From: Escherichia coli | GTDB lineage: Bacteria; Pseudomonadota; Gammaproteobacteria; Enterobacterales; Enterobacteriaceae | Direction: 5' to 3' (one strand) | Length of the DNA stretch: 64,000 nucleotides | Assembly (NCBI RefSeq): GCF_029227855.1 | Contig: NZ_CP074356.1 | Shown here: piece by piece, positions 1 to 64,000 of the stretch | Layout: every line of letters begins with the position of its first letter | How positions within the stretch are numbered: the first letter of the stretch is position 1 | Made by a program: the position numbers and the translations under genes | Notes under the pieces: model-generated | The model's database searches: none | What the model was told of the DNA's origin: nothing | Seen by the model: only the letters and a program-made list of their open reading frames with translations

Positions 1-503
<503 letters not shown>

Positions 504-527
504 TAACGCTACGCCTGTAAAGCGCAC

Positions 528-590
528 TGGCAGTTCCCTCTCCCCTCTGGGGAGAGGATTAGGGTGAGGGGCGCAAACCCGCTCCGGGGC
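528..590. repeat. GC-rich palindromic intergenic element (REP/BoxC-like) between glnH and glnP
   Basis: Inverted repeat cctctcccctctggggagagg followed by gggtgaggggcgc...gctccggggcc; resembles E. coli intergenic repeat families but the family was not assigned. Confidence 0.35.
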
Positions 591-641
591 CATTAATTAC
601 CCTGAATTTGATTATTTACACCACGGTAACAGGAACAACAT

Positions 642-1301
642 ATGCAGTTTGACTGGAGTGCCATCTGGCCTGCCATTCCGCTTCTGATTGAAGGTGCCAA
701 AATGACCCTGTGGATTTCGGTCCTCGGTCTGGCTGGCGGCCTGGTGATCGGATTGCTGGCAGGTTTTGCACGCACCTTCGGTGGTTGGATAGCCAACCAC
801 GTCGCGCTGGTCTTTATTGAAGTGATCCGCGGCACACCTATCGTCGTCCAGGTGATGTTTATCTACTTTGCCCTGCCGATGGCGTTTAACGACTTACGCA
901 TCGACCCGTTTACTGCGGCGGTGGTCACCATCATGATCAACTCCGGCGCGTACATTGCAGAAATCACGCGTGGTGCGGTGCTGTCTATTCACAAAGGTTT
1001 TCGTGAAGCAGGACTGGCGCTCGGTCTTTCACGTTGGGAAACCATTCGCTACGTCATTTTACCGCTGGCACTGCGTCGTATGCTGCCGCCGCTGGGTAAC
1101 CAGTGGATCATCAGCATTAAAGACACCTCGCTGTTTATTGTTATCGGCGTGGCGGAACTGACCCGTCAGGGGCAAGAAATTATTGCCGGTAACTTCCGCG
1201 CCCTTGAGATCTGGAGCGCCGTGGCGGTGTTCTATCTGATTATTACCCTGGTGCTGAGCTTTATTCTGCGTCGTCTGGAAAGAAGGATGAAAATCCTGTG
1301 A
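642..1301 (+). CDS. glnP: Glutamine ABC transporter permease
   Basis: 219-aa ORF, polytopic membrane protein with an ABC permease signature, length equals GlnP; sits between glnH and glnQ. Confidence 0.93.
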
Positions 1302-2020
1302 TTGAATTTAAAAACGTCTCCAAGCATTTTGGTCCAACCCAGGTGCTGCACAATATCGATTTGAACATTGCTCAGGGCGAAGTCGTGGTGATTATCGGGC
1401 CGTCCGGTTCCGGTAAATCGACCCTGCTGCGCTGCATCAACAAACTGGAAGAAATCACCTCCGGCGATCTGATTGTCGATGGCTTGAAGGTTAACGATCC
1501 GAAAGTTGACGAGCGCCTGATTCGCCAGGAAGCGGGTATGGTGTTCCAGCAGTTTTACCTTTTCCCGCATCTGACGGCTTTGGAAAATGTGATGTTTGGT
1601 CCGCTACGCGTGCGTGGCGCGAACAAAGAAGAGGCGGAAAAACTGGCACGTGAGCTGCTGGCGAAAGTCGGTCTGGCAGAACGTGCACATCACTACCCTT
1701 CCGAACTTTCTGGTGGTCAACAGCAGCGTGTGGCCATCGCCCGCGCGCTGGCGGTGAAGCCGAAAATGATGTTGTTTGATGAACCGACTTCCGCTCTTGA
1801 CCCGGAACTGCGCCATGAAGTGCTGAAGGTTATGCAGGATCTGGCTGAAGAAGGGATGACGATGGTGATCGTGACCCACGAAATCGGTTTTGCCGAGAAA
1901 GTAGCTTCGCGCCTGATCTTTATCGACAAAGGCCGGATTGCGGAAGATGGCGATCCGCAGGTGTTGATCAAGAACCCACCGAGCCAGCGCTTGCAGGAAT
2001 TTTTGCAGCACGTCTCTTAA
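1298..2020 (+). CDS. glnQ: Glutamine ABC transporter ATP-binding protein (GTG start overlapping the glnP stop)
   Basis: 240-aa ORF starting [22 protein letters not shown] with Walker [10 protein letters not shown] and ABC signature LSGGQQQRV; matches GlnQ. Confidence 0.95.
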
Positions 2021-2027
2021 CTTCTCA

Positions 2028-2053
2028 GCCTCCCTTTCCCCCGAAAGGGAGGC
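2028..2053 (+). terminator. Stem-loop downstream of glnQ (gcctcccttt-cccccgaaa-gggaggc)
   Basis: Perfect inverted repeat immediately after the glnQ stop; no strong T-tract, so terminator function is uncertain. Confidence 0.3.
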
Positions 2054-2136
2054 ACACCAGATTCCTCTCATTTAAAATCGCCCCTCCCCCAGCATCTATA
2101 CTTATCTTTTTGCTCTGTTTTCTCACTGGAGGAGTC

Positions 2137-4362
2137 ATGCGGTGGATCCTGTTCATCCTCTTCTGCCTGCTGGGCGCACCTGCCCACGCGGTATCCATAC
2201 CCGGCGTTACAACCACAACGACAACGGACTCAACGACTGAACCGGCCCCGGAACCGGATATCGAACAAAAAAAAGCGGCCTATGGCGCACTGGCGGATGT
2301 GCTGGATAATGACACCTCGCGTAAAGAGTTGATCGACCAGTTGCGCACCGTCGCCGCTACGCCCCCTGCGGAACCGGTACCAAAGATCGTGCCGCCGACG
2401 CTGGTTGAAGAGCAAACCGTGCTGCAAAAGGTCACCGAAGTCAGCCGCCATTATGGTGAAGCCCTTTCCGCCCGCTTCGGGCAACTTTATCGCAATATCA
2501 CCGGCTCCCCGCATAAGCCGTTTAATCCACAAACCTTCAGCAATGCGCTGACCCATTTTTCAATGTTAGCGGTATTAGTGTTTGGTTTTTACTGGCTGAT
2601 TCGCCTGTGCGCACTTCCGCTGTATCGCAAAATGGGCCAGTGGGCGCGGCAAAAAAATCGTGAGCGCAGTAACTGGCTGCAGCTTCCGGCGATGATTATC
2701 GGGGCGTTTATTATCGACCTGCTGTTACTGGCACTGACATTATTTGTCGGTCAGGTTTTAAGCGACAACCTGAATGCGGGCAGTCGCACCATCGCTTTCC
2801 AACAAAGTTTGTTTCTCAACGCCTTTGCCCTGATTGAATTTTTCAAAGCTGTACTACGCCTGATTTTTTGCCCAAACGTGGCGGAACTGCGCCCGTTCAC
2901 GATTCATGACGAGACCGCCCGTTACTGGAGCCGTCGCCTGAGCTGGTTAAGCAGCCTGATTGGCTATGGCCTGATTGTCGCCGTGCCGATTATCTCTAAT
3001 CAGGTGAATGTACAGATAGGTGCGCTGGCGAACGTCATCATTATGCTGTGCATGACCGTCTGGGCGTTGTACCTGATCTTTCGTAATAAAAAAGAGATTA
3101 CCCAGCATTTGCTCAACTTCGCGGAGCATTCGCTGGCCTTTTTCAGCCTGTTTATCCGCGCCTTTGCGCTGGTGTGGCACTGGCTGGCAAGTGCCTATTT
3201 TATCGTGCTGTTTTTCTTTTCGTTGTTCGATCCGGGCAACAGCCTGAAATTTATGATGGGTGCAACGGTGCGCAGCCTGGCGATTATTGGTATCGCAGCA
3301 TTTGTTTCCGGTATGTTTTCCCGCTGGCTGGCGAAAACCATCACCCTCTCGCCACATACTCAGCGTAACTATCCGGAGCTGCAAAAACGGTTGAATGGCT
3401 GGCTGTCGGCGGCGCTGAAAACGGCGCGTATTCTGACAGTCTGCGTGGCGGTAATGCTGCTGTTGAGCGCATGGGGATTGTTCGATTTCTGGAACTGGCT
3501 GCAAAACGGTGCGGGGCAGAAAACCGTAGATATCCTGATCCGTATCGCACTCATTCTTTTCTTCTCGGCGGTTGGCTGGACAGTGCTCGCCAGTTTGATC
3601 GAAAACCGGCTGGCTTCGGATATTCATGGCCGCCCGCTACCCAGCGCCCGTACGCGTACCCTGCTGACGCTGTTTCGTAACGCGCTGGCGGTGATTATCA
3701 GTACCATCACCATCATGATTGTGTTGTCGGAAATCGGCGTTAATATCGCGCCATTGCTGGCAGGTGCCGGGGCATTAGGTCTGGCTATCTCTTTTGGTTC
3801 GCAAACGCTGGTGAAAGATATTATCACCGGGGTATTTATTCAGTTTGAAAACGGCATGAACACTGGAGATTTGGTTACTATCGGGCCGTTGACCGGTACT
3901 GTGGAACGGATGTCGATTCGCTCCGTGGGCGTGCGTCAGGATACCGGGGCGTATCACATCATTCCGTGGTCTTCGATAACTACCTTTGCTAACTTCGTCC
4001 GCGGCATTGGTTCGGTGGTGGCAAATTACGATGTTGATCGCCATGAAGATGCTGATAAAGCCAATCAGGCACTGAAAGATGCGGTAGCTGAATTGATGGA
4101 AAACGAAGAAATTCGCGGGTTGATTATCGGTGAACCGAACTTTGCCGGGATTGTCGGCTTAAGCAATACCGCATTTACACTGCGTGTTTCGTTCACCACG
4201 CTGCCACTCAAACAGTGGACGGTCCGCTTTGCCCTCGACAGCCAGGTGAAAAAACATTTCGACCTGGCGGGTGTTCGCGCGCCTGTACAGACTTATCAGG
4301 TGCTGCCTGCTCGGGGCGCGGCCCCGGCTGAACCGCTGCCGCCGGGGGAGCCAACGCTTTAA
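2137..4362 (+). CDS. ybiO: MscS-family mechanosensitive channel
   Basis: 750-aa ORF; internal ATG at 2137 preceded by GGAGGA gives the 741-aa YbiO ([18 protein letters not shown] signal-like N-terminus); conserved MscS core in the C-terminal part. Confidence 0.9.
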
Positions 4363-5285
4363 CGCTGGCGATTGACAAAACGGCGGCGCTGCTCGTCGTT
4401 CATAAAGGTCCAGGCAATAAAGCGGCTCTGCTTTTGCCCCTGGGCCATCTCTTTTTTGACCACTTTCACCGCGCCCACGTCCGTCAGAGCACGATACAAC
4501 GGCGGCAAGTTTTCGCCACGAGATACCAGCGAGGTAAACCACATCACCTGCTTCGCGAAGCCTTTGCTCTCTTCAATCATCTTTTTGATAAAAGCGACTT
4601 CACCGCCTTCACACCACAACTCCTGTTGCTGACCACCAAAGTTCAGTGCATCGTCTTTGTTCAGCCCCAGGTTACGGCGTTTACGTTCACTACCTGCCCG
4701 TGCCGCAGCGGCGGAATCGTGGAATGGCGGGTTACACAAGGTCGCGTCGTATTGCTCGTTTTTATGGATGATGCCGTTAAAAATCGCCCCACTCTCTTTT
4801 TGCCGACGCAGACGAATGGCGCGGTTAAGCCCCGGATTAGCACTGATGATCGCCTGCGCACTGCTTAACGCCTGGCTGCTGGTTTCACTACCAGTAAAAC
4901 GCCAGCCATATTCATGTACACCAATCAGCGGGTAAATACAGTTCGCACCAACGCCGATATCCAGAATGCTGGCATTAGCTGGAATTGTTCCGCTTGCTTC
5001 TGCCAGTAAATCGGCAAGGTGATGAATATAATCCGCCCGGCCCGGTACTGGCGGGCAGAGAAAACCGTCGGGGATATCCCAGTTCGCTACGGCGTAAAAA
5101 TGGGCCAGCAACGCCTTATTGAGCGCCTTCACCGCCAGCGGATTGGCAAAGTCTACGCTTTGCTCCCCGGCGGGTGTAAGCGTGAGGAATTGCCTGAGTT
5201 CAGGATTGACCTGACAAAGCGTGGCGAGATCGTAGCGGCTGTGATGACGGTTGCGCGGATGCAACCCCGGTTTCTGGGCGGACAT
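4359..5285 (-). CDS. rlmF: 23S rRNA m6A1618 methyltransferase
   Basis: 308-aa ORF matching RlmF (YbiN) in length and sequence; converges on ybiO with a 4-nt overlap. Confidence 0.9.
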
Positions 5286-5560
5286 AGCATTCTCCTTTAA
5301 GCAGCGGCGTAAGATACCCGCATAACGCGACAGGGTAAATATCTGGCTGCGTTTATCATTTCTAAAAACCTTAACATGGCTATGGTTTATGGCAATTCAT
5401 CATAAAAATCAGCATCATGCATGTCATTGATTTGTCTTATTTTGTAAAAATATATCGTTCAAAAAATAAGCGTATCTCTGTCAATTTTTTGCGTCATTTT
5501 CATCGCCCAGGCGACCTACACTTATCAGGCACTACCCGTTGTATTTATGAGGATGTCATT

Positions 5561-5821
5561 ATGAAAAAGTGCCTCACACTACTGATTGCCACCGTCCTGA
5601 GCGGAATCTCTCTCACGGCTTATGCCGCGCAACCAATGAGTAACCTGGACAGCGGTCAGCTACGGCCCGCCGGTACCGTTTCGGCAACTGGCGCATCAAA
5701 CCTAAGCGATCTGGAGGATAAACTGGCAGAAAAAGCGCGCGAGCAAGGCGCGAAAGGTTATGTCATTAATTCCGCAGGCGGAAATGACCAGATGTTCGGT
5801 ACTGCAACCATCTACAAATAA
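5561..5821 (+). CDS. mcbA: Small secreted DUF1471/YhcN-family protein (colanic acid/biofilm regulator McbA)
   Basis: Internal ATG at 5561 with GAGGA RBS gives 86 aa (MKKCLTLLIATVLSGISLTAYA signal peptide, C-terminal GTATIYK); paralogous to ybiJ in this window. Confidence 0.85.
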   Translation: MKKCLTLLIATVLSGISLTAYAAQPMSNLDSGQLRPAGTVSATGASNLSDLEDKLAEKAREQGAKGYVINSAGGNDQMFGTATIYK

Positions 5822-5835
5822 CCCCACCAACGTAA

Positions 5836-5861
5836 CTGCATTCGCCTCTGGATGCAGTTTT
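5836..5861 (+). terminator. Intrinsic terminator-like hairpin after mcbA
   Basis: ctgcat-N10-atgcag stem followed by TTTT. Confidence 0.4.
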
Positions 5862-5955
5862 CGCCTGTTTTGTAATCAAAAAACATCAAATATGAACGTA
5901 ATGTAAATAAATGTATTTCTTTTTCGCACAATGGGTGATAGAAAATCGCGCCAAG

Positions 5956-5983
5956 TGATAATGCTTATCAAAATTATTATCAC
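5956..5983. promoter_or_regulatory. Fur box candidate in the fiu promoter
   Basis: gataatgcttatcaaaattattatcac resembles the Fur consensus GATAATGATAATCATTATC; fiu is a known Fur-regulated siderophore receptor gene. Confidence 0.5.
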
Positions 5984-6085
5984 TTGCACGAGCACTATCA
6001 CGAGATTAACAGTGGCATCGCATCCGCAGAGAGGCTTTCTCGTGGCAGTGAAAATTTCAACATATAAGAAAAAGTCACCTGCAAA

Positions 6086-8368
6086 ATGGAAAACAATCGC
6101 AATTTCCCTGCCAGACAATTTCATTCGCTCACGTTCTTTGCCGGTCTTTGTATTGGCATCACGCCTGTGGCTCAGGCACTCGCCGCCGAAGGGCAAACTA
6201 ACGCGGATGACACGCTGGTTGTCGAAGCATCAACGCCTTCGCTTTATGCGCCACAACAATCTGCAGATCCGAAATTCTCGCGTCCGGTAGCGGATACTAC
6301 CCGCACGATGACGGTGATTTCTGAACAAGTGATTAAAGATCAGGGCGCAACCAACCTTACCGACGCACTCAAAAACGTCCCCGGCGTGGGTGCGTTTTTT
6401 GCGGGTGAGAACGGTAACTCCACCACTGGCGACGCCATTTATATGCGCGGTGCTGATACCTCTAACAGTATTTATATTGATGGCATTCGCGATATCGGCA
6501 GCGTCTCGCGCGACACCTTCAATACCGAGCAGGTCGAAGTGATTAAAGGGCCGTCCGGCACCGACTACGGGCGCAGCGCACCGACAGGCTCGATCAATAT
6601 GATCAGCAAGCAGCCGCGCAATGATTCCGGCATTGACGCCTCCGCCAGTATTGGTAGCGCCTGGTTCCGCCGCGGCACGCTGGACGTCAATCAGGTCATT
6701 GGTGATACCACCGCGGCGCGCCTGAATGTGATGGGCGAAAAAACGCACGATGCCGGACGCGACAAAGTCAAAAATGAGCGTTACGGCATCGCCCCTTCTG
6801 TCGCTTTTGGCCTTGGTACAGCGAATCGTTTGTATCTTAATTATCTGCATGTCACCCAGCACAACACGCCAGACGGCGGCATTCCGACCATCGGTTTGCC
6901 GGGCTATTCTGCCCCATCTGCGGGAACGGCGGCCCTGAATCATTCCGGAAAAGTTGATACGCATAACTTTTACGGCACGGATTCCGATTACGACGATTCG
7001 ACCACCGACACCGCTACCATGCGTTTTGAGCACGACATCAACGATAACACCACCATTCGCAATACTACCCGTTGGTCGCGCGTGAAGCAGGATTACCTGA
7101 TGACGGCGATTATGGGTGGGGCGTCGAATATTACCCAGCCCACCAGCGATGTGAATAGCTGGACCTGGTCACGCACGGCGAATACTAAAGATGTGAGTAA
7201 TAAAATTCTCACCAACCAGACCAACCTGACCTCGACGTTCTATACCGCTTCTATCGGTCATGATGTCAGTACCGGCGTGGAATTTACCCGTGAAACGCAG
7301 ACTAACTACGGCGTTAATCCGGTGACGTTACCTGCGGTAAATATTTATCATCCTGACAGCAGCATTCATCCCGGCGGCCTGACGCGCAACGGCGCAAACG
7401 CCAATGGTCAGACGGATACCTTCGCAATTTACGCCTTCGATACGCTGCAAATCACCCGTGATTTTGAGCTGAACGGCGGGATCCGTCTGGATAATTATCA
7501 TACTGAATATGACAGTGCCACCGCCTGCGGCGGCAGCGGACGCGGTGCCATCACCTGCCCAGCTGGTGTGGCAAAAGGTTCTCCGGTCACCACCGTCGAC
7601 ACCGCCAAGTCGGGCAATCTGGTGAACTGGAAAGCCGGGGCGCTGTATCACCTGACGGAAAACGGTAATGTCTATATTAACTATGCCGTTTCCCAGCAGC
7701 CTCCGGGCGGCAACAACTTCGCCCTTGCGCAGTCTGGCAGCGGTAACAGTGCCAACCGCACCGATTTTAAACCGCAAAAAGCCAACACCAGCGAGATTGG
7801 CACCAAATGGCAGGTTCTGGATAAACGCCTGTTGCTCACCGCCGCGCTGTTCCGTACTGATATCGAAAATGAAGTTGAGCAAAATGATGACGGAACTTAC
7901 TCGCAATACGGTAAGAAACGTGTCGAAGGCTATGAGATATCCGTGGCCGGGAATATCACTCCCGCGTGGCAGGTGATTGGCGGCTATACCCAGCAAAAAG
8001 CAACCATCAAAAACGGCAAAGATGTTGCCCAGGATGGTTCCTCATCGCTGCCGTATACCCCGGAGCACGCCTTCACCTTATGGAGCCAGTATCAGGCAAC
8101 CGATGATATCTCTGTTGGCGCGGGCGCACGCTATATCGGCAGTATGCATAAAGGTTCAGACGGCGCGGTGGGAACGCCAGCGTTTACCGAAGGTTACTGG
8201 GTCGCCGATGCCAAACTGGGGTATCGAGTTAATCGCAATCTCGACTTCCAGCTAAACGTTTACAACCTGTTTGGTACCGATTACGTCGCCTCAATCAACA
8301 AGAGCGGCTACCGTTATCACCCGGGCGAGCCAAGAACCTTCTTGCTCACAGCCAATATGCATTTCTGA
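6086..8368 (+). CDS. fiu: TonB-dependent catecholate siderophore outer-membrane receptor
   Basis: 760-aa ORF with signal peptide, plug and beta-barrel regions and terminal aromatic residue (…NMHF); length and sequence match Fiu. Confidence 0.93.
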
Positions 8369-8409
8369 TTCAGATGTGGGGCGCAGGCCCCACTTTTTGG
8401 AGAAATTGT

Positions 8410-9087
8410 ATGATGTACCACATTCCCGGCGTGTTATCGCCACAGGACGTCGCTCGTTTTCGCGAACAACTGGAACAAGCCGAATGGGTGGATGGACGCG
8501 TCACCACCGGCGCACAAGGTGCGCAAGTTAAGAACAATCAACAGGTCGACACCCGCAGCACGTTATACGCCGCCCTGCAAAATGAGGTGCTGAACGCGGT
8601 TAACCAACATGCTTTATTCTTTGCCGCGGCCTTGCCGCGTACCCTTTCCACGCCGCTGTTTAATCGCTATCAGAACAATGAAACCTATGGTTTCCATGTG
8701 GATGGCGCAGTACGCAGCCATCCACAAAACGGCTGGATGCGTACTGACCTTTCTGCCACGCTGTTTTTAAGCGATCCACAAAGCTACGACGGCGGCGAAC
8801 TGGTCGTTAATGACACCTTCGGACAACATCGGGTAAAACTCCCGGCAGGCGATCTCGTGTTGTATCCCTCCAGCAGCCTGCATTGCGTGACACCCGTAAC
8901 CCGCGGCGTACGAGTGGCATCATTTATGTGGATCCAGTCGATGATCCGTGATGATAAAAAGCGCGCCATGCTGTTTGAACTGGACAACAATATTCAGTCG
9001 CTGAAAAGCCGCTACGGCGAAAGTGAAGAGATCCTGTCGCTGCTCAATCTTTATCATAATCTGCTGCGGGAATGGTCGGAGATCTGA
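8410..9087 (+). CDS. ybiX: PKHD-type Fe(II)/2-oxoglutarate-dependent hydroxylase
   Basis: Internal ATG at 8410 preceded by GGAG gives 225 aa starting [10 protein letters not shown]; immediately downstream of fiu (fiu-ybiX operon). Confidence 0.88.
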
Positions 9088-9160
9088 CGCTTGAACTGCC
9101 CGAGTTCGTCCCTATATTAGCTACACTTAACTGTACAAGTATTGATATGGGGAGGACGAT

Positions 9161-9427
9161 ATGGCATCCGGTTGGGCAAACGATGACGCCGTCAACGAAC
9201 AGATCAACAGTACAATTGAAGATGCGATTGCCCGCGCTCGGGGTGAAATTCCGCGTGGCGAAAGCCTGTATGAATGTGAAGAGTGCGGTGCCCCTATCCC
9301 GCAGGCCCGTCGGGAAGCCATTCCTGGCGTGCGCTTATGCATTCATTGTCAGCAGGAGAAAGATTTACAAAAAACAGCTTATACAGGATATAATCGCAGA
9401 GGTTCGAAAGACAGCCAGTTACGTTAA
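9161..9427 (+). CDS. ybiI: DksA/TraR-family C4-type zinc-finger protein
   Basis: 88-aa ORF with CxxC…CxxC motif (CEECGAPIPQARREAIPGVRLCIHCQ); length matches YbiI. Confidence 0.88.
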   Translation: MASGWANDDAVNEQINSTIEDAIARARGEIPRGESLYECEECGAPIPQARREAIPGVRLCIHCQQEKDLQKTAYTGYNRRGSKDSQLR

Positions 9428-9691
9428 CTACAACTGACAGGATGTATAGCGAGTATAATTTGCACTTTGCGTGGCATTCCGTGCCTTTAACGCTGTCGTG
9501 ACTGCCACACTGCATAAAACAAGTCCATAAGTTCAACAAATAAATGGATTATCAGTATGTTAGATATCAATCAATTTATTTGAACAAGGCGGTCAATTCT
9601 CTTCGATTTTATCTCTCGTAAAAAAACGTGATACTCATCACATCGACGAAACAACGTCACTTATACAAAAATCACCTGCGAGAGATTAATT

Positions 9692-9952
9692 ATGAAAACT
9701 ATCAATACTGTTGTTGCTGCTATGGCTCTTTCAACTCTGTCATTTGGCGTGTTTGCCGCGGAACCGGTAACGGCATCCCAGGCACAGAACATGAATAAAA
9801 TCGGCGTGGTTTCTGCCGATAGCGCATCCACCCTCGATGCCCTGGAAGCGAAACTGGCTGAGAAAGCTGCGGCAGCTGGGGCGAGTGGATACAGCATCAC
9901 TTCTGCCACCAACAACAATAAATTAAGCGGTACTGCGGTAATTTATAAGTAA
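9692..9952 (+). CDS. ybiJ: Small secreted DUF1471/YhcN-family protein
   Basis: 86 aa with signal peptide and C-terminal GTAVIYK; paralog of mcbA. Confidence 0.88.
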   Translation: MKTINTVVAAMALSTLSFGVFAAEPVTASQAQNMNKIGVVSADSASTLDALEAKLAEKAAAAGASGYSITSATNNNKLSGTAVIYK

Positions 9953-10062
9953 TTCGTAAGCCGGATCAGGCGTTTACGCTACGTCCAGCACAAGTATTTC
10001 CCTGTCTGTTTGCCGACAGACGCATATGCTCTAACCCTCATTGATCCTATGTTACCCTTGTT

Positions 10063-10091
10063 TGCCCGTCCGCCACTGGACGGGCTTTTTT

Positions 10092-10093
<2 letters not shown>
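10063..10093 (+). terminator. Intrinsic terminator after ybiJ
   Basis: gcccgtcc-gccactg-gacgggc hairpin followed by a run of eight or more T. Confidence 0.6.
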
Positions 10094-11231
<1,138 letters not shown>

Positions 11232-11232
11232 T

Positions 11233-11311
<79 letters not shown>

Positions 11312-11317
11312 AAAGAA

Positions 11318-12280
<963 letters not shown>

Positions 12281-12307
12281 TTACGACTCCTTACCTGACT
12301 CACATCA

Positions 12308-14458
12308 TTAACGCCGCCGACGGCGTGGGGATTTCGTTTTTTCTTTCTTTTTAACTATACCTTCAGGGACTTCCGGTTGCTCTATCGGAAATACCGGTAA
12401 TGCATCCAGTAGCCGCTTGCCGTAGTTTTTGGTGAGCAAGCGTTTATCGTAAATCACCACTTCGCCCCAGCAACCGTGGCTTCGAATCAGTCGCCCAACC
12501 TGCTGAATCAGGTTAAACGAGGCGCTCGGCAGGCTTTGCACCTCAAACGGATAGCGGTTGAGGCTTTTCAGCCATTCCCCTTCGGTGATCACCACCGGGC
12601 TGTCGATGGGCGGAAAAGCGATTTTGTGGATATGCACCTGGCTGAGCAGATCACCTTTCAAATCAAGCCCTTCGGCAAATGACTGTAAGCCCACCAGCAC
12701 GCTGCGCTCACCGTTGGCGACGCGTTTGCGGTGCAGTTCAACTAAACGGTAACGCGGCTGATCGCCCTGCACCAGCAACATCAGACGTAAATCCGTCACA
12801 TAATCGAGAAAGCGCTGCATCGCCCGTCCGCTGGCAAACAGTACCAACATACCGAGATGTTTTTTGCTCTCCACCTGCTCACGGAAAAAGGCCGCCATTT
12901 CGGCAATATGCTGCTCTTCGTTGTCGAGGGAAGGCTCAACGCGCATCCGGGGAATAACAATTTTGCCCTGTTCGCAGTGGTTGAAGGGGGAATCCAGCGC
13001 CACAAAACGGTCGCCCGCTTTCTCTTTCAGACCACTCATCTCCTGCAAACGCGAAAAACTATTCAGCGAACGCAAGGTTGCGGAGGTGACAATAATGTGC
13101 GGAATACTGCGCCACAGCAGCCTTTCCAGCTGATCGCTGACACGTATCCCCACGCAGTGAAACCAGAGATGCAGTTGCCCTTCGCGCTCTTCCCGCGTCG
13201 CCCATTTGGTCACCGGCGCACCGGAAGATTGCGCCAGAGACGCCAGCCGCCAGAGTTTGCTTTGCGCCTCGAACATCCCCAACGCGCGGTTCATCTGCAA
13301 AATCAACCGATGCAGGCGTACAATGTCATGGCTGCCGGTTTTCTCACTTAAATCGTTAAGAAATAACTCCGCCAGACCACGCAGCATCTCGGTGAGTTTT
13401 GCCAGCCGCTGGCAGATCTCCAGCACTTCATCAGGCAGTTCGCCCATCGCAAAACGGTGCTCTGCCTCCTGCCCGGCAGGCATGTAGAGATTGAGAATGT
13501 TGTTTAACGAGGCGATAAGCTCATACAACTCTTCACAATGCGCATTCAAACGTTCAGGGATCGCCAGCGGTGGGATGGTCTTCGGGCGAAACTGCTCCGT
13601 GCAGGTAGCGACCAGTTTCGTGAACAAGTCCAGCTGTAGCCGATACCACGACGCGGTGATTTCGGCGCTCATCTCCAGCGCATCCCGCGCCACATCTGGC
13701 AGGTGATGACCTTCGTCCAGCACCAGCAGCAGATTTTTCGGGTCAGGCAGTACGGCTTCGCTTTCCATCGCCGCCATCACCAGCGCATGGTTTGCCACCA
13801 CCACTTCCGCTTCCTGAATCTCCCGACGAGCAACAAAAAACGGGCATTCACGATAGTAGTAACAGTTACGGTTGAGGCAGCTGGCTTTGTCGGTACTCAA
13901 ACGACGCCAGAGATCATCATCTATAGCGATATCCGTATGATCGCGCAGACCATCCCATTTATAAGTGTCGAGATCGCCCTTCAACTTTGCACAACGCTTT
14001 TGCTCTTCCTGATTGTTCGGCGTCAGCTCGTCGTCAAGAAACGCCAGCAGATCCTGTTGCGTGGGCTCAGTGCTGGCAAGCGCCGTCAGATTACGCGGGC
14101 AAACGTAGCGCCCACGCCCAAAAGCGGCAGTGAATTTAAGATCGGGAATGATCTTTTTCAGCAGTGGCAAATCTTTGCTGTAGATCTGATCCTGCAATGC
14201 TACGTTGGCGGTACTCACCACCAGCGTTTTTTGCTCTTCGCGGGCAATGGCGATACCGGGGATCAAATAGGAGAGCGTTTTCCCAACGCCGGTGGGGGCT
14301 TCAATCGCCAGATGCCGCCCTTCTTCTCCGGCCAGCGTTTTGGCGACGTCCGCAATCATCTGCCGCTGCGGCGCACGGGGAATAAAGTCGGGGATCTGTT
14401 CCTGAAGCGCCTTATACCAGGCGGCAATTTGCGCTTTAAGCGCGGCGGTTAATGCCAT
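12308..14458 (-). CDS. dinG: ATP-dependent DNA helicase DinG
   Basis: 716-aa ORF with DEAH motif (VLDEGHH) and Walker A (GVGKT); length matches DinG. Confidence 0.95.
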   Translation of the reverse strand: MALTAALKAQIAAWYKALQEQIPDFIPRAPQRQMIADVAKTLAGEEGRHLAIEAPTGVGKTLSYLIPGIAIAREEQKTLVVSTANVALQDQIYSKDLPLLKKIIPDLKFTAAFGRGRYVCPRNLTALASTEPTQQDLLAFLDDELTPNNQEEQKRCAKLKGDLDTYKWDGLRDHTDIAIDDDLWRRLSTDKASCLNRNCYYYRECPFFVARREIQEAEVVVANHALVMAAMESEAVLPDPKNLLLVLDEGHHLPDVARDALEMSAEITASWYRLQLDLFTKLVATCTEQFRPKTIPPLAIPERLNAHCEELYELIASLNNILNLYMPAGQEAEHRFAMGELPDEVLEICQRLAKLTEMLRGLAELFLNDLSEKTGSHDIVRLHRLILQMNRALGMFEAQSKLWRLASLAQSSGAPVTKWATREEREGQLHLWFHCVGIRVSDQLERLLWRSIPHIIVTSATLRSLNSFSRLQEMSGLKEKAGDRFVALDSPFNHCEQGKIVIPRMRVEPSLDNEEQHIAEMAAFFREQVESKKHLGMLVLFASGRAMQRFLDYVTDLRLMLLVQGDQPRYRLVELHRKRVANGERSVLVGLQSFAEGLDLKGDLLSQVHIHKIAFPPIDSPVVITEGEWLKSLNRYPFEVQSLPSASFNLIQQVGRLIRSHGCWGEVVIYDKRLLTKNYGKRLLDALPVFPIEQPEVPEGIVKKKEKTKSPRRRRR

Positions 14459-14472
14459 GAGAAAACCTGAAA

Positions 14473-14492
14473 TACTGTATAAACAGCCAATA
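14473..14492. promoter_or_regulatory. LexA (SOS) box of dinG
   Basis: tactgtataaacagccaata is the reverse complement of the known non-canonical dinG SOS box TATTGGCTGTTTATACAGTA, 15-34 bp upstream of the dinG ATG. Confidence 0.7.
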
Positions 14493-14628
14493 TTGTGGCA
14501 TTTTTCGGTTTTCAGGGGTAATGGTTTTTCTGTTTCTGGAAAGCGGCTCGCAATAACGTTTTCCGGATGTGAAGTTTTCTCGCGGCAGAAGAAACATCAT
14601 TGTGCAGCAAAAGACATTGTACATCAGC

Positions 14629-14910
14629 TTATTCCGCTGGCGGCCATTGCAGAGCGGTATGTAAAACACGCAGTACCGAGAGCGTATCGCCCTCCACTTG
14701 ATAGACAAGCACATAATGCGGCCTGACAACGGCTTCATGTGTACCAGCGACTCGTCCGGCCCGGTACATCTCCGGGCGTTCACAGGCCTGTTCCGCAATG
14801 GCTTCAAATTGATTATCAAGGGCTATTGCCGCTAGCGGATTATCTTTACTGATGTATTCCATGATTTGCTCCCTGTCAGACAGGGACATTGGCTTCCATT
14901 CCAGACGCAT
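14629..14910 (-). CDS. ParE/RelE-superfamily toxin-like protein (93 aa)
   Basis: MRLEW…IAEQACERPEMYRAGRVAGTHEAVVRPHYVLVYQVEGDTLSVLRVLH shows the ParE pattern seen in Caulobacter ParE1 (aligned by eye from memory); start overlaps the upstream gene stop as TAATG. Confidence 0.85.
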   Translation of the reverse strand: MRLEWKPMSLSDREQIMEYISKDNPLAAIALDNQFEAIAEQACERPEMYRAGRVAGTHEAVVRPHYVLVYQVEGDTLSVLRVLHTALQWPPAE

Positions 14911-15350
14911 TAATCCCCCTTCAGCAAGGCTTTTTTACGGGCAGCAAATAGACTTTTGGCCTCTTCATGAGAGAGTGCCGGGCGTGGATCGTCAATGGCG
15001 GCCTGCACCTGCTCTCGAAACCAGGCATCATACGCGGCAGCTTCATGAGCTCGTTTTAATGCCTCAGCCCTGTCTGGTCGGGTCGTTTTCTTCTGACCGT
15101 CCGGGTCGTAATTAGAGGCGTCGACTTCAAACCGGGCAATACCAACATCTTTCAGGTAGTTGACAACCGTTTCCAGCCGTTTGAACAGGCGGATTTGCCG
15201 ACTGCGTTGTGCTGCAAGAGGCCGTTCAGTGTGGCCGTATTTCACGGTCAACGACCAGCCTCCCTGGGTGCCAATAACGTGTGCTGCATCCACTACGCCA
15301 GATTCAACCAGTTTATGTAAGGTTGAGTGATCGATCGTTTCTGGTGCCAT
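14910..15350 (-). CDS. Putative cognate antitoxin / partner protein (146 aa) with unrecognised N-terminal region
   Basis: ORF with AAAGAGG RBS about 10 nt upstream, translationally coupled to the ParE-like gene; only one Met; C-terminal charged helical tail (DAWFREQVQAAIDDPRPALSHEEAKSLFAARKKAL); family not assigned. Confidence 0.6.
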   Translation of the reverse strand: MAPETIDHSTLHKLVESGVVDAAHVIGTQGGWSLTVKYGHTERPLAAQRSRQIRLFKRLETVVNYLKDVGIARFEVDASNYDPDGQKKTTRPDRAEALKRAHEAAAYDAWFREQVQAAIDDPRPALSHEEAKSLFAARKKALLKGD

Positions 15351-15377
15351 AATGCGCTAACCTCTTTGTATACAGCA

Positions 15378-15420
15378 TGCAATTTATAATTAAAGATAGA
15401 GCAATTAATAATAAATTGCA
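15378..15420. promoter_or_regulatory. Promoter/operator-like inverted repeats upstream of the toxin-antitoxin cassette
   Basis: tgcaatttat (15378-15387) and ataaattgca (15411-15420) are perfect 10-bp inverted repeats; an inner gcaatt-N7-aattgc palindrome lies in an AT-rich stretch with a TATAAAT-like -10 on the minus strand. Confidence 0.35.
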
Positions 15421-15506
15421 GCACCTTGATCGTAAATTGCCCAGGATAAAATTGCGGTAGAAAGAGACTTGTTGCGAAGATGCCGGGCATCGCCCGGCAT
15501 AAAAGA

Positions 15507-16871
15507 TTACTGCGCAGCGGCAGGTTTACGCGGACGGCGGCGGCGTTGTTGTTCGCCTGCCGGTTTGGCATCGCCAAGACGACGAGATGGTTTTTCTGCA
15601 GGCTTCGCGCTCGCAGATTTTGCGCCACCTTCAGCGCGGCGTGGTTGCTGTTGACCGCGACCACCACCTTGCCCACGACCGCCGCCGCCACGTTGCTGGC
15701 GACCGTTCTGGATTGGTTCGGCTTTGATTGACGGGTCCGGCTCATAGCCCGGAATCGCAATGCGCGGGATCTCTTTTTTCAGCAGTTTTTCGATATCACG
15801 CAGCAGTTTGTGTTCATCAACACACACCAGCGACAACGCTTCACCGGTAGCAGCCGCACGACCGGTACGCCCGATACGGTGAACATAATCTTCCGGTACG
15901 TTTGGCAGTTCATAGTTGACCACGTGCGGCAACTCTTCGATATCCAGACCGCGCGCAGCGATGTCAGTTGCCACTAGTACACGAATATCGCCCGATTTAA
16001 AATCAGCCAGCGCACGGGTACGCGCACCTTGCGATTTATTGCCGTGGATCGCCGCACTGCGGATGCCATCTTTATTGAGCTGTTCAGCCAGATGGTTAGC
16101 GCCATGTTTGGTACGGGTAAACACCAGCACCTGCTGCCAGTTCCCTTTCCCAATCATGTGCGACAACAATTCGCGTTTGCGTTTCTTATCAACAAAGTGA
16201 ACATGCTGGGTCACCTGATCAGACGCGGTATTGCGGCGTGCCACTTCGATTTCCAGCGGGTTGTGCAACAGTTTTTCCGCCAGAGCTTTAATATCGTCAG
16301 AGAAGGTCGCGGAGAACAACAGGTTCTGGCGCTTCGCAGGTAGTTTTGTTAACACGCGACGGATATCGTGGATAAAGCCCATGTCGAGCATGCGGTCAGC
16401 TTCATCGAGGACGAGGATTTCAACCTGATCCAGCTTCACCGCATTCTGATGTTCCAGGTCCAGCAGACGTCCCGGCGTTGCAACCAGCACATCAACGCCG
16501 CCGCGCAACTTCATCATCTGCGGGTTAATGCTGACACCGCCAAACACCACCAGCGAACGAATGTTCAGGTATTTGCTGTAATCACGGACGTTTTCGCCAA
16601 TCTGCGCCGCCAGTTCACGGGTCGGGGTAAGAATGAGCGCACGTACCGGACGACGCCCTTTGGCGTGCGGCTGGCGAGTGATCAGGTGTTGCAACAGCGG
16701 CAGCGTAAAGCCCGCTGTTTTGCCGGTGCCAGTCTGGGCGCTAGCCATCAGGTCGCGGCCTTCCAGCACCGCAGGGATCGCCTGCTGCTGAATAGGGGTG
16801 GGTTCACGGTAACCCTGCTCGGCAACGGCGCGCAGGATATCAGGGCTTAAACCCAAAGAATCGAAAGACAT
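15507..16871 (-). CDS. rhlE: ATP-dependent RNA helicase (DEAD-box)
   Basis: 454-aa ORF with DEAD motif (VLDEADRM), Q-motif, and a Gly/Arg-rich basic C-terminal tail; matches RhlE. Confidence 0.95.
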
Positions 16872-17064
16872 AACTACTCCGAACCGCCCCGACCGTTACC
16901 GGTGTAGTTTTCAGGGAGATACTGAAAAGGAAAATGACAAAAACCACAATGTCATGAGGGAGCGGAGTGTAGCAGTTTTTGTGACGCAGCGCATAAATTA
17001 TCCCTGTGACTGGCGTTGCTAAAATTCTTAGCCATACTGGACAACTCCCATATGGAGTCATAAT

Positions 17065-17086
17065 CTTAATCAATCATTTGATTAAG
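17065..17086. promoter_or_regulatory. TetR-type operator-like palindrome (candidate CecR site) in the rhlE-cecR divergent region
   Basis: cttaatcaa-tcat-ttgattaag is a perfect 9-4-9 inverted repeat just upstream of the cecR start. Confidence 0.4.
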
Positions 17087-17099
17087 AATGGACTGTGCG

Positions 17100-20490
<3,391 letters not shown>

Positions 20491-20498
<8 letters not shown>

Positions 20499-21624
20499 CC
20501 CGATCCTTTCCTGGCGTCGCGTGCGGGCGCTGTGCGTCAAAGAGACGCGGCAGATCGTTCGCGATCCGAGTAGCTGGCTGATTGCGGTAGTGATCCCGCT
20601 GTTGCTGCTGTTTATTTTTGGTTACGGCATTAACCTCGACTCCAGCAAGCTGCGGGTCGGGATTTTACTGGAACAGCGTAGCGAAGCGGCGCTGGATTTC
20701 ACCCACACCATGACCGGTTCGCCCTACATCGACGCCACCATCAGCGATAACCGTCAGGAACTGATTGCCAAAATGCAGGCGGGGAAAATTCGCGGTCTGG
20801 TGGTTATTCCGGTGGATTTTGCGGAACAGATGGAGCGCGCCAACGCCACCGCACCGATTCAGGTGATCACCGACGGCAGTGAGCCGAATACCGCTAACTT
20901 TGTGCAGGGGTATGTCGAAGGGATCTGGCAGATCTGGCAAATGCAGCGAGCGGAGGACAACGGGCAGACTTTTGAACCGCTTATTGATGTACAAACCCGC
21001 TACTGGTTTAACCCGGCGGCGATTAGCCAGCACTTCATTATCCCCGGTGCGGTGACCATCATCATGACGGTCATCGGCGCGATTCTCACCTCGCTGGTGG
21101 TGGCGCGAGAATGGGAACGCGGCACCATGGAGGCTCTGCTCTCTACGGAGATTACCCGCACGGAACTGCTGCTGTGTAAGCTCATACCCTACTATTTCCT
21201 CGGGATGCTGGCGATGTTGCTGTGTATGCTGGTGTCGGTGTTTATTCTCGGCGTGCCGTATCGCGGGTCGCTGCTGATTCTGTTTTTTATCTCCAGCCTG
21301 TTTTTACTCAGTACCCTGGGGATGGGGCTGCTGATTTCCACGATTACCCGCAACCAGTTCAATGCCGCTCAGGTCGCCCTGAACGCGGCTTTTCTGCCGT
21401 CGATTATGCTTTCCGGCTTTATTTTTCAGATCGACAGTATGCCCGCGGTGATCCGCGCGGTGACATACATTATTCCCGCACGTTATTTCGTCAGCACCCT
21501 GCAAAGCCTGTTCCTCGCCGGGAATATTCCGGTGGTACTGGTGGTGAACGTGCTGTTTTTGATCGCTTCGGCGGTGATGTTTATCGGCCTGACGTGGCTG
21601 AAAACCAAACGTCGGCTGGATTAG
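20491..21624 (+). CDS. ybhS: ABC-2 family transporter permease
   Basis: 377-aa ORF matching YbhS; overlaps the ybhF stop. Confidence 0.9.
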
Positions 21625-21634
21625 GGAGAAGAGC

Positions 21635-22741
21635 ATGTTTCATCGCTTATGGACGTTAATCCGCAAAGAGTTGCAGTCGCTGCTGCGCGAACCGCAAACC
21701 CGCGCAATTCTGATTTTACCCGTGCTGATTCAGGTGATCCTGTTCCCGTTCGCCGCCACGCTGGAAGTGACCAACGCCACCATCGCCATCTACGATGAAG
21801 ATAACGGCGAGCACTCGGTAGAACTTACTCAACGTTTTGCCCGCGCCAGCGCCTTTACCCATGTGCTGCTGCTGAAAAGCCCGCAGGAGATCCGCCCGAC
21901 CATCGACACACAAAAGGCGTTACTACTTGTGCGTTTCCCGGCTGACTTCTCGCGCAAACTGGATACCTTCCAGACCGCGCCGTTGCAGTTGATCCTCGAC
22001 GGGCGTAACTCCAACAGTGCGCAAATTGCCGCCAACTACCTGCAACAGATCGTCAAAAATTATCAGCAGGAGCTGCTGGAAGGAAAACCGAAACCCAACA
22101 ACAGCGAGCTGGTGGTACGCAACTGGTATAACCCGAATCTCGACTACAAATGGTTTGTGGTGCCGTCGCTGATCGCCATGATCACCACTATTGGCGTGAT
22201 GATCGTCACTTCACTTTCTGTTGCCCGCGAACGTGAACAAGGTACGCTCGATCAGTTACTGGTTTCGCCGCTCACCACCTGGCAGATATTCATCGGCAAG
22301 GCCGTACCGGCATTAATTGTCGCCACCTTCCAGGCCACCATTGTGCTGGCGATTGGTATCTGGGCGTATCAAATCCCCTTCGCCGGATCGCTGGCGCTGT
22401 TCTACTTTACGATGGTGATTTACGGTTTATCGCTGGTGGGATTCGGTCTGTTGATTTCATCACTCTGCTCGACACAACAGCAGGCGTTTATCGGCGTGTT
22501 TGTTTTTATGATGCCCGCCATTCTCCTTTCCGGTTACGTTTCGCCGGTGGAAAACATGCCAGTATGGCTGCAAAACCTGACGTGGATTAACCCTATTCGC
22601 CACTTTACGGACATTACCAAGCAGATTTATTTGAAGGATGCGAGTCTGGATATTGTGTGGAATAGTTTGTGGCCGCTACTGGTGATAACGGCCACGACAG
22701 GGTCAGCGGCGTACGCGATGTTTAGACGTAAGGTGATGTAA
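21635..22741 (+). CDS. ybhR: ABC-2 family transporter permease
   Basis: 368-aa ORF matching YbhR. Confidence 0.9.
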
Positions 22742-23113
22742 CTTCTTATCTTTCGCCAGCAAAGACACTACCGCCGGGCCGGCAAGGATTGCCAGCCCTG
22801 CAATTGCCAGCAAAAAGTTGTTTTCCAGTACGCGGGACAACAGCCACAGCACAATCAGCGCTGCGCCAAAATACCAGGTCGTGGTCAGCTCTTCCAGCAC
22901 GTCTGCCACCTCACGCCAGCGTTGCTCGGGGTGGCGCTGAAACACCAGCATCATCACTACCGTGACACAATACAGTGCGCATAATCCCACACCGACGTGA
23001 ACCAGAGTCTTACTCATCCAGCCCACCACCAGCAGCGCCACTACCAGTAAATGCAACATAATCTGCCAGCAACTTAGACCCGTTGCGACACGAACACGTT
23101 GTTGCCACTTCAT
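22703..23113 (-). CDS. ybhQ: Inner membrane protein YbhQ
   Basis: 136-aa hydrophobic ORF; 3' end overlaps ybhR by 39 nt on the opposite strand. Confidence 0.85.
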
Positions 23114-23245
23114 GGCTTCTCTCCTGAAGAATTTATCTCTACTTACTCAGAGTACCGAACTTTACGGAAAATTCCGTAAGACCGCACCTTTTTGTGACGC
23201 CGACTACACTATTTCAATGAGATAAGAGGCAAAGACAGGAAAATT

Positions 23246-24007
23246 ATGCCCGATCAAACACAACAATTTTCGTTCAAGGTGCTCACCATCAATATTCACA
23301 AGGGCTTTACCGCGTTTAACCGACGCTTCATTTTGCCGGAACTTCGCGACGCCGTGCGTACCGTCAGCGCCGATATTGTTTGCCTGCAAGAAGTGATGGG
23401 CGCGCACGAAGTTCATCCGCTGCATGTGGAAAACTGGCCCGATACCTCGCACTACGAGTTTCTCGCCGACACTATGTGGAGCGATTTTGCCTACGGTCGC
23501 AATGCCGTATACCCGGAAGGGCATCACGGCAACGCTGTACTGTCGCGTTATCCCATTGAACATTATGAGAATCGCGATGTTTCGGTCGATGGTGCGGAAA
23601 AGCGCGGCGTGCTCTACTGCCGCATTGTGCCGCCGATGACCGGGAAAGCGATTCATGTGATGTGCGTACATCTGGGCCTGCGTGAGGCGCACCGTCAGGC
23701 GCAGCTTGCGATGCTCGCCGAATGGGTGAATGAGCTACCGGACGGCGAGCCGGTATTGGTGGCGGGTGATTTCAACGACTGGCGGCAAAAAGCTAATCAT
23801 CCGTTAAAAGTGCAGGCCGGACTGGATGAGATTTTTACCCGCGCCCACGGACGCCCGGCGCGCACGTTTCCGGTGCAATTTCCTCTACTACGACTGGACA
23901 GGATCTACGTCAAAAATGCCAGTGCCAGCGCGCCAACCGCGTTGCCGCTGCGGACATGGCGACACCTTTCTGATCATGCCCCTTTAAGTGCGGAGATTCA
24001 TTTATGA
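23246..24007 (+). CDS. ybhP: Endonuclease/exonuclease/phosphatase-family protein
   Basis: 253-aa ORF matching YbhP; overlaps the clsB start. Confidence 0.9.
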
Positions 24008-25245
24008 AATGTAGCTGGCGCGAAGGCAATAAGATCCAGTTGCTGGAAAATGGCGAGCAATATTATCCCGCGGTGTTTAAGGCGATTGGCGAGGCACAAG
24101 AACGTATCATTCTTGAAACGTTTATCTGGTTTGAGGATGACGTCGGCAAACAACTGCATGCGGCACTACTGGCAGCAGCGCAACGCGGGGTAAAAGCGGA
24201 AGTCTTACTTGATGGCTACGGTTCGCCGGATCTCAGCGATGAGTTTGTCAATGAACTGACGGCCGCTGGCGTGGTGTTCCGCTACTACGATCCCCGCCCT
24301 CGCCTTTTTGGTATGCGCACCAATGTGTTTCGCCGGATGCATCGCAAAATTGTGGTGATCGACGCGCGTATCGCCTTTATTGGCGGGCTGAATTACTCCG
24401 CCGAGCATATGTCCAGCTACGGCCCGGAGGCCAAACAGGATTACGCGGTACGCCTTGAAGGGCCGATTGTCGAAGATATTCTGCAATTTGAACTGGAAAA
24501 CCTGCCAGGACAGAGCGCGGCACGACGCTGGTGGCGACGTCATCACAAAGCGGAAGAGAACCGCCAGCCGGGAGAAGCGCAGGTATTGCTGGTCTGGCGC
24601 GATAACGAAGAACATCGCGATGATATCGAACGCCACTATCTGAAAATGCTCACTCAGGCGCGGCGGGAAGTGATTATCGCCAACGCCTACTTCTTCCCCG
24701 GCTATCGATTTTTACACGCCTTGCGTAAAGCGGCACGGCGCGGAGTGCGGATCAAACTGATCATTCAGGGCGAACCGGATATGCCGATTGTCAGAGTCGG
24801 CGCGCGCTTGCTGTATAACTATCTGGTTAAAGGCGGCGTTCAGGTGTTTGAGTACCGCCGCCGCCCGCTCCATGGCAAAGTTGCATTGATGGACGATCAC
24901 TGGGCGACAGTAGGGTCCAGTAATCTCGATCCGCTCAGTTTGTCACTGAATCTCGAAGCAAATGTCATCATCCACGATCGTCATTTTAACCAGACGCTGC
25001 GCGATAATCTGAACGGCATCATCGCCGCAGATTGTCAGCAGGTGGATGAAACCATGCTGCCCAAACGCACCTGGTGGAACCTGACTAAAAGCGTGCTGGC
25101 GTTCCACTTTTTACGCCACTTCCCGGCGCTGGTTGGCTGGCTTCCGGCACACACGCCACGTCTGGCGCAGGTTGACCCGCCCGCTCAGCCGACAATGGAA
25201 ACGCAGGATCGGGTAGAAACTGAAAACACGGGGGTAAAACCCTGA
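24004..25245 (+). CDS. clsB: Cardiolipin synthase B (phospholipase D family)
   Basis: 413 aa with two HxK(x)4D-type motifs (HRKIVVID…, HGKVALMDD…); matches ClsB/YbhO. Confidence 0.92.
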
Positions 25246-26201
25246 TGAGTAAATCACACCCACGCTGGCGCTTAGCAAAGAAGATCCTCACCTGGCTGTT
25301 TTTTATCGCGGTGATAGTGTTGCTGGTGGTCTACGCCAAAAAGGTGGACTGGGAAGAGGTCTGGAAGGTCATCCGCGACTACAATCGCGTTGCGTTGCTC
25401 AGTGCGGTCGGGCTGGTGGTCGTCAGTTATCTGATTTACGGCTGCTATGATCTGCTCGCCCGCTTTTACTGCGGTCACAAACTGGCGAAGCGCCAGGTGA
25501 TGCTGGTGTCGTTTATCTGCTACGCCTTCAACCTGACGCTTAGTACCTGGGTCGGCGGCATTGGTATGCGCTATCGTTTGTACTCCCGGCTAGGGTTACC
25601 GGGCAGCACTATTACGCGGATTTTCTCGCTCAGTATAACCACCAACTGGCTGGGCTATATTTTGCTGGCCGGGATTATCTTTACCGCAGGCGTGGTGGAG
25701 CTGCCGGACCACTGGTATGTCGATCAAACCACGCTGCGCATTCTCGGCATTGGCTTACTGATGATTATCGCGGTTTATTTGTGGTTTTGCGCTTTCGCGA
25801 AGCACCGCCATATGACCATCAAAGGACAAAAACTGGTGCTGCCTTCATGGAAATTTGCCCTCGCCCAGATGCTGATTTCCAGCGTTAACTGGATGGTAAT
25901 GGGGGCGATTATCTGGCTGTTACTTGGTCAAAGCGTGAACTATTTCTTTGTACTGGGCGTGTTGCTGGTTAGTAGTATTGCTGGCGTCATCGTGCATATT
26001 CCGGCGGGGATTGGTGTGCTGGAAGCGGTGTTTATCGCGCTACTGGCTGGGGAGCATACCTCCAAAGGTACAATTATCGCCGCCCTACTCGCTTACCGTG
26101 TGCTGTATTACTTTATCCCACTGCTGCTGGCGCTGATCTGTTACCTGCTACTGGAAAGCCAGGCGAAGAAGCTACGAGCGAAAAATGAAGCGGCGATGTG
26201 A
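25245..26201 (+). CDS. ybhN: Inner membrane protein YbhN (UPF0104 family)
   Basis: 318-aa polytopic membrane ORF, translationally coupled to clsB. Confidence 0.88.
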   Translation: MSKSHPRWRLAKKILTWLFFIAVIVLLVVYAKKVDWEEVWKVIRDYNRVALLSAVGLVVVSYLIYGCYDLLARFYCGHKLAKRQVMLVSFICYAFNLTLSTWVGGIGMRYRLYSRLGLPGSTITRIFSLSITTNWLGYILLAGIIFTAGVVELPDHWYVDQTTLRILGIGLLMIIAVYLWFCAFAKHRHMTIKGQKLVLPSWKFALAQMLISSVNWMVMGAIIWLLLGQSVNYFFVLGVLLVSSIAGVIVHIPAGIGVLEAVFIALLAGEHTSKGTIIAALLAYRVLYYFIPLLLALICYLLLESQAKKLRAKNEAAM

Positions 26202-26236
26202 AGTTTAGTTAAGTTCTTTAGTATGTGCATTTACGA

Positions 26237-26626
26237 CTAATGAAAAAAACGCGTATGCCTTTGCCAGACAAGCGTTATAGCTATCGCGGCAAGTATCCCA
26301 AAGAAGCCGATAAAATAGTAATAGAGTGTTAATGCACCTGTAAAAGCGCAACGAACCGGACTCCACAACTCTTCGCTATGGCATTTTCCTGCCAGTTCAA
26401 GGAGCTTATTTCGTCCATGCGAGATAATGCCTAACCATAACACAATCATTAAGCAACTTATTACCCAAACGGGTCGTTCACTCATTAATGCGGCATTCAT
26501 GATGATCACCAGGGCCAGCCCTGCGGTTGCCACCATACCCAAAGCGGTAATGAGCCATATGCCGTTTAATATCCTGGCTTCGTGCTGAAAATCTAATTTA
26601 TTGCTGTTTTGCGAGTATGATTCCAT
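26237..26626 (-). CDS. ybhM: Small 3-TM inner-membrane protein at the ybhM position (BI-1/YccA-like N-terminal pattern; possibly truncated)
   Basis: 129-aa ORF; residue pattern ARILNGIWLITALGMVATAGLA and AFTGALTLYYYFIG resembles the first three TM helices of BI-1 family proteins (YccA/YbhL); gene symbol assigned by position and is uncertain. Confidence 0.5.
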   Translation of the reverse strand: MESYSQNSNKLDFQHEARILNGIWLITALGMVATAGLALVIIMNAALMSERPVWVISCLMIVLWLGIISHGRNKLLELAGKCHSEELWSPVRCAFTGALTLYYYFIGFFGILAAIAITLVWQRHTRFFH

Positions 26627-26830
26627 TCTTTTAGTTATCCTTAGATAAAATATTAATATTCACCATCAATAAATTTAAAACCACGCATACAAAATACTTT
26701 TGTATTTATGGATACGGAAAACACTTCCGCTCGGCCATAAGGCATATTTTATACCTGGTACTTGTTAAGTGTCGTTTTTAGTAAGAAAAAAATCCCGACA
26801 CATGGCCGGGATATTGATGGTGAAAAAGAA

Positions 26831-27535
26831 TTAACGGCGGTTGCCGAAGATCCGCAACAACATCAGGAACAAGTTGATGAAGTCCAGATACAAGGTTAAC
26901 GCGCCAAGAATGGAATATTTGCGCAGGTTCGACGTGTCGCGGGTATCAATCTGCTCACCCATATTTTTCAATTTCTGAGTGTCATACGCCGTCAATCCGA
27001 CAAAGACAATCACGCCGATGTAGGTAACTGCCCACATCAATGCTTCGCTTTTCAGCCAGAAGTTGACCAGCGATGCCAGCACAATGCCGATTAACGCCAT
27101 AAACAGCATATTGCCAAAGCCGCTTAGATCGCGCTTCGTGGTGTAACCGTACAGGCTCATTGCGCCAAACATCCCGGCAGTAACGACGAAAGTACTGGCG
27201 ATAGAAGCAGCGGTATAGACAATGAAAATACTGGAAAGCGTAAGACCCGTCAGCGCCGAATAAAGCATAAAGAGCATCGTCGTTACACCTGCGCTCAGCT
27301 TTTGAATCATCGCTGATAACACAATAACCAATGCTAATTGCGCGATGATCAGACCGATTAAAAAGACACGGTTAGTGAACAACAGCTCCATCACGGCCGC
27401 GGAATTAGCCGCATACCAGGCAACAAATGCGGTCAGCAACAAGCCAACGGTCATCCAGCCATAGACTTGCGCCATATAAGTTTGCAAGCCAGCCCGGGGT
27501 TGTACAATTGAATCAGAACGTGGGAATCTGTCCAT
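26831..27535 (-). CDS. ybhL: BAX inhibitor-1 family inner-membrane protein
   Basis: Internal ATG at 27535 with AGGAGA RBS gives 234 aa (MDRFPRSDSIVQPRAG…); seven predicted TM segments. Confidence 0.88.
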   Translation of the reverse strand: MDRFPRSDSIVQPRAGLQTYMAQVYGWMTVGLLLTAFVAWYAANSAAVMELLFTNRVFLIGLIIAQLALVIVLSAMIQKLSAGVTTMLFMLYSALTGLTLSSIFIVYTAASIASTFVVTAGMFGAMSLYGYTTKRDLSGFGNMLFMALIGIVLASLVNFWLKSEALMWAVTYIGVIVFVGLTAYDTQKLKNMGEQIDTRDTSNLRKYSILGALTLYLDFINLFLMLLRIFGNRR

Positions 27536-27634
27536 GACGATCTCCTGAAGATATAAGGAATATCTTAAGGATACTGCAAAATGATGAGGCTGTGCATCGA
27601 CGCAGCGTAAACGCATGTACTGAGCGGTGAAATT

Positions 27635-27661
27635 GCCGGACGCAGCGGTGACTTATCCGGC
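27635..27661. repeat. REP-like palindromic unit downstream of moaE
   Basis: gccggacgcagcggtgacttatccggc resembles the REP consensus GCCGGATGCGGCG…CTTATCCGGC. Confidence 0.45.
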
Positions 27662-27671
27662 TAACAAAAAA

Positions 27672-28124
27672 CTACCAGCGTTTTGCCGCCTGCTGATCGC
27701 TCTCCCGAGCTTCAACCCAGCGGTCGCCTTCCGGCGTGGCTTCACGCTTCCAGAACGGTGCGCGGGTTTTGAGATAATCCATAATAAACTGTCCGGCTTC
27801 AAACGCACTGCTGCGATGCGCACTGGTAACACCGACAAAAACGATTTCATCTCCCGGCCATAATTCCCCGATGCGGTGAATTACCGTGACGCGCCCCAGC
27901 GGCCAGCGGTTACGCGCTTCATCGACAATTTCTGCCAGTGCTTTTTCAGTCATCCCCGGATAGTGTTCGAGGGTTAATGCTTTGACACTGTCGCCAAGGT
28001 TATGGTTGCGCACCTTACCGGTAAAGGTGACTACCGCACCGTCTTCGTCACACTCAGCCAGCCACGGGTACTCTTCACCTACACTGAACGGCTGCGGGCC
28101 GACAACAATTTTGGTTTCTGCCAT
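27672..28124 (-). CDS. moaE: Molybdopterin synthase catalytic subunit
   Basis: 150-aa ORF matching MoaE; last gene of moaABCDE. Confidence 0.95.
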   Translation of the reverse strand: MAETKIVVGPQPFSVGEEYPWLAECDEDGAVVTFTGKVRNHNLGDSVKALTLEHYPGMTEKALAEIVDEARNRWPLGRVTVIHRIGELWPGDEIVFVGVTSAHRSSAFEAGQFIMDYLKTRAPFWKREATPEGDRWVEARESDQQAAKRW

Positions 28125-28125
28125 C

Positions 28126-28371
28126 TTAACCTCCGGTTACCGGCGGGAAGAAAGCCACTTCGTCGCCGTCAGTCAGCGGATGGTCAAAACTCACCAGCGT
28201 CTGGTTGACGGCAGCCAGCAATTTGCCATCTTCCAGCGCCAGCGCCCAGCGATCGCTCTGCGCAGCCAGATGTTGGCGTAACGCTTCAACGGTTGGGAAA
28301 TCAGCAGCCACTTCGGTTGCATCTGTTCCCACCAACTCGCGCACCTGGGCGAAAAAAAGAACTTTAATCAT
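28126..28371 (-). CDS. moaD: Molybdopterin synthase sulfur-carrier subunit
   Basis: Internal start gives 81 aa ([13 protein letters not shown]… ending in GG). Confidence 0.9.
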
Positions 28372-28849
28372 CCGCTTCCACCTTAAAGTCACCCGACTTG
28401 CCGCCGCTCTTCGCCAGCAAACGTACCGGACCAATCACCATATCTTTTTGCACCGCTTTGCACATGTCATAAATGGTCAGCGCCGCCACGGAGGCCGCGG
28501 TTAATGCTTCCATTTCGACACCGGTTTTCCCGGTCAGGCGGCATAAGGTTTCTATACGCACCCGATTGTGCTCCGGCTCGGCCTGTAAATTGACTTCGAC
28601 TTTACTGAGCATCAGCGGATGACACAGCGGGATCACATCCCAGGTGCGTTTTGCCGCCTGAATACCGGCAATACGCGCAGTGGCAAATACGTCGCCTTTG
28701 TGGTGGCGACCATCAATAATCATCGCCAGCGTCTCGCTGCGCATGGTGACAAAGGCTTCGGCGCGCGCTTCACGCACGGTTTCCGCTTTGGCGGAGACAT
28801 CCACCATGTGCGCTTCGCCAGCGGCGTTGATATGGGTCAGTTGCGACAT
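28364..28849 (-). CDS. moaC: Cyclic pyranopterin monophosphate synthase
   Basis: 161-aa ORF matching MoaC. Confidence 0.95.
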
Positions 28850-28851
28850 AC

Positions 28852-29364
28852 TTATTTCTTCAAATGTGGATGGAAATTACACGGACGCGTACGGGCATCC
28901 AGCTGCGGCGCAATGATATTTTCCCATGCGGTACGGCACGCTTTGGTCGAACCCGGCATGGCGAAAATCAGCGTTTTGTTAGCGACGCCCGCTACCGCAC
29001 GAGATTGCAACGTGGAAGTGCCAATCTCTTCGAACGACAACATCCGGAACACTTCACCAAAACCTTCAACTTCACGGTCGAACAACGGCAGCAGCGCTTC
29101 GGGAGCCTGATCTCCTTCCGTCAGGCCAGTCCCCCCCGTAATCAATACCACTTGTACATCGTCGCTGGCGATCCACGCAGATACCTGAGCGCGAATAGCG
29201 TAGCGGTTTTCTTTCACAATGGCTTTATCGACAACGTGATGGCCCGCTTCCTGCGCCGAATCGCGCAGATAGTGACCGGAGGTATCGTCTTCTTCACCGC
29301 GACGATTAGAAACCGTAAGAATAGCAATACGGGTCGGGATAAATTCAGTGCTTACCTGACTCAT
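28852..29364 (-). CDS. moaB: Molybdenum cofactor biosynthesis protein B
   Basis: 170-aa ORF matching MoaB. Confidence 0.95.
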
Positions 29365-29385
29365 CTGATCTCTCCTTTTGACGTT

Positions 29386-30375
29386 TTAGCCGCCAATGTA
29401 CGATAAGTTTTGCGTAATACCGGTGTTATTTTGATGCAGGAAATGGGTCTGTTTCTTCTCCCGCAGCGCCGCTGAAATACGCGCTTCCAGCGCCTGTTGC
29501 TGGGTATCGTCTTCCAGCAGATCGCGCAGGTTAACGCCGCCTTCACCAAACAGGCAGAGATGGAGTTTACCAATGGAGGAAACGCGCAGGCGGTTGCAAG
29601 TGGCGCAGAAGTCTTTTTCATACGGCATGATAAGGCCAATCTCTCCGGCGTAATCCGGATGACAAAAGACTTGCGCGGGACCGTCGCTGCGTTGACGTAA
29701 TTGGTGGATCCAGCCGCGACGCAGTAGCTCGTCACGCAGAACCTGACCAGAGATGTGATGCTTACGGAAGAGCTCGCTGCCCTCACCCGTTTCCATCAAT
29801 TCGATGAAACGCAGCTGGATAGGGCGATGCTGGATCCAGTTCAGAAAGGTGTCGAGCTGATGATGATTAACATCACGCATCAGCACGGTATTGACTTTGA
29901 CCTTCTCAAAACCGGCCTCAAATGCAGCATCGATCCCTGCCATGACCTGGTTGAATTTATCCTGCCCGGTAATGGCATGAAACTGGCGAGCGTCAAGGCT
30001 ATCAACGCTGACGTTGATGCCAGTAAGTCCCGCATCGCGCCAGTTCGCCACATCGCGTTCCAGACGGTAACCATTGGTGGTGACCGCAATCTGGCGGATA
30101 GCGTCGTTTTCCCGCACAGCGGCGATGATATCGGTAAAGTCGCGGCGTAAAGACGGCTCACCACCTGTCAGACGGACTTTTTCGGTGCCCAGACTGGCAA
30201 AGGCGCGCGTAATCCGGCGAATTTCATCGACGGTAAGAAAGCCTTTATTGGTGACGCCGCTCGGTTTGTAGCCATCCGGCAGGCAGTAGGTGCAACGAAA
30301 GTTACACACATCAGTAATCGACAGGCGCAAGTAGTAAAACTTACGCGCAAATGCATCAGTCAGTTGTGAAGCCAT
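29386..30375 (-). CDS. moaA: GTP 3',8-cyclase (radical SAM)
   Basis: Internal ATG at 30375 gives 329 aa ([31 protein letters not shown]) with the CxxxCxxC radical-SAM motif. Confidence 0.93.
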
Positions 30376-30379
30376 GTAC

Positions 30380-30520
30380 ACCTTTCCAGATACGGGAGGC
30401 GAAGTCATTTCTTTCTTCGCCCTGGTGGCAATCTTTACGAGCATTGTCACGGCCAAAGCACCGTATCAGTTGACCCAGGTGCAGAGGCTAGAGTGTTTAG
30501 TGGTTAAGCCGATACTAGCG
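30380..30520 (-). promoter_or_regulatory. Molybdenum-cofactor (Moco) riboswitch candidate in the moaA leader
   Basis: Long structured 5' UTR upstream of moaA; the E. coli moaABCDE leader is the described Moco RNA motif; transcript ends …GCGAAGAAAGAAAUGACUUCGCCUCCCGUAUCUGG before the start; boundaries approximate. Confidence 0.5.
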
Positions 30521-30550
30521 TGTAAATGAGATTTTTACCATCCACACTTT

Positions 30551-30574
30551 CGCTATGTAATCATGTATATAGCG
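30551..30574. promoter_or_regulatory. ModE operator-like palindrome in the moaA promoter
   Basis: cgctatgtaatcatgtatatagcg (CGCTAT-N12-ATAGCG), similar to ModE sites. Confidence 0.45.
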
Positions 30575-30711
30575 TCATGATCGTGCTATTTCGCTACAGA
30601 ATAAGGGAAAATGGCGGTTTTACTTTGATATACATCATCAGGAAGGCATAGCGTACATCGTCCTTTAGAGGTAGAAGAAAATAGTTTGTATCCTCAATAT
30701 TGGCAGGTTAA

Positions 30712-31680
<969 letters not shown>

Positions 31681-31717
31681 CACGAAGCCGGAAGAATATT
31701 CCGGCTTCGTCATCTTG

Positions 31718-33739
31718 TCACGACGCGGCAATAAACAACTCACGCAACTGATGCAACTGGTCACGAATTTGCGCCGCTTCTTCGAACTCCAGATTCTGCG
31801 CGTGTTGCATCATCAACCCTTCCAGTTCATGGATCTTCTGCTGTAACGCTTTAGGCGACATATCCATCGGCACATTATCCGGCTCAACAATTGGGCGCGA
31901 TTTTCCTCTGCCCTTCGCTTTGGTTTTGGCAATGTTCTGCCCCAGCGCCAGGATATCGACCACTTTCTTGTTCAAGCCCTGCGGCGTAATACCGTGTTCC
32001 TCGTTGTACTTCTGCTGTTTCTCGCGGCGACGTTCGGTTTCGCCAATCGCTTTCGCCATTGACGGGGTGATCTTATCGCCGTAGAGAATCGCTTTACCGT
32101 TAACGTTACGCGCCGCACGACCAATAGTCTGGATCAACGAACGTTCAGAACGCAGGAAGCCTTCTTTGTCGGCGTCGAGGATCGCCACCAGCGACACTTC
32201 TGGCATATCCAGACCTTCGCGCAGTAAGTTGATCCCCACCAGCACGTCGAACTCGCCCAGACGCAAGTCGCGGATAATCTCCATACGCTCGACGGTGTCG
32301 ATATCGGAGTGAAGATAACGCACGCGCTCGCCGTGTTCTTCGAGATATTCCGTGAGATCTTCCGCCATTCGCTTGGTCAGAGTTGTAACCAGTACGCGTT
32401 CGTTAATTGCCGCTCGCTGACGAATCTCCGAAAGAAGATCATCAACCTGTGTCGCCACTGGCCGCACTTCGATAATCGGATCAAGCAATCCGGTTGGACG
32501 CACCACCTGATCCACCACATCGCCGCCCGATTTTTCCAGCTCGTAATTACCCGGCGTCGCCGAAACATAGATGGTTTGCGGCGCTAATGCTTCGAACTCT
32601 TCAAACTTCAGCGGACGGTTATCCAGCGCTGATGGCAGGCGGAAGCCGTACTCCACCAGCGTCTCTTTACGCGCCCGGTCACCGCGATACATGCCGCCAA
32701 TTTGCGGAATGGTGACGTGTGATTCATCGACCACCAGCAGCCCATCGGCAGGCAGGTAATCAAACAGCGTCGGCGGTGGCTCACCCGGTCCACGACCGGA
32801 GAGGAAGCGCGAGTAGTTCTCAATCCCGGAACAGTAGCCCAGCTCGTTCATCATCTCCAGATCAAACTGGGTACGCTGGGTCAGCCGCTGCTCTTCAAGC
32901 AACTTGTTGTTCTCCAACAGCACTTTGCGTCTGGCGGCCAGTTCTTCTTTGATCTCTTCCATCGCCTGTACGATGCGCTCGCGCGGCGTGACGTAGTGCG
33001 TTTTCGGGTAGATGGTAAAACGTGGAATAGTGGAAACAATCTGCCCGGTGAGCGGGTCAAATAACGACAATCGTTCCACTTCCTCGTCAAACAGCTCCAC
33101 GCGAAGTGCAATGTCATCCGATTCTGCTGGGAAGATATCAATCACCTCACCACGAACGCGGAAAGTACCACGCTGGAATGCCTGATCATTACGAGCGTAT
33201 TGCAGCTCCGCCAGTCGGCGCAGAATCGCGCGCTGATCGATAATCATACCGACCGTGAGATGGAGCATCATCTTGAGATATAAATCAGGATCGCCCAGAC
33301 CATAAATCGCGGAAACAGAGGCCACTACAACCACATCACGCCGCTCCAGCATCGCTTTGGTGGCGGATAAACGCATCTGCTCAATATGTTCGTTAACCGA
33401 GGCATCTTTCTCAATGAAGGTGTCGGAACTCGGTACATAGGCTTCCGGCTGATAGTAGTCGTAGTAGGAGACGAAATATTCCACCGCGTTTTCCGGGAAG
33501 AACTCTTTCATTTCGCCATACAACTGGGCCGCCAGCGTTTTGTTGGGCGCAAGTACCATGGTAGGGCGCTGAAGATCAGCAATGACATTGGCAATGGTGA
33601 AGGTTTTCCCGGAGCCAGTCACGCCAAGTAACGTCTGATGCGCCAGGCCATCTTCCAGCCCCTCTTCGAGACGTCGAATCGCCTCTGGCTGATCGCCAGA
33701 AGGTTTAAAAGCGGAATTCAGTTTGAACGGTTTACTCAT
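31718..33739 (-). CDS. uvrB: Excinuclease ABC subunit B
   Basis: 673-aa ORF with Walker A GVTGSGKT and helicase motifs; matches UvrB. Confidence 0.97.
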
Positions 33740-33813
33740 GAGTCGCTACCTGAAGGAGTTGGGCGGGCAGGTATGTAATTTTACTCGTCGTACTTAATTA
33801 TGCCAACAAATTA

Positions 33814-33833
33814 TACTGGATAAAAAAACAGTT
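33814..33833. promoter_or_regulatory. LexA (SOS) box of uvrB
   Basis: aactggataaaaaaacagtt (CTG-N10-CAG) in the uvrB promoter region. Confidence 0.65.
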
Positions 33834-34135
33834 CCTCACCATAATATTTCTGTTACAGCGTAAACTCCGCTGTCAATCATGAGCAAAATTTACTCTGTGG
33901 CGAGATAAAACTCCGGCCTTACCGGGTTATCCCCAAAGCAACGGCTTTTTTAACATTTGTCAAGATGAGTGATGACAGTTTTATGGCAAGAGATGCCTCT
34001 TCAGTGACTGCCATTGCAATTATCTAACCAGTTAAAAAATAAAAGATATTTCTTTGAGCCGTCTTTAACGCCAATTCGCGTGCAAGCCGCGTATTCTCTC
34101 GCTTGCCTCGTGTTTTCTAACTCTAATACACATGG

Positions 34136-34159
34136 TTATCCACAGGAATAGTGGATAAC
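34136..34159. promoter_or_regulatory. Pair of inverted DnaA boxes in the uvrB upstream region
   Basis: ttatccaca (34136-34144) and gtggataac (34151-34159) match the DnaA box consensus TTATNCACA in opposite orientations. Confidence 0.5.
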
Positions 34160-34317
34160 TGTCTGCAGCCCCTATCCCCCGCCGCCTGGGCAATTCCCAC
34201 ATTCATCGCATGATGCGGAAGTAAAATTTTTTTCGTGATTATTTTAGAATTTAATTGGTTAAATTGCAGTCAATCGAAGACGCGATCTCGCTCGCAATTT
34301 AACCAAATACAGGATGG

Positions 34318-34995
34318 CTACAACAAGGCAAGGTTTATGTACTTTCCGGTTGCCGCATTTTCTGGATTTTCTGCAAGCCAGGGGATCTCTCCCAGCAGCG
34401 GCGCGGGAATCATGCGGGTGAGCGTGGTCATATATTCAGCGTGACGTTTTCCCGGAGGCGTGACATCATTCGCCACCCAACCCGCCAGAGTCAGCCCGGC
34501 GTGTTGTATTGCCTGTGCCGTCAACATCGCGTGATTAATACAGCCGAGTTTCACACCAACTACCAGTATCACCGGCAGTTGTTCCTGTGTTACCCAATCT
34601 GCAAAAGTGAAAGTGTCAGAAAGCGGCGTAAACCAGCCGCCAGCACCTTCCACTAACACCCAGTCAGCCTGTTGTTCAAGCGCGCGTAATCCGGCGCTCA
34701 TTACCAATGATTCTATCGGCCTGCCCTCTTGTGCGCTGATGATGTGCGGCGAAGTGGGTTCTGCGAAGGTGTAAGGATTTACCGTTGCGTAATCCAGCTG
34801 CAGGCTGCTGTTGCGCTGTAACGCCAGCGCGTCACTATTACGTAAGCCTTCCGGGGTCTTTTCGCTGCCAGAGGCGACCGGTTTATAACCTGCCGTCCGA
34901 TAACCTGCTGCCTTCGCGGCTTGTAAAAGTGCACAACTGGCGACAGTTTTCCCCACTTCGGTATCCGTTCCGGTGACAAAATAACGTTTACTCAC
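34318..34995 (-). CDS. bioD: Dethiobiotin synthetase (GTG start)
   Basis: 225 aa from the GTG at 34995 ([17 protein letters not shown]-loop); matches BioD. Confidence 0.93.
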
Positions 34996-35743
34996 GAGCA
35001 ATTACTCCCAAAAAAAGATGATACGTCAGAGGATATCGCCCCTGTTGTTGCGGCCAGGCCAGTTGCAATCGCTGCAACTGCGAACGCGTTAATATTCGTG
35101 GGTCGCGCCCTTTATGAATATGCGTGGCACCGATGCCTTTCAGCGAACGCATGGCACTGAGCGCATCAGCAAACCACAGCGTGATGGGCTGAATATGATG
35201 TTGATAATGCACGCCGTTCAGCGACTGTTCGATTTCATCTGGCGGTAAAAAGCGATTAGCATGCGGGCGCTCGTCCACCGCCTGCCACGCCTGATGTAAT
35301 TCAGGGAGCGATCCCTGCGCCAGCGTGGTAAACGCGACCACGCCTCCGGGGCGCACCACCCTGTATAGCTCGCGGAGTGCCGTGGATAAATTACCGCACC
35401 ACTGCACCGCGAGATTGCTCCATGCAAGATCGAACGTCGCAGTCGCTAACGGCAGGGATTCGATATCTCCCGCCAGATAATGGTCTGCGGCATCTTTATG
35501 GCGGGCTTGCGCAAGCATTGGCGGCGAGAGATCTAACGCCGTCACCTGCGCGTGACGTTCCCGCCAGTGGCGGCTCATCCAGCCAGGTCCACAACCCGCG
35601 TCCAGTACGTGGGTGTATTTACGCTGTGGAAGCATTGCCAGTAAGACGTCAGCACTCTGGCGCTGTAACTCTGCGTGTTGCTCATAGTGCGCGGCTGCCC
35701 GACCAAATGCCGCTGCAATGGCTTGTTTATTAACCGTTGCCAT
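34988..35743 (-). CDS. bioC: Malonyl-ACP O-methyltransferase
   Basis: Internal ATG at 35743 gives 251 aa ([22 protein letters not shown]…) with a SAM-binding motif (LDAGCGPG). Confidence 0.92.
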
Positions 35744-36884
35744 GCAGCACCTCCAGCAGACGGTCGATATCCTGCATTTCATGCGCGGCGGTTAGTGTTA
35801 AGCGCAGTCGCGCAGTACCAGCAGGTACGGTTGGCGGGCGAATCGCCGTGACCCAGCAGCCTTGCTGGCGCAGTTTTTCTGCCAGTTGTAACGCACGGCT
35901 GTTATCACCAACAATCAATGGCTGGATGGCGCTGCATGAATCAGCAAGCGTAAACGGTAAATCCTGTACTCCGGCACGAAAACGCGTAATGAGTGCCGCC
36001 AGTTTTTCGCGCCGTGCATCACCCTCATCACTGCGAATGACCGCCAGCGATGCACGTAATGCCTGCGCCTGAGCGGGCGGCATACTGGTGCTGTAGATAA
36101 GATGGCGGGCGAATTGCAGCAGATAATCCGCCACCGTATTGGAGCAAAGCACCGCAGCCCCGCTGACGCCAAATCCTTTGCCAAAAGTCACCACCAGCAA
36201 TTCTGGTTTTACCTTTTGCAACCAGCAGGTGCCGCGCCCCTGCTCCCCGATAACGCCCGTGCCGTGGGCATCATCGACCATCAACCAGCCATTGTGCTGT
36301 TGCGTTACCTGCTGGATTTCCGCCAGTGGCGCACTATCGCCGTCCATGCTGAACACGCCTTCTGTCACCACCAGTTGCTGCCCCGGACAGGGGGAAGCAA
36401 GCAGTCGCGCCAGATGAGTAACATCGTTATGAACAAAACGGCGAAGCTGCGCCGGGCTTAAACTGGCAGCTTCCAGCAATGAGGCGTGACTCAGCCGATC
36501 GGCAACAATACGGTCCTCTTTCGCCGTCATCGCGGTAATAACTGCCTGGTTAGCGGCAAAACCAGAGATAAACAGCAGTGCCCGCGAATAGCCCAGCCAC
36601 TCGGCCAGTTCTTCTTCCAGCGCCTGATGCGCCACGCTATAACCGCTGACGTGACCGGAACCGCCGCTACCGACGCCAAATTGCTCCGCACTCTGCTTCC
36701 AGGCACGGATAATTTGCGGATGATGGCTTAAACCTAAATAATCGTTACTGGAAAAGTTCAGATACTGGCGATCGTCCGCCACCAGCCAGCGTCCGGCCCC
36801 TTGCGCCACTGGATAACGGCGACGCAGGGCATCGGCAGCACGCCGCGCATCGAGCGCCGCGTTGATTTTATCCTGCCAGCTCAT
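35730..36884 (-). CDS. bioF: 8-amino-7-oxononanoate synthase
   Basis: 384-aa PLP-dependent ORF matching BioF. Confidence 0.95.
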
Positions 36885-37921
36885 AGCGCTGCCGCGTTGT
36901 AATATTCGTCAGTGTCCGGGGTCATCAGTGCCTGCTCCAGACGCTGCTGTTGTTCGTTATCCCCTGCCAGCACGGCAGTTTGCTGCGGATTTAGCCCCAG
37001 TTTGCGGAACAGTTGCAGGTCTTTATCTTCTTCCGGATTCGGCGTGGTTAGCAGTTTGCAACCGTAGAAAATCGAGTTAGCCCCGGCCATAAAGCACATC
37101 GCCTGAGTCTGTTCATTCATCTGCTCGCGTCCGGCAGAAAGGCGCACGTATGAGGTCGGCATCATGATCCGCGCTACGGCAATGGTGCGAATAAAATCAA
37201 AGGCATCGACATCATCGTTATCCGCCAGCGGTGTGCCTTTCACCTTCACCAGCATGTTGATTGGCACGCTTTCCGGCGGCGTCGGCAGGTTTGCCAGTTG
37301 CAGTAATAATCCGGCGCGATCTTTCACCGTTTCGCCTAAGCCCACAATGCCACCTGAGCAGACTTTGATCCCGGCATCGCGCACTTTTTCCAGCGTATCA
37401 AGGCGTTCCTGATAAGTGCGTGTGGTGATGATATTGCCGTAAAACTCCGGCGAGGTGTCGAGGTTGTGGTTGTAGTAATCCAGCCCGGCGTTCGCAAGGC
37501 GCTGCGCCTGAGATTCACTCAACGTACCCAGCGTCATACACGCCTCCAGCCCCATCGCTTTTACTCCCTGCACCATTTGTTCCAGGTAGGGCATATCGCG
37601 TTCGTGGGGATTCTTCCACGCCGCGCCCATGCAGAAGCGCGTCGATCCTGCCGCTTTCGCTTTGCGCGCCGACTCCAGCACCTGTTCAACTTCCATCAAC
37701 CGCTCGGCTTCCAGCCCGGTTTTGTAGCGCGAGCTTTGCGGGCAGTATTTGCAATCTTCCGGACAAGCTCCGGTCTTAATTGACAGCAAAGTGCTGACCT
37801 GCACCTGACGTGGATCGAAATGCTGACGATGCACCTGCTGCGCTTCAAACAGCAGATCCAGCAACGGTTTTTCAAATAATTCTGTGACTTGCGACAATGT
37901 CCAGCGTGGGCGGTGAGCCAT
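36881..37921 (-). CDS. bioB: Biotin synthase (radical SAM)
   Basis: 346 aa with CxxxCxxC motif ([10 protein letters not shown]); matches BioB. Confidence 0.97.
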
Positions 37922-37961
37922 GGGGCTTCTCCAAAACGTGTTTTTTGTTGTTAATTCGGTG

Positions 37962-38001
37962 TAGACTCGTAAACCTAAATCTTTTCAATTTGGTTTACAA
38001 G
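37962..38001. promoter_or_regulatory. Biotin operator (BirA binding site) in the bioA/bioB divergent promoter
   Basis: Imperfect palindrome cgtaaacctaaatcttttcaatttggtttacaag between the divergent bioB and bioA starts. Confidence 0.6.
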
Positions 38002-38007
38002 TCGATT

Positions 38008-39297
38008 ATGACAACGGACGATCTTGCCTTTGACCAACGCCATATCTGGCACCCATACACATCCATGACCTCCCCGCTACCGGTTTATCCGGTGGCGAGC
38101 GCCGAAGGTTGCGAGCTAATTTTGTCTGACGGCAGACGCCTGGTTGACGGTATGTCGTCCTGGTGGGCGGCGATCCACGGCTACAATCACCCGCAGCTTA
38201 ATGCGGCGATGAAGTCGCAAATTGATGCCATGTCGCATGTGATGTTTGGTGGTATCACTCATGCGCCAGCCATTGAGCTGTGCCGCAAACTGGTGGCGAT
38301 GACGCCGCAACCGCTGGAATGCGTTTTTCTCGCGGACTCCGGTTCCGTAGCGGTGGAAGTGGCGATGAAAATGGCGTTGCAGTACTGGCAGGCCAAAGGC
38401 GAAGCGCGCCAGCGTTTTCTGACCTTCCGCAATGGTTATCATGGCGATACCTTTGGCGCGATGTCTGTGTGCGATCCGGACAACTCGATGCACAGCCTGT
38501 GGAAAGGCTATCTGCCAGAAAACTTGTTTGCTCCCGCCCCGCAAAGCCGCATGGATGGTGAATGGGATGAACGCGATATGGTGGGCTTTGCCCGCCTGAT
38601 GGCGGCACATCGTCATGAAATCGCCGCCGTGATCATTGAACCGATTGTCCAGGGCGCAGGCGGGATGCGCATCTACCATCCGGAATGGTTAAAACGAATC
38701 CGCAAAATGTGCGATCGCGAAGGTATCTTGCTGATTGCTGACGAGATCGCCACCGGATTTGGTCGTACCGGCAAACTGTTTGCCTGTGAACATGCAGATA
38801 TCGCGCCGGACATTTTGTGCCTCGGTAAAGCCTTAACCGGCGGTACAATGACCCTTTCCGCCACACTCACCACGCGCGAGGTTGCGGAAACCATCAGCAA
38901 CGGCGAAGCCGGTTGCTTTATGCATGGGCCAACTTTTATGGGCAATCCGCTGGCCTGCGCAGCAGCAAACGCCAGCCTGGCGATTCTCGAATCTGGCGAC
39001 TGGCAGCATCAGGTGGCGGCTATTGAAGGGCAGCTACGCGAGCAACTTGCCCCCGCCTGTGACGCCGAAATGGTTGCCGATGTGCGCGTACTGGGGGCAA
39101 TCGGCGTGGTCGAAACCACTCGTCCGGTGAATATGGCGGCGCTGCAAAAATTCTTTGTCGAACAGGGGGTATGGATCCGGCCTTTTGGCAAACTGATTTA
39201 CCTGATGCCGCCCTATATTATTCTCCCGCAACAGTTGCAGCGTCTGACCGCAGCGGTTAATCGTGCGGTGCAGGATGAAACATTTTTTTGCCAATAA
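38008..39297 (+). CDS. bioA: Adenosylmethionine-8-amino-7-oxononanoate aminotransferase
   Basis: Internal ATG at 38008 gives 429 aa ([20 protein letters not shown]…); PLP aminotransferase class III. Confidence 0.95.
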
Positions 39298-39355
39298 CGG
39301 GAAGTCAGCGTGAGGGTTTCTGGCTACACTTTCTGCAAACTAGAAAGGAGGGTTC

Positions 39356-39832
39356 ATGAAACTCATCAGTAATGATCTGCGCGATGGCGATAAGCTGCCG
39401 CATCGTCATGTCTTTAACGGCATGGGTTACGATGGCGATAATATTTCACCGCATCTGGCGTGGGATGATGTTCCTGTGGGAACGAAAAGTTTTGTTGTCA
39501 CCTGCTACGACCCGGATGCGCCAACTGGCTCCGGCTGGTGGCACTGGGTAGTTGTTAATTTACCCGCGGATACCCGCGTATTACCGCAAGGGTTTGGCTC
39601 TGGTCTGGTAGCAATGCCAGACGGCGTTTTGCAGACGCGTACCGACTTTGGTAAAACCGGGTACGATGGTGCAGCGCCGCCGAAAGGCGAAACCCATCGC
39701 TACATTTTTACCGTTCACGCGCTGGATGTAGAACGTATTGATGTCGATGAAGGTGCCAGCGGCGCGATGGTCGGGTTTAACGTCCATTTCCATTCTCTGG
39801 CAAGCGCCTCGATTACTGCGATGTTTAGTTAA
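39356..39832 (+). CDS. ybhB: PEBP/YbhB-family (kinase inhibitor-like) protein
   Basis: 158-aa ORF matching YbhB. Confidence 0.9.
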   Translation: MKLISNDLRDGDKLPHRHVFNGMGYDGDNISPHLAWDDVPVGTKSFVVTCYDPDAPTGSGWWHWVVVNLPADTRVLPQGFGSGLVAMPDGVLQTRTDFGKTGYDGAAPPKGETHRYIFTVHALDVERIDVDEGASGAMVGFNVHFHSLASASITAMFS

Positions 39833-39983
39833 TCACTCTGCCAGATGGCGCTATGCCATCTGGTATCACTTAAAGGTATTAAAAACAACTTTTTGTCTTT
39901 TTACCTTCCCGTTTCGCTCAAGTTAGTATAAAAAAGCAGGCTTCAACGGATTCATTTTTCTATTTCATAGCCCGGAGCAACCT

Positions 39984-41267
39984 GTGAACACATTTTCAGT
40001 TTCCCGTCTGGCGCTGGCATTGGCTTTTGGCGTGACGCTGACCGCCTGTAGCTCAACACCGCCCGATCAACGTCCTTCTGATCAAACCGCGCCTGGTACC
40101 TCTTCTCGCCCGATTCTGTCGGCAAAAGAAGCGCAGAATTTCGATGCTCAACACTATTTTGCATCCCTGACACTAGGTGCGGCAGCGTGGAATCCTTCCC
40201 CGATTACCCTGCCTGCGCAACCTGACTTTGTTGTCGGCCCGGCGGGTACTCAAGGTGTAACGCATACCACGATTCAGGCGGCGGTAGATGCGGCAATTAT
40301 CAAGCGCACCAACAAGCGCCAGTATATTGCCGTGATGCCTGGTGAGTATCAGGGAACGGTGTATGTCCCTGCCGCTCCGGGTGGAATTACTCTGTACGGT
40401 ACAGGTGAAAAACCGATTGATGTGAAGATTGGGCTTTCCCTTGATGGTGGCATGAGCCCTGCCGACTGGCGTCACGACGTCAACCCGCGCGGCAAATATA
40501 TGCCAGGTAAACCGGCGTGGTATATGTACGATAGCTGCCAGAGCAAACGCAGCGACAGTATCGGCGTTCTCTGCTCTGCGGTCTTCTGGTCACAAAACAA
40601 TGGCCTGCAACTGCAAAACCTGACCATCGAAAACACGCTGGGCGATAGCGTAGATGCGGGTAACCATCCGGCGGTGGCACTGCGTACTGATGGTGACCAG
40701 GTACAGATTAACAACGTTAACATTCTCGGTCGTCAGAACACCTTCTTTGTCACCAACAGCGGTGTGCAGAACCGTCTGGAAACGAATCGTCAGCCGCGTA
40801 CTCTGGTGACCAACAGTTACATTGAAGGGGATGTGGATATCGTTTCTGGTCGCGGCGCAGTGGTGTTCGATAATACCGAATTCCGCGTGGTGAACTCACG
40901 TACTCAGCAAGAAGCGTATGTGTTTGCACCGGCTACGCTGTCTAACATCTATTACGGTTTCCTCGCCGTAAACAGCCGTTTCAATGCTTCCGGTGATGGC
41001 GTGGCGCAACTGGGTCGCTCGCTGGATGTTGATGCCAATACCAACGGTCAGGTGGTGATCCGTGATAGCGCCATCAACGAAGGTTTTAACACGGCTAAAC
41101 CGTGGGCCGATGCGGTGATTTCCAATCGTCCGTTTGCGGGTAATACTGGCAACGTTGATGATAACGACGAAGTACAGCGTAATCTGAATGACACTAACTA
41201 CAACCGCATGTGGGAATACAATAACCGCGGCGTGGGTAGCAAAGTGGTTGCAGAGGCGAAGAAGTAA
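39984..41267 (+). CDS. ybhC: Outer-membrane lipoprotein, pectinesterase-like acyl-CoA thioesterase
   Basis: 427 aa with lipoprotein signal (LTACSS lipobox); matches YbhC. Confidence 0.9.
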   Translation: MNTFSVSRLALALAFGVTLTACSSTPPDQRPSDQTAPGTSSRPILSAKEAQNFDAQHYFASLTLGAAAWNPSPITLPAQPDFVVGPAGTQGVTHTTIQAAVDAAIIKRTNKRQYIAVMPGEYQGTVYVPAAPGGITLYGTGEKPIDVKIGLSLDGGMSPADWRHDVNPRGKYMPGKPAWYMYDSCQSKRSDSIGVLCSAVFWSQNNGLQLQNLTIENTLGDSVDAGNHPAVALRTDGDQVQINNVNILGRQNTFFVTNSGVQNRLETNRQPRTLVTNSYIEGDVDIVSGRGAVVFDNTEFRVVNSRTQQEAYVFAPATLSNIYYGFLAVNSRFNASGDGVAQLGRSLDVDANTNGQVVIRDSAINEGFNTAKPWADAVISNRPFAGNTGNVDDNDEVQRNLNDTNYNRMWEYNNRGVGSKVVAEAKK

Positions 41268-41310
41268 AAAAGAAAACCCGATAGTCTGAACCATCGGGTT
41301 AATGAAACAG

Positions 41311-41338
41311 GGCGCTATATTTCATAGCGCCTTTTTTT
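41311..41338 (+). terminator. Intrinsic terminator after ybhC
   Basis: ggcgctatatttcatagcgcc hairpin followed by seven T; preceded by a second hairpin aacccgatagtctgaaccatcgggtt. Confidence 0.6.
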
Positions 41339-43598
41339 ACATCTGACGGTTTTTATTGAAATTAATCAAACTACCCGCCTTGATAATCTCGCGCTCTTCA
41401 GCAGTCAGACTTTCCATATAGAGCGTAATCTCTGTTACCGGCGCATCTTCATGGATCACATAACCTTTAAACGTCGTACCCGGATTATCCAGCGCCGCTT
41501 TAATGCCAGGGATGTAAATGTAATCCCCCACTTCAAACGTTGGTGCTTCCGCCATTTGCAGCGGTAACATCCCCCAGTTGATGACGTTAGAACGGTAGCG
41601 TTTAGTCGCGTATTCCTCGGCAATATTCGCCAGACCGCCAATCACACGCTGGCAGCTCGCCGCCTGCTCACGCGCAGAACCATCGCCTGGTTTCACCGCA
41701 TAGACCATGCTGCCAATTTCAGTTTGCAGCGGATCAATATGCTCCTGACCAGCAATCTGCTTAATGCGCGCAAACACCTCTGTCAGCTCGCTGACATTCC
41801 CCGCCAGACGCTGATTTTCCAGCTCGGCAGTCGCTTTACTTCTGCCAACATAACCTGGATCGCGGCGTGACAGGGTAAACTCCGCCAGACCAATCGGATT
41901 TGAACGATAAGAAGATGTTTCACCGGAAGGAATCAGTTCGTCGGTGGTGGTGACTTCGTCGAGGATCTTCGAGCACACTTTGAGGACGATATTGTCAGTC
42001 AGCGCACCCAATTCCGGCCAGTCTTTAATGTTCGGTCCGTAAATCAGCGGTTGCTGGGTCGCCCCTTTCACAAAGCCCTGATAAACACGGTTTTTATACG
42101 GCGTTACATCGAAGGCGTACTCCGGCACGTTGTCCCAGCAATCGAGTTCGCTGGCAGAAGTTAAATAGCCACCGTTTGCCGCAGTCGCAGCGATAGAACG
42201 AGCGTCCATCAACGCCACCGCTGACATCTGCCCATTAGCTGGCTTAGAGCCTTCGCGGTTCGGGAAGTTACGCGTAGTGTGGCGAATACTTAAACCGTTG
42301 TTGATTGGCGTATCGCCCGCGCCAAAGCATGGGCCGCAGAACGCGGTTCTGATGATTGCGCCTGCGCCAATCAAATCTGCTACCACACCTTTTTTGGCGA
42401 GATCCATAAACACCGGCTGTGATGACGGGTAAACCGCCAGCGAGAAGGTGTCATTGCCACAGGATTGACCGCGCAGTGCATTCGCCGCCGCGATGACGTT
42501 TTCGTAGTTACCGCCAGAACAGCCCGCGATAATCCCCTGCTGCACTTTCAGGCGACCATTTTCCACTTTATCCAGCAGCGAGAGTTTGGCTTTACCGTGC
42601 GCCACGCGTTCGGACTCAATTTCAATCTCACGCAGAATGTCGGTCAGGTTCTGGTTCAGTGTGTCGATTTCATACACGTTGCTCGGGTGGAACGGCAGCG
42701 CAATCATTGGTTTGATAGCGCTTAAATCAACGCTGATGCAGCCATCGTAGTACGCCATCGGTTGAGGGTTAAGCTGGCAGTAATCCTGGCCGCGACCGTG
42801 CAGCGCCAGCCAGTTATGGACTTCTTCATCGGTTTGCCAGACAGAACTTAAACAGGTCGTTTCAGTGGTCATAACGTCAACGCTGTTACGGAAATCGGTA
42901 GAGAGCGCAGCAACACCGGGACCTACGAATTCCATCACTTTGTTTTTGACGTAGCCGTTTTTGAACACCGCGCCGATAATCGCCAGCGCCACATCCTGCG
43001 GACCCACATACGGAGCAGGTTTTCCGGTCAGATGCACCGCAACCACGTCCGGATAGTCGATATCCCATGTGTCATTAAGCAGTTGTTTTACCAGCTCGCC
43101 GCCGCCCTCACCGACTGCCATTGTCCCTAATGCACCGTAACGGGTGTGGCTGTCTGACCCGAGGATCATTTTGCCGCCGCCTGCCATCATTTCACGCATA
43201 TATTGATGGATAACCGCAATATGCGGAGGCACAAAAATACCGCCATAACGCTGCGCTGCCGATAAGCCAAAAATATGGTCATCACCGTTAATGGTGCCGC
43301 CGACGGCGCAGAGTGAGTTATGGCAGTTGGTCAGCACATACGGCAGCGGGAAACGTTCCATACCCGACGCTTTAGCGGTCTGTACAATACCAACAAAGGT
43401 AATATCGTGAGAGGCTAATGAATCAAACTTAATTTTAAGTTTATCCATATTTCCGGACGTATTATGAGAAGAGAGAATAGACCAGGCAATAGTGCCTTTT
43501 TTTGCTTCTTCTTTTTTAATTTCGCCGGTGAAATGTTCTTCGGCAATTATTTCGTTATTACTGGCGAGAAACACGCCTTTTTCAGATAACTTGATCAT
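41337..43598 (-). CDS. ybhJ: Aconitase-family protein
   Basis: Internal ATG at 43598 gives 753 aa ([18 protein letters not shown]…); aconitase-like domains. Confidence 0.88.
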
Positions 43599-43660
43599 CA
43601 AATGCTCCAGATATCTGCGCACCGAGAAGTGCGCAGAAAGATAATAAATGGATATACTCT

Positions 43661-43780
43661 AAATAATTCGAGTTGCAGGAAGGCGACAATCGAGTGAATC
43701 CCCAGGAGCTTACATAAGTAAGTGACTGGGGTGAGCGAACGCAGACGCAGCACATGCAACTTGAAGTATGACGAGTATAT
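43661..43780. repeat. ERIC (enterobacterial repetitive intergenic consensus) element
   Basis: Contains the ERIC core gtgaatccccaggagcttacataagtaagtgactggggtgagcg (both standard ERIC primer sites) between the ybhI stop and the ybhJ start. Confidence 0.75.
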
Positions 43781-45214
43781 TTACAGCATGTTCCAGCCGA
43801 TCAGCATATTCCACCACCACACGCCAAGGGTGATATGCACCAGGAAGGTTAATATCGTCAGTACCGCACCGACCAACCACCAGGATTTAATATCGTTATA
43901 ACCCACGCCAAAGATGACCGGACCTGCCGCGCCGCCATAGTGAGTAACCATGCCGCCATAGGAGTTGGAGAACAACAGTGCCAGCGCGGTTAACATTAAC
44001 GGTGCGCCGGAGACGTTCGCCAGCATGGCAAATACCGGTAACATGGCAACGATATAGGCACTACCGGAAGCGAAGAAATAACGCACGATAATGCTGAGGA
44101 AAATAATAACGAAGAAAGCAACGTTACCGTGACCATCAAATGCCAGGTTATTTTTAAAGACTTCAGCTAACCATTCGAAGAATTTAACTTTCGATAATAA
44201 GGAGCTTAAGCCGATAATACCGCCGTACCAGATTAAGGTATTCCAGCCGCCTTTATTTTTAACCACGTCTTCCCAGGTAACGATACCCAGCAGCAGCATA
44301 GTCGCCATAACAACGATTGCCACGGTGGATTCATCAACCCCCAGTGACTTACTGAAAATCCAGCCCAGCAGCGCCAGCACGAAGACACCGAGCAGCATTT
44401 TTTCGCGGATTTTCATCGGTCCCAGTTCGGCAAGGCCCGCTTTGGCGATGGTTTTGTTATCCACCTTCTTAATTTCTGGCGGATACATGGTGTAAATCAC
44501 CAGCGGGGTGACCAGCAGCATAATGATACCCGGCAATCCGGCTGCCAGCGCCCATCCACCCCAGCTAATTTGCAGGTGCAGAATGTCGTTGATCATTTTC
44601 AGCGCCAGAATGTTCCCCGCCATTGCGGTAAAGAACATATAGCTGGTGGTTTTGGTGACCATGTAAATGGACATCATCAGGTAATGTCCGACACGACGCG
44701 GACTTTTTTCCGGTTCTGACCCCAAAGCCACCGCCACGCTGTTGATGATCGGTAACACAATGCCGCCCGCACGCGCGGTGTTAGACGGTGTTGCCGGAGC
44801 CAGTACCAGATCGAGGAATACCGTAACGTAACCCAGACCCAGCGTGGTGTTACCGATTTTACCAATCAGCAGATAGGCAATACGTTTACCTAAGCCGGTG
44901 GTCACAAATGCGGCGCTTAAGGTAAACGCGGAGAACACCAGCCAGGTGGTACCTGAAGAGTAACCGCTTAATACGGCGGTGGTCTTAAACGCACCGTCGG
45001 ATAAGTTACCGACCACCACCATGGAGGCAGCAACGGCAATTAACAGTACGACAGGTTCCGGGAAAGGCTTGATAACCAGCCCCACAATGGCCGCCAGGTA
45101 AATACCAAAAAGCACCCACGCCAGTTCGCTTAATCCTGCCGGAGCTGGCATAAAGCCAATAATACATGGGATCGCTAATATCAGAATTAGCTTCCATAAC
45201 GATTTTTTATTCAT
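43781..45214 (-). CDS. ybhI: DASS-family (divalent anion:Na+ symporter) transporter
   Basis: 477-aa polytopic membrane ORF matching YbhI. Confidence 0.9.
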   Translation of the reverse strand: MNKKSLWKLILILAIPCIIGFMPAPAGLSELAWVLFGIYLAAIVGLVIKPFPEPVVLLIAVAASMVVVGNLSDGAFKTTAVLSGYSSGTTWLVFSAFTLSAAFVTTGLGKRIAYLLIGKIGNTTLGLGYVTVFLDLVLAPATPSNTARAGGIVLPIINSVAVALGSEPEKSPRRVGHYLMMSIYMVTKTTSYMFFTAMAGNILALKMINDILHLQISWGGWALAAGLPGIIMLLVTPLVIYTMYPPEIKKVDNKTIAKAGLAELGPMKIREKMLLGVFVLALLGWIFSKSLGVDESTVAIVVMATMLLLGIVTWEDVVKNKGGWNTLIWYGGIIGLSSLLSKVKFFEWLAEVFKNNLAFDGHGNVAFFVIIFLSIIVRYFFASGSAYIVAMLPVFAMLANVSGAPLMLTALALLFSNSYGGMVTHYGGAAGPVIFGVGYNDIKSWWLVGAVLTILTFLVHITLGVWWWNMLIGWNML

Positions 45215-45289
45215 TTAAAATCCTGTTCTTTCTGTATGACTCATACAGAAGTCCTTTATTGATTGTCCTTATCCTGACAACGAATTTTT

Positions 45290-46342
45290 TCAGGGAAGAA
45301 AAACTTCACCGGAAAATATTTTTCTGGTTGTCCGAATAACAGATGCGCGTAACGTCGTGGCATCCTGACCTTCATTACTTAAATGAACGTCGAGCGCACC
45401 ACTGGGGTGTTCAATATTGATATTGCCGTATCCTATAGAAGAGACGATTTGTCGGGTGACGGTGCCTTCCAATGCACAACTACTGGAAATGGCAATAGCA
45501 CCGGTTATCGCCAGCGCGCGATGGCAAGAATGCGGCATAAAATAACGCACATTAATTGCTCCGCCTTTCTGCGCTGGAGAAATAAGCACAGGTTTAGGGA
45601 TAACCATATTACTGACATCGCCTAAGCCCATTGCTTTACCCGCTTGTAGACGGATAGATTCAATGCGAGCTAATAATGCTTTGTCGGCATCCAGTTCCGT
45701 CGGTAATTCATAGCCTGTTTTTCCCAGATATTCAGCAGGAATAATGACAACTGGCATCGCCATATCGATACAGGTCACCGGGACATCGTCAAAATAATCA
45801 ATCTGATTATCCGTCGGGAAGACTTTTCCGGTTTTGGTTCCGGCGGCATTCAGGAAAGTGAGCGCAACCGGTGCGGCAGTACCCGGTACGCCGTCAATTC
45901 TGGCGCTACCCTCGTACTCGACAACACCATTTGGCGTTTGCACATCAGCTTCGATGAACGTACCCGTATTGACGTTGCGGATACGTACGCGGGTAACTGG
46001 CGAAGTCGCTGCAATCAAACCATTTTCAATGGCGAATGCCCCAACGCCAGACAGCATATTGCCGCAGTTAGGCGTGGTATCGACACGTTGCTCATGGACG
46101 ATAACTTGAGCAAACAGATAATCGACATCAGCACGCGGATCGCTGGAACGGCTAATAATGGCGACTTTACTGGTCAGCGGATTACCGCCGCCAATACCGT
46201 CAATTTCCAGATCGTTACCGGAACCCATAATTGCCATCAATATTTTATCGCGCTGCGTTTGATCTTCGGGTAGATGTTCCGCTAACAGGAACGCGCCCCT
46301 CGAGGTTCCACCTCGCATCATCACGCAGGGTATTTTTTTCAT
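45290..46342 (-). CDS. ybhH: PrpF/AcnD-accessory-family isomerase
   Basis: 350-aa ORF matching YbhH. Confidence 0.9.
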   Translation of the reverse strand: MKKIPCVMMRGGTSRGAFLLAEHLPEDQTQRDKILMAIMGSGNDLEIDGIGGGNPLTSKVAIISRSSDPRADVDYLFAQVIVHEQRVDTTPNCGNMLSGVGAFAIENGLIAATSPVTRVRIRNVNTGTFIEADVQTPNGVVEYEGSARIDGVPGTAAPVALTFLNAAGTKTGKVFPTDNQIDYFDDVPVTCIDMAMPVVIIPAEYLGKTGYELPTELDADKALLARIESIRLQAGKAMGLGDVSNMVIPKPVLISPAQKGGAINVRYFMPHSCHRALAITGAIAISSSCALEGTVTRQIVSSIGYGNINIEHPSGALDVHLSNEGQDATTLRASVIRTTRKIFSGEVFLP

Positions 46343-46525
46343 AATAATGCCCTCAATTTAAAAACATAACTTATTGCGATATGGTTACATTAAGGGCAAA
46401 GCATCTCTAATGACTTTAGCTCAACGATTAATAACATTTTTTCATTAATTTAAGTTAGCTAAATGCAGTTAGAATTTTTAACGGCCAGTCACCCAAAATC
46501 GACGCTTCCATTTTCCGGAGTAATA

Positions 46526-47479
46526 ATGAAGCATGAATTATCAAGTATGAAGGCATTTGTCATACTGGCAGAGTCCAGTTCATTTAACAATGCCGCTAAA
46601 TTACTCAATATTACGCAACCTGCATTAACGCGAAGAATAAAAAAGATGGAGGAAGATTTACATATCCAACTATTTGAGCGTACAACTCGCAAGGTTACGT
46701 TAACAAAAGCAGGAAAAAGATTGCTCCCGGAGGCGCGGGAATTAATAAAGAAATTCGATGAAACGCTTTTTAATATTCGTGATATGAATGCTTATCATCG
46801 TGGTATGGTGACATTAGCGTGTATTCCGACCGCAGTATTTTATTTTTTACCGCTGGCAATCGGTAAATTTAATGAGCTTTATCCCAATATTAAAGTGCGG
46901 ATTCTGGAACAAGGTACGAATAATTGCATGGAATCGGTGCTGTGTAACGAATCAGACTTTGGCATAAACATGAACAACGTCACAAATTCATCCATCGATT
47001 TTACCCCACTGGTCAACGAGCCGTTCGTGCTGGCCTGTCGGCGTGACCATCCATTGGCCAAAAAGCAGCTTGTAGAATGGCAGGAGTTAGTGGGTTACAA
47101 AATGATTGGCGTACGCTCCTCCAGCGGCAACCGACTGTTGATAGAACAACAGCTAGCCGACAAGCCCTGGAAGCTGGACTGGTTTTACGAAGTGCGTCAT
47201 CTTTCGACGTCATTAGGACTGGTGGAGGCAGGACTGGGGATTTCGGCGCTTCCTGGTCTGGCAATGCCCCATGCGCCCTATTCTTCGATTATTGGTATCC
47301 CACTGGTGGAACCGGTTATACGTCGGACATTGGGGATTATTCGCCGCAAAGATGCCGTGCTTTCTCCGGCAGCTGAACGCTTTTTTGCCTTGCTGATTAA
47401 TTTGTGGACTGACGATAAAGACAATTTGTGGACCAATATCGTCGAACGCCAGAGACATGCGTTACAGGAGATAGGTTAA
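46526..47479 (+). CDS. ybhD: LysR-family transcriptional regulator
   Basis: Internal ATG at 46526 gives 317 aa with an N-terminal LysR HTH; divergent from ybhH. Confidence 0.88.
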   Translation: MKHELSSMKAFVILAESSSFNNAAKLLNITQPALTRRIKKMEEDLHIQLFERTTRKVTLTKAGKRLLPEARELIKKFDETLFNIRDMNAYHRGMVTLACIPTAVFYFLPLAIGKFNELYPNIKVRILEQGTNNCMESVLCNESDFGINMNNVTNSSIDFTPLVNEPFVLACRRDHPLAKKQLVEWQELVGYKMIGVRSSSGNRLLIEQQLADKPWKLDWFYEVRHLSTSLGLVEAGLGISALPGLAMPHAPYSSIIGIPLVEPVIRRTLGIIRRKDAVLSPAAERFFALLINLWTDDKDNLWTNIVERQRHALQEIG

Positions 47480-47519
47480 TACACCGGCGCAGAAGAGACT
47501 GCGCCGGGTAAATCAGCGG

Positions 47520-48551
<1,032 letters not shown>

Positions 48552-48669
48552 CTAAAATTAGTCGCTTTTGGCGGTGAATGCTGAATTAAAACGCAGAATT
48601 TTGTCCGATAGTGGTATCGGTGTACCATTCGCGCAGAAGAAAATTCTTAACCTTAATCTGGAATACGCC

Positions 48670-49488
48670 ATGACCACACGCGTGATTGCTCTCGACTTAG
48701 ACGGCACCTTATTGACCCCGAAAAAGACCTTGCTTCCATCATCGATAGAAGCCCTGGCCCGCGCTCGCGAAGCAGGCTATCAATTAATCATCGTCACAGG
48801 TCGCCATCACGTCGCTATTCATCCTTTTTATCAGGCGCTGGCGCTGGATACACCTGCTATTTGCTGTAATGGCACCTATTTGTATGATTATCATGCAAAA
48901 ACAGTGCTGGAAGCGGACCCAATGCCCGTTAATAAAGCCCTGCAACTCATTGAGATGCTGAATGAACACCACATTCACGGTCTGATGTATGTCGATGATG
49001 CAATGGTCTATGAGCACCCGACCGGGCATGTCATTCGCACGTCTAACTGGGCGCAAACCCTGCCGCCGGAACAGCGTCCGACTTTCACACAAGTCGCTTC
49101 TCTGGCTGAAACGGCGCAACAAGTTAACGCCGTATGGAAGTTCGCCCTGACGCACGATGACCTGCCGCAATTGCAGCATTTTGGTAAGCATGTCGAACAT
49201 GAACTGGGACTTGAGTGTGAATGGTCCTGGCACGATCAGGTTGATATTGCACGCGGCGGCAACAGCAAAGGTAAACGTTTGACGAAATGGGTTGAGGCAC
49301 AAGGTTGGTCGATGGAAAACGTCGTGGCATTCGGCGATAACTTTAATGATATCAGTATGCTGGAAGCCGCTGGTACAGGCGTGGCGATGGGCAACGCCGA
49401 TGACGCGGTAAAAGCGCGCGCCAACATTGTGATTGGTGATAACACTACCGACAGCATTGCCCAGTTCATTTATAGCCACCTGATTTAA
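48670..49488 (+). CDS. ybhA: HAD-family pyridoxal phosphate / sugar phosphatase (Cof-type)
   Basis: Internal ATG at 48670 gives 272 aa (MTTRVIALDLDGTLL with the HAD DxDGT motif). Confidence 0.9.
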   Translation: MTTRVIALDLDGTLLTPKKTLLPSSIEALARAREAGYQLIIVTGRHHVAIHPFYQALALDTPAICCNGTYLYDYHAKTVLEADPMPVNKALQLIEMLNEHHIHGLMYVDDAMVYEHPTGHVIRTSNWAQTLPPEQRPTFTQVASLAETAQQVNAVWKFALTHDDLPQLQHFGKHVEHELGLECEWSWHDQVDIARGGNSKGKRLTKWVEAQGWSMENVVAFGDNFNDISMLEAAGTGVAMGNADDAVKARANIVIGDNTTDSIAQFIYSHLI

Positions 49489-50547
49489 TCAGGCGGTTAT
49501 CGACACACTTTTAATTTGCGCGTACAGCCACAGGCCTGGTTTGATCGCCAGTTCATCCCTGGCCCACGGGCTGATACGCGCCCACAGCGTTTTACCGCCG
49601 ACTTCCAGCTCCACTTCCACCTGGCCGTTGTCGTCATAACTATTAACAACTTTTGCCCGCAATACGTTACGAATGCTGGTTTGCTGCGGCGGTTGTAAAA
49701 CCAGCGAGACATCGGAAGCCTGAATGCGGATGCGTAGTGCAGCTTGCAGCGGTTCGTCCAGCTTATTGACCCACAAATGCTGATCGCCCAGCGCCAGCGC
49801 GGTCATCGCGTAATGCGGATGATGCTCAAGCACCGTCACTTTCAGAATGCTACTTTGTTGCTCTTTCGGCAGCCACGGATTCATCACGCTACTGCCCCAC
49901 ACTTCCTCCAGCGCGCCAAAGGCTTTCACCTGACCGTTTTCCAGTACCATCACTCTGTCTGCCAGATGGAGGATCTCATCCAGCGAATGGCTGACATACA
50001 ACATCGGAATGTTGATTTCCCGTGTCAGCCGTTGCAGATAAGGCAACAGTTCGCGTTTACGCGGAATATCCAGTGACGCCAGCGGTTCATCCAGCAACAG
50101 CAATTCCGGTGCTGTCAGCAAAGCCCGACCAATCGCCACGCGCTGTTTTTCGCCTCCGGACAGGCTGCCTGGTAAACGGTCAAGCAACGGTTCAATGCCT
50201 AAAAGCGCCACCAGCTTATCGAACTGATCGACCATACTTTTCGACATGCCGTAGCGCAGATTGCCACGCACTTTGTAATGCGGGAACAGCCGCGCATCCT
50301 GAAAAACATAGCCAACGCGACGCTTTTCCGGCGTCAGGCAGATACCTTTTTCGGCATCATTTAGTACCCGCCCATTGAGGACAATCCGCCCTTTTTGCGG
50401 ACGCGTCAGTCCACTGATGGCGTTAATCAGCGAAGTTTTTCCGGCACCGGAGACGCCAAAGATAGCAGTGATGCCATTGGCGGGCAGCGTTTCATTAATG
50501 GTCAGGCAATGGTTGCCCAACGTCTGGGAAAAATTCAGTTCCAGCAT
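49489..50547 (-). CDS. modC: Molybdate ABC transporter ATP-binding protein
   Basis: 352 aa with Walker [10 protein letters not shown] and C-terminal TOBE domain; matches ModC. Confidence 0.95.
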
Positions 50548-50549
50548 GA

Positions 50550-51239
50550 TTAGCGCCCCGCCCGTTCACGGCTGATTCTGGCCAGCCATTCTGAAATCAA
50601 CAGGGAGATCATCGCCAGCGCAATAGAAATAATGCACAGTCTCGCCGCGCCACTTTCCCCGCCGGGGGTCTGGATCAGGGTATACATGGCAGAAGGAATG
50701 GTTCGCGTTTCACCAGGAATGTTCGACACAAAGGTGATGGTTGCACCAAACTCACCGAGAGAACGAGCAAAAGCCAGTACCGTACCAACAATAATGCCCG
50801 GTAAGGTCAGCGGTAACGTGATAGTAAAGAAAACGCGCCAGCGCCCGGCACCCAGTGTTCTTGCGGCCTGTTCCAGTTTGACATCAACCCCTTCCAGCGC
50901 CAGACGAATTGCCCGCACCATCAGCGGAAACGACATGACGGCGGCAGCGAGAACCGCGCCGCGCCAGCTAAAGGCGAAGGTAATGCCAAACCAGTCATAC
51001 AGACGTTCACCGATAAATCCGCGCCGTCCCATCGAAACTAATAATAAGTAACCGACGACCACGGGCGGTAACACCAGCGGTAGATGCAGTACGCTGTCGA
51101 GCAGAGCTTTGCCCGGAAACGTGCAACGCACCAGTAACCAGGCAAAAAAGATCCCAAACGGCAGGCTAAACAGCACAGCCAGGGAAGAAACTTTCAGGCT
51201 TAATAAAACTGCCTGCCATTCTGGATCGGTCAGTATCAT
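50550..51239 (-). CDS. modB: Molybdate ABC transporter permease
   Basis: 229-aa ORF matching ModB. Confidence 0.95.
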
Positions 51240-52012
51240 TACTTGGTTGTAAATCCGTAACGTTTAAAGATTTCCGCAGCCTGCGGCCCTTTCAAATAAT
51301 CATAAAATGCTTTCACCGTCGCATTGTTATGCCCTTCCACAACAGCAACCGGATATTCCACTTTTTTATGCGAATCTTCCGGGAAGGTGGCAACCACTTT
51401 TACCCCTTTGCTGGCAACTGCGTCAGAACCGTAAACAATACCCAGCGGCGCTTCATTGCGTTCGACCAACGCCAGCGCGCCACGAACATCTTCCGCCGGA
51501 GCCAGTTTCGGGGAGAGCGTATCCCATGCGCCCAGTTTTTGCAGTGCTTCTTTTGCATAAATGCCAGCGGGAACATGTTCCGGATCGCCAACCGCCAGAC
51601 GACCGCCATTCAGCAGCGAAGTCCAGTTGGTTTTGCTGTCGATGGTGAAATCTTTCTGCTCGCTGGCTTTCGGTGCTACAACGACCAGGCTATTGCCGAG
51701 CAGTGTCTGACGCGTAGCTGTATCGATCGCTTTTTTATCAACCGCATAATCCATCCATTTCTGATCGGCAGAAATAAACAGATCCGCAGGGGCTCCCGCT
51801 TCAATCTGACGGGCGAGAGTAGATGACGAAGCGAAAGAAGAAACCACATCCACGCCTTTCTCTTTTTTATACTGCGTAGCAATGTCCTGCATTGCGTTAG
51901 TCAGTGATGCGGCGGCGAACACCGTGATTTTCCCTTCATCTGCCAGTGCATTGCCAGCAACAGCGAAAGAGAGTGCCGCCCCGGCAAACAAGTTCAACCA
52001 TTTACGAGCCAT
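51239..52012 (-). CDS. modA: Molybdate ABC transporter periplasmic binding protein
   Basis: 257 aa with signal peptide; matches ModA. Confidence 0.95.
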   Translation of the reverse strand: MARKWLNLFAGAALSFAVAGNALADEGKITVFAAASLTNAMQDIATQYKKEKGVDVVSSFASSSTLARQIEAGAPADLFISADQKWMDYAVDKKAIDTATRQTLLGNSLVVVAPKASEQKDFTIDSKTNWTSLLNGGRLAVGDPEHVPAGIYAKEALQKLGAWDTLSPKLAPAEDVRGALALVERNEAPLGIVYGSDAVASKGVKVVATFPEDSHKKVEYPVAVVEGHNNATVKAFYDYLKGPQAAEIFKRYGFTTK

Positions 52013-52030
52013 TGGTAACCCCTTAATCTA

Positions 52031-52054
52031 ACGTTATGTAGGCGTCAATATAAC
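52031..52054. promoter_or_regulatory. ModE operator in the modA promoter
   Basis: cgttatgtaggcgtcaatataacg is a CGTTAT-N12-ATAACG palindrome just upstream of the modA start. Confidence 0.65.
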
Positions 52055-52140
52055 GGCAAGTTCGGAATTTTCCCAGCAGTTATTGCTAACCTTTGTGAGG
52101 TAGATGAGAAAAAATATCGGCAGGAAAAGCAGGAAGTTGA

Positions 52141-52169
52141 GAAAAAGAAAATGCCCGACTAAGCGGGCA
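52141..52169 (-). terminator. Intrinsic terminator downstream of acrZ
   Basis: atgcccg-actaag-cgggcat hairpin followed on the minus strand by TTTTCTTTTT. Confidence 0.5.
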
Positions 52170-52177
52170 TTCAGGGA

Positions 52178-52346
<169 letters not shown>

Positions 52347-52456
52347 TCATGAGACTATTCTAACCGCTAAGCACAGAAAAGCACTCCCCTTTTGTGCGGT
52401 CAGCTTTGCGTGGCGTTCGTTTTCCGTCACAATAAGACTTTTGCCAGGATATTGTT

Positions 52457-53245
52457 ATGCAGGCCGAAATCCTTCTCACCCTTAAGCTCCAACAAAAATT
52501 ATTCGCCGACCCGCGCCGCATTTCGCTACTAAAACACATTGCGCTTTCCGGTTCCATTAGCCAGGGAGCGAAAGATGCCGGTATCAGCTATAAAAGCGCC
52601 TGGGATGCCATTAACGAAATGAATCAGTTAAGTGAGCATATTCTGGTCGAGCGCGCAACAGGCGGTAAAGGTGGCGGCGGCGCAGTACTGACCCGCTATG
52701 GTCAGCGACTGATTCAGCTCTATGACTTACTGGCGCAAATCCAGCAAAAAGCCTTTGATGTGTTAAGTGACGATGACGCCCTGCCACTGAACAGCCTGCT
52801 GGCCGCGATCTCACGTTTTTCACTGCAAACCAGCGCCCGTAACCAGTGGTTCGGTACCATCACCGCCCGCGATCATGATGACGTTCAACAGCATGTTGAT
52901 GTCTTACTGGCTGATGGAAAAACACGCCTGAAAGTCGCAATTACCGCACAAAGCGGCGCGCGTCTGGGGCTGGATGAAGGCAAAGAAGTGTTGATATTGC
53001 TAAAAGCGCCGTGGGTAGGCATTACTCAGGACGAAGCTGTCGCACAAAACGCCGACAACCAATTACCGGGTATTATTAGTCATATTGAGCGCGGCGCAGA
53101 GCAGTGCGAAGTATTAATGGCGCTACCCGACGGGCAAACACTGTGCGCCACAGTGCCGGTAAATGAAGCGACTTCTCTTCAGCAAGGACAGAATGTCACG
53201 GCCTACTTTAATGCCGACAGCGTGATTATCGCCACGCTGTGCTAA
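52457..53245 (+). CDS. modE: Molybdate-responsive transcriptional regulator
   Basis: 262 aa with N-terminal HTH and tandem Mop/TOBE domains; matches ModE. Confidence 0.95.
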   Translation: MQAEILLTLKLQQKLFADPRRISLLKHIALSGSISQGAKDAGISYKSAWDAINEMNQLSEHILVERATGGKGGGGAVLTRYGQRLIQLYDLLAQIQQKAFDVLSDDDALPLNSLLAAISRFSLQTSARNQWFGTITARDHDDVQQHVDVLLADGKTRLKVAITAQSGARLGLDEGKEVLILLKAPWVGITQDEAVAQNADNQLPGIISHIERGAEQCEVLMALPDGQTLCATVPVNEATSLQQGQNVTAYFNADSVIIATLC

Positions 53246-53312
53246 GCGTGTTGACAATTTGTTATGAAACACGTATCCCTGTCAGTAATCTCTGCAAAAA
53301 ATGGGATATAAA

Positions 53313-54785
53313 ATGTCATCGTTGCAAATTTTGCAAGGCACGTTTCGTCTTAGCGACACAAAAACACTGCAATTGCCTCAGCTAACGTTAAACGCGGGTG
53401 ATAGTTGGGCGTTTGTCGGTTCGAATGGAAGCGGCAAGTCAGCGCTGGCCCGCGCGCTGGCGGGGGAACTTCCGCTTTTGAAAGGTGAACGGCAAAGCCA
53501 GTTTTCCCACATCACTCGTCTCTCCTTCGAGCAATTGCAAAAGCTCGTCAGCGACGAATGGCAGCGGAATAACACCGATATGCTCGGCCCTGGCGAAGAT
53601 GACACCGGGCGTACCACGGCTGAAATCATTCAGGATGAAGTAAAGGATACTCCGCGTTGCATGCAACTGGCGCAGCAGTTCGGTATTACCGCCCTCCTCG
53701 ACCGACGCTTTAAATACCTTTCCACTGGCGAGACGCGAAAAACCCTGCTGTGTCAGGCGCTGATGTCGGAGCCTGACTTGTTGATCCTTGATGAACCGTT
53801 CGATGGCCTGGATGTTGCCTCACGTCAGCAGCTGGCTGAGCTACTCGCCTCGTTACATCAGTCCGGTATTACTCTGGTACTGGTGCTCAATCGCTTCGAT
53901 GAGATCCCAGAATTTGTCCAGTTTGCTGGCGTGCTGGCGGATTGTACGTTAGCGGAAACTGGCGCTAAAGAGGAACTGCTCCAGCAAGCACTCGTCGCGC
54001 AACTGGCGCATAGCGAACAGCTTGAAGGTGTACAATTGCCGGAGCCGGATGAACCTTCAGCACGTCACGCCTTACCCGCCAACGAACCGCGCATTGTGCT
54101 GAGCAATGGCGTGGTTTCTTATAACGATCGCCCCATTCTTAATAACCTTAGCTGGCAGGTGAATCCAGGCGAGCACTGGCAAATTGTCGGGCCAAATGGC
54201 GCGGGAAAATCGACGTTATTAAGCCTGATTACTGGCGATCATCCGCAAGGTTACAGCAACGATTTGACGCTTTTCGGCCGACGTCGCGGCAGCGGCGAAA
54301 CCATCTGGGACATCAAAAAGCATATCGGTTACGTCAGCAGTAGTTTGCATCTGGATTACCGGGTCAGCACTACTGTGCGTAATGTGATTCTTTCTGGCTA
54401 TTTTGATTCGATTGGCATTTATCAGGCCGTTTCGGATCGCCAGCAAAAACTGGTGCAGCAGTGGCTGGATATTCTCGGCATTGATAAACGCACGGCTGAC
54501 GCTCCTTTCCATAGTCTTTCCTGGGGACAGCAGCGTCTGGCGCTGATCGTCCGTGCACTGGTGAAACATCCGACGTTGCTTATTCTCGATGAACCACTAC
54601 AGGGGCTTGATCCGCTCAATCGCCAGCTTATCCGCCGTTTTGTTGATGTGCTGATTAGCGAAGGTGAAACGCAATTGTTGTTTGTTTCGCACCACGCTGA
54701 AGATGCGCCTTCCTGTATTACCCATCGTCTTGAGTTCGTGCCGGACGGTGACTTTTATCGCTATGCGCTGACAAAAATAAACTGA
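53313..54785 (+). CDS. modF: ABC-type ATPase ModF (two ATP-binding domains)
   Basis: Internal ATG at 53313 gives 490 aa (MSSLQILQGTFRLSD…) with two Walker A motifs (GSNGSGKS, GPNGAGKS). Confidence 0.92.
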   Translation: MSSLQILQGTFRLSDTKTLQLPQLTLNAGDSWAFVGSNGSGKSALARALAGELPLLKGERQSQFSHITRLSFEQLQKLVSDEWQRNNTDMLGPGEDDTGRTTAEIIQDEVKDTPRCMQLAQQFGITALLDRRFKYLSTGETRKTLLCQALMSEPDLLILDEPFDGLDVASRQQLAELLASLHQSGITLVLVLNRFDEIPEFVQFAGVLADCTLAETGAKEELLQQALVAQLAHSEQLEGVQLPEPDEPSARHALPANEPRIVLSNGVVSYNDRPILNNLSWQVNPGEHWQIVGPNGAGKSTLLSLITGDHPQGYSNDLTLFGRRRGSGETIWDIKKHIGYVSSSLHLDYRVSTTVRNVILSGYFDSIGIYQAVSDRQQKLVQQWLDILGIDKRTADAPFHSLSWGQQRLALIVRALVKHPTLLILDEPLQGLDPLNRQLIRRFVDVLISEGETQLLFVSHHAEDAPSCITHRLEFVPDGDFYRYALTKIN

Positions 54786-54952
54786 GTCGGTAATGCTGAC
54801 TGTACCGGAGGCGGCCTAAGCGCCCTCTCCGGCCTAAAGTCCGACGCATCCAGGCATGAAACCGCGACTTTTTTCAGATAAAAAGCGCAATCATTCATAA
54901 ACCCTCTGTTTTATAATCACTTAATCGCGCATAAAAAACGGCTAAATTCTTG

Positions 54953-54968
54953 TGTAAACGATTCCACT
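54953..54968. promoter_or_regulatory. gal operator OE (GalR/GalS site)
   Basis: gtgtaaacgattccac upstream of the galE promoters. Confidence 0.7.
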
Positions 54969-55045
54969 AATTTATTCCATGTCACACTTTTCGCATCTTT
55001 GTTATGCTATGGTTATTTCATACCATAAGCCTAATGGAGCGAATT

Positions 55046-56062
55046 ATGAGAGTTCTGGTTACCGGTGGTAGCGGTTACATTGGAAGTCATACCTGTGTGC
55101 AATTACTGCAAAACGGTCATGATGTCATCATTCTTGATAACCTCTGTAACAGTAAGCGCAGCGTACTGCCCGTTATCGAGCGTTTAGGCGGCAAACATCC
55201 AACGTTTGTTGAAGGCGATATCCGTAACGAAGCGTTGATGACCGAGATCCTGCACGATCACGCTATCGACACCGTGATCCACTTCGCCGGGCTGAAAGCC
55301 GTTGGCGAATCGGTACAAAAACCGCTGGAATATTACGACAACAATGTTAACGGCACCCTGCGCCTGATTAGCGCCATGCGCGCCGCGAACGTCAAAAACT
55401 TTATCTTTAGCTCCTCCGCCACCGTTTATGGCGATCAGCCCAAAATTCCATACGTTGAAAGCTTCCCGACCGGCACACCGCAAAGCCCTTACGGCAAAAG
55501 CAAACTGATGGTTGAACAGATCCTCACCGATCTGCAAAAAGCCCAGCCGGACTGGAGCATTGCCCTGCTGCGCTACTTCAACCCGGTTGGCGCGCATCCG
55601 TCGGGCGATATGGGCGAAGATCCGCAAGGCATTCCGAATAACCTGATGCCATACATCGCCCAGGTTGCTGTAGGCCGTCGCGACTCGCTGGCGATTTTTG
55701 GTAACGATTATCCGACTGAAGACGGTACTGGTGTACGCGATTACATCCACGTAATGGATCTGGCCGACGGTCACGTCGTGGCGATGGAAAAACTGGCGAA
55801 CAAGCCCGGCGTACACATCTACAACCTCGGCGCTGGCGTAGGCAGCAGCGTGCTGGACGTGGTTAATGCCTTCAGCAAAGCCTGCGGCAAACCGGTTAAC
55901 TATCATTTTGCACCGCGTCGCGAGGGCGACCTTCCGGCCTACTGGGCGGACGCCAGCAAAGCCGACCGTGAACTGAACTGGCGCGTGACGCGCACACTCG
56001 ATGAAATGGCGCAGGACACCTGGCACTGGCAGTCACGCCATCCACAGGGATATCCCGATTAA
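55046..56062 (+). CDS. galE: UDP-glucose 4-epimerase
   Basis: Internal ATG at 55046 gives 338 aa (MRVLVTGGSGYIGSHT… Rossmann motif). Confidence 0.97.
   Translation: MRVLVTGGSGYIGSHTCVQLLQNGHDVIILDNLCNSKRSVLPVIERLGGKHPTFVEGDIRNEALMTEILHDHAIDTVIHFAGLKAVGESVQKPLEYYDNNVNGTLRLISAMRAANVKNFIFSSSATVYGDQPKIPYVESFPTGTPQSPYGKSKLMVEQILTDLQKAQPDWSIALLRYFNPVGAHPSGDMGEDPQGIPNNLMPYIAQVAVGRRDSLAIFGNDYPTEDGTGVRDYIHVMDLADGHVVAMEKLANKPGVHIYNLGAGVGSSVLDVVNAFSKACGKPVNYHFAPRREGDLPAYWADASKADRELNWRVTRTLDEMAQDTWHWQSRHPQGYPD
55065..55080. promoter_or_regulatory. gal operator OI (internal GalR/GalS site within galE)
   Basis: gtggtagcggttacat inside the galE 5' coding region, as described for the gal operon. Confidence 0.7.
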
Positions 56063-56071
56063 GGAACGACC

Positions 56072-57118
56072 ATGACGCAATTTAATCCCGTTGATCATCC
56101 ACATCGCCGCTATAACCCGCTCACCGGGCAATGGATTCTGGTTTCACCGCACCGCGCTAAGCGCCCCTGGCAGGGGGCGCAGGAAACGCCAGCCAAACAG
56201 GTGTTACCTGCGCACGATCCAGATTGCTTCCTCTGCGCAGGTAATGTGCGGGTGACAGGCGATAAAAACCCCGATTACACCGGGACTTACGTTTTCACTA
56301 ATGACTTTGCGGCCTTGATGTCTGACACGCCAGATGCGCCAGAAAGCAACGATCCGCTGATGCGTTGCCAGAGCGCGCGCGGTACCAGCCGGGTGATCTG
56401 CTTTTCACCGGATCACAGTAAAACGTTGCCAGAACTCAGCGTTGCGGCATTGACGGAAATCGTCAAAACCTGGCAGGAGCAAACCGCAGAACTGGGGAAA
56501 ACATACCCATGGGTGCAGGTCTTTGAAAACAAAGGTGCGGCGATGGGCTGCTCTAACCCGCATCCGCACGGACAGATTTGGGCAAATAGCTTCCTGCCTA
56601 ACGAAGCTGAGCGTGAAGACCGCCTGCAAAAAGAATATTTTGCCGAACAGAAATCACCAATGCTGGTGGATTATGTTCAGCGCGAGCTGGCAGACGGTAG
56701 CCGTACCGTTGTCGAAACCGAACACTGGTTAGCCGTTGTGCCTTACTGGGCTGCCTGGCCGTTCGAAACGCTACTGCTGCCCAAAGCCCACGTTTTGCGG
56801 ATCACCGATTTGACCGACGCCCAGCGCAGCGATTTGGCGCTGGCGTTGAAAAAGCTGACCAGTCGTTATGACAACCTCTTCCAGTGCTCCTTCCCCTACT
56901 CTATGGGCTGGCACGGCGCGCCATTTAATGGCGAAGAGAATCAACACTGGCAGCTGCACGCGCACTTTTATCCGCCTCTGTTGCGCTCCGCCACCGTACG
57001 TAAATTTATGGTTGGTTATGAAATGCTGGCAGAGACCCAGCGAGACCTGACCGCAGAACAGGCAGCAGAGCGTTTGCGCGCAGTCAGCGATATCCATTTT
57101 CGCGAATCCGGAGTGTAA
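56072..57118 (+). CDS. galT: Galactose-1-phosphate uridylyltransferase
   Basis: 348 aa with HPHGQ active-site motif. Confidence 0.97.
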
Positions 57119-57121
57119 GAA

Positions 57122-58270
57122 ATGAGTCTGAAAGAAAAAACACAATCTCTGTTTGCCAACGCATTTGGCTACCCTGCCACTCACACCATTCAGGCGCCTG
57201 GCCGCGTGAATTTGATTGGTGAACACACCGACTACAACGACGGTTTCGTTCTGCCCTGCGCGATTGATTATCAAACCGTGATCAGTTGTGCACCACGCGA
57301 TGACCGTAAAGTTCGCGTGATGGCAGCCGATTATGAAAATCAGCTCGACGAGTTTTCCCTCGATGCGCCCATTGTCGCACATGAAAGCTATCAGTGGGCT
57401 AACTACGTTCGTGGCGTGGTGAAACATCTGCAACTGCGTAACAACAGCTTCGGCGGCGTGGACATGGTGATCAGCGGCAATGTTCCGCAGGGTGCCGGGT
57501 TAAGTTCTTCCGCTTCACTGGAAGTCGCGGTCGGAACCGTATTGCAGCAGCTTTATCATTTGCCGCTGGACGGCGCACAAATCGCGCTTAACGGTCAGGA
57601 AGCAGAAAACCAGTTTGTTGGCTGTAACTGCGGGATCATGGATCAGCTAATTTCCGCACTCGGCAAGAAAGATCATGCCTTGCTGATTGACTGCCGCTCA
57701 CTGGGGACTAAAGCAGTCTCCATGCCGAAAGGTGTGGCTGTCGTCATCATTAACAGTAACTTCAAACGTACCCTGGTTGGCAGCGAATACAACACCCGTC
57801 GTGAACAGTGCGAAACCGGTGCGCGTTTCTTCCAGCAGCCAGCGCTGCGCGATGTCACCATTGAAGAGTTCAACGCTGTTGCGCATGAACTGGACCCAAT
57901 CGTGGCGAAACGCGTGCGTCATATCCTGACTGAAAACGCCCGCACCGTTGAAGCTGCCAGCGCGCTGGAGCAAGGCGACCTGAAACGTATGGGCGAGTTG
58001 ATGGCGGAGTCTCATGCCTCTATGCGCGATGATTTCGAAATCACCGTGCCGCAAATTGACACTCTGGTAGAAATCGTCAAAGCTGTGATTGGTGACAAAG
58101 GTGGCGTACGCATGACCGGCGGCGGATTTGGCGGCTGTATCGTCGCGCTGATCCCGGAAGAGCTGGTGCCTGCCGTACAGCAAGCTGTCGCTGAACAATA
58201 TGAAGCAAAAACAGGTATTAAAGAGACTTTTTACGTTTGTAAACCATCACAAGGAGCAGGACAGTGCTGA
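57122..58270 (+). CDS. galK: Galactokinase
   Basis: 382 aa with GHMP kinase motifs ([11 protein letters not shown]). Confidence 0.97.
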
Positions 58271-59304
58271 ACGAAACTCCCGCACTGGCACCCGATGGTC
58301 AGCCGTACCGACTGTTAACTTTGCGTAACAACGCAGGGATGGTAGTCACGCTGATGGACTGGGGTGCGACTTTACTTTCAGCCCGTATTCCGCTTTCCGA
58401 TGGCAGCGTCCGCGAGGCGCTGCTCGGCTGTGCCAGCCCGGAATGCTATCAGGATCAGGCCGCGTTTCTGGGGGCCTCTATTGGTCGTTATGCCAACCGT
58501 ATCGCCAATAGCCGTTATACCTTTGACGGTGAAACCGTGACGCTTTCGCCAAGTCAGGGCGTTAACCAGCTGCACGGCGGCCCGGAAGGGTTCGACAAAC
58601 GTCGCTGGCAGATTGTGAACCAGAACGATCGTCAGGTACTGTTTGCCCTGAGTTCAGATGATGGCGATCAGGGCTTCCCGGGTAATCTCGGTGCGACGGT
58701 GCAATATCGTCTGACCGACGATAACCGTATCTCCATTACTTATCGCGCCACAGTTGATAAACCTTGCCCGGTGAATATGACTAATCACGTCTATTTCAAT
58801 CTTGACGGCGAGCAGTCTGACGTGCGCAATCACAAGTTGCAGATTCTGGCGGACGAATATCTGCCGGTTGATGAAGGCGGCATTCCGCTCGACGGCCTGA
58901 AATCTGTCGCCGGAACGTCTTTTGATTTCCGCAGCGCCAAAATCATCGCCAGTGAGTTTCTTGCCGACGACGATCAGCGCAAAGTGAAAGGTTACGATCA
59001 CGCATTCTTGTTACAGGCCAAAGGCGATGGCAAGAAAGTGGCGGCGCATGTCTGGTCAGCAGATGAAAAATTGCAGCTGAAGGTCTACACCACCGCTCCG
59101 GCTCTGCAATTCTACTCCGGCAACTTCCTCGGCGGCACACCTTCGCGGGGAACCGAACCTTACGCCGACTGGCATGGGCTGGCTCTGGAAAGCGAGTTTC
59201 TGCCGGACAGCCCGAACCACCCTGAATGGCCGCAACCGGACTGCTTCCTGCGTCCTGGCGAAGAGTATTCCAGCCTGACGGAATATCAGTTTATTGCTGA
59301 GTAA
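58264..59304 (+). CDS. galM: Aldose 1-epimerase (galactose mutarotase)
   Basis: 346-aa ORF matching GalM; overlaps the galK stop. Confidence 0.95.
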
Positions 59305-59308
59305 TGTT

Positions 59309-59329
59309 AAGCCCTCGTCATGAGGGCTT
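59309..59329 (+). terminator. Terminator-like hairpin after galM
   Basis: aagccctcgtcatgagggctt inverted repeat directly after the galM stop; weak T-tract. Confidence 0.4.
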
Positions 59330-59457
59330 TATCTTCATATTGTTCAAATCACCAGCGAACACCGACATATTTGCAACTCAATATTCACAACAACCTTACA
59401 CTGCGACACTATTTTCGCTATGGTTATGCGTAAGCATTGCTGTTGCTTCGTCACGGC

Positions 59458-59482
59458 AATATAATGAGAATTATTATCATTA
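59458..59482. promoter_or_regulatory. Fur box-like sequence upstream of gpmA
   Basis: aatataatgagaattattatcatt resembles the Fur consensus; gpmA is reported to be Fur-regulated. Confidence 0.4.
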
Positions 59483-59506
59483 AAAGATGATTTGAGGAGT
59501 AAGTAT

Positions 59507-60259
59507 ATGGCTGTAACTAAGCTGGTTCTGGTTCGTCATGGCGAAAGTCAGTGGAACAAAGAAAACCGTTTCACCGGTTGGTACGACGTGGATCTGTCTG
59601 AGAAAGGCGTAAGCGAAGCAAAAGCAGCAGGTAAGCTGCTGAAAGAGGAAGGTTACAGCTTTGACTTTGCTTACACCTCTGTGCTGAAACGCGCTATTCA
59701 TACCCTGTGGAATGTGCTGGACGAACTGGATCAGGCATGGCTGCCCGTTGAGAAATCCTGGAAACTGAACGAACGTCACTACGGTGCGTTGCAGGGTCTG
59801 AACAAAGCGGAAACCGCTGAAAAGTATGGCGACGAGCAGGTGAAACAATGGCGTCGTGGTTTTGCGGTGACTCCGCCGGAACTGACTAAAGATGATGAGC
59901 GTTATCCGGGTCACGATCCCCGTTACGCGAAACTGAGCGAGAAAGAACTGCCGCTAACGGAAAGCCTGGCGCTGACCATTGACCGCGTGATCCCTTACTG
60001 GAATGAAACTATTCTACCGCGTATGAAGAGCGGTGAGCGCGTCATCATCGCTGCACACGGTAACTCGTTACGTGCGCTGGTGAAATATCTTGATAACATG
60101 AGCGAAGAAGAGATTCTTGAGCTGAATATCCCGACTGGCGTGCCGCTGGTTTATGAGTTTGACGAGAACTTCAAACCGCTGAAACGCTATTATCTGGGTA
60201 ATGCTGACGAGATCGCGGCGAAAGCAGCGGCCGTTGCAAACCAGGGTAAAGCGAAGTAA
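59507..60259 (+). CDS. gpmA: 2,3-bisphosphoglycerate-dependent phosphoglycerate mutase
   Basis: Internal ATG at 59507 gives 250 aa ([17 protein letters not shown] with the RHG catalytic motif). Confidence 0.97.
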
Positions 60260-60285
60260 ACGTCATTCGTTTAAAAAATAAATAT

Positions 60286-60311
60286 CCTCCGGCATAGCCG
60301 GAGGTTTTTCA
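60286..60311 (+). terminator. Intrinsic terminator after gpmA
   Basis: cctccggc-ata-gccggagg hairpin followed by TTTTTC, about 27 nt after the gpmA stop. Confidence 0.55.
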
Positions 60312-61026
60312 AATGCGCCTATAAGGCTCTCTTACCAGCCGCGCCCTAACAGGCGCACACGATCTGACATTTGCATCCAACTTCGTTACTTACGGCCCGT
60401 AAACGGGCTGCCCGGATAGGGAATCGATAACTGCTCTCCCATTTTATCCTCTTCAAGCTGGTGCTTTATGTAATCCTGTATCTTCGCCGTGTTCTTACCC
60501 ACTGTATCGACGTAGTACCCTCTGCACCAGAACTCCCTGTTCCTGTATTTGAATTTCAAATCACCAAACTGCTCGTAAAGCATCAGACTGCTTTTCCCTT
60601 TCAGATATCCCATAAACCCGGATACGCTCATTTTGGGCGGGATCTCCACAAGCATATGGATATGATCTGCACAGCATTCAGCTTCCAGAATCCGTACGCT
60701 TTTCCACTCACACAGCTTTCTCAAAATACTGCCTATTGCTCTACGCTTCTCTCTGTAGAACACCTGTCTTCGGTATTTTGGCGCAAAAACTATGTGATAT
60801 TTACAGTTCCATCGGGTGTGCGCTAAGCTCTTTTCGTTCCCCATTGGGACCCCCTTTTGATTTCTTGTTTGACACTTGCAGTTGCCAGACCGCAAAGTGT
60901 TTTAACAAATCAAAAGGGGTTTTAATAACTGGCTCAAAGCTGAAAGCTTTCCGGAACCCCCAGCCTAGCTGGGGGTTTTCTGTGCACAATGAGAAAGCCG
61001 ACTGCAAGTGAGTCGGCTTTTTTGTT
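60311..61026 (-). mobile_element. IS200-type insertion sequence (IS200/IS605 family), about 0.7 kb, termini approximate
   Basis: Contains a 152-aa Y1 HuH transposase and, upstream of it, the two IS200 hallmarks: an RBS-sequestering stem-loop (60852-60920) and a terminator-like hairpin (60955-60977); the gpmA-aroG spacer is about 0.7 kb longer than two native terminators/REPs would need. Confidence 0.7.
60386..60844 (-). CDS. tnpA: IS200 transposase TnpA (Y1 HuH transposase)
   Basis: Internal ATG at 60844 gives 152 aa MGNEKSLAHTRWNCKYHIVFAPKYRRQVFY… with the HxH motif (ADHIHMLVEIPP) and a catalytic Tyr region; near-identical to the IS200 TnpA as remembered. Confidence 0.92.
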   Translation of the reverse strand: MGNEKSLAHTRWNCKYHIVFAPKYRRQVFYREKRRAIGSILRKLCEWKSVRILEAECCADHIHMLVEIPPKMSVSGFMGYLKGKSSLMLYEQFGDLKFKYRNREFWCRGYYVDTVGKNTAKIQDYIKHQLEEDKMGEQLSIPYPGSPFTGRK

Positions 61027-61052
61027 TGTCGTTGCTAACAATGGAGCACATT

Positions 61053-61126
61053 GCCTGATGCGACGCTGCGCGTCTTGTCAGGGCTACGGTGATTCATCGG
61101 ATACGCCACTCTGACGGCGCATCCGA
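61053..61126. repeat. REP-like palindromic units downstream of aroG
   Basis: gcctgatgcgacgctgcgcgtcttgtcagggctac and cggatacgccactctgacggcgcatccg resemble REP consensus units. Confidence 0.5.
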
Positions 61127-61136
61127 CAATTAAACC

Positions 61137-62189
61137 TTACCCGCGACGCGCTTTTACTGCATTCGCCAGTTGACGTAACAGAGCATCGGTATCTTCCCAG
61201 CCGATGCAGGCATCAGTGATGCTCTTGCCATAGGCCAGCGGTTCCCCACTCTCGAGGCTCTGATTGCCTTCCACCAGATGGCTTTCCACCATCACGCCAA
61301 TAATGGCCTTTTCGCCACCGGCAATCTGCTGGCAAACGTCAGCACAAACATCCATCTGCTTTTTAAATTGTTTTGACGAGTTAGCATGGCTGAAATCGAT
61401 CATCACCTGTGCTGGCAGGCCTGCTTTGTTCAGCCCTTCTTTCACTTCAGCAACGTGCTTCGCGCTGTAGTTAGGCTCTTTACCGCCGCGCAGAATGATA
61501 TGGCAATCGCCGTTACCGCTGGTATTCACAATCGCCGAATGCCCCCATTTCGTTACGGACAGGAAGCAGTGCGGCGCACCGGCGGCATTAATGGCATCGA
61601 TAGCCACTTTAATCGTACCATCAGTGCCATTTTTGAAGCCTACCGGGCAAGAAAGCCCTGATGCCAGTTCGCGGTGCACCTGCGATTCCGTAGTACGTGC
61701 GCCAATTGCGCCCCAGCTCATCAGGTCAGCGAGATACTGCGGGGTGATCATATCGAGAAATTCACCCGCTGCTGGCAAACCGCTGTCGTTAATATCAAGC
61801 AGCAATTTACGGGCAATACGCAGACCGTCGTTGATCTGGAAGCTGTTATCCATATGCGGATCATTAATCAGCCCTTTCCAGCCCACAGTGGTACGCGGCT
61901 TTTCAAAATAGACGCGCATCACGATTTCCAGCTCATCTTGCAGCTCTTCACGCAGCGTCAGCAAGCGAGTGGCATACTCTTTAGCCGCGACAGGATCATG
62001 AATTGAGCACGGACCAATCACCACCAACAGGCGATCATCATTACCTTTCAGGATCTTATGGATCTCTTTTCGGGCATGGGCGACCGTATTCGCGGCATTT
62101 TCAGTAGCGGGGAATTTTTCCAGCAATGCGACAGGAGGAAGTAACTCTTTGATTTCTTTGATGCGTAAATCGTCGTTCTGATAATTCAT
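61137..62189 (-). CDS. aroG: Phe-sensitive 3-deoxy-7-phosphoheptulonate (DAHP) synthase
   Basis: 350-aa ORF starting MNYQNDDLRIKEIKELLPP; matches AroG. Confidence 0.97.
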   Translation of the reverse strand: MNYQNDDLRIKEIKELLPPVALLEKFPATENAANTVAHARKEIHKILKGNDDRLLVVIGPCSIHDPVAAKEYATRLLTLREELQDELEIVMRVYFEKPRTTVGWKGLINDPHMDNSFQINDGLRIARKLLLDINDSGLPAAGEFLDMITPQYLADLMSWGAIGARTTESQVHRELASGLSCPVGFKNGTDGTIKVAIDAINAAGAPHCFLSVTKWGHSAIVNTSGNGDCHIILRGGKEPNYSAKHVAEVKEGLNKAGLPAQVMIDFSHANSSKQFKKQMDVCADVCQQIAGGEKAIIGVMVESHLVEGNQSLESGEPLAYGKSITDACIGWEDTDALLRQLANAVKARRG

Positions 62190-62257
62190 GTCTGTTCCAG
62201 TGTTGCCATACTTATCTTAGTGAATGCAATACTTCCAATCTATATCTTCCGTCAGAA

Positions 62258-62275
62258 TGTGTAAACGGGGTTTTA
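62258..62275. promoter_or_regulatory. TyrR box in the aroG promoter
   Basis: tgtaaacggggttttaca matches TGTAAA-N6-TTTACA about 70 bp upstream of the aroG start. Confidence 0.65.
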
Positions 62276-62504
62276 CACTATGAACGGATTAATCCTGGAA
62301 TTAGCAAGAAAAACGCCAGATTGTCGCGAAAAACGAGATCTCTCCTACAATTTCTAACTGTAACTCCTTTGTTTGTTAATTATTTCAAGATTCTCTGCTG
62401 GATATCTTTGCCTGGCTGAAATCTTAAACCATTGCCTTATATTCACCTGCAAATGCACTGTTGGAAGAGGTTATCCGACATAACGACCATAACAGGAGCA
62501 TCCT

Positions 62505-62885
62505 ATGAAAATGACAAAACTGGCCACACTATTTTTGACTGCCACTCTAAGCCTTGCCAGCGGTGCCACACTGGCTGCCGATAGCGGAGCGCAAAGCAAT
62601 AACGGCCAGGCAAACGCCGCAGCTGATGCGGGCCAGGTAGCCCCTGATGCCCGTGAAAATGTCGCGCCAAATAACGTCGACAATAACGGGGTAAATACCG
62701 GCTCTGGCGGCACAATGCTGCATCCGGATGGTTCTTCAATGAACAATGACGGCATGACCAAAGATGAAGAGCACAAGAACACCATGTGCAAAGATGGTCG
62801 CTGCCCGGATATCAATAAAAAAGTCCAAACCGGTGATGGCATCAACAATGATGTCGATACCAAAACCGACGGTACCACGCAGTAA
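62505..62885 (+). CDS. ybgS: Secreted low-complexity protein YbgS
   Basis: 126 aa with signal peptide and Asn/Gly/Asp-rich low-complexity sequence; matches YbgS. Confidence 0.88.
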
Positions 62886-62998
62886 CCCTGCGAAATAGCC
62901 AATAATGGGAGAGCGGAGTCTCTCCCTTTTAATTTTTCCCTTCTAAAAGCAGTATGATGTCATAAAGTTAAGTGAGAATAATTAAGGGATGACTCGTC

Positions 62999-63940
62999 AT
63001 GGCGCACTCACACTCACACACTTCCTCACACCTGCCAGAAGATAATAATGCTCGTCGCTTGTTGTATGCTTTCGGCGTGACTGCCGGGTTTATGCTCGTA
63101 GAAGTCATTGGTGGTTTTCTTTCCGGTTCTCTGGCATTGCTGGCCGATGCGGGTCATATGTTGACCGATACTGCCGCCCTGCTTTTTGCCCTACTCGCAG
63201 TGCAATTTTCCCGTCGTCCTCCCACCATTCGCCACACTTTCGGTTGGCTAAGATTGACCACGCTCGCGGCGTTTGTGAATGCCATCGCCCTGGTGGTGAT
63301 TACTATTTTGATTGTCTGGGAGGCGATAGAACGCTTCCGCACTCCGCGTCCGGTCGAGGGCGGCATGATGATGGCAATTGCCGTGGCTGGGCTGCTGGCA
63401 AATATACTTTCTTTCTGGTTACTTCATCACGGCAGCGAAGAGAAAAACCTCAACGTGCGAGCAGCGGCACTGCATGTCCTCGGGGACCTGCTGGGTTCGG
63501 TTGGGGCTATTATTGCCGCGTTGATTATTATCTGGACCGGCTGGACACCTGCTGATCCCATTCTCTCAATACTGGTGTCGCTTCTGGTTCTGCGTAGCGC
63601 GTGGCGACTGTTGAAAGATAGCGTGAATGAATTACTTGAAGGTGCACCGGTATCGCTGGATATCGCCGAACTGAAGCGTCGTATGTGCCGGGAAATCCCG
63701 GAAGTCCGCAATGTGCACCATGTACATGTATGGATGGTAGGCGAGAAGCCGGTGATGACGCTGCATGTGCAGGTGATCCCGCCACACGATCACGATGCCT
63801 TGTTAGATCAGATCCAACACTACCTGATGGATCACTATCAGATTGAGCACGCCACTATTCAAATGGAATATCAACCTTGTCATGGGCCAGACTGCCACCT
63901 GAATGAAGGGGGGTCTGGCCATTCACATCATCACCATTAA
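62999..63940 (+). CDS. zitB: Zinc cation-diffusion-facilitator transporter
   Basis: 313-aa CDF-family ORF with His-rich N- and C-termini (…[10 protein letters not shown]); matches ZitB. Confidence 0.93.
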
Positions 63941-64000
63941 TGGGACAGCGCGCGTGAACCTCTTTCGCGTGCGCTGTTGATCCACATCCGGCTGCCGTTG

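Follow-up and report, generated by a model that had tools for sequence, protein, structure and literature searches.

To our knowledge, BoxC repeats have had no function assigned to them since their description in the 1990s, and studies of these repeats have centred on DNA triplex formation. A literature table quoted in PMC2267715 lists BoxC as a repeat of 56 bp with 32 copies. Later descriptions call the family PIT (potential intrastrand triplex) elements and TMECO, the E. coli intrastrand triplex motif of Holder et al. 2015 (PMC4666352), a paper that also cites earlier work by Hoyne et al. 2000 and Bachellier et al. The core consensus runs from a C-block through 3-6 nt to a G-block and, after 3 nt, a second G-block; copies with TTA as the second loop are called type A, and the strict TMECO pattern is CCCTCNCCC-N3-6-GGGNGAGGG-N3-GGGNGAGGG (PMC4666352). 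No functional correlation was found for the BoxC family as a whole (PMC4666352). REP/BIME hairpins are mRNA 3' stabilisers in binding-protein-dependent transport operons such as malE-malF, as summarised in PMC5927463.

Here we describe a hairpin-forming repeat in another binding-protein-dependent operon, glnHPQ of E. coli. The DNA analysed is a stretch of 64,000 nucleotides, hereafter the window, the start of which falls within glnH (Table 1). The glnH-glnP-glnQ region corresponds to positions 846460-848004 of E. coli K-12 MG1655, in reverse orientation.

The glnH-glnP repeat and its BoxC relatives

A first-pass annotation of the window had pointed out a strong inverted repeat in the glnH-glnP spacer. 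An inverted-repeat search recovered the same string as a perfect repeat, composed of CCTCTCCCC (537-545) and GGGGAGAGG (549-557), two arms of 9 nt that are 100% complementary and enclose a 3-nt loop. The 21-mer formed by these arms and the loop has a single occurrence in the 64-kb window, where shuffles lead one to expect 0, and the motif GGAGAGG-NNN-AGGGTGAGGG also occurs once, versus 0.08 expected occurrences. Perfect 9-bp repeats with loops of 3-8 nt were found at 19 positions in the window, compared to 1.9 +/- 1.4 in dinucleotide shuffles. Therefore, the spacer hairpin is not unique as a structure. Perfect 9-bp hairpins are a normal, non-random feature of this genome, and the copy in the spacer is non-random and not exceptional.

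The RNA folding proposed in the first-pass annotation also yielded a stable structure, as the hairpin at 537-557 folded alone has a predicted free energy of -16.8 kcal/mol. Compared with shuffles, the fold has modest z-scores, -1.1 at 528-595 and between -2.0 and -2.5 over the whole spacer, because shuffled C and G runs also fold well. A second repeat that had been described downstream of the first, gggtgaggggcgc...gctccggggcc, turned out to be weak: it is not an exact repeat and was missed at a 6-nt seed. In this region RNAfold offers only a 6-bp GGGGCG/CGCUCC helix with one G-U pair, which is displaced by other pairings once the whole spacer is folded.

We retrieved 13 MG1655 regions with published copies of the repeat and aligned the window with 11 type-A BoxC/TMECO copies of MG1655. 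The core of the window copy agrees with the type-A consensus at 34 of its 36 positions; among the 12 copies, 32 columns show no variation. By this alignment, the spacer palindrome is the core of one BoxC (PIT/TMECO, type A) copy of about 65 bp. The glnH-glnP element is already known, as the catalogued dispersed repeat BoxC. Failure to align with BoxC copies was explicitly tested for; the window copy aligned over its core and both flanks, and the repeat-family search that the first-pass annotation had suggested is thereby answered with BoxC. The sequence is also dispersed: an 81-nt blastn query (520-600) matched a median of 12 places per genome, with a maximum of 26, in 5425 of 5426 complete E. 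coli genomes.

The extent of the unit was defined by the shared 5' flank, the core and the shared 3' flank. The 5' flank reads AAAGCGCAC..GGCAGTT, with a family consensus of ..GCnCGGACGGTC, and its GCGCAC...GGCAGTT portion aligns with the family flank. The 3' flank contains AAACCCGC, which is an exact match to the copy between yihS and yihR and is similar to the family consensus AACAnGCCnGCAC. Both flanks of the window copy align with the family less well than the core does. The interval first given for the element, 528-590, thus covered the core, while the alignment places the repeat unit at about 519-584.

As to its family, the element had been likened to repeats of the BoxC/REP type. The BoxC half of this assignment holds, given the alignment and the dispersal, and the REP half does not. 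We rejected REP membership after the consensus palindrome of that family (of the GCCGGATG...CATCCGGC type) was not found in 504-641. The only full match to the REP pattern in the window is a palindrome at 11283-11306, GCCGGATGACATGGCTCATCCGGC.

The window copy resembles described BoxC/PIT/TMECO elements in its three-block core, TTA loop, flanks and intergenic site, between the glnH stop (503) and the glnP start (642), as well as in the multi-copy dispersal of the family. It differs from them by two core substitutions, T541 and A558. The first stands in place of the usual G ('type A mm' copies) and results in a perfect Watson-Crick stem. The second stands in place of a consensus G, leaves a shorter stem of 9 bp and departs from the strict TMECO pattern: block 2 reads GGGAGAGGA, with one mismatch (the A at 558), and a relaxed pattern was needed to find the copy. 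Because A558 breaks the strict search pattern, the glnH-glnP copy is missing from the 23-copy MG1655 table of PMC4666352. The supplements of that paper mention neither glnH nor glnP, and the RefSeq annotation of MG1655 has no repeat feature at the glnH-glnP locus.

Two further degenerate BoxC copies were found in MG1655 at 632098(+) and 4231270(-), each with a Term-seq 3' end (PMC7815308). One has GGGTGAGAGGG as its block 3, the other GGGAAAAGGG as its block 2. Neither is listed in the 23-copy TMECO table, which means that the strict pattern as published gives too low a count for the BoxC family. Within MG1655, the glnH-glnP copy is not the only one inside an operon, since copies likewise lie between pstA and pstB and between yihS and yihR. 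The pstA-pstB copy is situated within a second ABC transporter operon, pstSCAB.

Table 1. Coordinates of the glnHPQ genes, the BoxC copy and the mapped RNA end in the window
Feature	Position	Strand	Details
glnH, 3' end	stop 501-503	+	start of window falls within glnH
glnH-glnP spacer	504-641	+	138 nt
Whole BoxC (PIT/TMECO type A) unit	519-584	+	C-block first on the glnHPQ sense strand; from alignment
Block 1, pyrimidine arm	536-545	+	CCCTCTCCCC; from alignment
RNA hairpin of blocks 1 and 2, glnH 3' untranslated region	537-557	+	9 bp, 3-nt loop, -16.8 kcal/mol (predicted)
Loop 1	546-548	+	TCT; varies among Escherichia strains
Block 2, purine arm	549-558	+	GGGGAGAGGA; from alignment
Loop 2	559-561	+	TTA; defines type A (PMC4666352); invariant in the 12-copy alignment
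Mapped RNA 3' end	561	+	MG1655 847200 (minus strand); PMC7815308, Suppl. file 1
Block 3	562-571	+	GGGTGAGGGG; potential third strand of an intrastrand purine-motif DNA triplex
3' flank of BoxC unit	572-584	+	CGCAAACCCGCTC
glnP	642-1301	+	
glnQ	1298-2020	+	

An RNA 3' end just past the hairpin

The curated Term-seq table of Adams et al. for K-12 lists a 3' end at 847200(-), with 30,331.8 reads in LB at OD 0.4 and 130,459 in LB at OD 2.0 (PMC7815308, Suppl. file 1). The position is present in all three condition sheets, of which the third is M63. Coordinate conversion places this end at the A of the TTA loop, 4 nt past the last paired base of the hairpin. For this conversion we read the sequence column of the table as the 3' end flanked by 50 nt on its upstream side and 10 nt on its downstream side, which we checked against sgrS. 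The Term-seq data come from K-12, another strain than that of the window; the stem and its surroundings are identical in the two, and only three positions of the spacer distinguish MG1655 from the window: 513, 522 and 547, of which 547 lies in the loop. The BoxC copy is thus transcribed within glnHPQ, and K-12 contains an abundant RNA that ends 4 nt after its stem. Transcript mapping, another check that had been called for at this spacer, was in this way already available in published form. The TERMITe supplement (PMC12207403) has no glnH entry.

Other BoxC copies show similar ends. The stems near ilvC (3959467) and after lldD (3781065, in the opposite orientation) have 3' ends at exactly +4, and two degenerate BoxC copies have Term-seq 3' ends at +2 and +8. 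For comparison, in the same table a REP-like hairpin after can, which lacks a U-tract, has its end at +4, and the sgrS terminator has its end at +7, inside the U-run. Since BoxC copies have 3' ends at +4, as does the hairpin after can, BoxC hairpins in vivo behave like other hairpins without U-tracts that mark RNA 3' ends.

The spacer hairpin was rejected as a canonical intrinsic terminator. Its stem-loop is G/C-rich, as in such terminators, but no U-tract follows the stem directly, where the tail reads ATTAGGGTGA (also given as AUUAGGGUGA). A terminator scan of the spacer found no terminator-like site on the + strand, and no sigma-70 promoter-like site was found on this strand of the spacer either. 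An Rfam covariance scan of 1-3000 at a permissive threshold returned only chance-level matches, with E-values of at least 2.3 and scores far below the gathering thresholds.

Terminator-like structures do occur nearby. A nested perfect inverted repeat (GCCTCCCTTTC...) at 2028-2050 directly follows the glnQ stop and is probably the terminator hairpin of the operon; it escaped the simple terminator scan of the + strand. On the minus strand, opposite the glnH 3' end, two terminator-like hairpins with T-rich tails were predicted at 510-526 and 483-499. Both probably arose by chance or mirror a weak sense-strand structure read in reverse.

The spacer within Escherichia and across Enterobacterales

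A 211-nt query spanning the spacer was at least 80% covered at the glnH-glnP locus in at least 5401 of the 5426 complete E. coli genomes. Therefore, the BoxC insertion at this site is essentially fixed in E. coli. About 19 E. coli genomes showed only partial coverage of the spacer. In one strain, B2.3 (NZ_CM185023.1), the IS21-family element ISEc10 (istA/istB) is inserted in block 1, at the equivalent of window position ~540/541, and separates glnH from glnPQ; this is the only genome with such an insertion that was looked at.

Across 11 Escherichia spacers, the two stem arms and the segment 586-641 show no variation, and loop 1 reads TCT, TAT or GCC. Block 3 carries a G-to-A change, GGGTGAAGGG, in four sampled strains and a 1-nt deletion in O157:H7. 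In this small sample of 11 sequences and about five mutational events, the conserved stem and variable block 3 suggest that the RNA hairpin, rather than the triplex, would be what is conserved.

For two genomes recorded as E. coli, L015 and L018, glnP DNA identity with the window is only about 96%, and on this divergence they are probably cryptic Escherichia lineages. L018 has BoxC in the spacer; L015, like E. albertii and E. whittamii, has a REP-like hairpin instead. The spacer cassette thus differs between close lineages.

To look beyond Escherichia, we scanned species-representative genomes for GlnP, which gave 80 loci, and the glnH-glnP spacer could be delimited in 79 of them. The shortest spacer measures 75 nt and the longest 466 nt. 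In most of the spacers that were inspected, the 3' part with the glnP ribosome-binding region is recognisable, whereas the 5' part is completely different between groups. Every one of the 79 related spacers contains a hairpin with a strength of at least -14.9 kcal/mol (median -21), and all of them fold better than their dinucleotide shuffles (median z of -2.56, with 72% below -2). When the 80 spacers including that of the window were sorted by pattern, half (40) had REP-like hairpins (GCCCGG..CCGGGC) and 25 had hairpins of the GGGGCG..CGCCCC type, 17 of which are followed by a T-run and are terminator-like. Five had long palindromes, one had an ERIC-like element, and nine were unclassified by the patterns used; those of the unclassified spacers that were inspected contain hairpins too. 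BoxC is present in only two of the 80 spacers, those of the window and L018.

The ERIC-like element is found in Serratia sp. H1w, where the spacer measures 232 nt. In Intestinirhabdus alba the spacer is expanded to 466 nt. These two spacers represent further repeat turnover at the locus.

The terminator-like hairpins of other Enterobacterales are located at the same position as the E. coli BoxC copy, soon after the glnH stop and upstream of both the conserved GlnZ site and the glnP ribosome-binding site. They differ from it in that a GGGGCG..CGCCCC stem is followed by a T-run, which is lacking after the BoxC stem. These comparisons suggest an ancestral hairpin after glnH, probably a leaky terminator, in whose place repeats have settled time and again. 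Such repeated replacement could reflect selection for a hairpin, or it could reflect a tendency of the repeats to land at hairpin sites.

The GlnZ site itself is found at 620-631 (ACCACGGTAACA), just upstream of the glnP Shine-Dalgarno sequence AGGA (631-634). The GlnZ seed (nt 5-16) pairs with it at -18.4 kcal/mol in a calculation restricted to the seed. GlnZ, a small RNA derived from the glnA 3' UTR, represses glnP via this region (PMC9731577; Walling et al. preprint).

Possible roles of the BoxC hairpin

We favour, with moderate confidence, a reading in which the BoxC hairpin defines the 3' end of a glnH-only RNA by blocking exonucleases. Once transcribed as part of the glnHPQ mRNA, blocks 1 and 2 would fold into a 9-bp G/C hairpin. 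This hairpin may then stop 3'-to-5' exonucleases that trim transcripts cut or terminated further downstream, and the outcome would be a stable glnH-only RNA, as REP hairpins give after malE. Block 3 lies beyond the RNA 3' end, appears to be decaying in E. coli, and is probably dispensable for such a role. The parallel with the REP/BIME hairpins of malE-malF is one of arrangement: in both cases a G/C hairpin occupies the intercistronic region directly 3' of a periplasmic binding-protein gene, lacks a U-tract and has an RNA 3' end a few nucleotides past its stem. There is no sequence relationship between the two, and stabilisation of glnH over glnPQ by BoxC would be the counterpart of what is described for REP/BIME.

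The binding protein is usually needed in excess, and glnP is under separate repression by GlnZ. An effect of the hairpin on the GlnH:GlnPQ ratio is plausible, although a large effect is unsupported by the decay screen of Dar and Sorek. That study included glnQ-glnP-glnH among the 390 operons that were analysed for differential decay (PMC5927463, S2), a set filtered against internal intrinsic terminators and strong Rho termination, and glnHPQ does not appear in the resulting list of 47 differentially decaying operons (PMC5927463). The screen thus lends no support to a large difference in stability during exponential growth in LB.

Compared with protection, some direct, U-tract-independent termination at the hairpin is less likely, given the missing U-tract and the negative outcome of reporter assays. 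According to the earlier assays cited in PMC4666352, PIT/BoxC elements have no promoter or terminator activity and do not affect RNA polymerase. These results count against termination, not against an exonuclease barrier. The first-pass annotation had offered an attenuating terminator or a stabiliser that sets the binding-protein-to-permease expression ratio as a possible function of the repeat; for the ratio, two published screens give no support. What survives is an element that marks or protects a transcript end, in line with the strong Term-seq end and with a hairpin in all related species examined; a canonical attenuating terminator is contradicted by the missing U-tract and the negative assays.

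A hairpin-located 3' end can also be a passive by-product of decay that leaves protein ratios unaffected. Accordingly, the main alternative to exonuclease protection is that BoxC is a neutral or selfish repeat that entered a permissive site and was fixed by drift or hitch-hiking, with the 3' end as a passive decay intermediate and the output of GlnH, GlnP and GlnQ unchanged. We regard this as possible, though clearly less probable than protection. It would fit the family, for which the account in PMC4666352 gives no bias in functional class or distance along with the negative reporter assays, and the copies of which occur in all contexts: convergent gene ends, divergent promoters and the operons pstA-pstB and yihS-yihR. 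It would also agree with glnHPQ not being flagged as differentially decaying (PMC5927463), and with E. albertii, E. whittamii and L015, close relatives that manage with a different hairpin. However, all 79 related spacers keep a strong hairpin despite complete sequence turnover. The stem is invariant in the sampled Escherichia while loop and block 3 change, and the 3' end is abundant in three conditions, both of which speak against a purely passive repeat.

Less favoured still, and in our judgement unlikely, is an attenuator inside the operon, in which partial termination after the BoxC hairpin, without a U-tract and perhaps aided by Rho/NusG, would lower transcription of glnPQ relative to glnH. 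The end at +4 is sharp and reproducible, and a canonical hairpin with a T-run is found at the same position in about 17 or more related species, so that attenuation after glnH is probably ancestral. Moreover, a steady-state difference without a difference in decay would be missed by the S3 list of Dar and Sorek, from which glnHPQ is indeed absent. Conversely, the tail after the stem (AUUAGGGUGA) and the empty + strand terminator scan of the spacer argue against termination, as does the passage of glnHPQ through the filter against intrinsic terminators and strong Rho termination. In addition, the Rho-region table of PMC7815308 does not list 847200, and an end at +4 is also given by a REP-like hairpin without a U-tract.

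A role at the DNA level, where the single-stranded three-block triplex would stall polymerases and promote rearrangement or insertion, making the locus a hotspot of instability, is doubtful. Block 3, placed antiparallel to block 2, gives allowed triads (G.G:C, A.A:T, T.A:T) at nine of ten positions in register. Oligonucleotides of the family form stable triplexes in vitro, as seen by CD and NMR for the family consensus only, and strains show more rearrangement at TM loci (PMC4666352). At glnH-glnP, one strain has an IS21-family element in block 1. Against this, DMS footprinting in vivo gave no sign of the triplex (PMC4666352), and the locus is stable, as the element is kept in nearly all E. 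coli genomes. The substitutions and the deletion seen in E. coli fall in block 3, without which no triplex can form, and the consensus G at 558 has been lost from the glnH-glnP copy.

Finally, we consider it very improbable that BoxC is a portable U-tract-independent attenuator, a mobile repeat that replaced the ancestral glnH terminator and sets the glnH:glnPQ transcription ratio, in which the hairpin and the G-rich block 3, acting in the displaced non-template DNA strand or in RNA, would halt RNA polymerase 4 nt past the stem.

What this analysis adds to the description of BoxC is small: published RNA 3' ends coincide with BoxC hairpins, one substitution let the glnH-glnP copy escape the 2015 catalogue, the stem rather than the triplex block appears to be conserved in E. 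coli, and unrelated hairpins hold the same spacer position across Enterobacterales. If the RNA role is not borne out, the element is an ordinary, already catalogued repeat. Because it combines an abundant 3' end 4 nt past the stem with unrelated hairpins at the same position in 79 related species, the glnH-glnP copy is a convenient test case for a role of BoxC at the RNA level, as a 3'-end-protecting hairpin equivalent to REP. A role of the BoxC hairpin in uncoupling glnH from glnPQ is plausible. If true, glnHPQ would be one more ABC transporter operon in which the binding-protein gene is uncoupled from the permease genes, alongside the repression of glnP by GlnZ.

What the first reader, a model, noticed from the sequence alone, without database searches (positions are those of the whole stretch)
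5561..9952. Two paralogous DUF1471-type small secreted proteins (mcbA, ybiJ) flank the fiu-ybiX-ybiI block
Both 86-aa products have signal peptides and near-identical C-terminal ends (…GTATIYK / …GTAVIYK) plus a shared internal motif (L(D/E)AKLAEKA…GA(K/S)GY). They bracket the Fur-regulated fiu-ybiX pair about 4 kb apart, which suggests a local duplication. Their molecular function is poorly defined.
Basis: seen in the sequence. Interest (0 to 1): 0.2.

Follow-up and report, generated by a model that had tools for sequence, protein, structure and literature searches.

The report
Known mcbA and ybiJ paralogues
The two small genes are the known E. coli periplasmic stress-protein genes mcbA and ybiJ, old and separately regulated members of one family, so the finding is real but ordinary, and the proposed local duplication is plausible but cannot be proven.

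Summary
Window 5561-5821 (+) is mcbA and 9692-9952 (+) is ybiJ. Both products are 86 aa, 45% identical without gaps (E=5e-15), and both match Pfam PF07338 (DUF1471). They flank fiu, ybiX and ybiI.

The window is identical to E. coli JNEC-KY178. The block is in 5416 of 5426 complete E. coli genomes. McbA equals K-12 McbA; YbiJ differs only by G44S.

The local-duplication idea is only partly supported.
- The flanks show no similarity above shuffles, and third codon positions are saturated (30% identity).
- The pair is no closer to each other than to BhsA, which is 43-46.5% identical to each.
- Trees and profile comparisons favour McbA+YbiJ only weakly (47-57% bootstrap on the mature domain), and this is lost when more of the family is included.
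- The order rlmF|mcbA-fiu-ybiX-ybiI-ybiJ|ybiB is shared by at least seven genera of Enterobacteriaceae, so any duplication is ancient.
- Salmonella lacks mcbA-fiu-ybiX. Enterobacter lacks only fiu-ybiX.
- fiu-ybiX occurs without DUF1471 neighbours in Pantoea, Serratia and Tatumella.

The genes are separate transcription units with different regulators: McbR for mcbA; YhaJ, acid and a CRP-like site for ybiJ. A McbA model has the DUF1471 fold and resembles RcsF. All of this is already known, so interest is low.

The parts
5561..5821 (+). mcbA (ybiM) CDS. The 86-aa precursor of the periplasmic DUF1471 protein McbA. Codons 1-22 (5561-5626) form the signal peptide.
   Evidence: ORF. RefSeq annotation. 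PF07338 at 69.8 bits. Identical to K-12 McbA. AF2 model with beta-alpha-beta-beta domain at residues 36-85, pLDDT about 90.
5834..5873 (+). Terminator-like hairpin after mcbA (stem 5834-5843 paired with 5850-5859) followed by a U-rich tail.
   Evidence: RNA fold -14.1 kcal/mol, z=-2.97 against shuffles. The equivalent hairpin is kept after mcbA in E. cloacae.
5957..5981 (.). Fur-box-like sequence in the fiu promoter, between mcbA and fiu.
   Evidence: Best matches in 5200-10300 to the 19-mer Fur consensus (recalled from memory): 15/19 and 14/19 at 5957-5981. A promoter-like site lies at 5935-5962.
6086..8368 (+). fiu, TonB-dependent catecholate siderophore receptor (flanked gene).
   Evidence: Pfam Plug and TonB_dep_Rec_b-barrel. 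Annotation.
8410..9087 (+). ybiX, PKHD-type Fe(II)/2-oxoglutarate hydroxylase (flanked gene).
   Evidence: Pfam 2OG-FeII_Oxy_3 and PKHD_C. Annotation.
9161..9427 (+). ybiI, DksA/TraR-type C4 zinc-finger protein. It stays next to ybiJ where fiu-ybiX is missing.
   Evidence: Pfam zf-dskA_traR. Adjacent to ybiJ in Salmonella and Enterobacter.
9571..9583 (+). YhaJ (LysR-type) box TCA-N7-TGA of the ybiJ promoter.
   Evidence: The published inactivating mutations C-120 and T-112/T-111 (relative to the ATG) map onto 9572 and 9580-9581 (PMC5031710; sequence). The block is conserved across genera.
9627..9642 (+). CRP-like site CGTGA-N6-TCACA inside a 21-nt stretch that is invariant in all ybiJ loci examined.
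   Evidence: The only match with at most 1 mismatch to TGTGA-N6-TCACA (CRP consensus recalled from memory) in the 64-kb window. The 21-mer is present once in each of 41 ybiJ-bearing loci and absent from the loci of other paralogues. ybiJ and ybiI are listed as CRP SELEX targets (PMC3105977).
9692..9952 (+). ybiJ CDS. The 86-aa precursor of the periplasmic DUF1471 protein YbiJ. Codons 1-22 (9692-9757) form the signal peptide.
   Evidence: ORF. Annotation. PF07338 at 63.4 bits. 85/86 identical to K-12 YbiJ, with G44S.
9997..10093 (+). zbiJ, an annotated small regulatory RNA in the ybiJ 3' region, ending in an intrinsic terminator (stem 10064-10085 plus T8).
   Evidence: 100% identical to K-12 b4814. 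Terminator found; fold -17.6 kcal/mol, z=-4.0.

Best explanation
These are the known E. coli core genes mcbA (ybiM) and ybiJ. They are two old paralogues of the Enterobacterales-restricted DUF1471 (YhcN / BhsA-McbA) family.

Shown here or in the literature: each gene encodes an 86-aa precursor carrying a Sec-type signal peptide. The mature product is a periplasmic alpha+beta domain of about 64 aa.

Shown: they are separate transcription units under different regulators. mcbA has its own terminator and is repressed by McbR/YncC (literature). ybiJ has its own promoter with a YhaJ box and a CRP-like site, is acid-induced, and is followed by the sRNA ZbiJ.

Shown: the order rlmF|mcbA-fiu-ybiX-ybiI-ybiJ|ybiB is shared across the Enterobacteriaceae genera examined. 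mcbA-fiu-ybiX is absent in Salmonella, fiu-ybiX in Enterobacter, and mcbA in some Klebsiella and Kluyvera. Reading these absences as later deletions is a parsimony inference.

Inferred, about 55% likely: the pair arose by one ancient local duplication in an ancestor of these genera. mcbA then evolved faster and the two genes diverged in regulation.

Inferred, about 30% likely: like other family members, both proteins act by binding envelope partners through their RcsF-like fold. Candidate partners are outer-membrane proteins or components of the Rcs pathway. This would change envelope permeability and stress signalling. For McbA it would explain the colanic-acid overproduction seen when it is derepressed.
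For: Identity: the window equals NZ_AP045174.1, and the annotation names mcbA and ybiJ. McbA is identical to K-12 McbA and YbiJ is 85/86 identical. The block is in 5416 of 5426 E. coli genomes.

Age: the same gene order occurs in Escherichia, Citrobacter, Leclercia, Silvania, Pseudocitrobacter, Kluyvera and Raoultella.

Selection: both genes are under purifying selection (dN/dS 0.05-0.19). mcbA dN is 1.4-2.9 times that of ybiJ.

Absences: Salmonella has rlmF|ybiI-ybiJ|ybiB. E. cloacae has rlmF|mcbA-ybiI-ybiJ|ybiB, and both junction sequences are retained. K. michiganensis has no mcbA.

Duplication: the genes share a strand and lie 4.1 kb apart. For the 10 K-12 family genes, the chance of at least 2 pairs within 5 kb is P=0.004. 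McbA+YbiJ is the best-supported grouping on the mature domain, with 47-57% bootstrap against 8-12% for McbA+BhsA. The McbA-YbiJ profile score is 102.9, against 89.4 for McbA-BhsA.

Separate units: a terminator-like hairpin follows mcbA, a Fur box lies before fiu, and ybiJ has a YhaJ box and a terminator.

Function, from the literature: McbR represses mcbA and controls colanic acid (PMC4092069). YbiJ carries a Sec signal, shows faint envelope enrichment and has an RcsF-like predicted fold. BhsA lowers permeability to copper, YjfN acts with DegP on OmpA, and an OMP-interaction hypothesis has been proposed for the family (PMC12096828).
Against: Against local duplication:
- No flank similarity. 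Upstream score is 11 against 10.3 +/- 1.5 for shuffles; downstream is 9 against 8.5 +/- 1.3. There are no meaningful repeats.
- McbA-YbiJ identity (45%) is not above McbA-BhsA (43%), YbiJ-BhsA (46.5%) or YbiJ-YhcN (44%).
- With the signal peptide included, McbA+BhsA gets 43% bootstrap and McbA+YbiJ gets 11%.
- In a tree with 75 further cluster representatives the two clades are not sisters.
- On full length, the YbiJ-BhsA profile score (130.7) slightly exceeds McbA-YbiJ (128.3).

Against the mechanism:
- No partner has been shown for either protein.
- McbA lacks the lipobox and the disulfide cysteines of RcsF and is only 13% identical to it.
- The RclB study found no change in OMP abundance.
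Confidence: 0.55

Rival explanations
1. mcbA did not come from ybiJ. A BhsA-like or other family copy was relocated or horizontally acquired, and landed next to rlmF in an ancestor of the Enterobacteriaceae. The proximity to ybiJ is then coincidental.
For: McbA is as similar to BhsA (43%, 68 bits) as to YbiJ (45%, 50-67 bits). Many Citrobacter McbA orthologues score higher against BhsA than against YbiJ. Full-length bootstrap favours McbA+BhsA at 43%. The published closest Salmonella match to YbiM is YcfR/BhsA at 47%. The nearest non-orthologous relatives lie in unrelated genomic contexts, so the family does disperse. One pair within 5 kb arises by chance with P=0.09.
Against: On the mature domain, McbA+YbiJ gets 47-57% bootstrap and McbA+BhsA gets 8-12%. 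The McbA-YbiJ profile score is the highest for McbA. The signal-peptide similarity to BhsA may reflect composition only. The two genes share strand and length and align without gaps, whereas BhsA and YhcN need indels. The family shows significant local clustering overall.
Confidence: 0.3
2. The two DUF1471 genes and fiu-ybiX-ybiI form one functional module. For example, McbA and YbiJ could be periplasmic accessory proteins of the Fiu/YbiX iron-catecholate system, kept together by selection.
For: The gene order is conserved in at least seven genera. All five genes are on one strand. Fiu is an outer-membrane protein, and DUF1471 proteins are suspected to interact with OMPs.
Against: Enterobacter keeps mcbA-ybiI-ybiJ without fiu-ybiX. 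Salmonella keeps ybiI-ybiJ only. Pantoea, Rouxiella, Serratia and Tatumella have fiu-ybiX with no DUF1471 neighbour. Some Klebsiella and Kluyvera lack mcbA. A terminator-like hairpin and a separate Fur-box promoter separate mcbA from fiu. The regulators differ: McbR, Fur, and YhaJ/CRP/acid.
Confidence: 0.05
3. The pair is a recent duplication, or is kept similar by gene conversion, within the Escherichia lineage.
For: Near-identical C-terminal heptapeptides and a shared KLAEKA motif.
Against: CDS nucleotide identity is 49%, and 30% at third positions. Orthologues of each gene form separate clades across genera with 75-96% bootstrap. The shared motifs are family-wide, since BhsA also ends in GTAVIYK.
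Confidence: 0.01

Closest known systems
McbA / YbiM of E. coli K-12 (b0806)
   Same: The 86-aa sequence is identical and the genomic position between rlmF and fiu is the same.
   Different: Nothing differs at the protein level. There are 2 synonymous nucleotide differences in 261 nt.
YbiJ of E. coli K-12 (b0802)
   Same: 85/86 residues are identical. Position, promoter elements (YhaJ box) and the downstream zbiJ sRNA are the same.
   Different: G44S is present in this strain, at a position that is G in all YbiJ orthologues examined. K-12 carries extra REP-like sequence between ybiJ and zbiJ.
BhsA / YcfR (b1112), a multiple-stress-resistance DUF1471 protein
   Same: Same family, size, signal-peptide layout and GTAVIYK C-terminus. 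It is 43% identical to McbA and 46.5% to YbiJ. It is stress-induced and linked to biofilm and permeability.
   Different: It lies at a distant locus (1.17 Mb in K-12) and forms a separate clade with 89-100% bootstrap. It is reported as outer-membrane associated.
Adjacent DUF1471 gene pairs: yjfN-bsmA in E. coli, and yhcN with a ycfR-like gene in Salmonella
   Same: These are further cases of family members lying next to each other. They have been cited as signs of expansion by local duplication.
   Different: Those pairs are directly adjacent. Here 3.9 kb with three unrelated genes lies between the two copies.
RcsF, the outer-membrane lipoprotein sensor of the Rcs envelope-stress system (PDB 2y1b)
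   Different: Identity is only 13%. There is no lipobox, no lipidated linker and no disulfide cysteines, and no Pfam match other than PF07338. This is a resemblance, not family membership.

Membership tests
DUF1471 / YhcN / BhsA-McbA family (Pfam PF07338) | Match to the family HMM above the curated gathering score | tested here: met
   69.8 bits (McbA) and 63.4 bits (YbiJ) against a cut-off of 27, over residues 34-86.
DUF1471 / YhcN / BhsA-McbA family (Pfam PF07338) | Small single-domain protein of about 90 aa with an N-terminal Sec signal peptide | tested here: met
   Both are 86 aa, with a basic N-terminus, a hydrophobic core and an A/V-x-A site at residues 20-22. This was judged by inspection only; no SignalP run was possible. 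The literature agrees for YbiJ.
DUF1471 / YhcN / BhsA-McbA family (Pfam PF07338) | Mixed alpha+beta fold as in the solved SrfN, YahO and YdgH domains | tested here: met
DUF1471 / YhcN / BhsA-McbA family (Pfam PF07338) | Taxonomic restriction to Enterobacterales | tested here: met
   All named homologues recovered are from Enterobacteriaceae genera. The 428 cluster representatives carry no names, so this is only a partial test.
Product of a local (tandem or segmental) gene duplication | Residual similarity of flanking DNA, or duplication junctions | tested here: not met
   Flank alignments do not differ from shuffles. No supporting repeats were found.
Product of a local (tandem or segmental) gene duplication | The two copies are each other's closest relatives within the family | tested here: inconclusive
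   Pairwise identities are 43-46.5% among McbA, YbiJ and BhsA. McbA+YbiJ bootstrap is 47-57% on the mature domain and 11% on full length. They are not sisters in the broad tree. Profile scores favour McbA-YbiJ only slightly.
Product of a local (tandem or segmental) gene duplication | Proximity and shared orientation beyond chance | tested here: met
   The genes are 4.1 kb apart on the same strand. The family is clustered: P=0.004 for at least 2 pairs within 5 kb. A single pair alone gives P=0.09.
RcsF family (outer-membrane lipoprotein sensor) | Lipobox cysteine, lipidated N-terminal linker and two disulfide bonds (RcsF features recalled from memory and) | tested here: not met
   Mature McbA and YbiJ contain no cysteine, and there is no lipobox. 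Only the fold is similar, at 13% identity.
Single operon or functional module with fiu-ybiX | Co-transcription and co-occurrence across genomes | tested here: not met
   A terminator-like hairpin and a Fur-box promoter lie between mcbA and fiu. ybiJ has its own YhaJ-dependent promoter. The elements occur separately in Enterobacter, Salmonella, Pantoea, Serratia and Tatumella.

The most novel reading that the evidence does not exclude
McbA, and perhaps YbiJ, could be soluble periplasmic mimics of the RcsF fold. They would compete for the partners of RcsF, namely OmpA/C/F or the periplasmic domain of IgaA, and so tune Rcs signalling. Derepressing mcbA would then switch on colanic-acid synthesis directly. 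The three differently regulated units at this locus would give separate inputs to the state of the envelope: McbR and folate, Fur and iron, and YhaJ, CRP and acid.
Probability: 0.12. Interest if true: 0.45.

Novelty: already known. Interest (0 to 1): 0.08.

Why it matters
It matters little as a discovery. Both genes, their family, their paralogy and their neighbours are annotated and published.

This check adds some context:
- McbA is not specific to E. coli. It has positional orthologues in Citrobacter, Leclercia, Silvania, Enterobacter, Pseudocitrobacter, Kluyvera and Raoultella.
- The flanking arrangement is ancient, with lineage-specific absences.
- The two copies have diverged in evolutionary rate and in regulation.

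The biochemical function of DUF1471 proteins remains an open question, and this locus offers no special way to address it.

Tried and rejected
- Flank homology. Local alignments of the upstream and downstream DNA of the two genes, on both strands, scored no better than shuffles. Sensitive blastn found only the CDS-to-CDS match, and the repeat finder found only short chance matches.
- Rfam scan of 5200-10300. There were only three weak hits below threshold, over the REP and terminator region after ybiJ.
- RNA structure in the conserved ybiJ leader. The fold is not better than shuffles (z=-0.94). The conservation is better explained by protein-binding sites for YhaJ and CRP.
- Near-adjacent mcbA-ybiI-ybiJ in Enterobacter as a relic of a tandem state. 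This was rejected because its closest sampled relatives, Leclercia and Silvania, have fiu-ybiX at the same site, and the Enterobacter junction keeps both edges. A secondary deletion is therefore more parsimonious.
- Search for a pre-duplication state through the nearest non-orthologous cluster representatives (P0258, P0302, P0254, P0304). All lie in unrelated contexts.
- Search through YbiI homologues. The 120 listed are all from Enterobacteriaceae at 78% identity or more, so this was uninformative.
- Broad neighbour-joining tree of about 150 sequences on 57 columns. The deep nodes are unresolved.
- The costly metagenome scan was not run. The finding did not justify it.


Full report
**What is there**

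The window region is identical to E. coli strain JNEC-KY178, record NZ_AP045174.1. Identity is 100% over 5 kb and 16300 of 16300 bases in the overlapping stretch. RefSeq annotation of that record gives this order: rlmF (-), mcbA, fiu, ybiX, ybiI, ybiJ (all +), ybiE (-), hcxB (-), ybiB (-).

In window coordinates, mcbA is 5561-5821 and ybiJ is 9692-9952. For mcbA the mechanical ORF begins at 5417. The annotated start, conserved among orthologues, is the MKKCL codon at 5561. The block is present in 5421 of 5426 complete E. coli genomes, with at least 80% coverage in 5416. McbA is identical to K-12 McbA. YbiJ differs by G44S.

**Check of the observation**

- The two 86-aa products align without gaps at 45% identity, E=5e-15.
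- Both match Pfam PF07338 (YdgH/BhsA/McbA-like, DUF1471), at 69.8 and 63.4 bits against a cut-off of 27.
- Identity is 36% in the signal peptide, 18% in the mature N-terminal segment and 55% in the domain.
- The C-terminal heptapeptides are as quoted. The internal motif reads LE(D/A)KLAEKA...GA(K/S)GY.
- Both N-termini look like Sec signal peptides. Neither mature protein contains cysteine.

**Is it a local duplication?**

Evidence against, or neutral:
Upstream and downstream flanks are no more alike than shuffled sequence, and no duplication junction or repeat is present.
- The CDSs are 49% identical at the nucleotide level and 30% at third codon positions, so synonymous sites are saturated.
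- I fetched the other eight K-12 family genes: bhsA, yhcN, yjfN, bsmA, yjfY, ydgH, rclB and yahO. McbA-YbiJ (45%) is not closer than McbA-BhsA (43%), YbiJ-BhsA (46.5%) or YbiJ-YhcN (44%). This agrees with the published remark that the best Salmonella match to YbiM is YcfR/BhsA (PMC4092069).

Phylogenetic evidence:
- Bootstrapped neighbour-joining trees used positional orthologues from 28 loci plus BhsA and YhcN orthologues. All four subfamilies are monophyletic (75-100%).
- McbA+YbiJ is the best grouping on the mature domain, at 47-57% against 8-12% for McbA+BhsA.
- With the signal peptide included, McbA+BhsA gets 43% and McbA+YbiJ gets 11%.
- After adding 75 cluster representatives from a scan of 1.8 billion proteins (428 family clusters), the two clades stay intact but are not sisters, and the deep nodes are unresolved.
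- Profile-profile scores on the mature domain are McbA-YbiJ 102.9, YbiJ-BhsA 92.8 and McbA-BhsA 89.4. On full length, YbiJ-BhsA (130.7) is about equal to McbA-YbiJ (128.3).

Evidence in favour:
- The two genes are close together and on the same strand.
- The family is clustered in K-12. For ten randomly placed genes, at least 2 pairs within 5 kb has P=0.004. A single pair has P=0.09.

My estimate is about 55% for an ancient local duplication and about 30% for independent arrival of mcbA.

**Age and history of the arrangement**

I used YbiX as an anchor in a scan of one genome per species. The order rlmF|mcbA-fiu-ybiX-ybiI-ybiJ|ybiB is found in Escherichia, Citrobacter, Leclercia, Silvania, Pseudocitrobacter vendiensis and Raoultella, and also in Kluyvera, where ybiI is missing.

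McbA orthologues are 46-74% identical to E. coli McbA. YbiJ orthologues are 69-84% identical to E. coli YbiJ. Both genes are under purifying selection (dN/dS 0.05-0.19), and mcbA accumulates 1.4-2.9 times more non-synonymous change.

Lineage-specific absences:
- mcbA is absent in K. michiganensis, K. spallanzanii, Kluyvera sichuanensis and P. faecalis.
- Salmonella has only rlmF|ybiI-ybiJ|ybiB.
- Enterobacter cloacae has rlmF|mcbA-ybiI-ybiJ|ybiB. Its upstream gene is a true McbA orthologue at 62.5% identity. It keeps the mcbA terminator and the whole ybiX-ybiI spacer.

Leclercia and Silvania carry fiu-ybiX at the same site, so the Enterobacter state is best read as a deletion. Pantoea, Rouxiella, Serratia and Tatumella carry fiu-ybiX with neither DUF1471 gene nearby.

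The arrangement is therefore old, and the parts are separable. A functional module with fiu-ybiX is not supported.

**Anatomy and regulation**

- mcbA is followed by a terminator-like hairpin at 5834-5859 with a U-rich tail (z=-2.97).
- The best Fur-box matches in the region lie at 5957-5981, ahead of fiu.
- The 150 bp upstream of ybiJ are about 80% conserved between E. coli, Salmonella and Enterobacter. They contain blocks conserved across 16 aligned species.
- One conserved block is the published YhaJ box TCA-N7-TGA. The inactivating mutations at -120 and -112/-111 map to 9572 and 9580-9581 (PMC5031710).
- Another is a 21-nt stretch that is invariant in all 41 ybiJ-bearing loci. It contains CGTGA-N6-TCACA at 9627-9642, which is the only near-consensus CRP pattern in the window. 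ybiJ and ybiI were listed as CRP SELEX targets (PMC3105977).
- ybiJ is among the most strongly acid-induced genes (PMC10746267).
- Downstream lie the annotated sRNA zbiJ at 9997-10093, 100% identical to K-12, with a strong terminator, and the antisense micro-ORF ybiE.
- mcbA is reported to be repressed by McbR/YncC, and derepression causes colanic-acid overproduction (Zhang et al. 2008, cited in PMC4092069). McbR itself responds to dihydrofolate (PMC13343897).

The two paralogues are thus wired to different signals.

**How the proteins probably work**

An AlphaFold2 model of McbA, built from a 66-sequence alignment, has a confident beta-alpha-beta-beta domain. pLDDT is about 90 from residue 41 onward, and the signal peptide is disordered.

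McbA lacks the lipobox and the cysteines of RcsF, so this is a resemblance and not family membership. Colanic-acid overproduction is the classic output of the Rcs system (my own knowledge). The most economical mechanism for McbA is therefore action on envelope or Rcs partners through this fold. That is inference, at roughly 30%. No partner is known.

**Verdict**

The duplication hypothesis is reasonable and cannot be settled from sequence. If true, the event is ancient. Novelty: already known. Interest: low.

Noticed in passing
window 9627-9647 (and 9593-9616, 9571-9583): The ybiJ upstream region has non-coding blocks that are invariant across at least 12 genera. A 21-mer, CGTGATACTNNTCACATCGAC, occurs once in every one of 41 ybiJ-bearing loci. 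It contains a near-consensus CRP half-site pair, CGTGA-N6-TCACA, which overlaps a possible -10 element, GATACT (9630-9635). Whether CRP activates or represses here is not clear.
   Followed up: partly
window 9997-10093 (+) and 9966-10025 (-): The ybiJ 3' region carries the annotated sRNA zbiJ, which is 100% identical to K-12 b4814 and ends in a strong intrinsic terminator. The 19-aa micro-ORF ybiE lies antisense to it. K-12 has about 89 nt of extra REP-like sequence between ybiJ and zbiJ that this strain lacks.
   Followed up: partly
window 9821-9823 (YbiJ codon 44): YbiJ of this strain has Ser at position 44. K-12 and all YbiJ orthologues examined in other genera have Gly there (SA[D/E]GA).
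   Followed up: no
window 14629-15350 (-): A ParE-family toxin (PF05016) and a PaaA2-type antitoxin (PF21217) lie between dinG and rhlE. K-12 has ybiA at that position.
   Followed up: partly
window 8376-8393 (+): A GC-rich hairpin followed by TTTTT lies in the 41-nt gap between the fiu stop and the ybiX start. It could be a partial terminator or attenuator inside the supposed fiu-ybiX unit.
   Followed up: no
L040 6755-7369; L035 6331-6945: Klebsiella and Raoultella carry an extra 204-aa flavin-reductase-like gene (PF01613) between rlmF and the mcbA position. Kluyvera and Pseudocitrobacter vendiensis show a similar-sized gap there, whose content was not inspected. In K. michiganensis this gene is followed directly by fiu, with no mcbA.
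   Followed up: partly
L034 7170-7439; L039 6940-7212: The McbA positional orthologues of Kluyvera genomosp. 3 and K. georgiana have a cysteine at the end of the hydrophobic leader (...TTTAC-AQP and ...TTGC-THP). This may mean conversion to a lipoprotein, as in the family member BsmA.
   Followed up: no
L089 10594-15953: In Enterobacter cloacae a chaperone-usher fimbrial operon lies between ybiB and dinG, next to the shortened mcbA-ybiI-ybiJ locus.
   Followed up: no
protein P0001 (E. coli, 114 aa): One E. coli record encodes a 114-aa YbiJ variant that scores higher than the full-length protein against the family profile (156 bits, and 180 bits against YbiJ). It looks like an internal partial duplication or a frameshifted C-terminus.
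   Followed up: no

Follow-up and report, generated by a model that had tools for sequence, protein, structure and literature searches.

The closest characterized relatives of the operon described here belong to the PaaR2-PaaA2-ParE2 system of the Escherichia coli O157:H7 cryptic prophage CP-933P, in which both the toxin (5cw7) and the antitoxin (3zbe) are represented by solved structures. PaaA2 is a disordered protein of ~63 aa with no DNA-binding domain, and it has been asked whether its ancestor had such a domain, which later decayed (PMC8630535). The O157 ParE2 toxin colocalizes with the nucleoid and induces the SOS response (PMC8630535), while a direct interaction with GyrA was not seen (bioRxiv 10.1101/2025.07.24.666505). 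Gyrase is instead the established target of RK2 ParE and VcParE2, and not of the ParE2 branch (bioRxiv 10.1101/2025.07.24.666505). The classical ParD-ParE systems, such as those of RK2, Caulobacter (ParDE1), Vibrio cholerae (ParDE2), and Shewanella (ParESO-CopASO), are two-gene, autoregulated type II modules, and CopASO has a palindromic operator within its promoter (PMC8706911). A further set of relatives, the ParC "partition-associated" proteins, is encoded on IncP-9 and related plasmids and includes NAH7 parC; ParC is dispensable for NAH7 stability (PMC12421886). Our literature search returned no paper that deals with the present cassette or with PaaA2 antitoxins of two domains, nor any report of toxicity or rescue for this toxin-antitoxin subfamily.

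In the window (the whole 64-kb stretch of E. coli DNA that was analyzed), the interval between rhlE (15507..16871, minus strand) and dinG (12308..14458, minus strand) contains what is probably a chromosomal type II toxin-antitoxin (TA) operon, a two-gene representative of the ParE2/PaaA2 lineage. The ORF listing contains only two ORFs between rhlE and dinG, both on the minus strand: that of a 146-aa antitoxin of the PaaA2 family (14910..15350) and that of a 93-aa ParE-type toxin (14629..14910). As the initial annotation described, and as is seen in both the ORF listing and the raw sequence, the two overlap by a single base, with the plus-strand triplets cat and tta at 14908-14912 reading TAATG on the minus strand. 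Its description of the module as having its own ribosome-binding site and promoter-like region also agrees with our results: Shine-Dalgarno-like sequences accompany both ORFs (AAGAGG, from plus-strand 15361-15366, for the antitoxin and GGGGGA, from plus-strand 14914-14919, for the toxin), and a sigma-70-like promoter lies upstream. The 146-aa protein matches PF21217 (PaaA2, E = 4e-10), while the 93-aa protein shows the ParE/RelE pattern that had been noted, with matches to PF05016 (ParE_toxin, E = 1.3e-13) and to TIGR02385 (38.5 bits, over the curated cut-off of 27.9). These toxin matches and the PaaA2 motif on the upstream protein support a toxin-antitoxin-like module, and since both proteins match curated families and the arrangement recurs in 70/82 related loci, the ORF pair is not a product of chance. 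The cassette has the generic attributes of a type II TA system, namely adjacent, overlapping, co-directional genes, a recognized toxin family, and a recognized toxin-neutralizing region. Neither protein matched any PADLOC model, giving no support for an anti-phage defence system, although a TA module may still serve in defence, and a search of Rfam over the interval gave no match at E <= 1 to a structured RNA or riboswitch; PHROGs matches were limited to families of unknown function.

When the interval is aligned with that of MG1655, identity stops at 14557 and returns at 15479, delimiting a strain-specific segment of 921 bp (14558..15478, with no strand assigned) whose MG1655 counterpart of ~706 bp consists of ybiA (483 nt, opposite strand) and a REP sequence. 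The cassette genes are absent from this position in MG1655, and a tblastn search of the entire window with K-12 YbiA gives a best match of E = 0.78, which bears out the earlier statements that K-12 carries ybiA here on the opposite strand and that no ybiA-like ORF is present. The claim that the two genes fill the whole interval was too broad, as several other elements are found alongside them. The conserved dinG promoter region (14459-14557, minus strand) is identical in K-12 by alignment, lies outside the cassette, and is found in 5,421/5,426 complete E. coli genomes; within it, we locate a candidate SOS box at 14473-14492, which we take to be the LexA box of dinG. The cassette's own promoter segment (15351-15478) and the conserved rhlE terminator segment (15479-15506) were delimited by alignment with K-12, and the right-hand edge of the variable segment coincides with the rhlE terminator hairpin (ATGCCGGGC / GCCCGGCAT; 15480..15500, minus strand), which was found by repeat search and is common to K-12. 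The 3' spacer (14558..14628, minus strand) runs from the toxin stop codon to the shared dinG promoter. It is only 81.7% identical to E. whittamii, versus 95-96% for both genes, and its RNA fold is no better than that of shuffled sequence (z = -0.74). No terminator-like site was detected on the minus strand of this spacer. With nothing of the kind between the toxin gene and the dinG promoter, which is under SOS control, transcription of a derepressed cassette could continue into dinG.

The antitoxin is composed of two parts. Its N-terminal folded domain (residues 1-82; 15105..15350, minus strand) is ParC-like and corresponds to PF28031, and it is followed by a linker and C-terminal toxin-neutralizing region (residues 83-146; 14910..15104, minus strand). 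The Pfam PaaA2 match falls within the latter (residues 104-130; 14961-15041), and a phmmer search matches PaaA2 in the PDB (3zbe, E = 2e-4), with residues 83-139 of the antitoxin aligning to residues 6-61 of the PaaA2 chain. The score against NF050103 is just below the cut-off (47.1 versus 50 bits), and RefSeq/PGAP names the gene "antitoxin PaaA2 family protein" (WP_001522657.1). In the AF2 model, two C-terminal helices (94-120 and 128-145) follow the N-domain, which is confidently folded (pLDDT of 81-88 over residues 11-80) with a predicted topology of alpha-beta3-alpha-beta. Residues 6-83 align to nearly all of the 80-residue ParC model NF041544, at 33 bits, far under its equivalog cut-off of 95. 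Searches of the N-domain found no RHH, HTH, AbrB, or Phd similarity and no match to known DNA-binding folds, and the antitoxin has no ParD Pfam match. The ParC-like N-domain is uncharacterized and is the only unusual part of the module; we propose that it serves in operator binding and dimerization.

The proposed operator lies within the cassette's promoter. A consensus scan predicts a sigma-70 promoter at 15408..15436 on the minus strand (9/12 matches), with a -35 box of TTTACG (15436..15431), a 17-nt spacer, and a -10 box of TATTAT (15413..15408). Centred on this -10 box, repeat searching finds a core 19-bp inverted repeat, GCAATTTATTATTAATTGC in minus-strand reading (15401..15419), which has the form GCAAT-N9-ATTGC and is unique within the window against a chance expectation of 0.03. 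It is flanked by two outer half-sites: GCAATTTAT (15379..15387, plus strand), 22 bp from the inner half-site, and GTAAATTGC (15432..15440, plus strand), 21 bp from the inner half-site and overlapping the -35 box. The nearest plasmid homologue, from Klebsiella, retains the inverted repeat despite diverged surrounding DNA and has an equivalent half-site, TATAAATTGCA, at the same spacing as the first of these. More broadly, GCRA-N11-TTRC is found 51-80 nt upstream of the antitoxin start in 57/81 related loci, which range across classes of Proteobacteria, versus 3.7% of control windows. Given that the repeat sits on the -10 box and recurs at the same upstream distance in these 57/81 loci, this candidate is likely an autoregulatory operator.

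Less probably, the N-domain is not the DNA-binding element but an oligomerization or partition-related (ParC-like) module, with the repeat being read by another part of the TA complex or reflecting mere promoter architecture. Such a reading, which we consider rather unlikely, would fit with the lack of likeness to any known DNA-binding fold and with the homology to plasmid ParC proteins, whose function is unknown; moreover, the high AT content of the repeat and its overlap with the -10 box mean that its conservation could partly reflect promoter constraints. However, the positions that are conserved are GCAA/TTGC arms 11 bp apart rather than the -10 hexamer, and the arms persist across proteobacterial classes that share only the cassette's own proteins. 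Conservation in the antitoxin peaks in a basic segment of the N-domain, AAQRSRQ(I/V)RLF(K/R)(K/R), whereas the C-terminal region is already explained by toxin binding. In addition, where the N-domain is encoded by a stand-alone gene on Aeromonas plasmids, a similar repeat lies equally far upstream (-67/-73). We thus favor an N-domain that binds the repeat and advance, as a tentative but credible proposal, that PF28031 represents a new class of antitoxin DNA-binding and dimerization domain that reads a GCAAT-N9-ATTGC operator conserved from Escherichia to Pseudomonas, Betaproteobacteria, and Rhizobiales.

To place the cassette within the species, complete E. coli genomes were searched by megablast. 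It is found at the dinG-rhlE locus in 324 of the 5,426 genomes (~6%), with every copy being chromosomal and single-copy, and it occurs as two alleles that are at least 99% and ~96.3% identical to the window. E. whittamii also has the cassette at the dinG-rhlE locus, with 95-96% identity in the cassette and 93.6% in the flanks. The cassette matches its flanks in GC content and has a dS close to those of rhlE and dinG, and dN/dS is 0.03-0.15 across both genes (0.03-0.08 for the antitoxin and 0.07-0.15 for the toxin). On the basis of this purifying selection and of divergence about equal to that of the flanks, the sequence comparisons identify the cassette as an old, vertically maintained alternative allele in Escherichia rather than a recent insertion, and together these features argue against a purely selfish, recently acquired element. 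The initial annotation had proposed that a TA-like module replaced ybiA in this strain; the cassette does occupy the place of ybiA, but replacement "in this strain" overstates the case for an old allele carried by 6% of complete E. coli genomes and by other Escherichia. In E. coli, the dinG-rhlE interval is multi-allelic, and the occupants that we observe are K-12-type ybiA, a divergent NADAR gene, this cassette, and a prophage. The ybiA gene of K-12, which encodes a NADAR-family N-glycosidase, spans the same interval from the dinG promoter to the rhlE terminator but is a single gene on the opposite strand, with unrelated sequence and another function, and strains with the cassette have no ybiA NADAR gene here. 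YbiA-type NADAR enzymes are reported to reverse guanine ADP-ribosylation (PMC11543638).

Two other origins were considered and rejected. A recent horizontal insertion or mobile-element scar is inconsistent with the flank-like GC content and with a divergence pattern that indicates long residence, and neither an IS element nor an integrase was found at the cassette junctions, nor any convincing duplication of the target. A plasmid origin of the E. coli copy was rejected given that none of the E. coli records with the cassette is a plasmid and that the Klebsiella plasmid homologue has identities of only 77% in the antitoxin and 67% in the toxin. Short imperfect two-copy repeats do occur at the junctions (e.g., 15436-15451 versus 15489-15504, at 81%), and we treat these as chance.

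The cassette has long resided at a single chromosomal site and has diverged together with core genes, which is atypical of addiction and would suit a domesticated or attenuated module, in which the "toxin" has lost any appreciable toxicity and the pair is kept for another role, such as that of a DNA-binding regulator complex. Antitoxin conservation also exceeds toxin conservation across the related loci, and a naturally non-toxic ParE has a precedent in P. aeruginosa ParE1, cited as such in a recent preprint (bioRxiv 10.1101/2025.07.24.666505). We nonetheless find attenuation improbable, as both genes are intact in all examples fetched or listed and purifying selection acts on both, including the toxin. 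Tight translational coupling has likewise been retained, with the antitoxin-then-toxin pair showing a 1- or 4-nt overlap in 70/82 loci of Gamma-, Beta-, and Alphaproteobacteria, and the C-terminal H-x-x-Q-Q-W-P motif that the toxin has in common with the toxic O157 ParE2 is conserved. No conserved third gene is present in the operon at the related loci.

If the cassette is a TA operon, the identity of its toxin bears on how it would act. PF05016 spans both ParE and RelE proteins, and RelE acts by cutting mRNA on the ribosome. Annotation of the 93-aa gene reflects this breadth, with RefSeq naming it "RelE/ParE family toxin" and PGAP calling identical DNA "mRNA interferase toxin, RelE/StbE family" in some genomes. 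Sequence relationships nevertheless place the protein among ParE-type toxins, with ParE2 of E. coli O157:H7 as the closest solved relative. A phmmer search matches O157 ParE2 (5cw7) at E = 1.7e-6. With a profile of 54 family members searched against solved structures, the same ParE2 structure is the top match (E = 2e-20), followed by ParE structures from Mesorhizobium, Pseudomonas, Shewanella, Caulobacter, and M. tuberculosis. Up to E = 0.57, every match is of the ParE type; RNases of the RelE superfamily (YafQ, HP0894-type) come in only at E >= 0.7, the nearest being YafQ at E = 0.7. Against a sequence taken as that of E. coli RelE, hhalign gives a probability of 5.7%, and the residue aligned to RelE Arg61 is Val/Ile in the toxin family; the nearest relatives are thus ParE proteins and, by this alignment, the RelE catalytic set is absent. 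With these results and with a partner antitoxin that has the ParE2-specific PaaA2 motif, it is very unlikely that the toxin is a RelE/StbE-type ribosome-dependent mRNA interferase rather than a ParE-type DNA/topoisomerase poison, despite TIGR02385 ("RelE_StbE") being the best curated match, the PGAP label, and the mixed membership of PF05016.

In the mechanism that we propose for a ParE-type operon, transcription would begin at the sigma-70 promoter that closely follows the rhlE terminator, and the antitoxin would be translated first, with the toxin translationally coupled via the TAATG overlap. The PaaA2-homologous C-terminal ~60 residues of the antitoxin are expected to fold onto the ParE-type toxin and neutralize it, while the N-domain would dimerize and bind both the 19-bp GCAAT-N9-ATTGC repeat and the half-sites on either side of it. 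As the repeat and half-sites cover the -10 and -35 boxes, we propose that the operon represses itself. Upon depletion of the antitoxin, the free toxin would be expected to act like O157 ParE2, associating with the nucleoid and inducing SOS, probably via a topoisomerase.

From the standpoint of annotation, the cassette is an ordinary, routine accessory TA module that is already known to databases, with both genes named in RefSeq. The subfamily to which it belongs is nonetheless widespread and combines a toxin resembling ParE2 with an antitoxin in which an uncharacterized domain is joined to a tail of the PaaA2 type, and the conserved candidate operator makes the function of this domain directly testable. 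Should the N-domain prove to be a repressor domain, the module would show a PaaA2-ParE2 lineage with its own repressor and would bear on the question, raised in PMC8630535, of a DNA-binding domain in the PaaA2 ancestor. In that case, the orphan "ParC" proteins of IncP-9 and other plasmids would also gain a first function, as small transcriptional repressors.

When compared with known systems, the cassette, which the initial annotation could not match to a named E. coli TA system, has PaaA2-ParE2 of prophage CP-933P as its nearest characterized relative. The two share the same gene order, antitoxin then toxin, and the ParE2-binding helices of PaaA2 align to the C-terminal region of the 146-aa antitoxin. 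The toxins share a C-terminal H-x-x-Q-(W/F)-P motif, although their identity is only about one third. Thus, toxin-binding helices and a ParE2-like toxin are present, whereas the PaaR gene and the short disordered antitoxin are not: by the ORF listing, the interval has no counterpart of the third regulator gene paaR2, and in place of the short PaaA2 chain, the cassette encodes a 146-aa antitoxin with an ~80-residue folded N-domain. The setting also differs, with the CP-933P system lying in a prophage immunity region and the cassette in a core-genome intergenic site. ParC proteins (NF041544) are homologous to the N-domain but, unlike the cassette antitoxin, have no PaaA2 tail and no partner toxin. 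With its low score against the ParC equivalog, its PaaA2 tail, and no par genes nearby, the cassette antitoxin is not itself a member of the ParC family; plasmids of Aeromonas and Xanthomonas encode stand-alone N-domain homologues of ~80-120 aa, in the vicinity of parA or replication genes. The ParD antitoxins have a ribbon-helix-helix N-domain, which the cassette antitoxin lacks, and their systems are autoregulated, as we propose for the cassette. Apart from this difference, the classical ParE fold is common to the cassette toxin (profile matches 3kxe, 7etr, and 8c24), the antitoxins of both have an N-terminal folded domain and a C-terminal toxin-wrapping tail, and the candidate palindromic operator of the cassette lies in its promoter, like that of CopASO.

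The dinG-rhlE interval of the window differs from that of E. coli MG1655 only at 14558-15478 (921 bp by alignment). This segment carries two genes on the minus strand, a 146-aa antitoxin gene (14910..15350) and a 93-aa toxin gene (14629..14910), between dinG (12308..14458) and rhlE (15507..16871), which lie on the same strand. The ORF table and the sequence bear out the initial annotation's description of the two genes as translationally coupled: the antitoxin stop and the toxin start share one base in TAATG on the coding strand. Its statement that they fill the whole interval was loose, as K-12 shares both the dinG promoter region (14459-14557) and the rhlE terminator hairpin (15479-15506). 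The ribosome-binding and promoter-like sequences that it mentioned are also found, with Shine-Dalgarno-like AAGAGG 10 nt ahead of the antitoxin ATG, GGGGGA 3 nt ahead of the toxin ATG, and a sigma-70-like promoter predicted 5' of the pair (15436..15408, minus strand; -35 TTTACG, 17-nt spacer, -10 TATTAT). An imperfect 16-nt direct repeat (ATTGCCCAGGATAAAA at 15436-15451 and ATCGCCCGGCATAAAA at 15489-15504; 81%) has one copy in this promoter region and the other in the 3' arm of the rhlE terminator, and could be an old junction relic or a chance match.

The MG1655 alignment confirms the initial annotation's statement on K-12, in which the counterpart of 14558-15478 is ~706 bp containing ybiA on the opposite strand (2620-3102 of L002, the K-12 locus) and a REP sequence. 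The reported lack of a YbiA-like ORF holds as well, with a tblastn search of the whole 64-kb window with K-12 YbiA giving no match (best E = 0.78). YbiA belongs to the NADAR family, which, according to two recent papers, reverses ADP-ribosylation of guanine and provides the antitoxin component of DarT-NADAR systems (PMC11543638, PMC11125620). Because the locus lacks ybiA, cassette carriers are without NADAR activity at this locus. The cassette and dinG are transcribed in the same direction, unlike K-12 ybiA, which is divergent from dinG, and no intrinsic terminator was detected on the minus strand at 14459-14640, between the toxin stop (14629) and the dinG promoter with what we take to be its SOS (LexA) box. 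For these two reasons, it is possible that cassette transcripts read through into the SOS gene dinG.

The 93-aa protein gives the PF05016 (ParE_toxin) match that had been expected from its ParE/RelE pattern, over its full length (E = 1.3e-13), and scores 38.5 bits against NCBIfam TIGR02385 (curated cut-off 27.9). Among PDB sequences, it is best matched by O157:H7 ParE2 from E. coli (5cw7, E = 1.7e-6). A family profile of 54 orthologues drawn from related loci finds ParE2 first (E = 2e-20), then further ParE-type entries (5ceg, 6x0a, 6xrw, 7etr, 7ycs, 3kxe, 8c24), and reaches the first RelE-superfamily RNase, YafQ, no earlier than E = 0.7. In hhalign, the family aligns with a manually entered E. 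coli RelE sequence at 5.7% probability. The C-terminal motif common to the orthologues, LRVLH-x-x-QQWP, resembles VIHARRQFP of O157 ParE2. Based on the ParE-type matches and the YafQ and RelE results, we assign the toxin by sequence to the ParE branch and, within it, to the side of ParE2. PGAP names for identical DNA are inconsistent among the matches in complete E. coli genomes (H113-H157): the antitoxin is an "antitoxin PaaA2 family protein" or a "hypothetical protein," and the toxin a "type II toxin-antitoxin system RelE/ParE family toxin" or an "mRNA interferase toxin, RelE/StbE family." As the structural relatives of the toxin are ParE only, the interferase name is probably misleading.

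The antitoxin appears to be built of two parts. Its C-terminal region matches Pfam PaaA2 (PF21217; residues 104-130, E = 4e-10), falls just below the cut-off of NCBIfam NF050103 (residues 102-131, 47.1 bits against 50), and aligns over residues 83-139 with the PaaA2 chain of PaaA2-ParE2 crystal structures (E = 2e-4). The NCBIfam "ParC family partition-associated protein" model matches residues 6-83 below its threshold (33 bits against a cut-off of 95), and homologues in a large protein collection carry precomputed PF28031 assignments besides PF21217. An AlphaFold2 model from 52 homologues (mean pLDDT 81.8) predicts a compact alpha-beta3-alpha-beta domain at residues 8-77, then a lower-confidence linker and helices at 94-120 and 128-145 that coincide with the PaaA2-like region. 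The most conserved stretch of the N-domain (residues 1-82) is a basic segment, AAQRSRQ(I/V)RLF(K/R)(K/R). A ribbon-helix-helix ParD assignment was rejected, as there is no ParD hit in Pfam and the predicted N-domain shows no RHH, HTH, AbrB or Phd similarity.

Scanning species-representative genomes with the antitoxin alignment gave 80 loci in Enterobacterales (including Escherichia whittamii, Erwinia, Pantoea, Serratia, Photorhabdus and Xenorhabdus), many Pseudomonas, Betaproteobacteria and some Alphaproteobacteria. Plasmid homologues were also found, including a Klebsiella plasmid with the identical 441 + 282-nt gene-pair layout (antitoxin 77% and toxin 67% identical to the window proteins). 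In 74 of 82 loci, the antitoxin stop and the start of an ORF of ~90-95 codons are no more than a few bases apart, mostly with an overlap of 1 or 4 nt, and in 70 of the 82 this ORF is homologous to the window toxin. The coupled antitoxin-toxin pair is thus conserved. Antitoxins would usually be expected to diverge faster than their own toxins; this family shows the opposite, with the antitoxin consistently the more conserved partner (55-62% versus 31-40% identity to the window proteins at many beta- and alphaproteobacterial loci among L003-L085). On Serratia marcescens pE36_1 (L004, 2501-3290), the antitoxin homologue is shortened to 136 aa, with a transposase gene rather than a toxin gene 3' of it and a DDE transposase upstream, and looks like an IS-disrupted orphan.

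The N-domain also occurs alone. Searching with it recovers 410 representative clusters among 1.84 billion representatives, with bimodal lengths of ~80-120 aa (stand-alone) and ~145-160 aa (tailed). Small Aeromonas plasmids encode stand-alone homologues of ~89 aa (~52% identical; L005 2998-3267, L091 ~1198-1467, L092 1198-1467) that adjoin ParA, CcdAB or replication genes. On a Xanthomonas hortorum plasmid (L086), a 3-kb stretch holds three diverged paralogues: one of 152 aa whose tail differs (2989-3447), one of 152 aa with a PaaA2 tail and a RelE/ParE toxin after it (4426-5193), and an annotated parC immediately ahead of a replication gene (5310-5630).

A conserved inverted repeat lies close to the promoter. 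In the window, the 19-bp sequence GCAATTTATTATTAATTGC (coding strand; 15401-15419), present in one copy in the 64 kb, is centered on the predicted -10 box, with flanking half-sites 21-22 bp away on either side (15379-15387 and 15432-15440), the latter overlapping the -35 box. Of 81 related loci, 57 have the pattern GCRA-N11-TTRC in the 200 nt preceding the antitoxin start, as against 3.7% of control windows of equal length drawn from these loci, and a copy sits 51-80 nt upstream in all 57 except one (L030, -139). The repeat arms are conserved amid DNA that has diverged; on the Klebsiella plasmid, for example, GCGATTTACAATTAATTGC is retained and, 12 nt on, TATAAATTGCA, spaced as in the window. 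The Aeromonas stand-alone genes carry a repeat of the same kind at the same distance as the toxin-antitoxin loci (GCAAGATGGCTTGTTTTGC at -67/-73; GCAAGATG(A/G)CTTGTTTTGC across the three), although these plasmids are close kin and so effectively represent one independent case. As the only proteins common to loci across these taxa are the cassette's own, and toxin binding already explains the antitoxin's C-terminal part, the conserved N-domain is most simply read as recognizing the repeat and repressing the operon.

Among 5,426 complete E. coli genomes, the variable segment is found in 324, always chromosomal, single-copy and full-length, and between dinG and rhlE wherever looked at. Two allele classes are seen, at ≥99% (236 genomes) and ~96.3% identity (88 genomes). 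Both exact proteins occur on at least 1,000 public contigs, and near-identical toxins are recorded in E. marmotae and E. ruysiae. The interval is multi-allelic: 3,429 of the 5,426 genomes have the K-12-type ybiA segment, and many others have a divergent allele (~90%-identical partial match) named "NADAR family protein." In strain SF-088, recombinase and phage tail genes directly adjoin dinG. E. coli GF43 (L089) has a mosaic allele, with DinG identical to that of K-12 (WP_001340191.1), the antitoxin identical to that of the window, a variant toxin and an rhlE of 453 codons; its cassette match is in two pieces at 95.3% identity, suggesting that the locus has recombined internally.

In E. whittamii, the cassette occupies the corresponding position, with 95-96% DNA identity to the window in the two genes, 93.6% in rhlE and dinG, and the lowest conservation in the 71-bp 3' spacer (81.7%). 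When codons are compared, dN/dS is 0.03-0.15 in the two genes, from few underlying differences, and the pair is under purifying selection. Synonymous divergence, from small difference counts, is of the same order in the cassette as in its flanks (0.06-0.09 versus 0.10-0.16 against the 96.3% allele; 0.17-0.20 versus 0.29 against E. whittamii), and GC content matches that of the flanks. With the shared locus in E. whittamii, these values make the cassette look like an allele of long standing that selection has kept, and not one recently acquired. The claim that a toxin-antitoxin-like module has replaced ybiA in this strain holds as to position but overstates the history of the interval, in which either allele may be ancestral.

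The family assignments and the MG1655 alignment support the initial annotation's overall interpretation, and the pair is very probably a functional ParE/PaaA2-type module. By analogy with PaaA2 and ParE2, the C-terminal helices of the antitoxin would neutralize the toxin, and free toxin would act on DNA topology rather than mRNA. O157 ParE2, the nearest experimental anchor, colocalizes with the nucleoid and induces SOS, its precise target being unknown (PMC8630535), and direct interaction with GyrA was not observed (bioRxiv 10.1101/2025.07.24.666505). The N-domain, in turn, would dimerize on the candidate operator and repress transcription, a specific mechanism for and against which we see the case as evenly balanced. 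More tentatively, the ParC-like domain may be a new antitoxin DNA-binding module, supplying a repressor domain that O157 PaaA2 lacks.

RefSeq, Pfam and UniRef already document the existence and general nature of the cassette; our literature search turned up neither experimental nor descriptive work on it, nor any on PaaA2-type antitoxins with two domains. Homologues of the N-domain include the plasmid "ParC" proteins, which have no assigned function (PMC12421886), and the antitoxin scores below the cut-off for that family. The cassette does not belong to the three-component PaaR-PaaA-ParE systems, as it lacks a regulator gene and its antitoxin departs from the short, disordered type. The initial annotation could not match it to a named E. 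coli system, but the pair is homologous to PaaA2-ParE2 of O157:H7, and it is predicted to work as a two-gene module like classical ParDE.

Follow-up and report, generated by a model that had tools for sequence, protein, structure and literature searches.

A ParE-type toxin–antitoxin cassette in place of ybiA upstream of the dinG SOS promoter of Escherichia coli: a junction with no strong intrinsic terminator and probably limited read-through

The dinG-ybiB operon of E. coli is regulated by LexA (PMC10123104). In K-12, REP elements and the divergent ybiA gene lie between rhlE and dinG, and dinG has no comparable co-directional neighbour. In the strain studied here, the minus strand of the window (the whole stretch of DNA that was analysed, 64,000 nt in length) instead reads rhlE, a PaaA2-type antitoxin, a ParE toxin, the dinG LexA box, dinG and ybiB (Table 1). 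This order raises the question of whether transcription of the toxin–antitoxin (TA) cassette reaches dinG and, if so, whether it matters for the control of the operon. A preliminary description of the locus had placed the cassette directly upstream of dinG and in the same direction, with about 135 bp between the toxin stop codon and the LexA box, and had set this against the divergent ybiA of K-12. The open reading frame (ORF) and strand map and the comparison with K-12 bear out this arrangement, and the positions of the stop codon and the LexA box proved exact. The distance between them is 136 nt, and the toxin stop is separated from the dinG ATG by 170 nt. By analogy with K-12, dinG would be under LexA control in this strain as well.

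Table 1. Features of the rhlE-dinG-ybiB locus, in window coordinates.
Feature	Position	Strand	Description
rhlE	16871..15507	-	
rhlE hairpin	15480..15500	-	perfect 9-bp stem just past the rhlE stop, ATGCCGGGCGATGCCCGGCAT; common to K-12
Replacement segment	14558..15478	-	921 bp; TA cassette, promoter and 3' tail, in place of REP elements and ybiA
Cassette promoter and operator array (predicted)	15378..15455	-	promoter-like site, inverted repeat, repeat motifs
Antitoxin gene	14910..15350	-	146 aa; N-terminal part of ~85 aa and C-terminal PaaA2 toxin-binding motif
ParE-family toxin gene	14629..14910	-	93 aa; stop TAA at 14631-14629
Sole terminator-like candidate	14606..14650	-	irregular 37-nt hairpin 14650..14614 over the toxin stop, then CTTTTGCT at 14613..14606
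Cassette-borne 3' tail	14558..14628	-	71 nt, non-coding; most variable part of the locus
Candidate Rho utilisation zone	14497..14592	-	C-rich, G-poor, weakly structured untranslated RNA
Retained ancestral ybiA/dinG regulatory spacer	14459..14557	.	99 bp, 100% identical to K-12
Predicted dinG promoter	14474..14501	-	ATGCCA 14501..14496, 16-nt spacer, TACAGT 14479..14474; overlaps the LexA box
dinG LexA operator	14473..14492	-	TATTGGCTGTTTATACAGTA; 20-mer identical to K-12
Predicted ybiA promoter, orphaned	14467..14496	+	CTGAAA 14467-14472, 18-nt spacer, TATTGT 14491-14496
dinG	14458..12308	-	716 aa, intact; ATG at 14458
ybiB	12280..11318	-	with dinG, the downstream SOS operon (11318..14458)
First credible intrinsic terminator downstream of rhlE	11275..11306	-	after ybiB; hairpin GCCGGATGAGCCATGTCATCCGGC then TTTTACCC

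Both the domain matches and the gene overlap identify the cassette as a likely type II TA module of the ParE/PaaA2 type. The toxin, of the ParE/RelE fold, matched Pfam ParE_toxin (PF05016) above the cutoff, with an E-value of 1.2e-13, and among solved structures it comes closest to ParE2 of E. coli O157:H7 (5cw7_B, E 1.7e-6, residues 5–90). The antitoxin matched Pfam PaaA2 at residues 104–130 (E 2.1e-10, above the cutoff) as well as the PDB entries for PaaA2, 3zbe and 5cw7 (E 2e-4), and its stop codon is overlapped by the start of the toxin gene (TAATG at 14910). The PaaA2-like part comprises only residues ~100–140 of the antitoxin. The N-terminal ~85 residues matched no Pfam family, and searches of Pfam and NCBIfam recognised no family with a DNA-binding fold in this domain; a sub-threshold match to the NCBIfam “ParC family partition-associated protein” covered residues 6–83 (33 bits, compared to a cutoff of 95). 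An AlphaFold model of the domain, made with 10 sequences, reached a pLDDT of 60, a value too poor to support a fold search.

The toxin aligns with ParE2 of the PaaR2-PaaA2-ParE2 system of O157:H7 (5CW7, 3ZBE), and the antitoxin C-terminus aligns with the toxin-binding region of PaaA2. However, sequence identity to that system is low, and there is no paaR2 gene in the cassette. O157:H7 PaaA2 has 71 residues, and the antitoxin here has 146 (Table 1), with an extra N-terminal domain that PaaA2 does not have; this domain may take the role of the separate PaaR2 regulator. The O157:H7 system is also located in a cryptic prophage, whereas the present cassette sits in the core chromosome. Over-expression of ParE2 induces the SOS response (PMC8630535), and since ParE2 is the nearest relative of the toxin with a solved structure, toxin release would be expected to raise dinG expression through LexA anyway.

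Alignment with K-12 places the interval 14459–14628, between the toxin and dinG, at what is evidently the right-hand junction of a gene replacement. The alignment stops at 15479/15478, just past the rhlE hairpin, and restarts at 14558/14557, at a distance of 99 nt from the dinG ATG. The segment between these points takes the place of ~700 bp of K-12 sequence, and the part that was lost includes the ybiA start codon. Of 5426 complete E. coli genomes, 324 (~6%) carry the segment, always on the chromosome and in single copy, and many of the carriers seen are human isolates. Allele A, which is at least 99% identical to the window, accounts for 236 of these genomes, while the other 88 carry versions that are 95–99% identical (allele B and variants). 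Alleles A and B differ by ~3.7% over the whole segment. A literature search found no description of this cassette at the rhlE-dinG position.

The junctions are identical across the cassette alleles and in Escherichia whittamii, in which the species representative (Sa2BVA5; locus 2350–3520) has the cassette in the equivalent position. Between E. whittamii and the window, identity is ~97% over the aligned interval that surrounds the cassette, compared to 91–95% for the flanking rhlE and dinG genes. That the cassette interval is closer than its flanks suggests exchange between species, by homologous recombination between Escherichia lineages via the flanking homology. A third state of the locus was seen in E. 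coli 20Ec-P-124 (locus 2705–2902), where a remnant of ybiA is annotated as an incomplete NADAR pseudogene with its N-terminus missing. Altogether, ~3429 genomes have the K-12 type of spacer and 324 have the cassette, the remainder having other forms. With three states of the locus in hand, the rhlE-dinG spacer is evidently a spot that has been remodelled recurrently.

The two sides of the right-hand junction differ greatly in how much they vary. Upstream of dinG, the retained spacer holds the LexA operator and both predicted promoters unchanged from K-12, and the order of dinG and ybiB is also kept; the difference from K-12 is that ybiA and the REP elements are gone, so that the spacer adjoins a co-directional toxin gene rather than a divergent ybiA start. 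These 99 bp are identical in all locus states of E. coli, and the neighbouring genes differ by 2–4%, which indicates that the spacer is under strong constraint. Because the replaced segment ends 99 nt short of dinG, the SOS control region, which serves ybiA and dinG in opposite directions, is apparently intact in full. In the cassette-borne tail on the other side of the junction, 22 of the 71 columns vary among six alleles, compared to 1 of 99 in the neighbouring stretch ahead of dinG. Alleles A and B differ at ~15 of the 71 positions, as counted by hand from the alignment. We also looked for a counterpart of the tail behind the plasmid homologues of the cassette and found none. With a tail this variable and no counterpart behind the plasmid homologues, nothing suggests selection for either a terminator or a read-through element in this stretch.

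An ORF of 127 codons on the minus strand (14436–14819) runs from the 3' half of the toxin gene across the entire spacer and 22 nt into dinG. Its in-frame ATGs, at 14623 and 14599, are without a Shine-Dalgarno sequence, and the first of them is missing from allele B; for these reasons we rejected the ORF as a probable chance occurrence. In strain 7/2, which is otherwise identical, dinG is annotated as frameshifted, which could reflect a real pseudogene or an assembly error. Between ybhL and ybhN, strain 7/2 also has a transposase of the IS200C family next to a hypothetical gene (22622–23080 of its locus), which by offset would correspond to ~26900–27350 of the window.

The preliminary description had seen no hairpin followed by a T tract in 14493–14628, and more systematic searches led to the same result. 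A consensus scan of the minus strand over 14290–15700 found no terminator-like site, a relaxed energy scan within 14493–14628 found no hairpin of −9 kcal/mol or lower with a U tract after it, and an Rfam scan of 14300–15600, with E-values up to 1, found no match. The spacer RNA had no extra structure when folded in comparison with shuffled sequences (z = −0.07). However, the interval considered in the preliminary description begins just past the toxin stop and half-misses the one weak candidate, which straddles the stop codon. The U tract of this candidate, CUUUUGCU, has five U in eight positions, four of them consecutive, and a tail weight of 3.15, compared to 4.2–4.7 for local controls. Its hairpin has an energy of −8.6 kcal/mol in the window allele, or −0.23 per nt, with interior loops and an irregular stem closed by AU and GU pairs. 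The corresponding hairpin has an energy of −6.9 kcal/mol in E. whittamii and −12.1 to −13.5 kcal/mol in the allele B genomes examined, in which substitutions in the 3' arm (GCATTGT for ACAATGT) strengthen it. Strain MRY15-131 is an example of allele B.

The credible terminators in the vicinity, after fiu and ybiB, likewise consist of a hairpin followed by a U run, but their hairpins reach −14.4 to −16.1 kcal/mol over 18–24 nt (−0.67 to −0.80 per nt) and their U tails are better. The candidate is weaker per nt, its stem is less regular and its U-tail weight is lower; no stable, G+C-rich stem-loop was found between the toxin and dinG. By these measures, the window allele is predicted to have no convincing intrinsic terminator, while allele B has what would be a marginal one. 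When the same criteria were applied to neighbouring genes of this region that read in the same direction and lie 40 bp or more apart, 13 of 17 such junctions were also without a canonical terminator. Thus, the absence of one here is common and not statistically remarkable. The sequence comparisons and scans show the anatomy of the locus, where its junctions lie, how well it is conserved and that a strong terminator is lacking. The hairpins of alleles A and B constitute a natural pair for testing termination.

Transcription might also arrive from farther upstream. The hairpin that follows rhlE has an energy of −16.4 kcal/mol and the tail CTTCGC, with a U run before it and none after, and a terminator scan of the junction between rhlE and the antitoxin gene found none. 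In K-12, REP-associated transcript ends are located between rhlE and ybiA (Romero 2014 supplement), and the REP elements that mark these ends downstream of rhlE are absent from the window. Since the hairpin is without a U tract and the REP elements are gone, rhlE transcription may also enter the cassette. The first credible intrinsic terminator on this strand downstream of rhlE is the one after ybiB; its energy of −16.1 kcal/mol is that of the strain 7/2 version, which differs from the window at one loop base (C for T). We also considered whether a terminator could be transferred from the plasmid homologues of the cassette in Klebsiella and Salmonella (~70% identity), but the similarity ends at the toxin stop, and the 3' flanks of these homologues are unrelated and have no consistent terminator.

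In the 170 nt of untranslated RNA that follow the toxin stop, there is more than the length of about 80 nt or more that is expected for Rho. The ratio of C to G in 78-nt windows within 14592–14497 is 1.85–1.92, compared to a median of 1.00 and a 95th percentile of 1.71 for the 64-kb window as a whole, and the C-rich zone is unpaired in the centroid fold. The zone thus has the C-rich, G-poor and weakly structured character of a rut site, and the spacer is a plausible Rho entry site, weakly indicated by its composition. Predictions of Rho sites that are based on composition give many false positives.

The cassette had also been credited with a promoter of its own, and we did find a predicted promoter together with a conserved operator array. 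The promoter-like site consists of a −35-like TTTACG (15436..15431) and a −10-like TATTAT (15413..15408) at a spacing of 17 nt. A 16-nt inverted repeat (15378–15393 and 15405–15420) overlaps the −10, and the array contains five GCAATTT/AAATTGC motifs. The palindrome and the −10 are kept in the plasmid, Erwinia and Xenorhabdus homologues, at an overall identity of ~70%. A promoter embedded in its operator in this way resembles those of autorepressed type II TA operons, and low basal flux is probable for that reason; judging by the operator repeats, the cassette promoter is probably autorepressed. In E. coli GF43, a 22-bp tandem duplication in the operator array (~655–700 of its locus, equivalent to window ~15390–15415) provides an extra copy of ATTATTAATTGC. 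Inspection of the cassette leader by eye turned up a CTGTATAC motif as a possible LexA half-site, which was rejected because it has no ACAG partner at the right spacing.

On the dinG side, a genomic SELEX study with RpoD found that the holoenzyme bound the ybiA-dinG spacer, and lists ATGCCA-16-TACAGT for dinG and CTGAAA-18-TATTGT for ybiA as predicted promoters (PMC3946193). The hexamers of both promoters map within the retained 99 bp: the predicted −10 of dinG is inside the LexA box, and the ybiA hexamers bracket it. Experimentally mapped start sites for dinG and ybiA were sought in transcript-map data, of which the Romero 2014 supplement yielded REP-associated ends only; the hexamers are taken here as predictions. 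The operator itself is the same as that of K-12 dinG and overlaps the promoter. It is asymmetric, with TATTGG in place of TACTGT in its left half, which suggests that it may be only partly occupied and may form a leaky roadblock. In vitro, RNA polymerase is paused by LexA, and in vivo a polymerase that comes from a weak promoter gets past a repressor roadblock in only a few per cent of cases (PMC4132739). The orphaned ybiA promoter, which matches at 8 of 12 positions and is under the scan threshold, faces the cassette and would run antisense into the toxin gene from its 3' end. A terminator scan of the plus strand found none before 15342.

These observations indicate that read-through from the cassette is permitted by the sequence, with an effect that is probably weaker than the preliminary description proposed. 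Our favoured account, which we hold at about even confidence, is that dinG is essentially LexA-controlled and that read-through adds at most a low basal part. Since this allele has no effective intrinsic terminator behind the toxin gene, the spacer would probably be entered by some polymerases that started at the cassette, and perhaps by others coming from rhlE. An autorepressed cassette promoter would keep their flux low, Rho would remove polymerases within the untranslated, C-over-G spacer, and LexA bound to the operator would stall those that remain, so that only a small fraction would yield dinG-ybiB mRNA. With low flux, a Rho-prone spacer and LexA in the path, dinG most likely stays LexA-controlled, and dinG-ybiB would continue to be driven by its own promoter. 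The share contributed by read-through would rise upon derepression of the TA promoter or cleavage of LexA. We infer the promoter activities, the action of Rho, the roadblock and the size of the read-through from sequence.

The preliminary description had suggested that transcripts from the cassette could read into dinG-ybiB and so add a LexA-independent route or occlude the dinG promoter; in the strong form of this reading, read-through would be efficient and the supply of dinG-ybiB mRNA physiologically meaningful. The close, co-directional cassette with no strong hairpin and U tract behind it is consistent with this, as is the unstructured spacer RNA. Furthermore, the dinG ribosome-binding site would be present on a read-through RNA, and E. 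whittamii and two allele groups of E. coli have kept the arrangement as it is. However, the untranslated stretch in between suits Rho, weak promoters pass roadblocks such as the LexA operator poorly, and the operator-embedded TA promoter suggests that few polymerases set out. Any that do must cross the LexA operator, and read-through would be partly gated by LexA rather than independent of it. The tail is also the least conserved part of the locus, which speaks against selection for read-through, and because the allele B hairpin is stronger, read-through would not be a property conserved across the alleles. Together, the plausible Rho entry site, the potential LexA roadblock, the probably autorepressed promoter and the predicted convergent ybiA promoter argue against a strong LexA-independent route, and we consider such a route, or occlusion of the dinG promoter, quite unlikely. 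Alternatively, cassette transcription could end before dinG altogether, by the action of Rho, possibly aided by the weak hairpin over the stop codon and its U4 tract (hairpin plus CUUUUGCU, 14650–14606). The length of the untranslated RNA, a C-to-G ratio of up to 1.92 and the scarcity of structure are in line with this possibility, and many E. coli junctions are without a canonical terminator yet form separate units, as the 13 of 17 junctions without one in this region illustrate. On the other hand, Rho calls from composition are unreliable, the hairpin is weak per nt, and much of the C-rich zone is close to dinG, only ~40–130 nt ahead of its start codon, so that ribosomes loading there could shield the RNA. 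Complete insulation of dinG in this manner seems rather doubtful to us.

The influence could also run in the opposite direction, if the orphaned ybiA promoter fired antisense into the toxin gene and gave rise to an SOS-modulated antisense RNA or to convergent interference. Binding of the holoenzyme to the ybiA-dinG spacer in SELEX and the prediction of the ybiA promoter (PMC3946193) are compatible with such activity, as are the retention of both hexamers on either side of the LexA box and the lack of a plus-strand terminator in front of 15342. The antisense strand of rhlE is a Rho-terminated antisense locus in K-12 (PMC11551753), which is at most weak support, since the source of that RNA is not established. 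However, the promoter is known as a prediction with a modest score, no mapped ybiA start was found in the transcript-map data consulted, and untranslated antisense RNA is normally cleared by Rho. A reverse effect, which would be compatible with the other readings, strikes us as very unlikely. The two directions might even be combined into cross-talk between a ParE-type module and the SOS regulon, in which a derepressed cassette feeds dinG-ybiB once LexA leaves, while the ybiA promoter acts as an SOS-inducible source of antisense RNA. Since relatives of the toxin trigger SOS, this would form a small feedback loop that is absent from K-12-type strains, but we regard it as highly improbable.

TA operons that are co-transcribed with a neighbouring gene are known, as in mazEF-mazG and in dinB-yafN-yafO-yafP, which is under an SOS promoter, and in these cases co-transcription has been demonstrated. 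The present locus resembles them in that a stress or DNA-damage gene has a type II TA pair as its same-strand neighbour and no strong terminator separates the two. In dinB-yafNOP, however, the SOS promoter is upstream of the TA pair, whereas here the TA pair comes first, with the SOS promoter downstream of it, and co-transcription is no more than a possibility. A TA cassette adjoining an SOS promoter is a fresh instance of a known arrangement rather than a new kind.

The evidence points to what is probably an ordinary junction, in which the SOS region has been kept to the base, the tail has drifted freely and read-through is limited. The main value of the analysis is the exact map of the replacement, with its predicted, orphaned ybiA promoter and a pair of cassette alleles whose 3' hairpins differ. 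If read-through were substantial, expression of the DinG helicase and of YbiB would partly escape LexA in ~6% of E. coli. Carriers of the cassette would also be without the NADAR enzyme YbiA and, if true, the combination of read-through and YbiA loss could alter the way in which these strains handle replication–transcription conflicts under stress.

Follow-up and report, generated by a model that had tools for sequence, protein, structure and literature searches.

What is the function of the inverted repeats that lie directly upstream of a small two-gene toxin–antitoxin (TA) cassette in Escherichia coli, and which protein would read them? Type II antitoxins commonly repress their own promoters via palindromes (PMC8630535, PMC8706911), and a preliminary description of this DNA had taken the repeats for a candidate autoregulatory operator. 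The whole stretch that was analysed, 64,000 nt in length, is referred to below as the window, in which the locus is organized as follows.

12308–14458, minus strand: dinG
14629–14910, minus strand: ParE-family toxin gene, 93 aa, its start overlapping the antitoxin stop codon
14910–15350, minus strand: antitoxin gene, 146 aa, with a ParC-like region (residues 1–85), a linker and a PaaA2 segment (104–130)
15507–16871, minus strand: rhlE
14558–15478, no strand assigned: variable segment of 921 bp defined by comparison with K-12, comprising toxin, antitoxin and promoter/operator

Homology to K-12 breaks off at position 14557 and restarts at 15479, and ybiA together with REP sequences, which K-12 carries between dinG and rhlE, is replaced by the 921-bp TA segment. 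Of 5426 complete E. coli genomes, 324 have this segment, invariably as one chromosomal copy. Set against the K-12 locus, the cassette takes the exact place of ybiA (encoding an N-glycosidase) and the REP elements (1795–2500 of that locus), so that a given strain has one or the other. Neither repeats nor recombination sites could be recognised where the cassette joins the K-12-like flanks, and no dif-like 28-bp site (XerC/XerD) was found to bound the module within 13001–17000 of the window. The antitoxin and toxin genes share one base, indicating a bicistronic arrangement directly downstream of the repeats, and of the 80 related loci that were collected, 78 likewise have a gene for a ParE homologue behind that for the antitoxin. 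Within the 156-bp gap from the rhlE stop to the antitoxin start there is no plausible ORF for a regulator. In RefSeq the antitoxin is named either “hypothetical protein” or “antitoxin PaaA2 family protein”, and a PADLOC search for defence systems matched neither cassette protein.

Inspection of the upstream region confirmed the perfect 10-bp inverted repeat of the preliminary description, TGCAATTTAT at 15378–15387 with its exact complement ATAAATTGCA at 15411–15420 across a 23-nt spacer, as well as the inner palindrome formed by GCAATT (15401–15406) and AATTGC (15414–15419) with a 7-nt spacer, and the AT-richness of the stretch (34% G+C over 15351–15478). The repeats had also been called nested; this does not hold, in that the outer right arm (15411–15420) includes the inner right arm (15414–15419), and the half-sites therefore number three, not four. 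Two further AAATTGC copies, at 15434–15440 and 15449–15455, had been absent from that description. Altogether, five copies of GCAATT/AATTGC fall within 80 nt, against a total of 58 for the window (0.12 per 128 nt), and the copies in the array are spaced by 22, 21 and 15 bp.

Palindromes might simply be chance products of AT-rich intergenic DNA, and 19 perfect 10-nt inverted repeat pairs do occur in the 64-kb window, while the region itself has only 34% G+C. Chance was evaluated by 20,000 dinucleotide-preserving shuffles of the cassette-specific intergenic sequence (15351–15478, 128 nt). Perfect inverted repeats of 10 nt, with arms no more than 30 nt apart, appeared in 138 shuffles (0.7%; p ~0.007), GCAA-N11-TTGC arose in 216 (1.1%), and five or more half-sites were generated in 1 of 20,000 (0.005%; p ~5e-5). 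These values, together with a family-wide conservation at a fixed position that is described below, leave the chance reading with almost no credence, and we regard it as effectively refuted by the comparative data.

The exact form GCAAT-N9-ATTGC occurs a single time in the 64-kb window, where one-mismatch matches were found at the chance rate and no further operator copies above it. Its half-site centres are ~15 bp apart, that is, ~1.4 helical turns, which is an unusual spacing for a simple dimer on one face of the DNA. Elsewhere in the window, the intergenic gap 33740–34317 contains a 12-bp perfect inverted repeat, TGGTTAAATTGC-N26-GCAATTTAACCA (34256–34305), that includes an AAATTGC heptamer as in the operator half-sites; its spacing is unlike that of the operator dyad, and the match is thus probably a coincidence. 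A Fur-box or other host-factor match was also considered for the array, and was judged by eye to be no better than chance.

To find which part of the array is conserved, the antitoxin gene was compared with those of 80 related loci (81 including the window), which encode relatives of 50–99% identity and were drawn from one-genome-per-species contigs of Gamma- and Betaproteobacteria. This comparison defined the following element.

15401–15419, minus strand: core operator identified by family conservation, a 19-bp dyad GCAATTTATTATTAATTGC of the form GCAA-N11-TTGC, here GCAAT-N9-ATTGC

An exact GCAA-N11-TTGC was present within 150 nt upstream of the start codon in 47/80 related loci, a density of 47 sites per 12,000 nt of upstream sequence versus 9 per 242,744 nt elsewhere. 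With the window included, the dyad was exact in 48/81 loci and one base off in 16/81, so that 64/81 were within one mismatch, counts that overstate independence because the related loci are phylogenetically linked; among background 150-nt windows, 4/1106 had an exact site and 95/1106 a site one base off (9% within one mismatch). The other 17 of the 81 loci were without a good site. The 64 family sites comprised 41 distinct 19-mers and, save three outliers at −139 to −149, were located at −56 to −77 from the ATG. A dyad-symmetric information profile (TTGCAAtcTacTATtgaTTGCgtA..aT) with weak flanks was obtained, in which a −10-like TAnnnT directly follows the dyad. A Rhizobium locus, from the Alphaproteobacteria, also has the dyad with one mismatch. 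Among close relatives (87–100% identical proteins), TGCAATTTATTATTAATyGC and TATAAATTGCA were unchanged, while the flanks and the upstream copies varied. The conserved operator is accordingly the inner palindrome, and the 10-bp “outer” repeat is made up of a core arm plus a lineage-specific extra half-site.

The position of this dyad relative to promoter elements was then considered, and the following hexamer assignments on the gene strand are relevant.

15416–15421, minus strand: predicted −35-like hexamer CTGCAA (mostly TTGCAA in the family), coinciding with an operator arm
15393–15398, minus strand: predicted −10-like hexamer TATCTT, 17 nt after CTGCAA and directly downstream of the other arm
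15436–15431 and 15413–15408, minus strand: candidate alternative promoter TTTACG-17-TATTAT
15382–15388, minus strand: candidate alternative −10, TATAAA(T)

Across the family, the −35-like position matches TTGACA at four or more of six bases in 33 of 48 distinct upstream contexts, and a hexamer of the form xAxxxT starts 1–3 nt past the core in 40/48 of these contexts versus 13.5% of background 9-mers. The window itself matches at 3/6 bases in the −35-like hexamer and at 4/6 in TATCTT, and the family-conserved promoter is therefore a weak one here. Three candidate promoters are thus present in the window, all of them overlapping the repeat array. The TATAAAT-like −10 noticed earlier does exist, as ATTTATA at 15382–15388 on the plus strand and hence TATAAAT on the gene strand; it is one of the three candidates and is not the family-conserved one. 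With a conserved −35-like hexamer on one side and a −10-like one on the other, the dyad takes up the spacer of the conserved promoter, which, as far as these predicted elements locate the promoter, is the classic position for a repressor. With the sequence, spacing and position of the dyad conserved and its flanks diverged, the earlier proposal of an autoregulatory operator overlapping the TA promoter is strongly supported at the level of sequence comparison.

The same elements raise the question of whether the conserved sequence is a promoter alone, with TTGCAA as its −35 and an AT-rich spacer, or else a site for a host factor, with the cassette protein unbound. TTGCAA does resemble TTGACA, and the AT-rich centre of the dyad contains TATTAT/TATAAT-like hexamers. 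Nevertheless, the right arm TTGC is conserved equally to the left arm and at a fixed spacing of 11 nt, and it is one base off the register required for an extended −10. Moreover, the site goes with the ParC-like gene in three classes of Proteobacteria (Alpha, Beta and Gamma) and onto plasmids, so that no single host factor would be common to all. We therefore hold this explanation to be unlikely, and further observations that bear on it are given below with the N-terminal domain.

Another explanation is that the outer 10-bp repeat acts in RNA, as an mRNA-leader hairpin that influences translation or transcript stability, or as an element behind rhlE that resembles a terminator. For the 59-nt stretch, the gene strand gave a predicted folding energy of −13.8 kcal/mol (z-score −2.4). 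In addition, the hairpin at 15480–15500 behind rhlE has no downstream U-run in the rhlE sense, and read-through transcripts could carry the repeat. The arms, however, are conserved in sequence and not in pairing, most of the family is without the outer arm, and the hairpin of the retained core amounts to only −4.5 kcal/mol. If the family-conserved promoter is used, half of the hairpin would lie upstream of the transcription start. A search of 14400–15600 against Rfam, at E of 1 or below, returned zero matches. A role in RNA is thus very improbable. As to the hairpin after rhlE (ATGCCGGGC/GCCCGGCAT at 15480–15500), it is common to the window and K-12, and its T-run is on the side expected of a terminator that serves the opposite strand (ybiA in K-12); since it is followed by CTTCGC in the rhlE sense, transcription may run on from rhlE into the promoter region of the cassette.

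Beyond the core dyad, the array contains additional half-sites, of which the following were distinguished.

15378–15387, minus strand: third half-site, ATAAATTGCA on the gene strand (the outer left arm of the preliminary description), 22 bp downstream of the core right arm
15411–15420, minus strand: outer right arm, TGCAATTTAT on the gene strand, including the promoter-proximal core arm and overlapping the −35-like hexamer
15434–15440, minus strand: additional GCAATTT in direct orientation, 21 bp upstream of the core arm
15449–15455, minus strand: second extra direct copy of GCAATTT, forming a direct-repeat family with the copy at 15434–15440

Read in gene orientation, the outer right arm and the core left arm represent the same half-site. 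The third half-site is located two helical turns (22 bp) from the core right arm, near the predicted transcription start, and repeats the right half of the core directly at this distance (ATTATTAATTGC vs ATTATAAATTGC). A TTGC at this offset (+38/+39, counting from where the core starts) was found in Escherichia, Erwinia, Pantoea, Serratia, Xenorhabdus and Photorhabdus, as well as in a Klebsiella plasmid, Salmonella and Chromobacterium, and in no other loci of the family. In the chromosome of E. coli GF43, a 22-bp tandem duplication (ATTATTAATTGCGCTATCTTTA) was observed inside the operator, aligned to 15393–15414 of the window, which supplies one more right half-site and doubles the −10-like box. 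Based on the 22-bp direct repeat and this further duplication, the third half-site probably arose by duplication, and that of the window looks like an older product of a GF43-type event. Of the two upstream copies, that at 15434–15440 is not conserved: E. coli GF43, E. whittamii (whose protein is 99% identical) and a relative with 87% identity all carry mutations in it, and it is probably dispensable or lineage-specific; the copy at 15449–15455 is kept in E. coli and E. whittamii and not in the 87% relative. Both extra copies are probably accessory.

We then turned to the cassette proteins. The toxin matched ParE_toxin (PF05016) with E=1e-13, and among solved structures it is closest to ParE2 of E. 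coli O157:H7 (5cw7, E=1.7e-6). Antitoxin residues 104–130 matched PaaA2 (PF21217, E=2e-10), and the PaaA2 structures 3zbe (E=2e-4) and 5cw7 align to residues 83–139 only. The N-terminal part (residues 6–83) aligned near full length to the ParC model NF041544 with 33 bits (E=3.5e-8), a score far below the equivalog cut-off of 95, and so it is taken as a related domain and not as a ParC orthologue; the stand-alone relatives from Aeromonas and Xanthomonas described below scored 36–40 bits, likewise below this cut-off. In the precomputed annotation of near-identical proteins in a public collection, PF28031 “ParC-like” is assigned to the whole family. A match in Pseudomonas juntendi from a look-up of the IncP-6 ParC was uninformative. 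A search with the N-domain through 1.84 billion representative proteins matched 888 clusters (50% identity), in which the ParC-like domain is almost always N-terminal and protein lengths cluster at ~80–120 aa and 145–170 aa; a PaaA2 tail was detectable in 23 of the top 150 ParC-like matches. The literature that was searched contains no paper on this antitoxin architecture, and describes neither a function nor DNA binding for ParC-like proteins.

A Pfam search of the antitoxin gave no ribbon-helix-helix (RHH), HTH, AbrB or Phd matches. The N-domain was modelled with a pLDDT of 91.7 and a pTM of 0.79 as alpha-beta-beta-beta-alpha-beta (H8–17, E20–29, E31–38, E41–46, H59–69, E75–77), a predicted topology that is not the beta-alpha-alpha of RHH proteins. 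Searching with the N-domain fold, we found a resemblance to eL38 and no match to a known DNA-binding family, and a model of the full-length antitoxin gave eL38/FtsH matches as did the N-domain alone; sequence searches, with a single sequence or a profile, revealed no solved structure homologous to the N-domain. Any DNA binding by it would therefore involve a fold other than the known antitoxin DNA-binding folds. A fold that matches no known DNA binder is the main weakness of the operator explanation, and it favours the view, considered above, that the cassette protein leaves the site unbound.

Evidence that links the dyad to this domain was provided by relatives in which the domain stands alone. 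Five Aeromonas plasmids encode ParC-like proteins of 80–89 aa without a PaaA2 tail, and each of the five genes has an exact GCAA-N11-TTGC, with a variable centre, at −67 or −73. This indicates that the dyad travels with the N-domain and not with the PaaA2/ParE part. These stand-alone genes were observed directly upstream of parA-parG, relB-relE, ccdA-ccdB or a gene for an NYN-domain protein, an arrangement that suggests a portable small regulator. On Xanthomonas citri pXAC64 (1805–2856 of the locus), a 149-aa protein combines a ParC-like N-domain with a basic low-complexity tail, and its gene overlaps the start of a gene for an M48 family metalloprotease, so that the N-domain there has a different partner.

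The occurrence next to partition genes might suggest another function for binding by the ParC-like domain, namely that it occupies the array for activation or to build a centromere- or iteron-like higher-order complex rather than for plain autorepression. Such a complex would suit an array of five copies of the same sequence spaced by 22, 21 and 15 bp, the Aeromonas plasmid on which a stand-alone gene directly precedes parA-parG, and the name “partition-associated” of the nearest NCBIfam family; antitoxins may also have second DNA targets, as described for PrpA, which binds plasmid iterons (PMC7848731). It is less readily reconciled with a family-wide conservation that is limited to the core dyad, the extra copies being lineage-specific, or with the location of the dyad between −35- and −10-like elements, which is that of a repressor site. 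Furthermore, the E. coli cassette is chromosomal and has no ParA nearby, and the Aeromonas par locus encodes a separate ParG, the expected centromere binder. We give this possibility a low probability, and autorepression remains the preferred reading.

Co-variation between protein and DNA likewise links the dyad to the N-domain. At loci whose N-domain has the loop AAQRSRQ, a GCAA-type site was found in 64/71 and a CCC-type site in 0/71, whereas at loci with the loop AAKRG- (positions 48–52 changed) the GCAA-type site was found in 0/10 and CCCRTTT-N7-AAAYGGG in 8/10, at the same position relative to the −10; this co-variation rests on essentially one clade split and is confounded by phylogeny. 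In Fluviibacter, where the loop is RRGSVR, a dyad GTCACGG..CCTGTGAC is present at the operator position. In the KRG clade as in Fluviibacter, neither arm has changed without the other, which argues against a promoter alone or a host-factor site. Among relatives with a shortened basic loop, GTCAT..ATGAC was observed as one of the variant dyads at the same promoter position. Read from sequences as it is, the co-variation of loop and dyad is suggestive of the N-domain as the reader.

During this comparison, dif-like sites (GGTGCGCATAA-N6-8-TTATGTTAAAT) were observed to precede the module in the same orientation in at least 12 loci (~−128 to −100), when up to four and up to two mismatches were allowed in the two arms; shuffled loci gave two matches. 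On the Aeromonas plasmids, dif-like sites lie to either side of the stand-alone ParC-like gene, inverted relative to each other, an arrangement that resembles the “dif modules” of Acinetobacter, which the abstract of PMC13141974 calls unique to that genus. An integron attC site was also considered, as many distant loci share a “..cgggcGTTATGTcaa” motif ~110 nt upstream, and was rejected; neither an R'' (RYYYAAC) partner nor an attC-like fold was found for the motif, which is consistent instead with the XerD arm of a dif-like site.

Taken together, the conservation and position of the dyad, its co-variation with the loop and its linkage to the N-domain make autorepression by the antitoxin N-domain well supported by comparison, and we consider it probable that the repeats serve a two-gene ParE TA cassette as its operator and that this cassette is autorepressed through a dimer of the ParC-like domain. 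The antitoxin would comprise a PaaA2-type toxin-binding tail and the 85-aa ParC-like N-domain, a dimer of which would recognise the dyad GCAAT-N9-ATTGC at 15401–15419. As the predicted −35-like hexamer is one arm of the dyad and the −10-like hexamer lies just past the other, the dyad would fill the spacer, and its occupation would exclude RNA polymerase and render the operon self-repressed. In Enterobacterales, the duplicated third half-site at 15378–15387 probably adds a cooperative or alternative contact, and the ParE toxin, bound to the antitoxin tail, would modulate occupancy by analogy with other type II systems. In this scheme we infer direct binding, the stoichiometry of the dimer, the sign of regulation, the promoter used and the effect of the toxin.

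Compared with known systems, the cassette shares its PaaA2-family tail and its toxin, nearest to ParE2, with paaR2-paaA2-parE2 of prophage CP-933P in O157:H7. In that operon, the HTH regulator PaaR2 exerts control via 18-bp GTTTAGTAA-type palindromes, and PaaA2, of 63–71 aa, has no DNA-binding domain (PMC8630535); the question of whether an ancestor of PaaA2 had such a domain that was later lost has been raised (PMC8630535). The present cassette differs in having no third gene, an antitoxin with an additional 85-aa ParC-like domain, and the operator GCAAT-N9-ATTGC in place of PaaR2 palindromes. Antitoxins of the RHH type, such as ParD, CopA_SO and PrpA, resemble it in joining an N-terminal DNA reader (putative here) to a C-terminal toxin-neutralising tail, and in being bicistronic with a ParE toxin behind a promoter with a palindromic operator (predicted here); CopA_SO, for instance, binds GTANTAC-N3-GTANTAC (PMC8706911). 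Unlike them, the N-domain modelled here is not RHH, with a predicted alpha-beta3-alpha-beta, eL38-like fold, and its half-sites, 15 bp apart centre to centre, are counted as a further difference. PsA/PsT of P. syringae and PrpA were also examined as relatives and set aside as unrelated, their antitoxins being of the CopG/RHH type. The closest likeness of the N-domain is to NF041544/PF28031, as it aligns to the ParC model and has stand-alone relatives upstream of parA, but in contrast to the ParC family (NF041544) it is fused here to an antitoxin tail.

Autorepression through promoter palindromes is textbook for type II TA systems, and the finding is in this respect a routine, well-supported annotation. 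The unusual part is the putative reader, a ParC-like domain not described as such in the searched literature. For this broader proposal we see about even chances: the ParC-like domain (PF28031) would represent a class of DNA-binding domains not characterised before, sequence-specific and of eL38-like alpha/beta fold, which reads GCAAT-N9-ATTGC via its basic loop AAQRSRQxR, and would be both the missing DNA-binding half of PaaA2-type antitoxins and a portable stand-alone autoregulator beside partition and TA modules. A precise operator is thereby linked to a domain of ~900 clusters (50% identity) in Proteobacteria that has no known function or solved structure. The natural specificity variants, the QRS loop with GCAA and the KRG loop with CCC, are suited to swaps. 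If the ParC-like domain does bind the dyad, it would add a new DNA-binding fold to the antitoxin repertoire, and would explain how PaaA2-type antitoxins, famed for having no DNA-binding domain, can form self-contained two-gene modules. It would bear as well on the DNA-binding domain that the ancestor of O157:H7 PaaA2 may have lost (PMC8630535), and would suggest that the “ParC” proteins beside plasmid par operons are transcriptional regulators.

Follow-up and report, generated by a model that had tools for sequence, protein, structure and literature searches.

Genomic organization of the rhlE/cecR locus

The window, by which is meant the whole 64-kb stretch of DNA that was analysed, contains an E. 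coli chromosomal locus in which rhlE and the cecR-ybhGFSR genes are arranged back to back on either side of an intergenic spacer (rhlE <- spacer -> cecR-ybhGFSR, Table 1). The region was 100% identical to several complete E. coli genomes annotated with rhlE, cecR and a hlyD-like ybhG, and the window was collinear with MG1655, in which cecR is b0796 (829972–830643, minus strand) and rhlE is b0797 (830872–832236). The start of ybhG and the stop of cecR overlap by 1 nt. The cecR product contains the Pfam domains PF00440 and PF09209 (CecR_C) and matched the crystal structure of CecR (PDB 9I1X) with an E value of 3e-148; Salmonella YbiH (1T33) was also matched. A complex of CecR with DNA was not found among the solved structures.

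The cecR start used here is that of the MG1655 annotation and of the crystallography construct, and is the start contained in the printed cloning primer of PMC12998191. Starting from a second ATG in the same frame, at 17088, CecR would be 227 aa long and would begin within or directly after the right arm of the palindrome described below.

Table 1. Coordinates of genes and sequence features at the rhlE/cecR locus, numbered from the first letter of the window.
Feature	Position	Strand	Description
rhlE, DEAD-box RNA helicase	15507..16871	-	Divergent neighbour of cecR
rhlE/cecR spacer	16872-17099		228 bp
Predicted cecR -35 hexamer TGGACA	17038..17043	+	Conserved block between variable flanks
Predicted cecR -10 hexamer TAATCT (TAnnnT)	17061..17066	+	Overlaps left edge of the operator
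Perfect 10-4-10 inverted repeat TCTTAATCAA-TCAT-TTGATTAAGA	17064..17087		Very probable CecR operator, full Escherichia form
Conserved 20-bp core TTAATCAA-N4-TTGATTAA	17066..17085		Apparently ancestral form TTAATCAATCGATTGATTAA
cecR (ybiH), TetR-family regulator, 223 aa	17100..17771	+	First gene of cecR-ybhGFSR operon
ybhG, HlyD-like membrane-fusion protein	17771..18769	+	First target gene 3' of cecR

An inverted repeat upstream of cecR

A sequence-only reading of the locus had described a 9-4-9 palindrome, cttaatcaa-tcat-ttgattaag, at 17065–17086 in the divergent region just upstream of cecR. The repeat is exact at these positions, but the arms are longer than described and the perfect repeat is 10-4-10. 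Its position was confirmed, with 12 nt separating the end of the repeat from the cecR ATG at 17100, and the equivalent MG1655 coordinates are 830656–830679. The repeat has the two-fold symmetry of TetR-family operators and falls within their length of about 15–30 bp.

In first-order Markov simulations of the window, perfect repeats with 10-nt arms and a loop of 0–10 nt occurred at a mean of 1.0 per 64 kb, which scales to about 0.002–0.004 such repeats in a spacer of this size. The window itself contained 11 entries of this kind at seven places, those other than the cecR palindrome being mostly G+C-rich stem-loops. A search of the 64-kb window for a second copy of the operator, allowing up to 3 mismatches, gave nothing beyond a chance-level match at 4573. 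An intrinsic terminator was considered and rejected, as the stem is AT-rich and is not followed by a T-run, and the palindrome is not known to resemble a LexA-type or other box. Elsewhere in the window, a perfect palindrome with 10-nt arms and a single central base (10-1-10), TTCTGTATGA-C-TCATACAGAA, occupies 45230–45250 in the intergenic region between ybhH and ybhI; this has the look of a LexA box, but its CTG-N11-CAG spacing is one base too long.

Conservation of the palindrome

Conservation between species was examined using one genome per species, which gave 80 Enterobacteriaceae loci with CecR proteins 73–100% identical; counts out of 81 include the window. The 20-bp core was located 11–14 nt upstream of the cecR start in all 80 species. 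Both arms were exact in 79 of the 81 sequences, and each of the remaining two carried a single substitution. The central four bases were TCGA in 70 sequences, TCAT in seven and TCGT in four, the last group being Kluyvera. The 20-bp palindrome was gapless in 68 of 81. The uninterrupted palindrome with the TCGA centre is the commonest and apparently the ancestral form of the operator. Of the seven sequences with TCAT, one was the window, five came from Escherichia loci and the last from a further Enterobacteriaceae isolate; this centre is essentially an Escherichia variant and represents a lineage-specific break of symmetry. The two outermost positions varied, at times symmetrically (TC..GA, AG..CT, TA..TA) and often not (TC..TT).

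When the 300 nt preceding cecR were profiled for conservation, the core was at or near 100% while the bases of the -35/-10 spacer varied freely, and the same contrast held within Escherichia. The palindrome was unchanged across Escherichia, MG1655 included, and of 5423 complete E. coli genomes, 5402 (99.6%) carried the 40-mer at 17056–17095 without a mismatch.

The neighbouring genes were compared in the same set of loci. ybhG was found downstream of cecR in all 80. Four loci had no rhlE within 3 kb upstream of cecR, and these belonged to K. pneumoniae, K. spallanzanii, K. grimontii and a Pluralibacter. The core was retained next to cecR in each of these four (L044, L060, L072 and L076). In the K. 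pneumoniae locus, L044, the upstream neighbour is a LysR-type gene on the same strand, and the spacer of about 73 nt between it and cecR (2931–3003) reads ggTGGACAaaccgccagtcggcgccTAAAGTTAATCAATCGATTGATTAAtt. The whole TGGACA-17 nt-TAAAGT-operator module is kept there, and little else fits in the spacer. The palindrome is co-inherited with the adjacent TetR-fold regulator gene, as is typical of TetR-family operators, and on the sequence comparison it is an element of cecR rather than of rhlE.

More distant homologues containing the CecR_C domain were drawn from a representative library. The exact 20-bp core was found 16 nt before the ATG of a homologue with 59% identity, within a 16+16 palindrome containing one mismatch. 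At 49% identity the sequence TTAATCA-TATGAT-TGATTAA occupied the equivalent position, and the gene was divergent from a DEAD-box helicase gene. At 46% identity (L088/L089, 2480–2496) the core was not recognisable and the site contained only an imperfect TTTAATTC-T-GAATCAAA, which bounds the depth of conservation at roughly 49%; a DEAD-box helicase gene and ybhG/ABC genes still adjoin the gene for this homologue. The helix-turn-helix (ATTRxIA...GQNIAAI) was invariant across all of the CecR homologues compared, including the one with 46% identity.

Overlap with the predicted cecR promoter

Two further blocks upstream of cecR were conserved. The hexamer TGGACA was present in 73 of 81 sequences and was followed by a TAnnnT hexamer in which the T, the A and the final T were retained in all 81, the distance between the two being 17 nt in 80 sequences and 16 nt in one. 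On the basis of its conservation, this TGGACA-17 nt-TAnnnT module is predicted to be the cecR promoter. A consensus scan of 16800–17200 for promoters and terminators reported no sigma-70 promoter, because the -10 sequence TAATCT agrees with the consensus at 3 of 6 positions and the threshold was 4 of 6; the scan gave one terminator-like site, located inside cecR.

The palindrome overlaps the conserved module. Given the -10 assignment, transcription of cecR is predicted to start near 17072–17074, which would place the operator at about -10 to +15, where steric repressors classically bind.

The leader region of rhlE

The approximately 130 nt upstream of the rhlE ATG (16872–17005, minus strand) were 90–100% conserved across 76 Enterobacteriaceae species, exceeding the conservation of the first rhlE codons. 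An Rfam search of 16700–17200 (E <= 1), which includes this leader, gave no match. RNAalifold analysis of 40 sequences predicted a hairpin, GACA-N10-UGUC, around 16931–16952, together with a longer stem directly upstream of the rhlE Shine-Dalgarno sequence. Double changes from A-U to G-C were observed in two pairs, all of them in the Klebsiella/Raoultella group. By analogy with the autoregulation of deaD or with cold control, the region may be a structured regulatory leader; no description of an E. coli rhlE leader was found in the literature searched.

Published information on CecR binding

According to PMC12998191 (FEBS J 2025), which summarises the work of Yamanaka 2016 (PMID 27112147; Microbiology 162:1253), a sequence recognised by CecR lies within the cecR-ybhGFSR/rhlE spacer, with cecR-ybhGFSR under negative and rhlE under positive control by CecR. 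The single site was obtained by genomic SELEX, gel shift and DNase footprinting (Yamanaka 2016, as described in PMC12998191 and PMC5934670), and CecR has been classed as a single-target regulator by genomic SELEX (PMC5934670, PMC5210515). ChIP-exo agrees with this and gave a palindromic AT-rich CecR motif, described as inverted repeats 7 nt apart (PMC6237786). That spacing differs from the 4-nt centre of the palindrome, or from the 6 nt obtained when the arms are taken as TTAATCA. A cecR knock-out overexpresses a five-gene CecR module, and CecR was called a repressor (PMC6892915). Cephalosporins and chloramphenicol are reported to bind CecR (PMC12998191), and mutations in the cecR/rhlE intergenic region have been seen in evolution experiments (preprint 10.1101/392977).

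At the level of location, the palindrome and the published site, as described there, agree in lying within the same cecR/rhlE spacer. No article quoting the arm sequences was found in the literature searched. The abstract of Yamanaka 2016 reportedly describes a complete palindromic sequence of AATTAGTT-AACTAATT, which is exactly the TTAATCAA...TTGATTAA arms read 3' to 5'; the literal 5' to 3' string is absent from the window.

Identity of the site

The sequence-only reading had proposed the palindrome as a candidate CecR operator, and this proposal is supported by three independent lines: the placing of a CecR site in the spacer in the literature, the phylogenetic footprint in 80 of 80 loci, and the overlap with the predicted -10 sequence and start. 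With high confidence, the palindrome can be assigned as the operator of the TetR-family repressor CecR (YbiH). It is almost certainly the CecR site published in 2016, and is in that case already known rather than a discovery. The present analysis contributes comparative detail. In Escherichia the repeat extends to 10-4-10, and the apparently ancestral form is a 20-bp palindrome with no gap and a TCGA centre. The operator overlaps a conserved -35/-10 module, and the site persists in loci that lack rhlE and down to about 49% protein identity.

A palindrome in this position could also serve a regulator other than CecR, for example one dedicated to rhlE, with the CecR site lying elsewhere in the 228-bp spacer. 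In favour of this, the rhlE-proximal part of the spacer (16872–17005) shows high conservation as well and has inverted repeats of its own. The palindrome, however, co-occurs with cecR and is kept in the four loci without an upstream rhlE, including that of K. pneumoniae, whereas the remaining conserved sequences go with rhlE and show paired changes that resemble RNA structure. A single CecR target in the spacer is given in PMC12998191, and the ChIP-exo motif is likewise palindromic and AT-rich (PMC6237786). Binding by another regulator is on these grounds very improbable. The palindrome reportedly given by Yamanaka 2016 also fits these arms.

A second alternative is that the palindrome works as RNA, with an AU-rich hairpin of 10 bp in the 5' leader of cecR acting on mRNA stability or translation. 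A transcript of the region would form a stable 10-bp stem with a 4-nt loop (17060–17110 folds at -11.7 kcal/mol, z = -3.0), and symmetric changes at the outer positions are also expected of a stem. Against this, the eight core positions of each arm are invariant and never covary, and strict invariance of this kind points to sequence-specific recognition. In 70 of 81 sequences the would-be loop is the self-complementary TCGA; self-complementarity is not required of a hairpin loop, and a gapless palindrome centred on TCGA is characteristic of recognition by a symmetric protein dimer. Because the conserved -10 sequence overlaps the left arm, the predicted transcript would start inside that arm and the stem could not form. 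The ribosome-binding region is outside the stem, and the Rfam search described above gave no match here either. Taken together, the gapless palindrome, the invariant arms and the -10 sequence overlapping the left arm favour binding of a protein to DNA over an RNA hairpin, the probability of which is slight.

That the palindrome is a functionless product of chance in AT-rich DNA has a negligible probability, since although short palindromes are enriched in AT-rich intergenic DNA and the window contains several other repeats with 10-nt arms, only about 0.002 would be expected in the spacer, the sequence is invariant in 80 species while the adjacent promoter-spacer bases vary freely, and the surrounding 40-mer is nearly constant in E. 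coli; the conservation data effectively refute this explanation.

Proposed mechanism of regulation

In the mechanism proposed for CecR as repressor at this operator, we infer the exact hexamers, the start site, the steric mode of repression, the stoichiometry and the route of rhlE activation. A CecR homodimer, or possibly two dimers, would bind the conserved core through the invariant helix-turn-helix. The operator would cover the -10 hexamer and the predicted start of the cecR-ybhGFSR promoter, and CecR bound at this position would exclude or trap RNA polymerase, thereby repressing both cecR and the efflux genes for YbhG/YbhFSR. The steric detail of this repression is likely, at a lower confidence than the identity of the operator. 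On binding an effector, CecR would leave the operator and repression of the operon would be lifted; cephalosporins and chloramphenicol have been put forward in the literature as effectors.

Both autoregulation and control of ybhGFSR had been suggested from the sequence. The two are supported, but not as separate functions: since cecR is part of a single operon with ybhGFSR, a repressor of this operon is by the same act autoregulatory. The same site is reported to affect rhlE as well.

Transcription of rhlE is reported to be raised from this single site, and the effect could be direct or could come about because silencing of the back-to-back cecR promoter frees the promoter of rhlE. A putative rhlE promoter consists of a -10-like sequence, GATAAT, at 17002–16997 (minus strand) with a poor -35 sequence near 17025–17020. 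CecR may raise rhlE expression by removing a competing RNA polymerase, in which case it would need no activation surface, and the change from TCGA to TCAT in Escherichia might tune the affinity of the operator and the basal expression of the efflux pump. The joint reading, in which promoter competition explains the 'dual' action of CecR and the TCAT centre tunes operator and efflux, is speculative and rather unlikely to hold as a whole.

The operator would be the switch for YbhG/YbhFSR, an ABC-type efflux system tied to sensitivity to cefoperazone, chloramphenicol and tetracycline. Knowledge of the exact operator and its promoter overlap should help in reading the intergenic mutations from evolution experiments, and the exact operator should be useful for the design of CecR-DNA co-crystals and of biosensors.

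Comparison with known systems

The closest comparison is with the published CecR site of E. coli K-12, with which the organism, the spacer and the regulator are all shared, and nothing of substance differs. Among other systems, TetR-tetO, AcrR, RutR, BetI and QacR resemble CecR in having a homodimeric TetR-fold regulator adjoining an efflux system. To our knowledge the sequence of the CecR operator is unlike the boxes of other E. coli TetR-family regulators. The TetR-family pairs have a palindromic operator on a regulated or autoregulated promoter and are released by ligand, and the same is predicted for CecR; the ligand-release model is restated as general for TetR-family repressors in PMC12998191. 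CecR differs from the other pairs in several respects. It is co-transcribed with its targets, whereas in the other pairs the regulator is divergent. It belongs to TetR subfamily D and has the CecR_C (PF09209) ligand domain, unlike the other TetR-family regulators compared, and it also stands apart from them in being reported to affect the divergent gene positively.

Follow-up and report, generated by a model that had tools for sequence, protein, structure and literature searches.

Tail-to-tail overlap of ybhR and ybhQ in Escherichia coli and related genera, with 3'-end signals that likely lie inside the partner gene

The window analysed here is a stretch of 64,000 nt of Escherichia coli DNA (contig NZ_CP074356.1), in which ybhR and ybhQ are transcribed towards each other and share the ends of their coding sequences (Table 1). 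The ybhR gene, the last gene of cecR-ybhGFSR, encodes an ABC-2 permease (Pfam ABC2_membrane_3 match, 3.8e-51). The ybhQ gene encodes a 136-aa inner-membrane protein whose residues 1-132 are covered by a match to PF11076 (2.4e-73). For each gene the shared 39 nt comprise 12 sense codons and the stop codon. As read from the sequence, the two frames are in exact antisense register, i.e. codon position 1 of one gene is opposite position 3 of the other. The 3' end of ybhR reads TCA GCG GCG TAC GCG ATG TTT AGA CGT AAG GTG ATG TAA, and that of ybhQ reads TTA CAT CAC CTT ACG TCT AAA CAT CGC GTA CGC CGC TGA. The ybhR stop codon TAA is thus also the Leu codon TTA of ybhQ, and the ybhQ stop codon TGA is the Ser357 codon TCA of ybhR. 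Identical coordinates for both genes are found in the RefSeq annotation of strain NRZ14408, which is 100% identical to the window. The RefSeq equivalents in MG1655 are 824630..825040 for ybhQ and complement 825002..826108 for ybhR; from this annotation, an MG1655 position y corresponds to window position x = 847743 - y. The stretch is present in 5423 of 5426 complete genomes. When the annotated convergent junctions of the 64-kb window were counted, ybhR-ybhQ was the sole overlap of more than 4 nt among eight.

Table 1. Features at the ybhR-ybhQ junction, in window positions
Feature	Position	Strand	Description
ybhR CDS	21635..22741	+	368 aa, stop TAA at 22739-22741; ORF list, RefSeq annotation, Pfam
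ybhQ CDS	22703..23113	-	136 aa, stop TGA at 22705-22703 ('tca' on the + strand); ORF list, RefSeq, Pfam
ybhR-ybhQ tail-to-tail CDS overlap	22703..22741	both	39 nt; sequence and ORF list
ybhQ 3' UTR	22663..22702	-	ends at the Term-seq 3' end; wholly within ybhR codons 343-356
Palindromic stem-loop	22669..22695	-	GUGGCCGUUAU-CACCA-GUAGCGGCCAC; in the ybhQ 3' UTR, within ybhR codons 345-354
Candidate rut site	22613..22668	-	C-rich, G-poor stretch directly downstream of the hairpin (ybhQ sense)
ybhR transcript run-on into antisense ybhQ	22742..22814	+	up to the reported Rho region at 22814
Lowest synonymous variability in ybhR	22634..22729	+	codons 334-365

Several other features of the window were recorded. 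A second convergent CDS overlap, of 4 nt, lies at 4361-4364 between ybiO (plus strand, ending at 4364) and rlmF (minus strand, ending at 4361), and this pair, like ybhQ-ybhR, is on the ExcludonFinder list discussed below. Between dinG and rhlE (14629-15350, minus strand), a toxin gene of the RelE/StbE family stands beside a small hypothetical gene, which probably encodes its antitoxin. From about 40146 to 64000, adjoining ybhB on the bio-operon side, the window holds phage genes (tail fibre assembly, baseplate, tail chaperone, head) together with acyltransferases; this run looks like a prophage, or a remnant of one, that continues past the window end. Upstream of ybhQ, the divergent ybhQ-ybhP intergenic region (23114-23245) has been reported to be bound by sigma-E in Salmonella ChIP-seq, and a 'ybhQ2' start site has been reported to respond to sigma-E induction in E. 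coli. The sole promoter-like match in a consensus scan of 21500-24200 is at 23589-23562 (minus strand), outside this intergenic region.

The original prediction of a 39-nt convergent overlap of the two coding ends was borne out by the ORF list, by the RefSeq annotations of NRZ14408 and MG1655 and by Pfam. An annotation artefact, with one of the two ORFs actually ending earlier, has to be considered here. Many long annotated overlaps are mispredictions that arise from 3' extension (Palleja et al. 2008, PMC2478687), and some E. coli-derived YbhQ sequences do have aberrant ends, for example frameshift variants of 161 aa. However, over about 19 named genera both termini keep their position and most of their sequence, the Pfam YbhQ model reaches residue 132 of 136, the YbhR tail completes the last transmembrane helix and a basic anchor, with an overall conservation of 84-100%, and the ybhQ mRNA extends past the annotated stop codon (Term-seq, PMC7815308). 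We therefore consider such an artefact extremely unlikely: the orthologs contradict an early end for either gene. The Pfam matches and the homologues indicate that both overlapping ORFs are real protein-coding genes with orthologues. As to the aberrant forms, E. coli-like YbhQ variants of 161-165 aa (P0002, P0003, P0018 and others) have a frameshift near the stop codon, after which the frame runs on for about 25 codons. In such variants the overlap would grow to about 114 nt and the YbhR tail would be altered; they come mostly from read-set assemblies and may be errors.

An antisense frame that stays open over 12 codons is unsurprising alone, its chance being about 0.56 by our own estimate, (61/64)^12. 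What exceeds chance is the conservation of the arrangement. We compared 80 loci, one genome per species, and located both stop codons in each. The distance between the stops is exactly 39 nt in 68 of these genomes, which belong to about 19 named genera, these counts being of phylogenetically related species and not of independent events. The genera include Escherichia, Citrobacter, Salmonella, Leclercia, Enterobacter, Kluyvera, Yokenella, Atlantibacter, Buttiauxella, Cedecea, Mangrovibacter, Siccibacter, Trabulsiella, Pluralibacter, Superficieibacter, part of Kosakonia, and others. Four of the 68 have a frameshift or a premature stop codon in either ybhR or ybhQ, and the 39-nt spacing of the stops is unaltered in these. 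The 136-aa length of YbhQ is retained in Citrobacter, Salmonella, Leclercia and Enterobacter. In the genomes with the overlap, the ybhQ stop codon is TGA (TAG in two), and the ybhR stop codon is TAA, TAG or TGA at a constant position. The YbhR orthologues of the 80 loci are 83-100% identical, and the YbhR C-terminal tail, ending in [VI][MA], is almost invariant across genera; the YbhQ tail is more variable than the YbhR tail.

Two other arrangements were found. The overlap is 48 nt in one genome, that of Kosakonia cowanii, and it is absent from 11 of the 80 (three Kosakonia, three Raoultella, two Phytobacter and three others), where the genes are separated by 2-206 nt. In 9 of these 11 genomes YbhQ is longer (142-145 aa) and has a mutually conserved tail, ...AFGLHQGGNAANPxKHR, and in the two Phytobacter it is shorter (132-133 aa). 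A duplication of the overlap as the source of the tail in the non-overlap genomes was considered and rejected: we found no convincing DNA similarity beyond the common ...KHR ending. The Raoultella spacers, of 183-206 nt between ybhQ and ybhR (L071:3436-3618 and L073:3439-3644), contain a direct repeat of about 50 nt and a degenerate second copy of the YbhQ-tail sequence (AFGLHQGGNAAN...), which suggests that a tandem duplication may have taken place at the Raoultella junction. Some of the individual genomes are also worth recording. In Escherichia albertii NBRC 107761, ybhQ has TAG in place of the Trp16 codon TGG (L005:574-576), which marks either a pseudogene or an error in the sequence of this type strain; the junction keeps its 39-nt geometry. 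The ybhR gene is frameshifted in Leclercia adecarboxylata NCTC13032 (L020), Kluyvera genomosp. 3 YDC799 (L034) and Citrobacter amalonaticus AUH_CA_2023_1 (L045), and these are either pseudogenes or assembly errors.

Within the overlap, the synonymous sites of ybhR follow the needs of the opposite frame. The figures given here are raw counts over related species and thus include shared ancestry. The codon for Ser357 is TCA in 64 of 66 overlap genomes and CTA in the other two; either one reads as a stop codon on the opposite strand. Its fourfold-degenerate neighbours Gly356, Thr355 and Thr354 vary freely and use all or most of their synonymous codons. The third position of Ala358 and Ala359 is almost always G, which gives Arg or His in YbhQ, and Phe363 is TTT, giving Lys in YbhQ, in 62 of 66 overlap genomes versus 3 of 11 non-overlap genomes. 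Since these ybhR sites are fixed in overlap genomes where they encode the YbhQ stop, Arg/His and Lys, but vary in non-overlap genomes and at neighbouring codons, both reading frames are under selection inside the overlap, and the YbhQ tail is translated and selected. This is selection on the YbhQ tail, though not on regulation.

The homologues of YbhQ suggest how the tail may have arisen. A search returned 817 homologues at E <= 0.001, and the family is very small, with 66 clusters at 50% identity among 1.84 billion representatives. Distant full-length relatives measure 121-132 aa, and their alignment stops at about residue 123, where the core ends with ...SLLAK(D/E); short unrelated basic tails follow. 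This indicates that the last 12-13 residues of E. coli YbhQ are specific to its lineage and were read off the antisense strand of ybhR. Among seven distant relatives, the gene context was read for two, and ybhQ does not adjoin ybhR in either. Together with the 11 genomes in which the genes are separate, this makes the overlap dispensable. Convergent overlaps usually originate by loss of a spacer or a stop codon followed by extension to the next in-frame stop codon (Palleja et al. 2008, PMC2478687), and the ybhR-ybhQ overlap is consistent with such an origin.

These data bear directly on a neutral explanation, according to which the overlap is a by-product of spacer loss and stop-codon drift with no regulatory role, the hairpin described below being the ordinary 3' end of ybhQ that happens to lie within ybhR. 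That the YbhQ core ends near residue 123, that ybhQ stands apart from ybhR in the two distant homologues whose context was read and in the 11 genomes with another YbhQ tail, and that 3' extension after stop loss is the usual source of convergent overlaps all fit this explanation. Several YbhQ tail residues also simply track synonymous changes in ybhR Arg codons, which give T, A, P or S. However, the constancy of the spacing, exactly 39 nt in 68 of the 80 genomes, and the synonymous constraint on the ybhR codons opposite the YbhQ stop, Arg/His and Lys, are less readily explained by drift, although the latter concerns the tail rather than regulation. We give this neutral explanation an even chance, and neutral compaction and a regulatory role seem about equally likely to us. 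It is compatible with most of the explanation that we prefer, namely an old and genuine overlap with 3'-end signals inside the partner gene, and differs from it on function only.

Where the two transcripts end can be taken in part from published data. By Term-seq, a primary, antisense 3' end of ybhQ was mapped at MG1655 position 825080, i.e. window position 22663 (Adams et al. 2021, PMC7815308, supplementary file 1). This is 40 nt past the ybhQ stop codon and inside ybhR; the entry appears twice in the supplementary file, and the flanking sequence printed for it agrees fully with the window. A search of the curated Term-seq supplementary files of the same study returned no 3' end for ybhR. The study also reports bicyclomycin-sensitive Rho regions on both strands, which are coarse, as one best position is given per 800-nt window on each side. 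One is at 825182 on the MG1655 plus strand (window 22561), antisense to ybhR, with a Rho score of 3.95; it lies about 100 nt beyond the ybhQ 3' end, a distance to be read with the coarse resolution of the bicyclomycin method. The other is at 824929 on the MG1655 minus strand (window 22814), antisense to ybhQ and 73 nt past the ybhR stop codon, with a Rho score of 3.85 and p = 2e-7 (PMC7815308, supplementary file 2). An additional ORF-internal Term-seq 3' end is located about 60 nt into ybhQ (window 23053, minus strand; MG1655 824690), with a Rho score of 0.6 and an intrinsic-terminator score of 4.9, above the study's threshold of 3.0 (PMC7815308). It may be a site of premature termination or attenuation in ybhQ.

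A terminator scan found no intrinsic-terminator-like site at the junction for either gene, and the Rfam 15 covariance models gave no match at E <= 1 on either strand of 21500-24200. We had considered that a spacer supplies a terminator in the non-overlap genomes, and this is not general: a terminator-like site was found in only one of the three spacers tested. With neither intergenic space nor an intrinsic terminator, each transcript must enter the other gene. The original prediction had stated that the overlap leaves no room for terminators and that transcription of each gene runs into the other; the first point agrees with the missing spacer and the terminator scan, and the second is supported by the published ybhQ 3' end inside ybhR and by the Rho regions on both strands. 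With a ybhQ 3' end at 22663, the complementarity of the two mRNAs extends to at least 79 nt (22663-22741) and probably to about 150 nt. The published 3' end (PMC7815308) and an excludon list (PMC12288877) support the overlap of the two transcripts in vivo.

The ybhQ 3' end lies 6 nt after a palindromic stem-loop, with a tail AAACUA followed by UUCC, hence no U-tract. Folding of the 106-nt RNA of 22640-22745 (minus strand) gave -24.4 kcal/mol, with z = -2.65 relative to shuffled sequences. The hairpin is present in 63 of 63 distinct overlap-type sequences, with predicted energies from -13 to -31 kcal/mol. In an alignment of 41 sequences, 90.7% of the cells are paired, versus 23-57% when the 3' partner is slid. 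Compensatory changes occur in two stem pairs, from G-C to A-U four times and from C-G to U-A twice; at six cells in two pairs, this compensation is modest. In the first of these pairs, Thr354Ile in YbhR is accompanied by a matching synonymous change of the Leu345 codon. Two rare ybhR codons are located at the top of the stem. In 48 overlap-type species, Ile351 is encoded by ATA in 77%, versus 4.2% of the other Ile codons of the gene (next highest column 19%), and Leu348 by CTA in 60%, versus 3.3% (next highest column 17%). The normalised synonymous entropy of codons 334-365 in the same species is 0.43 against a gene mean of 0.59, which is the lowest among 338 contiguous blocks of that length. 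Conservation of the hairpin is in part due to conservation of the protein sequence WPLLVIAAT that it encodes. These comparative patterns argue that the stem-loop at the ybhQ 3' end is under selection.

On the far side of the hairpin, the positions +31 to +90 after the ybhQ stop codon contain 30% C and 8% G, versus 25% and 28% for the whole antisense strand of ybhR. The steady-state 3' ends of Rho-terminated E. coli mRNAs have such an organization: a stable stem-loop, which protects the mRNA against 3' exonucleases, lacks a U-tract and is closely followed by a rut site (Dar and Sorek 2018, PMC6061677). Like these, ybhQ has a precise end a few nt after a stem, no U-tract and a C-rich tract downstream; bicyclomycin-sensitive read-through may be a further likeness, given the published Rho region, of coarse resolution, about 100 nt beyond the end. 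The stem-loop and C-rich tract of ybhQ match the architecture of a protective hairpin plus rut site. Unlike in the cases of Dar and Sorek, the stem-loop and the putative rut site of ybhQ are within a CDS on the opposite strand, and the stem is partly held by rare codons. For ybhR, the run-on region has no significant structure (z = +0.54), and the synonymous variability of ybhQ is not reduced there (codons 90-124 average 0.60). An unstructured and unconstrained region of this kind fits diffuse, Rho-dependent termination of ybhR.

The hairpin could alternatively be a bidirectional intrinsic terminator or a programmed site of polymerase collision that ends both transcripts. Its stem can form on both strands, it appears to be under selection, and convergent E. 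coli gene pairs can position head-on collisions of RNA polymerases by a nascent stem-loop (bioRxiv 10.1101/2022.10.23.513370). On the other hand, the hairpin is 44 nt upstream of the ybhR stop codon, so that ybhR transcripts ending there would be non-stop mRNAs. The stem is followed by no U-tract on either strand, the scan found no terminator-like site there, and on both strands read-through is reported to be bicyclomycin-sensitive further downstream. We regard this role of the hairpin as very unlikely.

The ybhQ-ybhR pair is among the 165 convergent excludons of MG1655 listed by ExcludonFinder (Sanmartin et al. 2025, PMC12288877), which were seen in 50% or more of 58 RNA-seq samples, although a pair with a CDS overlap will count as an excludon nearly by default once both of its genes are expressed. 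As in the other convergent excludons of this list, the transcripts overlap and termination signals are inside the partner's transcription unit. Most of the listed pairs overlap in their 3' UTRs only, with a mean intergenic distance of 95 nt (PMC12288877), whereas ybhQ and ybhR overlap in their CDSs, which makes the overlap of their transcripts unavoidable rather than conditional. Cleavage of the duplex by RNase III has been proposed for excludons in general. Another related case is mscL-arfA, in which the 3' UTR of one gene is likewise complementary to the 3' CDS of its convergent neighbour, an arrangement enriched in Enterobacteriaceae (PMC10070815). There, complementarity to the arfA 3' CDS is described for the mscL 3' UTR only (+1 to +64), whereas ybhQ and ybhR share 39 nt of CDS. 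An antisense effect on expression has been demonstrated experimentally for mscL-arfA (PMC10070815), whereas ybhQ-ybhR is known here from sequence and transcript ends. The overlap also resembles the convergent overlaps of Rogozin et al. 2002, as these are summarised by Palleja et al. 2008 (PMC2478687), in being tail to tail and shared by more than two genomes. Its 39 nt fall short of the 60 nt from which an overlap counts as 'long' in that work, and the long convergent overlaps accepted there are conserved mostly in very close species only (PMC2478687), in contrast to ybhR-ybhQ, which is found across many genera. The pair thus belongs to three kinds already described: conserved convergent overlapping genes, convergent excludons, and Rho-dependent 3' ends with protective hairpins. 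The overlap as annotated in E. coli, the place of the pair on the excludon list, and the 3' end and Rho regions in published tables were already known. What is new here is the location of the ybhQ 3' end just after a conserved hairpin embedded in ybhR codons.

Taken together, we favour as the likely explanation a genuine and old tail-to-tail overlap in which the 3'-end signals of each gene are inside its partner, with a hairpin end and Rho for ybhQ and Rho for ybhR. The last 12 codons of ybhQ lie opposite the last 12 codons of ybhR and in exact register with them and, because no spacer separates the genes, each transcript has its end signals within the partner gene. The ybhQ mRNA runs 40 nt past its stop codon and has its steady-state end just after the stem-loop in ybhR codons 345-354. 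Rho would most likely terminate ybhQ transcription on the C-rich stretch beyond the hairpin, and exonucleases would then trim the mRNA back to the hairpin. The ybhR transcript, i.e. that of cecR-ybhGFSR, would have no structured end and be stopped diffusely by Rho about 70 nt into antisense ybhQ. In the structural sense, the pair is a convergent excludon with at least 79 complementary nt. By analogy with other excludons and with mscL-arfA, the antisense interference raised in the original prediction, whether through polymerase collision or RNase III cutting of the duplex, is plausible. We take the ybhGFSR operon to be repressed by CecR. Convergent traffic from the ybhR side would then be low unless the operon is induced, and any interference would be conditional. 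A stronger proposal is that the overlap and the hairpin form a selected, bidirectional control module, in which the lifting of CecR repression would make ybhGFSR transcription collide with that of ybhQ, or form an RNA duplex with the ybhQ mRNA, at a defined site and would thereby lead to reciprocal expression of the pump and YbhQ. This is unlikely in our opinion; if true, it would imply a functional link between the ybhGFSR pump and the membrane protein YbhQ.

For the biology of E. coli the finding matters little beyond housekeeping, and it confirms both annotated gene ends. Because signals for the ybhQ 3' end are within the ybhR CDS, synonymous recoding of the 3' end of ybhR, or its deletion, could affect ybhQ, and changes to ybhQ could likewise affect ybhR. 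Designs of knockouts and interpretations of ybhR or ybhQ mutants should take this into account. The hairpin maintained by rare codons is a neat illustration rather than a new principle. The pair represents a clean and conserved example of selection on RNA structure and of two reading frames sharing the same bases, and it is a candidate for asking whether an obligatory overlap of transcripts has regulatory consequences.
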